Source: Eledone cirrhosa (Eukaryota). From it: 21,682 bases of DNA. Each line of letters opens with the position of its first letter. Within the stretch, counting starts at the first letter, position 1. The notes below the pieces were generated by a model. The model ran no database searches, had not been told where the DNA came from, and saw only the letters and a list, made by a program, of their open reading frames with translations. A program made the translations under genes and the position numbers. The stretch is from NCBI GenBank assembly GCA_964016885.1, contig CAXHJY010000650.1, forward strand, positions 1-21,682, in the 5' to 3' direction. Positions 1 through 21,682 of the stretch are shown piece by piece.

Positions 1-200
1 ACAAGACCAGCAATTTGAAGTGAGGCAGGAACTCGATTAAATCGGTTGAAGTGTGTTTCTGGTATTTTATTTTATCAACCTCGTAAGGATGAAAAGCAAA
101 GCTAACATTGGCGATATAAATTCAAAAAGTAAAGGGGCATAGCTATATGCTGCAAAGCATATTGTCGAATGTTCTGCCGATACCGCTAATCGACCGCCCC
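1..200 (-). mobile_element. tRNA-derived SINE, diverged copy (3' tail runs off the window start)
   Basis: Aligns by eye along its length to the copies at 8967-9321 (ccagcaatt...ggtattttattttatcaacctcgtaaggatgaaaagcaaag...tgctgcaaagcat...gatac). Minus-strand head begins GGGGCGGTCGATTAGCGGTATCGGCAG. Confidence 0.75.
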
Positions 201-280
201 ATTATTAATGATAATGGCTTCTGATTCAGGCATAAGGCCAACAATTTTTGTTGAGAAATATCTACAAATCAACCCCGAAC
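201..280 (-). mobile_element. 3'-tail fragment of a second SINE copy, interrupted by the LINE
   Basis: attattaatgataatggcttctgattcaggcataaggccaacaattt resembles aataattgtttctacgttaggcacaaggccagcaatt of the other copies. Right boundary approximate. Confidence 0.5.
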
Positions 281-299
281 CTGGCTGTTCTGGTCGACT

Positions 300-1847
300 C
301 GAGCGGGACGGGCTCTGTCCCCTCTACAATCAACAACAATCAGCCAAAGCAGCAGCAGCAACAACAACAACAACCACAGCAACAGCGGTGGCGGCAGTCG
401 TAGTACCAGCAGCAACAACAAAAGTAACAGCAGCTCTGACGACAACAACAACAACCACAGCAACAGCGGTGGCGGCAGTCGTAGTACCAGCAGCAACAAC
501 AAAAGTAACAGCAGCTCTGACGACAACAACAACAACAACAAGAAAGAAAAACCAATCTCGTTTGCAGGTATCGCAAAGAACCTGGAAACCATCCTTATAA
601 CAAATGAGGAATTACAGGAAGCAAAGAAGATGGTGACGAAAACCGGACACCGAGCAATCTGCAAGGCAGCCGAAAACATTTTCGAAACCCAACAGCACTG
701 TACGGTCACGTAGCGTACAGTAAGCACAAAATCACGTAGGGTTGAAAGAGCCACAGAAGCTCAAATACAAAAAGCCTTAGGTTTTGTGTGGCAGCGGAAA
801 ACGCATATCACCTGAGGCAAGAAATATGCCACCGTGGACGTGCTTTTTGCCACACCCCAGGAGGCAAAGGCTCAATCCTTAGTGACCCTAAGGAGCGAGG
901 AAATTGTGTTGGTGCCCTCCTACTGCGGGCAAAAAATTGTGAAGGTCAAACTGACCCACGTCCCCTCCGGGACGTCCCCTTCTTGGCTGGCCGCGTCTGT
1001 CCTCGTCGGAATCGAGGACAAAACAACTGTACTGCAAGTACAGAAAAAAGTACGAGAAGATTGGGTAGGCACCTCCATTGAGATGTAAATTCAAACCAAC
1101 AAGGAGTACATCGAAGCTATCCCGGATGTGATAGACTTCGATAACGGCACTCAACTGCCCATAAGTGTTGAGGGCAAACGCTCGAAATGCTTTCGCTGTG
1201 GGTCGAAGACTCACCTCAGGGCCTTCTGCAATGAGAAGAACCTGCCGAAACCGGCTCCACTGCTACCAGCAACAGGACAGGCGGCAAGTAGGAAGGATAG
1301 GTCCGTGACACCCATACCCACGCCACGGAAATCAAGAACAGCAACAGCAGTGGAAGTATTAACAACAACAACAGTAATACCAACTGCAGATGCAACAGAG
1401 ACTCCACTGCAACCATCACCAACAAGAACAAATGAAAGAGTGGAGCTGGTACCCCTCCCCGACCTCACAGAATCGGACATGAAGTGTGAGGTGGGAGAGG
1501 GATGGCAAAAGGTCACAAGAAGGCACAAACGCAGAAGCAGCGCATCGTCGCCTTCGAAAAGGGAGGGAAGAAATGAAAAAAGGGTAAAGGCTACTGCAAA
1601 GAGACTTACAACACCAACACCACCAACACCATCACCACCCACACTAACACCACCATCACCACCGGCGGCAACCCCATCGCCAACAACAACAACACCTTCA
1701 ACACCACCACCACAAGAACCAACATCGCAAACACAACAACAAAACACACACACCCAGCAACAACGACAAGAAAATAGCAGAACCACACCTCACTCCCAGA
1801 AAAAGAAATGCACAGCAATAAATACACACAAGATATTAATGTCTTAG
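300..1847 (+). pseudogene. LINE ORF1 (gag-like nucleic-acid-binding protein), interrupted by in-frame stops
   Basis: One frame runs through KPISFAGIAK...VDVLFATPQE...VEGKRSK-CFRCGSKTHLRAFC (CX2CX4HX4C at 1188-1229) and a Pro/Thr-rich tail. Stops at ~711, ~813 and 1086. Start and end approximate. Confidence 0.8.
361..522 (+). repeat. 81-bp tandem duplication in the low-complexity ORF1 N-terminus
   Basis: 361-441 matches 442-522. The length is a multiple of 3, so frame is preserved. Confidence 0.9.
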
Positions 1848-2160
1848 ATAATTTGTCACGCAGACATTTCACAGCACGACTACATAATACCAGCACCAAT
1901 CAAAACACCAACGAACATAAGACTGCTAAAAATAGCACAGAAACATTACACAAACATTAAAATAAAATTCCCCAACGCAGTTGGTGATTTCAGAGACCTA
2001 GGAGAGACACTCAACGGGAGAGTATATTCGGATATACTCACAGAAGAGCCGACGACCAGCCGAAGGGACGATTCAACGGGAAAGGGATGGAGAAACCATC
2101 CTTCCTCTACGAGAAGTGAGGTAAGGTGGTCTTTCCCATCTTTTTCCACTCCTTTTCAAC

Positions 2161-4943
2161 ATGACCTCACTCAGAATTGGCAGCATAAATGCGCATGGCC
2201 TGGGGTCATCATGGAAGCAAGGCCACCTGCTCAACGACCTCAGGTCACTAAATATAGATGTAGTGGCCATCAGCGAGACCAGAATCTCCGAAGCACGGGC
2301 CTTCGCACCGATCTTCGGCGGCTACGATGTGTACGCATCTCCCAGCCGTCCTGGATCGGGGGAGGAGTTGCTGTGCTTTTTCGGAGAGGTTTGAATCTCG
2401 CCATACGGGCCATCTTCCTGGACCCAGAAGGTAAGTTGGTGGTGCTGGACGTGACCAGCGGAGACGGGCAAGCTTTCAGGCTAGTGGCCATCTATGCCGC
2501 GACAGGAGCAGGGCGGCCTGATTTCTTCCGGCGTCTGGAGACCTTTCTTGGAACGTCCCGCTCTTTAGTGTTAGTGGGCGACTGAAAGGGGATCTTAGAT
2601 GCACGCTGGGACTGTGTGAGATTAGCGGATAGGAGAGGAGTGTATAAAAGCCTCGCAAACCTGCTCAGACGGTTTCAACTGTCTGACAGGTACCGTCTGG
2701 ATTTCCCGAATGTGCAAATGTGGACATGGACAAACCGCATCGAGTCATCCAGATCATATCTAGATAGGGTATTCTGTAGGGAAATAGATAGGTCTAGCAT
2801 AGGCTGTACACATTTCAAAATAGTCGACTACACGGACCACAAATTCGTGATCTGTGAGGTTGACTTAGATAGGCTTCATAGACAGGGACCCGGCTACTGG
2901 AAGCTAAACGCGTCATTAACAGCGCGCAAGGCCTACAGAGACCGGATTAGCGAACTAGTTAAGCGGGCGTTGACGGGGGCCATCGTCAACAACAAATGGT
3001 GGTTTGCTCTGAAAAGAGCGATTAGAATAGAGTCCATTAGGTTTAGTAAGCCTTTAGCAATAGAGAAAAATAGAGCAGAGGGAGAACTAGTTAGAAAATT
3101 AGACGAGGCGCTTAGTAAAGGCATCGCGACCGACGTACTTGCGGCGAATTCTTCAATGCAAAGCTCGAAGGCTGCGTTGTCAGAGCTAGAGTGCGTGCTC
3201 TTAGACACGACGAGACGAAAGCCGTTCAATGGGCCCGAGTGGCGGAGGCGCGTCGTGGCAACAAAGCCACGATCCGGTCTTTGGTGGACGACTACGGGCG
3301 CATGCTACTCGATCCCGCCCAAATGTGTGAAGCTTTTCAGCGACACTTCGCTCAGCTGTACGGGGGCAGCGGCGATCCGGATCGAGAGATGGACTTTAGT
3401 GCCTAACTTGACGGACTGCCGCGGCTTTCGGCCACTGAATCGGAGTGTTGCGAAAAGCCGATAACAACCGCTGAAGTACGGGAGGCAATGACTGGCTGCA
3501 CAAGAGTAAAATCGCCTGGTTTGGTTGGTCTGCCCTATGAAATTTACGTACAGATGCCAAACCTGTTCGGAGGCCTCTTGGCGGACGTCTACTGCAACTG
3601 GCAACAGAACGGGAGAATGCCCAGCTATGTGAGCCGAGGAGCGGTGGGGCTGCTGAGAAAGGATCCGAACAAGGAGGATAACATATATAATTTCAGGCCT
3701 ATAACTTTGCTAAACACAGAGTTCAAGATTTTTGCCAAGGTGCTAACAAAGAGGTTGGCGCTTGTCGTTGGTGTTCTGGTGGGAGAGGCGCAGACATGCG
3801 ACAGATCCATCCACGACAACCTCCACCTCGTGCGATACATCGTTAAGAGGGTAGCTAGGGAATCTGGCACGGATGGGTCCTTGATCAATTTAGATCAGTC
3901 GAAAGCTTTCGATAGGTTCGACCATCGTTACCTAGCGGCAGTCCTGAGGGCGGCTGGCTTTGGGCCCGTCTTCAGAGGCTGGATCGCTGCCATGCACAGC
4001 GACATCTGCTCTGTGGTGAGAGTGAACGGTCACCTTTCGGAACCGTTCAACATCATGTGCTCGGTCCGCCAAGGATGTCCCCTCTCGTCCCTCTTGTACG
4101 TATTGACTCTCGAGCCATTACTGCACAAACTGGAGACGTTGATGGGAGTCCCGCGCGAACTAGGATGCGGAAGATCCGTGTCAGCATATGCGGACGATGT
4201 CACCGTAGTGGTGTCGAACGCCAAACACATCGAGGCAATCGGCACTACACTAAGAGAATACGAAGCGGTGACAGGAGCAATGATCAATCAGGAAAAGTCG
4301 GTGGGCCTGCAGCTCGGCACCTGGAGAGGCAGGTCCATGCCGTCCAGCAGCGTCGTCGGGCGCTGGACGGACGGACCGGTTAAATTGCTAGGGGTCTGGT
4401 TCGGTCCGGACCTCCAGACGGACAAAAACTGGGACGAGGTGACGAGCAGGGTGGCTTCTCTCACTCAGAAATAGGCAGAGAGGCAGCTATCCCTGAAAGG
4501 TCGAGCGGAGGTGGCGAATGCGTACATCGCGTCCGTCATCTTCTACCGCCTGACCGTCGTGCCTTGTCCTAAGCAGGGCAACGAAACCGTCCTGCACGCA
4601 CTCGTCCAGTGTCCGAGCATTGCTGACTTGTGGGTTTATGTCGAACTCCTGCTGTCGCGTGTAGGATGGATCCAGCTATGAGCTGAGTCCATCGTGAGAT
4701 TTCCCCGCCCCCTTCCTTTAGCCGGGAAGGGCAAGCAGTTTTTATCTGTCTGGTGGCCATGGCGAAAGAGATAGTATGGTGGACCTCTTCGGTGATGCCC
4801 TGATTAACTTTTTCAAATTTCATTTGAAAAGGAAAATCAGGGTAGAGAGGGAAGTGCTCTCTTCCCAGCATTTTGTTGAAAGATGGGTGAGGGAGGCAAG
4901 AATGGCCCGAGTGAATGGGCCTACGCTGAGTATATGCCTGTAA
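2161..4943 (+). pseudogene. LINE ORF2 (APE endonuclease + reverse transcriptase), frameshifted, with stops
   Basis: APE motifs SINAHGL, VAISET, GGVAVL, VAIYA, LVGD, WTW..SYLDRVF, TDHKFV, then WKLN. RT motifs KSPG, FRPITLLN, LDQSKAFD, VRQGCPLS, YADD (4187-4198), INQEKS, LLGV. C-terminal ETVLHALVQCP. Final stop 4941-4943. Confidence 0.93.
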
Positions 4944-5214
4944 ATTGAAGGTGGAAAACTGGGAGAAGGCACTTGCCCTGGTGGTCAGAGTCACCGTGGC
5001 TTTTTTTAATGGGCTTTCTCCACGAATGTCCCTAGGAAGTCTCCCCCCTATTGGGGAATTTTTCATTGTTTCTTTTTTTGTTACAACCTCTGTTTTTTGT
5101 TTTTTTACACGCAGAAATGCCCGTTTGTACCGTCCTGTATTGTCCTGTACTGTCCTTAATGTCTACTTTGTGTAAACCCTTGTGGTTAATAAAGAAAGCA
5201 TTATTATTGTTCCG

Positions 5215-5367
5215 TTTGTTTATATATATATATGTTTATATATATATATATGTTTATATATATATATGTTTATATATATATATGTTTATATATATATATG
5301 TTTATATATATGTTTATATATATATATGTTTATATATATATATGTTTATATATATATATATATGTTT
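5215..5367. repeat. Compound microsatellite (TA)nTGTT
   Basis: Repeated tatatatatatgttta units of variable length. Confidence 0.9.
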
Positions 5368-5404
5368 CTATGTCTTTTTTTCTTTTCTTATATAAATAAT
5401 AAAA

Positions 5405-5502
5405 ATCTTTACACGCACAAAACCCACATCGTACCGTCCTGTACCGTCCTGTGCTGTCTGTAATGTTTTTCTTGATGTCAGCCCTTGTGGCCAATAAAGA
5501 AA

Positions 5503-5557
<55 letters not shown>
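5405..5557 (+). mobile_element. Second, heavily 5'-truncated LINE 3' end with long (ATT)n tail
   Basis: tttacacgca..gtaccgtcctgta..GCCCTTGTGGCCAATAAAGAAATC(ATT)n parallels 5104-5208. Confidence 0.8.
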
Positions 5558-5559
<2 letters not shown>

Positions 5560-5560
<1 letters not shown>

Positions 5561-5837
5561 GTAGGCTGGTGAATTTGAGGAGAGAAGTACTCTTCTCGGA
5601 TGCCCTTGAAGAGTCGGGTGGTTCAGGATTGGTGGGGTACCTGAGACAACACTGGGTGGTTATCTCCCACCCACCCCCCTATTGGGGAATTCTCCTTGTA
5701 TTTTTCTTGTTATTTTGTTATTGATATTTATATTTTTTTTACACATTGTATATGTAAACCCCCACTGTCCCCGTCTATTGTATTGTCCCCTATATGTCGG
5801 CCCTTGTGGCCAATAAATGAAACCATTATTATTATTA
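5560..5837 (+). mobile_element. Third LINE 3' UTR from a related family, directly after the (ATT)n tail of the second
   Basis: Shares CCCCCCTATTGGGGAATT with 5043-5060 and ends GGCCCTTGTGGCCAATAAATGAAACC(ATT)n. Confidence 0.8.
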
Positions 5838-7133
5838 CCACTATCATTATATGCATTTATATATAACTCGAGGTATTCGGATAATTTGAAATTTGAAAGG
5901 TTGAATCCAAAGACAGAATTTTTATGAATAATTACAGACCGGCCAACCTCTAAAAACATAAACGGGGAGTACCATGAAAAAAAGTGCCCCAAAACGGAGA
6001 GAAATGGGACAAAATGGGGAGATTTTACATAATAAAAGCTATACACATTTCCACAAGAGAAGGCATCTCTCACCCACTACAAAATGGGTGGGAGATCTCC
6101 CCCGTCAGACGAGGAGAGTTGACAAGTCTGTAATTATAACAGCTTTAAACTATCGGATAAAATACCCTTAGGGTCAGAAAAAAGTGGCCAGCAGCCAATA
6201 CAGAGAATAGAACTCCGTGTCTCTTGAATTCCGGTCAAGCGCTTGACATCACCAAAATGGCAGCTGACAACTGTTTCAGTCCAAATTAGGAAGCTATATA
6301 TAACTTTGCGGCTAGAGCTGGAAGGAAACAAATCTTATGGCAGTTTACAAATGGTATTTCGCTGCTCTAATGAAGACAAAAACACAAACTGGGTATAAAT
6401 AGTTAGAAAGAAACATGTTCAACCGAGTCAACAAGTTGATATAGTTTTTGAGATATTTATTAACATTTTTCAAAACAGTCATTTTGGCTCTCATTTCATA
6501 CCAAACCATCTATAAACAAAAATAACAATGTCATTGTTTTGTACATGTCTTCATTCGTTCAATAATAATAATAATAATAATAATGATAACAGTAATAGTA
6601 ATGATAATAAGCTAATTATAAGATTCTAACATGCTTTATACAAAAGTATTTGTGGCATTTTGCACTGAAGTTCTAGTGTAAGGAGAAAAATCTTGAGATG
6701 AAAGCATTTGCTACACAATTTCACAAAACAGGTCATTGCTTATTTCTTATTCCGATGTGTTGGTTTTAAACTAGCAATAGCAATAAAGTCCAGTTTTTAT
6801 GTGGCTGGGTTGTACTATTAAAAACAAGCGCACGAGAACGTATATATTAATAAAATATACCCATCAGAAGTAATTATAATGTAACTTTGGTAAAGAAAAT
6901 ATATATTAAAACGTTGTTTATAATTCATATTTACCACTTACATCTTTCACAAAATCTAAATTTATATCTTGATAAGTCTCGTGTAGGATGAATGCGCTAC
7001 ATTCAAATTATAAACAAGGTTTAATTATATTTTTTACCCAAGTTATAAATAATATTTTATTATTTCTAAAAATTATACTTTATAAACATATTATTCTGTA
7101 CACTAACAAAGACATTTAACTTATATACATGGT

Positions 7134-8217
<1,084 letters not shown>

Positions 8218-8287
8218 AAATGGAACGGGAACAAAACAGAGGCAGTACGAACAAAGGTTTATTAGTTTCACAGTCTTGAGAGTGGGG

Positions 8288-8596
8288 TGTGGTATATATA
8301 TATAATAATAATAGTAATAATAATAATAATAAATTTGAAGACTAATATATATAAAATTGTAAATTTGAAGAACAGTCAGATAAAATATACTCAATTTTTC
8401 TTCTCCCTAGTCCGTAGAAATTAACTAGATAAATAATTATTTATCAAGTTAATTTATCTATTTATATATTTAAATGATTATAATCATTTAAATATATATA
8501 TATATAATTTGTTTTGGAACTAACTCTATACCGAACTCGTCCTCTGGATTGAGTGCTCTATATACTATGAATATAACCGCCCCGTTTTTTACCACA
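8288..8596 (+). mobile_element. Probable 3' LTR of an LTR retrotransposon
   Basis: Termini TGTGGTA...TACCACA (TG..CA, 7-bp inverted ends), immediately preceded by PPT-like GAGAGTGGGG. No coding region seen. Confidence 0.5.
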
Positions 8597-8763
8597 ATAT
8601 ATATATATATAAAACAGGTGTGTACATTTATTTGTATAAATACATATATATAGAGAGAAGGAAAGATAGGTAGATATGTGCATCTAAATGTATTCCTATA
8701 TATTTATATATACATATGTGTGTGTGTATGTGTTTGCGTGTGTGTGTGTATCTGATATATAAT

Positions 8764-8871
8764 TGTTTCTACTTTTGGCACAAGGCCAGCAATTAACCAG
8801 TGTATTACTGGTACTTTATTTTATCGACCCCGTAAGGATGAAAGCAAAGTTAACCTCGGCGGGATTTGAAC
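8764..8871 (-). mobile_element. 5'-truncated tRNA-derived SINE with 14-bp TSD
   Basis: Flanked by ATCTGATATATAAT at 8750-8763 and 8872-8885. Truncated within the B box (GTTCAAATCC). Confidence 0.88.
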
Positions 8872-8966
8872 ATCTGATATATAATGATTGGAAAACTGCG
8901 AGACTGGCCAATTTATTATTTTACATCACGTTATTAAAATAAGTTGGATTACTTTGAATAAATAAT

Positions 8967-9132
8967 TGTTTCTACTTTTGGCACAAGGCCAGCAATTATC
9001 CCAGTGTATTACTGGTACTTTATTTTATCGACCCCTTAAGGATGAAAGGCGGGTTTTGAACTCAGTCCGTAAAGGGACGTAACTGTGCTGCAAAGCATGG
9101 CGTCCGACCCTCTACTGATACTGCCAATCCAC
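8967..9132 (-). mobile_element. Near full-length tRNA-derived SINE with 18-bp TSD and small internal deletion
   Basis: Flanked by TTACTTTGAATAAATAAT (8949-8966, 9133-9150). Minus strand has A-box-like TGGCAGTATCAG and B-box-like GAGTTCAAAACC. Confidence 0.88.
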
Positions 9133-9150
9133 TTACTTTGAATAAATAAT

Positions 9151-9321
9151 TGTTTCTACGTTAGGCACAAGGCCAGCAATTACCCAGTGCATTACTGGTA
9201 CTTTATTTTATCGACCCCGTAAGGATGAAAGGCAAAGTCAACCTCGGCGGGATTTGAACTCAGATCGTAAAGGGACGTAACTATGCTGGAAAGCATGGCG
9301 TCCGACCCTCCACCGATACTG
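9151..9321 (-). mobile_element. tRNA-derived SINE, tandem with the previous copy
   Basis: Minus strand GAGTTCAAATCC B box, then GCCTTTCATCCTTACGGGGTCGATAAAATAAAGTACCAG central domain (resembles Meta-type SINE cores, from recall) and GGCCTTGTGCC..AGAAACA tail. Confidence 0.88.
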
Positions 9322-9628
9322 AATAATGAATAAATATTATGTAAATTATCTTCTAAATTTCGTAGCTCTTGATTAAACATAAATAATCTTATGTATAATG
9401 TATTGCTTATTTCAAGATTCACTTCTGTTAAAACTTTTAAATGTCAACTTCCATTAGTGTTCATATAGCATTATATTTCCGTCGCTAATCTCATTCTTCA
9501 TTATCGTCTTTTTTAAATGTATCATGGATTACTTTACTGATTATAGAAGAAAGTGTAACAGTTTTTGTTCAATTTATGTTTACATTGGCAATTTACTTTA
9601 TGTTCATATTGGCAATGTACGTACCATA

Positions 9629-9710
9629 TCTATATGCATATATGCGTACAATATCAATATGTATACTACATATGGTAGTAGAAAATCGCTCGGGGCGGTT
9701 CTTCTGCTAG
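9629..9710 (+). mobile_element. Possible miniature Helitron-like element
   Basis: A|TC start, subterminal GC-rich hairpin AATCGCT-CGG-GGCGGTT, and CTAG|T end. Confidence 0.3.
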
Positions 9711-9846
9711 TATATATAATTCTTTTTATCTCATATAAAATCCATTTTGAAGATTACATTAGCCTACCAACTTGAGATATAGAGTCTTATTAAATAGCTC
9801 AGCATTCATTATTTACTGGGCATAATATTTCTCAAGAGGTGTTAAA

Positions 9847-10163
<317 letters not shown>

Positions 10164-10254
10164 TGTAGGAGGTGAGTTTTATTGTAGTACAATATATGTT
10201 GATTTAAAACTGCACTATTCACAAGTGTGTTTTAACCTTCATATCATGTCTCCC

Positions 10255-10325
10255 TATTTTATCTGACGAAAACGCAAATGTTATTGCATGATGATATTTG
10301 TTTTTGAAATGCGCATAATAAAATA
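10255..10325 (+). ncRNA. Type I hammerhead ribozyme (PLE/retrozyme-like, palindromic stem III)
   Basis: TATTTTAT-CTGACGA-[AAACGCAAATGTTATT GCAT GATGATATTTGTTTTT]-GAAA-TGCGCAT-A-ATAAAATA. Perfect 8-bp stem I, 16-bp stem II with 1 mismatch, self-complementary ATGCGCAT, predicted cleavage after AUA (10317). Confidence 0.85.
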
Positions 10326-10355
10326 CATGGAACTCTTTTAACCATCTTTTGATCT

Positions 10356-10407
<52 letters not shown>

Positions 10408-10734
10408 GTTACATATATATATATGTACATATGTACAAATGTTACACATATATATATACATACGCGTGTTTTTGTGTATGTGTGTGTGTCTGTTTGTATG
10501 AACATTAGTGTATATATATATATCATCTAGAGCTTCAAATATATTACAAGTACAACCTGAAACTTGTCTTTACTTCACAAAAAGCTTTGTTAACATTTTT
10601 AGGAATTTCATTCTCTTTATCAAAGAGTTGAAAGATCTTTGTAATGGAACTTGGATTTCAGCTAAATGTGAAGACAAAATTTCAATCAGTCAAGATTTGG
10701 AGCCCTGGAGACATACTTTGAATTTTTGTAGTAA

Positions 10735-13700
10735 TGTTGGGCCCTGACCGCATAATTTTAACTTGTCTAGTAATAGTGGACCCATAAGACATAATTTTAA
10801 CTTGTCTAGTAATGGTGGGCCCAGAAGACATAATTTTAACTAGTCTAGTAATGGTAGGCCCAGAAGACAATTTTAACTAATCTAGTAATGGTCGGCCCAG
10901 GAGACATAATTTTAACTAATCTAGTAATGGTAGGCCCAGAAGACATAATTTTAACTTGTCTAGTAATGGTCGGCCCAGAAGACAATTTTAACTAATCTAG
11001 TAATGGTCGGCCCAGAAGACATAATTTTAACTAATCTAGTAATGGTAGGCCCAGAAGACATAATTGTAACTTGTCTAGTAATGGTAGGCCCAGAAGACAT
11101 AATTTTAACTAATCTAGTAATGGTCGGCCCAGAAGACATAATTTTACTAATCTAGTAATGGTCGGCCCAGAAGACATAATTTTAACTTGTCTAGTAATGG
11201 TAGGCCCAGAAGACATAATTTTAACTAGTCTAGTAATGGTAGGCCCAGAAGACATAATTTTAACTAGTCTAGTAATGGTAGGCCCAGAAGACATAATTTT
11301 AACTAGTCTAGTAATGGTAGGCCCAGAAGACATAATTTTAACTAGTCTAGTAATGGTAGGCCCAGAAGACATAATTTTAACTAGTCTAGTAATGGTAGGC
11401 CCAGAAGACATAATTTTAACTTGTCTAGTAATGGTAGGCCCAGAAGACGTAATTTTAACTAGTCTAGTAATGGTAGGCCCAGAAGACATAATTTTAACTA
11501 GTCTAGTAATGGTCGGCCCAGAAGACATAATTTTAACTAATCTAGTAATGGTAGGCCCAGAAGACATAATTTTAACTTGTCTAGTAATGGTCGGCCCAGA
11601 AGACAATTTTAACTAATCTAGTAATGGTCGGCCCAGAAGACATAATTTTAACTAGTCTAGTAATGGTAGGCCCAGAAGACATAATTTTAACTTGTCTAGT
11701 AATGGTAGGCCCAGAAGACATAATTTTAACTAGTCTAGTAATGGTCGGCCCAGAAGACATAATTTTAACTAGTCTAGTAATGGTAGGCCCAGAAGACATA
11801 ATTTTAACTTGTCTAGTAATGGTAGGCCCAGAAGACATAATTTTACTAATCTAGTAATGGTCGGCCCAGAAGACATAATTTTACTAATCTAGTAATGGTC
11901 GGCCCAGAAGACAATTTTAACTAGTCTAGTAATGGTAGGCCCAGAAGACATAATTTTAACTTGTCTAGTAATGGTAGGCCCAGAAGACATAATTTTAACT
12001 AATCTAGTAATGGTCGGCCCAGAAGACATAATTTTAACTAGTCTAGTAATGGTAGGCCTAGAAGACATAATTTTAACTTGTCTAGTAATGGTAGGCCCAG
12101 AAGACATAATTTTACTAATCTAGTAATGGTCGGCCCAGAAGACATAATTTTACTAATCTAGTAATGGTCGGCCCAGAAGACATAATTTTACTAATCTAGT
12201 AATGGTCGGCCCAGAAGACATAATTTTACTAATCTAGTAATGGTCGGCCCAGAAGACATAATTTTACTAATCTAGTAATGGTAGGCCCAGAAGACATAAT
12301 TTTACTAATCTAGTAATGGTCGGCCCAGAAGACATAATTTTAACTAGTCTAGTAATGGTAGGCCCAGAAGACATAATTTTAACTTGTCTAGTAATGGTAG
12401 GCCCAGAAGACATAATTTTACTAATCTAGTAATGGTCGGCCCAGAAGACATAATTTTACTAATCTAGTAATGGTAGGCCCAGAAGACATAATTTTACTAA
12501 TCTAGTAATGGTCGGCCCAGAAGACATAATTTTAACTAGTCTAGTAATGGTAGGCCCAGAAGACATAATTTTAACTTGTCTAGTAATGGTAGGCCCAGAA
12601 GACATAATTTTAACTAATCTAGTAATGGTCGGCCCAGAAGACATAATTTTAACTAGTCTAGTAATGGTAGGCCCAGAAGACATAATTTTAACTTGTCTAG
12701 TAATGGTAGGCCCAGAAGACATAATTTTACTAATCTAGTAATGGTCGGCCCAGAAGACATAATTTTAACTAGTCTAGTAATGGCAGGCCCAGAAGACATA
12801 ATTTTAACTTGTCTAGTAATGGTCGGCCCAGAAGACATAATTTTACTAATCTAGTAATGGTCGGCCCAGAAGACATAATTTTACTAATCTAGTAATGGTA
12901 GGCCCAGAAGACATAATTTTAACTAGTCTAGTAATGGTAGGCCCAGAAGACATAATTTTAACTAGTCTAGTAATGGTCGGCCCAGAAGACATAATTTTAA
13001 CTAATCTAGTAATGGTAGGCCCAGAAGACATAATTTTAACTTGTCTAGTAATGGTAGGCCCAGAAGACATAATTTTAACTAATCTAGTAATGGCCGGCTC
13101 AGGAGACATAATTTTAACTGGTCTAGTAATGGTAGGCCCAGAAGACATAATTTTAACTAGTCTAGTAATGGTAGGCCCAGAAGACATAATTTTAACTTGT
13201 CTAGTGATGGTAGGCCCAGAAGACATAATTTTAACTTGTCTAGTAATGGTCGGCCCAGGAGACATAATTTTACTAATCTAGTAATGGTCGGCCCAGAAGA
13301 CATAATTTTAACTAGTCTAGTAATGGTAGGCCCAGAAGACATAATTTTAACTAGTCTAGTAATGGTAGGCCCAGAAGACATAATTTTAACTAATCTAGTA
13401 ATGGTCGGCCCAGAAGACATAATTTTAACTAGTCTAGTAATGGTAGGCCCAGAAGACATAATTTTAACTAGTCTAGTAATGGTAGGCCGAGAAGACATAA
13501 TTTTAACTAATCTAGTAATGGTCGGCCCAGAAGACATAATTTTAACTAGTCTAGTAATGGTAGGCCCAGAAGACATAATTTTAACTCGTCTAGTAATGGT
13601 CGGCCCAGAAGACATAATTTTAACTAGTCTAGTAATGGTAGGCCCAGAAGATATAATTTTAACTTGTCTAGTAATGGTAGGCCCAGAAGACATAATTTTA

Positions 13701-14100
13701 ACTTGTCTAGTAATGGTAGGCCCAGAAGACACATAATTTTAACTAATGGCCCAGAAGACATAATTTTAACTAATCTAGTAATGGACGGCTCAGGAGACAT
13801 AATTTTAACTGGTCTAGTAATGGTAGGCCCAGAACACATAATTTTAACTTGTCTAGTAATGGTAGGCCCAGAAGACATAATTTTAACTTGTCTAGTAATG
13901 GTCGGCCCAGAATACATAATTTTAACTTGTCTAGTAATGGTGGGCCTAGAAGACATAATTTTAACTAATCTAGCAATGGTAGGCCCAGAAGACATACTTT
14001 TAACTAGTCTAGTAATGGTAGGCCCAGAAGACATAATTTCAATTATGGGCCCTAAACACAACATTTCATTTAGTCAAGTAATTTTGGGCCCTGAAGACCT
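10735..14100. repeat. 39-bp minisatellite array (~86 units, estimated from length)
   Basis: Unit CTAGTAATGGT(A/C)GGCCCAGAAGACATAATTTTAACT(AG/TG/AA)T, with 38- and 37-bp variants and degenerate edges. Confidence 0.97.
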
Positions 14101-14574
14101 TGTAATGAAACCTCGAGTTTACTTTCAGAAAATAAATTATCCTTTAGTAGAAATTGAGCAGACCTCTTCAATTAATTTACTTGGTATAATATAAATAACG
14201 TCTTATTTGTGAGGCCTACAACATTGATAACATAGCTATAATTAACGCTAATGAGATATGACAAGGAATGTATTAAAAAGTTAATCTAAATCTCTACAGA
14301 AAAGCTGCATATATGTTAACAAGATCAAGATTAATGACATGAGCAATAGAAATTTTATTAATTTTTCGTTTTTCATTTTTTTTTTTTTTGTTTTAGAAAA
14401 TTTATGAACCATTATTATCATTTTTATTTTATTTTTAATGTGTGTGCGCATAAATGTATTTGTATAGAAATTACAAATCTTGGGTAATTAGAACCAAGCC
14501 AACAACTCACGTTGTCTTTTACTAAATTGAACAAATGAATCACTCAAGAAATATACATACAAACACACACACAT

Positions 14575-17467
<2,893 letters not shown>

Positions 17468-17633
17468 ATATTGTTATACTTTGGGAGGGTCATGTTGCCA
17501 ATAAGAAACACACGCACCAGTTGCTTTCACTTCAATTTATTATATATTTATAAATTTATAAATTTACAAATTTACAAACCTATAAATTTCTGGTTGGTTG
17601 GTTGGTTCCACAACCAGATAGTTGTTTATATAT

Positions 17634-17678
17634 AGTCATAGTCCTTTCGTCACACACTCTGTGACCTCTTCAGTGACT
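17634..17678 (-). ncRNA. Minimal hammerhead ribozyme motif (left arm)
   Basis: AGTCA-CTGAAGA-G-GTCACA gagtg TGTGAC-GAAA-GGAC-TA-TGACT. Perfect stem I, one extra G before stem II, minimal stem III. Confidence 0.65.
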
Positions 17679-17799
17679 GGGGATTCCTTTCTTCGTTTCT
17701 GTGCCTTTCCTTTCTTCTATCCTACGCCATTTTGTTTCTGAAACAAAATGGCGTAGGATAGAAGAAAGGAAAGGGACAGAAACGAAGAAAGGAATCCCC

Positions 17800-17844
17800 A
17801 GTCACTGAAGAGGTCACAGAGTGTGTGACGAAAGGACTAAGACT
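17800..17844 (+). ncRNA. Minimal hammerhead ribozyme motif (right arm)
   Basis: Same as the left arm but stem I 3' strand is AGACT, giving a mismatch next to the cleavage site. Confidence 0.6.
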
Positions 17845-18066
17845 ATATATAAACAACTATCTGGTTGTGGAACCAACCAACCAACCAGAAATTTATAGGT
17901 TTGTAAATTTGTAAATTTATAAATTTATAAATATATAATAAATTGAAGTGAAAGCAACTGGTGCGTGTGTTTCTTATTGGCAACATGACCCTCCCAAAGT
18001 ATAACAATATCGGTTTCAACACACGATTTCAGATAAAGAATCTTGCGAAACAAATTCAGAAACGTT

Positions 18067-18161
18067 ATATATATATACATATATATATATAAATAGATAC
18101 ATATATAAATAAATATATATATATAAATATATATATATAAATAAATATATATATATATATA

Positions 18162-18193
<32 letters not shown>

Positions 18194-18304
18194 AATATAA
18201 ATATATATATATAAATATATATATATAAATATATATATATATAAATATATATATGTAAATATAAATATATATAAATATATATATATAAATATATATATAT
18301 AAAT

Positions 18305-18335
<31 letters not shown>

Positions 18336-18592
18336 AATATATATATATAATATATATATATATTTATATATATATATTTATATATATATATTTATATATA
18401 TATATTTATATATATATATTTATATATATATATATTTATATATATATATATTTATATATATATTTATATATATATTTATATTTATATATATATTTATATA
18501 TATATTTATATATATATTTATAAACATAGATTTATATTTATATATATATATATATTTATATATATATTTATATACATATATTTATATTTATA

Positions 18593-18672
<80 letters not shown>

Positions 18673-18711
18673 AATATATAAATAGATATATATAAATTTA
18701 TATATATAAAA

Positions 18712-18742
<31 letters not shown>

Positions 18743-18815
18743 AATAAATATATATATATATAAATATATATATACATAAATATATATATAAATATATATA
18801 TATATAGAAATAAAT

Positions 18816-18898
<83 letters not shown>

Positions 18899-19069
18899 AT
18901 ATATAAATATATATATATAATATATAAATATATATATATATATAATATATAAATATATATATATAATATATAAATATATATATAAATATATATATATACT
19001 TATAAATATATATATAAATATATATATAAATATATATATAAATATATATATAAATATATATATATATAA

Positions 19070-19098
<29 letters not shown>
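18067..19098. repeat. Degenerate (TA)n/TAAA field
   Basis: Direct observation. Confidence 0.95.
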
Positions 19099-19100
<2 letters not shown>

Positions 19101-19870
19101 CGATATTAAACAAATGGAAACTATATTTATAAAACCATATTTATTTCATTATACATATTTCAGGGATACCATATTAAAAATATGGCATGCCTTCGTCAGA
19201 TAAAATACAATATATAACCAGTTTTATAAATAATTTTGACGTACCATAAATATAGCGACCATTAATGTAGGAGGCTGGTTTGGTAGTGAAGTGTTTATAA
19301 ATATTTAGTGTTAATCACAGTTACAAATAAAGACGGAGAAAAAGAAGAAATGTATGTAAAGAAAACCAGAGAGAAATAGAGAGAAATAGGGGAGTGAGAA
19401 AGAGGGAGGAGGTAAAAAAGAGAGGCAACCGAAGGCAACAGATGAATAATAATAATTCATCATACAAATTGAGAGATTTAAGAGGGAGGGAGTACGGTAA
19501 TTATTTAGTTATAGTGTAAAGCACAGTTAGAGAAGAGACAGACTGAAAAGAAAGAGGGAGAAAAAAATATTAATAATTATATAGGGGGAGGTGAAAATCA
19601 AGAGAGAAGTAAGAGAGAAACATGAGAGGCAAAGTCAAAACAACAGATACATAAACTTCATCATATATAAAGAGAGAGGGGAAGCAAGAGCTGTATCTAG
19701 AGAGAGGGATGATAGGTTTACATCTTTACGTCATGTCCTATCAATTTGAATTATCAATTCATATGAACTGGGTAATACAATGTAAATATCAATATTCATG
19801 AATGAGACATAGATATATAATGTGTGAAAATAATTTTGCTCAATAATGACCATATGTTTAGTTTAAAACT
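19099..19870 (-). mobile_element. Probable 3' end of a Penelope-like element (CT-rich 3' UTR + hammerhead), ending in (TA)n
   Basis: Hammerhead lies ~40 nt from the terminus. The terminus recurs at 16013-16054. Weak GIY-YIG C-terminal remnants (IWSLL, LCL) on the minus strand near 19790-19860. Confidence 0.55.
19142..19207 (-). ncRNA. Type I hammerhead ribozyme, same family as 10255-10325
   Basis: TATTTTAT-CTGACGA-[AGGCATGCCATATT TTT AATATGGTATCCCT]-GAAA-TATGTAT-A-ATGAAATA. Confidence 0.85.
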
Positions 19871-19874
19871 CTGA

Positions 19875-20778
19875 GGTCTAATAAAAATATTTTCGACGAA
19901 AAAGCGCAGTATTACAATGAAGCGTTAGCTAGAGCAGGATATAGTGATCAAATTAAGTACATCGATAATAATAAGCAAACTAACCAAAATAATAACAATT
20001 TTAATTACGGTAACAACATTAACAACTAGTAACAACATTAACAACTATAATAGAAAACATTACAATAATTCCAAAAGCCAGAAAAGAAATAGAACTAGAA
20101 ATATAATATGGTCCCCCCCCCCCTTTCTCACTAAATATTAAAACCCACATTGCTAAACTATTCTTTAATGCTCTTGACAAACGCTTCCCTAGAACACATA
20201 AATATCACTCAATTTTTAATAGACATACTATAAAATTAACTTACTCGTCCACCAAAAATTTAGCACAAAATATTAACAGAATAAATAATAGGAATTTGAA
20301 ACCTAACCAAAATACCAATAATAACCCAAACAATATTCAATTAAACAACTGTAACTGTAGAAATAAATCTAAATGTCCGTTAAATAACAATTGCTTAGTT
20401 AAAAATATAATATACAATTGTAATGTTAAAACTAACTTAAATTCTTTCAACTATGTTGGTTCCACCTCGACAGAATTTAAACTTCGCTTCAATAATCATA
20501 AGAATTCTTTCACAGATCCAAACAAAAAATCTTCAACCTCACTATCAAGCTTACTCTGGCAACTTAAACGTGATAACGTTGGGTATTCGATGTTTTGGAA
20601 TATTGTCTCAAGAGGGATTCCTTTTAATTCCTCATCTGAGACATGTGATCTCTGTGTGGAGGAGATATTCTTTATATTAAAATCCAAAAATTCCCTTAAT
20701 CTAAGGAGCAATTTATTCAGTTGCTGCAGACATAGATTGAACTCAACGTTTAAATATAAATATAAATTTAAAATGTAG
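19875..20778 (+). pseudogene. 5'-truncated Penelope-like element ORF: RT C-terminal region + Cys-rich linker + GIY-YIG endonuclease
   Basis: SNKNIF..YYNEAL..AGY; RNIIW.PPFS.NIKT..F...DK.FP..H.Y.SIFNR.T.KLTYS; CNCR..KCPL...CL; IIY..YVG, KLRFNNH, CDLCVEE, LN.R, CRH. Two frameshifts: 19-bp duplication 20010-20047 and +1 in the C run 20113-20123. Confidence 0.88.
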
Positions 20779-21682
20779 TATAATTAATTAAGAAATTTAA
20801 TTAATGTATGAAACCTGACGATAAATCTTTCGATTCCTTCAATTTTTTCTTTTAAACCTTCTTCATAAATATAAACAAATGATGTAATTAAACTACTCTA
20901 AAATGTAGATGCTCCCAATGTATTAAATAAATTTTACGCAAGATAAATTTCTATACTAAATATAAGAGCATCCGTAGAACCACAGGGTCTTCTAAATCCT
21001 TTAAATGATTTTTGTTAAATAATTTTGGTTTTTATTTGCTTTTTGATTCTGATTGCTTCTAAAGAACTTGGCAATATATTGTCTGGAAAATTGGAAGGAT
21101 AGATTTCTGTGGTAAATATATGAAGCATACTGGGTTTTTGTGGCTTGAGATGCCCTAGGGTGTGTTGAAAATATTTTAATATTTTGATGTTTCTGTGCTG
21201 ATATATTGATATCTGGTTGTCTCTGTGCAAAGGCCATATGTATTAATATGCATATGGAATGATTACAGAGTATATTTTATCTGTTCATGTGCCTGTATGT
21301 GTGCAAGAGATGCTAGAACACTCACGCAGATGTCATATATATACATATATATGTATATATATGTGTAGGTATAGTTCTGTATATGTTACAGATATGCATA
21401 ATATTATATACATGAACGATGATCATTTGTGTGAGGAATGAATACTAATCGTTTATATTTTTTATGTATATATATATATATATATAGTGAAATCTTTTAT
21501 AACACAAGAAAAATTTCTTTTGTGAAACAAGAAATTAAAGAGTTGATCACGTAAAGTCATGTGTATGTCTATTTTATCAACTAGAGCTTGACATGACTTT
21601 CTCTTTCTCTTTTTCTTTTCTTTTTTCAGAAAGTGCATATGCATGTGTATGTATATATCTCCGTATTTTTATAAATAGGGTA

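Follow-up and report, generated by a model that had tools for sequence, protein, structure and literature searches.

A complete type I hammerhead motif, identified by inspection of sequence and pairing, occupies positions 19207-19142 on the minus strand of the window, the 21,682-nt stretch of Eledone cirrhosa DNA analyzed here (contig CAXHJY010000650.1). Together with its 41-nt tail and the (TA)n tract that follows, this motif is best read as the 3' end of a copy of a Hydra-clade PLE, a reading to which we assign a probability of about 70%. A hammerhead at a PLE end is a known arrangement, including in an octopus Hydra element, and the finding itself is therefore ordinary. The departures from the published table, judged from the sequence, are a long stem II, an AUA site and a mismatch kept at stem II pair 4. 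A high-copy set of natural variants of this kind bears on the question of whether retrotransposition of PLEs requires cutting by their hammerheads or whether these are kept to serve otherwise. The features discussed below are collected in Table 1.

Table 1. Hammerhead copies, parts of the 19207 motif and adjoining features in the window (X1 is one of the sequencing runs)
Feature	Position	Strand	Remarks
Type I hammerhead motif	19142..19207	-	Predicted cut between 19150 and 19149; descriptor, shuffles
Stem I, 5' strand, 8 nt	19207-19200	-	
Core CUGACGA	19199-19193	-	
Stem II insert, 31 nt	19192-19162	-	13/14 positions paired, C·C at position 4
GAA	19161-19159	-	
Stem III ATATGTAT, self-complementary	19158-19151	-	
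A17 of the AUA site	19150	-	
Stem I, 3' strand	19149-19142	-	Stem I of 8 bp with one G·U
3' tail, 41 nt	19141-19101	-	Ends at (TA)n; weak hairpin, ATGG/CCAT stem
TA-rich microsatellite, ~1 kb	18066..19100	.	3' end of the element; likely target site
Non-coding arm	19208..19867	-	Pyrimidine-rich on minus; putative inverted 3'-UTR arm
Hydra-clade PLE ORF remnant, 5'-truncated, frameshifted	19868..20778	+	
Start of the ORF's own 3' flank	20779..20840	+	Reached from the ORF end, as far as ~20840, by three X1 contigs
Sister hammerhead	10255..10325	+	5' strand of stem I and core as in 19207 motif; stem II of 16 positions; AUA
Decayed, 5'-truncated third copy, 19207 subfamily	15960..16056	+	Tail match; 0/500 shuffles reached the score

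The hammerhead motif and its controls

The 19207 motif contains the CUGANGA...GAAA core, the A15.1-U16.1 pair and the H17 of a type I hammerhead, and its three helices, with a stem I of 8 bp and a stem II paired at 13/14 positions, leave the stem I ends open. Its 10.1-11.1 pair is A-U, and there is no extra base after A9. Stem III, which is self-complementary at 8/8 positions in both the 19207 and the 10255 copies, amounts to 2 bp in a monomer and to 8 bp in a dimer.

A relaxed type I descriptor passed three of the 11 CUGANGA sites in the window; the site at 20815, just past the ORF remnant, was among those rejected. When the whole window was dinucleotide-shuffled 1000 times, the same descriptor yielded no match; with AT runs removed, it yielded one in 1000 shuffles. 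A stricter level, satisfied by the 19207 and 10255 copies, had no match in any shuffle. When stem II was shuffled, the observed pairing was reached in 0/200000 cases for the 19207 copy and 21/200000 for the 10255 copy, and slid registers retained 4-6 of 14 and 7-10 of 16 pairs, respectively. A resemblance that arose by chance in AT-rich DNA has some observations on its side, in that the 137 matches (E<=1) of an Rfam search of the window include no hammerhead, the whole-motif folding z-scores are modest (-2.5 for the 19207 copy and -0.6 for the 10255 copy) and a sequence-only pattern was found four times in metagenome contigs. The missing Rfam match is likely a consequence of the long stem II, and the four metagenome matches were rejected as relatives, since none adopts a hammerhead fold or lies close to a PLE ORF. 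The same pattern had no match in viral contigs. Chance resemblance is refuted by the descriptor, shuffle and slid-register controls, and we give it virtually no weight.

Comparison with the other copies in the window

The sister motif at 10255 has a 36-nt stem II insert with 15/16 positions paired and a C·U at position 4, followed further on by a stem III of ATGCGCAT, A17 and the 3' strand of stem I. With ~90 nt upstream and a ~31-nt tail, it forms a stand-alone unit of ~195 nt between TA tracts. A preliminary description of this DNA had proposed that the two copies share the 5' strand of stem I and the core, that their different stem II still pairs (14 bp with one mismatch in the 19207 copy), that stem III differs and is still self-complementary, and that both have an AUA site. 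Each of these statements agrees with our inspection; the 5'-most 16 bases are identical in both copies. The strand of the 19207 motif, which is minus, had not been given.

Over stem II pairs 1-7, nine letters differ between the copies, all nine by transition, and no pair is lost. Three pairs show double changes (G-C to A-U twice and U-A to C-G), two others have changed on a single side by way of G·U, and pair 4 remains mismatched, as C·C in the 19207 copy and C·U in the 10255 copy. The three changes in stem III and the one in stem I are likewise transitions only. Pairs 8-14 differ by two-sided transversions in 6/7 cases, and this distal hairpin looks replaced or out of register rather than changed by stepwise covariation. 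The earlier proposal that structure was kept despite sequence turnover is supported for stem I, stem III and the proximal part of stem II; for pairs 8-14, covariation is not supported. The purine/pyrimidine match at 7/7 of the proximal pairs occurred in 1.1% of shuffles, in a test chosen post hoc, and the comparison as a whole involves two full copies, a number that yields no covariation statistic.

The tails of the two copies are alike in position and length, as had been suggested; the likeness does not extend to their sequence, as the local alignment score was reached in 340/500 shuffles and the global comparison gave p=0.38. An ATGG...CCAT pair of segments is present in both tails; shuffling the 10255 tail produced it in 0.12% of cases, in a comparison that was likewise post hoc. 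The upstream flanks showed no significant likeness (score reached in 35/500 shuffles), and a plus-strand match of 19266-19327 to the upstream flank of the 10255 copy (12/500 shuffles, uncorrected, one of 11 tests) was set aside. Because the flanks lack significant likeness, family membership is shared at the level of the ribozyme alone. The two copies can thus be placed in a common ribozyme family, and not demonstrably in a common element family, which limits the earlier designation of the 19207 motif as a second hammerhead of the same family to the ribozyme, with its shared 16 bases and fold. The two motifs are likely cousins from different subfamilies in which the fold has been kept.

The third copy, at 15960-16056, has a tail 93% identical over 44 nt to that of the 19207 subfamily, together with GAA and a stem III remnant. 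It has no core, and its break lies inside stem II, not at the cut site. All three window copies (19207, 10255 and 15960-16056) end at (TA)n.

The neighboring ORF remnant and the intervening arm

From the end of the RT thumb, the ORF remnant runs through a CxCX5C linker into an endonuclease of the GIY-YIG type, in which CxxC and CxH are found; it retains the conserved E, and N198 is invariant. RWK, DKT, CxCX5C, CxxC and CxH are described as diagnostic of the Hydra clade (PMC8557442), and the last three, at which the remnant resembles the Hydra PLEs of that source, are the C-terminal motifs by which we assign it to a Hydra-clade PLE. The RWK/DKT region has been truncated away in the window, as has the RT core. 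Six longer homologues (35-44% identity, from 653 candidates) were available, and among them RW[KR] was found in 3/3 that extend to the N-terminus and DK[TS] in 5/5 long enough to include that motif. For four of the six homologues, a cluster look-up yielded no name. A Pfam search gave no family for the remnant and none above the cut-off for three homologues, and no relative of the ORF was found among 75 candidates in viral contigs.

The preliminary description had placed the hammerhead ~670 bp from this remnant, a distance that we measured as 661 bp, and had said nothing of the two being on opposite strands. The hammerhead is antisense to the adjoining ORF and upstream of it, so the ORF could be its partner only by way of an inverted 5' arm. 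Such an arm joining ribozyme and ORF is plausible. The arm at 19208-19867 holds no ORF and abuts the truncation point of the remnant with no intervening TA tract. It had no significant match to the ORF (score reached in 141/200 shuffles) or to the ORF's 3' flank (77/200), and its homology to 8290-8480 was non-significant. At the other end, sequence belonging to the 3' flank of the ORF seems to stop at ~20840, and a different repeat appears to begin at ~20845, where contigs from two runs (X5 and X6) join at 20845-20889. The suggestion that this ORF is the mobilizing partner therefore stands as far as the link to PLEs is concerned, through the Hydra motifs, the published arrangement and the reads; this particular ORF, being antisense, is no more than a plausible partner. 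We consider the chance that its family is the cognate partner of the hammerhead to be somewhat better than even, and the identity of the partner is the weakest link in the explanation of the motif as a PLE end.

Sequencing reads across the locus

Four of 10 runs were aligned to 19096-21000 at 80% likeness, three as contigs (X1, X5 and X6) and one as raw reads (X8). The tail, 19101-19141, was the deepest bin in 4/4 runs. In X1, the summed contig depths, which are to be read as ranks and not as copy numbers and to which AT-rich DNA may attract unrelated contigs, were 2.4M for the tail, 0.62M for the hammerhead, 84k for 19224-19287 and 11-67k for the ORF. The order was the same in X5 (tail 3030, hammerhead 348, ORF 16-96), and X6 gave 1237, 181 and 20-95, respectively, with little or nothing on the arm. 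Over 19160-19351, the depth fell from 620k to 84k to 7k in X1, with values of 348, 25 and 5 in X5 and 181, 39 and 39 in X6. On the arm, X1 reached 1.2-8.2k over 19288-19735 and 20-22k over 19736-19863; the former stretch is shallower than the ORF, which is not predicted by a simple 5'-truncation gradient of one family.

In X8, 12914 reads start at 19189 and 1519 at 19186, both inside stem II. These starts likely reflect a restriction cut that inflates the depth of this run, and they mean that many molecules carry a stem II of the 19207 type. Of 749 loose ends, 24 were listed. Among these, a CUGAUGA core precedes a stem II unlike that of the 19207 copy in 682 reads (agreement 0.53), and 759 reads (0.64) carry another 3' arm of stem II. 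The upstream flank diverges from 19214 onward in 4610 reads (0.95), and three X5 contigs (0.73) have an A for G at pair 7. No variant inside the hammerhead was found among the 40 of 529 variant rows listed. In some reads, the flank at 19102-19112 is other AT-rich sequence and not (TA)n.

Opposite-strand joints were detected just 5' of the hammerhead, connecting 19210-19224 to 19253, 19218 to 19218 and 19253 to 19253, and position 19253 takes part in six of the opposite-strand joints listed. These joints fit the inverted arms of PLEs, but library chimeras are possible in raw reads, and only one fold-back joint (19221-19253) is also present in a contig, from X1. A joint of 19217 to 19882, of unstated orientation type, was seen in four reads; it lies 14 nt from the window's own junction and so may be an allele of the same locus. 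In addition, head-to-tail joints in the tail connect 19156 to 19099 (7 reads, 3 starts) and 19154 to 19109 (2 reads), with the restart 5-7 nt away from where the cut is predicted. Ligated cleavage products might account for them, or just TA misalignment.

Comparison with published PLE hammerheads

In the available literature on octopus and cephalopod hammerheads, one source (PMC8557442) proved relevant, and the window motif is absent from its table. According to its supplement, (TA)n is preferred by 26/27 Hydra families, and 24/26 Hydra hammerhead rows are in sense, 87-425 nt from the 3' end. The other two rows are a hammerhead within a 5' repeat and an antisense one belonging to the inverted 5' copy that Penelope-13_HM carries, the latter being the geometry of this window (PMC8557442). 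PLEs typically have adjacent inverted 5'-truncated copies and 30-40-nt tails, and Hydra-1_oBim of Octopus bimaculoides ends ~30 nt past its hammerhead (PMC8557442); its ribozyme and ORF sequences, compared by eye, differ from those of the window. Like the Hydra-clade hammerheads of this table, the 19207 motif is of type I, lies near the 3' end, has a palindromic stem III and is followed by a short tail and (TA)n, and many of the published rows also lack G-C at 10.1-11.1. All 26 rows have a GUH site and a stem II of 3-7 bp, whereas the site here is AUA and stem II spans 14-16 bp, and the C·Y mismatch at pair 4 of both window copies is unlike these rows as well (PMC8557442 supplement). The published descriptor may exclude long stems.

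The metazoan PLE hammerheads described in PMC4209133 are mostly solo copies of truncated PLEs, with pairs on opposite strands; they vary greatly within a genome, show many compensatory changes, are weak in vitro and have a palindromic stem III implying dimers. The window motif shares with these minimal forms the solo copies, the pairs on opposite strands, the variability with compensatory changes and the palindromic stem III. In their consensus, A9 is followed by an extra base and there is a G10.1-C11.1 pair, in contrast to no extra base and A10.1-U11.1 here; stem II is 7-8 bp and stem I 4-5 bp long, compared with a stem II about twice as long and a stem I of 8 bp here (PMC4209133). A further source also holds that PLE hammerheads likely act as dimers (PMC6765202). 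Non-LTR retrozymes resemble the window in having a type I hammerhead, a non-coding mobile unit and PLE ends; in the available text they are defined by tandem hammerhead units, and no tandem array of whole units is present in the window (bioRxiv 10.64898/2026.07.22.740005). As the form with a long stem II and an AUA site is missed by Rfam, counts of such ribozymes are probably too low. The variants in a 2017 study of dimer cleavage may include long stems.

Proposed origin and modeled dimers

What the data show are the motif with its geometry, the adjoining Hydra-type ORF remnant in opposite orientation and numerous divergent relatives among the reads; the mechanism that follows is inferred from them. 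On the preferred reading, the RT/GIY-YIG protein of the element would nick (TA)n and begin reverse transcription from the tail. Short stubs, such as those of ~95 nt at 16000 and ~195 nt at 10255, would result where it stopped early, and through a template switch the inverted arm 19867-19101 would come to lie ahead of the truncated ORF. Since stem III closes poorly within one molecule, two ribozymes are predicted to pair through the palindromic stem III, exchange stem I strands and cleave after AUA, probably at a slow rate. Energies of -32.2 and -33.3 kcal/mol were obtained for the modeled hammerhead dimers; two monomers with stem III closed amount to 2 x -10.3 and 2 x -6.7 kcal/mol. In the unconstrained cofold minimum of the 10255 copy, the 8-bp intermolecular stem III and the swapped stem I are already present, while the minimum of the 19207 copy (-34.1 kcal/mol) is another dimer than the modeled hammerhead. 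The stem III duplex is strong in the 10255 copy (-10.5 kcal/mol) and weak in the 19207 copy (-2.2 kcal/mol), whose palindrome may be the product of CpG decay of a perfect one.

Self-cleavage at AUA is a predicted step and would probably be slow; published cleavage at AUA is up to orders of magnitude slower than at GUC or GUA (PMC3138052). The 19207 and 10255 copies both span the cut site, and must thus derive from uncut or re-ligated RNA. This is in line with results for an anole PLE, in which ribozyme mutants still insert in vitro and no reads end at the cut site (PMC11167929).

Alternative explanations

Three other accounts of the motif were weighed against a Hydra-clade 3' end. The hammerhead may have come from another (TA)n-targeting PLE family or clade and merely adjoin the Hydra ORF remnant. 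That the window is dense in TA-flanked inserts and includes a second, unrelated hammerhead family, that arm and ORF have no sequence link and that the motif is unlike all 26 published Hydra hammerhead rows would suit such an origin. We nevertheless consider it unlikely. The arm abuts the ORF truncation without a TA tract, an arrangement that is standard for inverted PLE copies; a short tail that runs into (TA)n is consistent with Hydra; and the 19217-19882 joint connects the hammerhead side with the ORF. It is somewhat unlikely that the fold is merely inherited, with copies that are catalytically near-dead and a structure kept for protein binding, priming or a similar role. The slow AUA site (PMC3138052), the low in vitro activity of PLE hammerheads (PMC4209133), the anole insertions in vitro that ribozyme mutants left unaffected (PMC11167929) and the spanning of the cut site by both full copies all argue for this account. 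Both full copies, however, retain every letter of the catalytic core and the NUH geometry although their stems have changed heavily, and this suggests that the core was under selection in the source elements.

Quite unlikely, in our judgment, is a non-autonomous element of ~155 nt (19253-19101), derived from a PLE end, transcribed alone and mobilized by PLE proteins in the manner of a solo retrozyme or SINE. The steep fall in depth over 19160-19351 in X1, X5 and X6, the recurrence of 19253 in opposite-strand joints, the short head-to-tail tail joints and the stand-alone 10255 copy between TA tracts would be explained by such a unit, and animal retrozymes have been argued to be PLE pLTR derivatives in which monomers are frequent (bioRxiv 10.64898/2026.07.22.740005). 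Against it, the three window copies start at differing points, as 5' truncation predicts, the upstream flanks of the two full copies are not significantly alike, whole hammerhead units are not arrayed in tandem in the window, and reads from other copies extend into 19288-19867. A bolder version, in which this element is abundant, its stem II is hypervariable and rebuilt, and the AUA hammerhead and tail hairpin serve as a handle for RT rather than as a nuclease, appears to us distinctly improbable. If it were true, a ~155-nt handle element would seed or expand the TA-rich tracts of the genome, and would constitute a class of long-stem hammerheads missed by Rfam and the published descriptors. 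The 3' end of a Hydra-clade PLE copy remains the reading that we prefer.

Other repeats in the window

A 543-nt near-perfect palindrome lies between TA tracts at 17468-18010, its right arm extending to ~18066, and each arm carries a hammerhead of a second, unrelated family (cores at 17673 on the minus and 17805 on the plus strand). These hammerheads have CUGAAGA, an extra G, G10.1-C11.1, a 6-bp stem II, AGGACU and a CUA site; in the one at 17805, a single change at 17840 disrupts stem I and is the sole reason that the descriptor fails. The longer arm has an ATG at 17985 followed by 28 open codons up to the TA tract. The palindrome looks like an inverted PLE terminal repeat with a tail.

A fold-back repeat of ~110 nt at 7610-7733, beside TA tracts, contains CUGAUGA on the minus strand and no full hammerhead, and the start of this repeat (7557-7572) is seen again at 15437-15452. 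The CUGACGA at 20815, 37 nt past the ORF stop, is accompanied by a 4-bp hairpin, without GAAA, and is possibly chance or a broken hammerhead. An identical 16-mer comprising the stem I 5' strand and CUG, with the rest of the core absent, is found at 8377-8392 (minus) and 21268-21283 (plus). At 16690-16870 and 8210-8300, more short stretches of unique sequence are inserted between TA tracts and are possibly other PLE tail stubs.

Beyond these, the remnant of a long non-LTR retrotransposon spans ~700-4950 and includes both an ORF1-like zinc knuckle and a domain for RT (RVT_1, E 6.7e-26), and a tandem satellite with a unit of ~39 bp spans ~10750-14050. A SINE-like repeat in three partial tandem copies occupies 8770-9320, which we take to resemble an octopus SINE.
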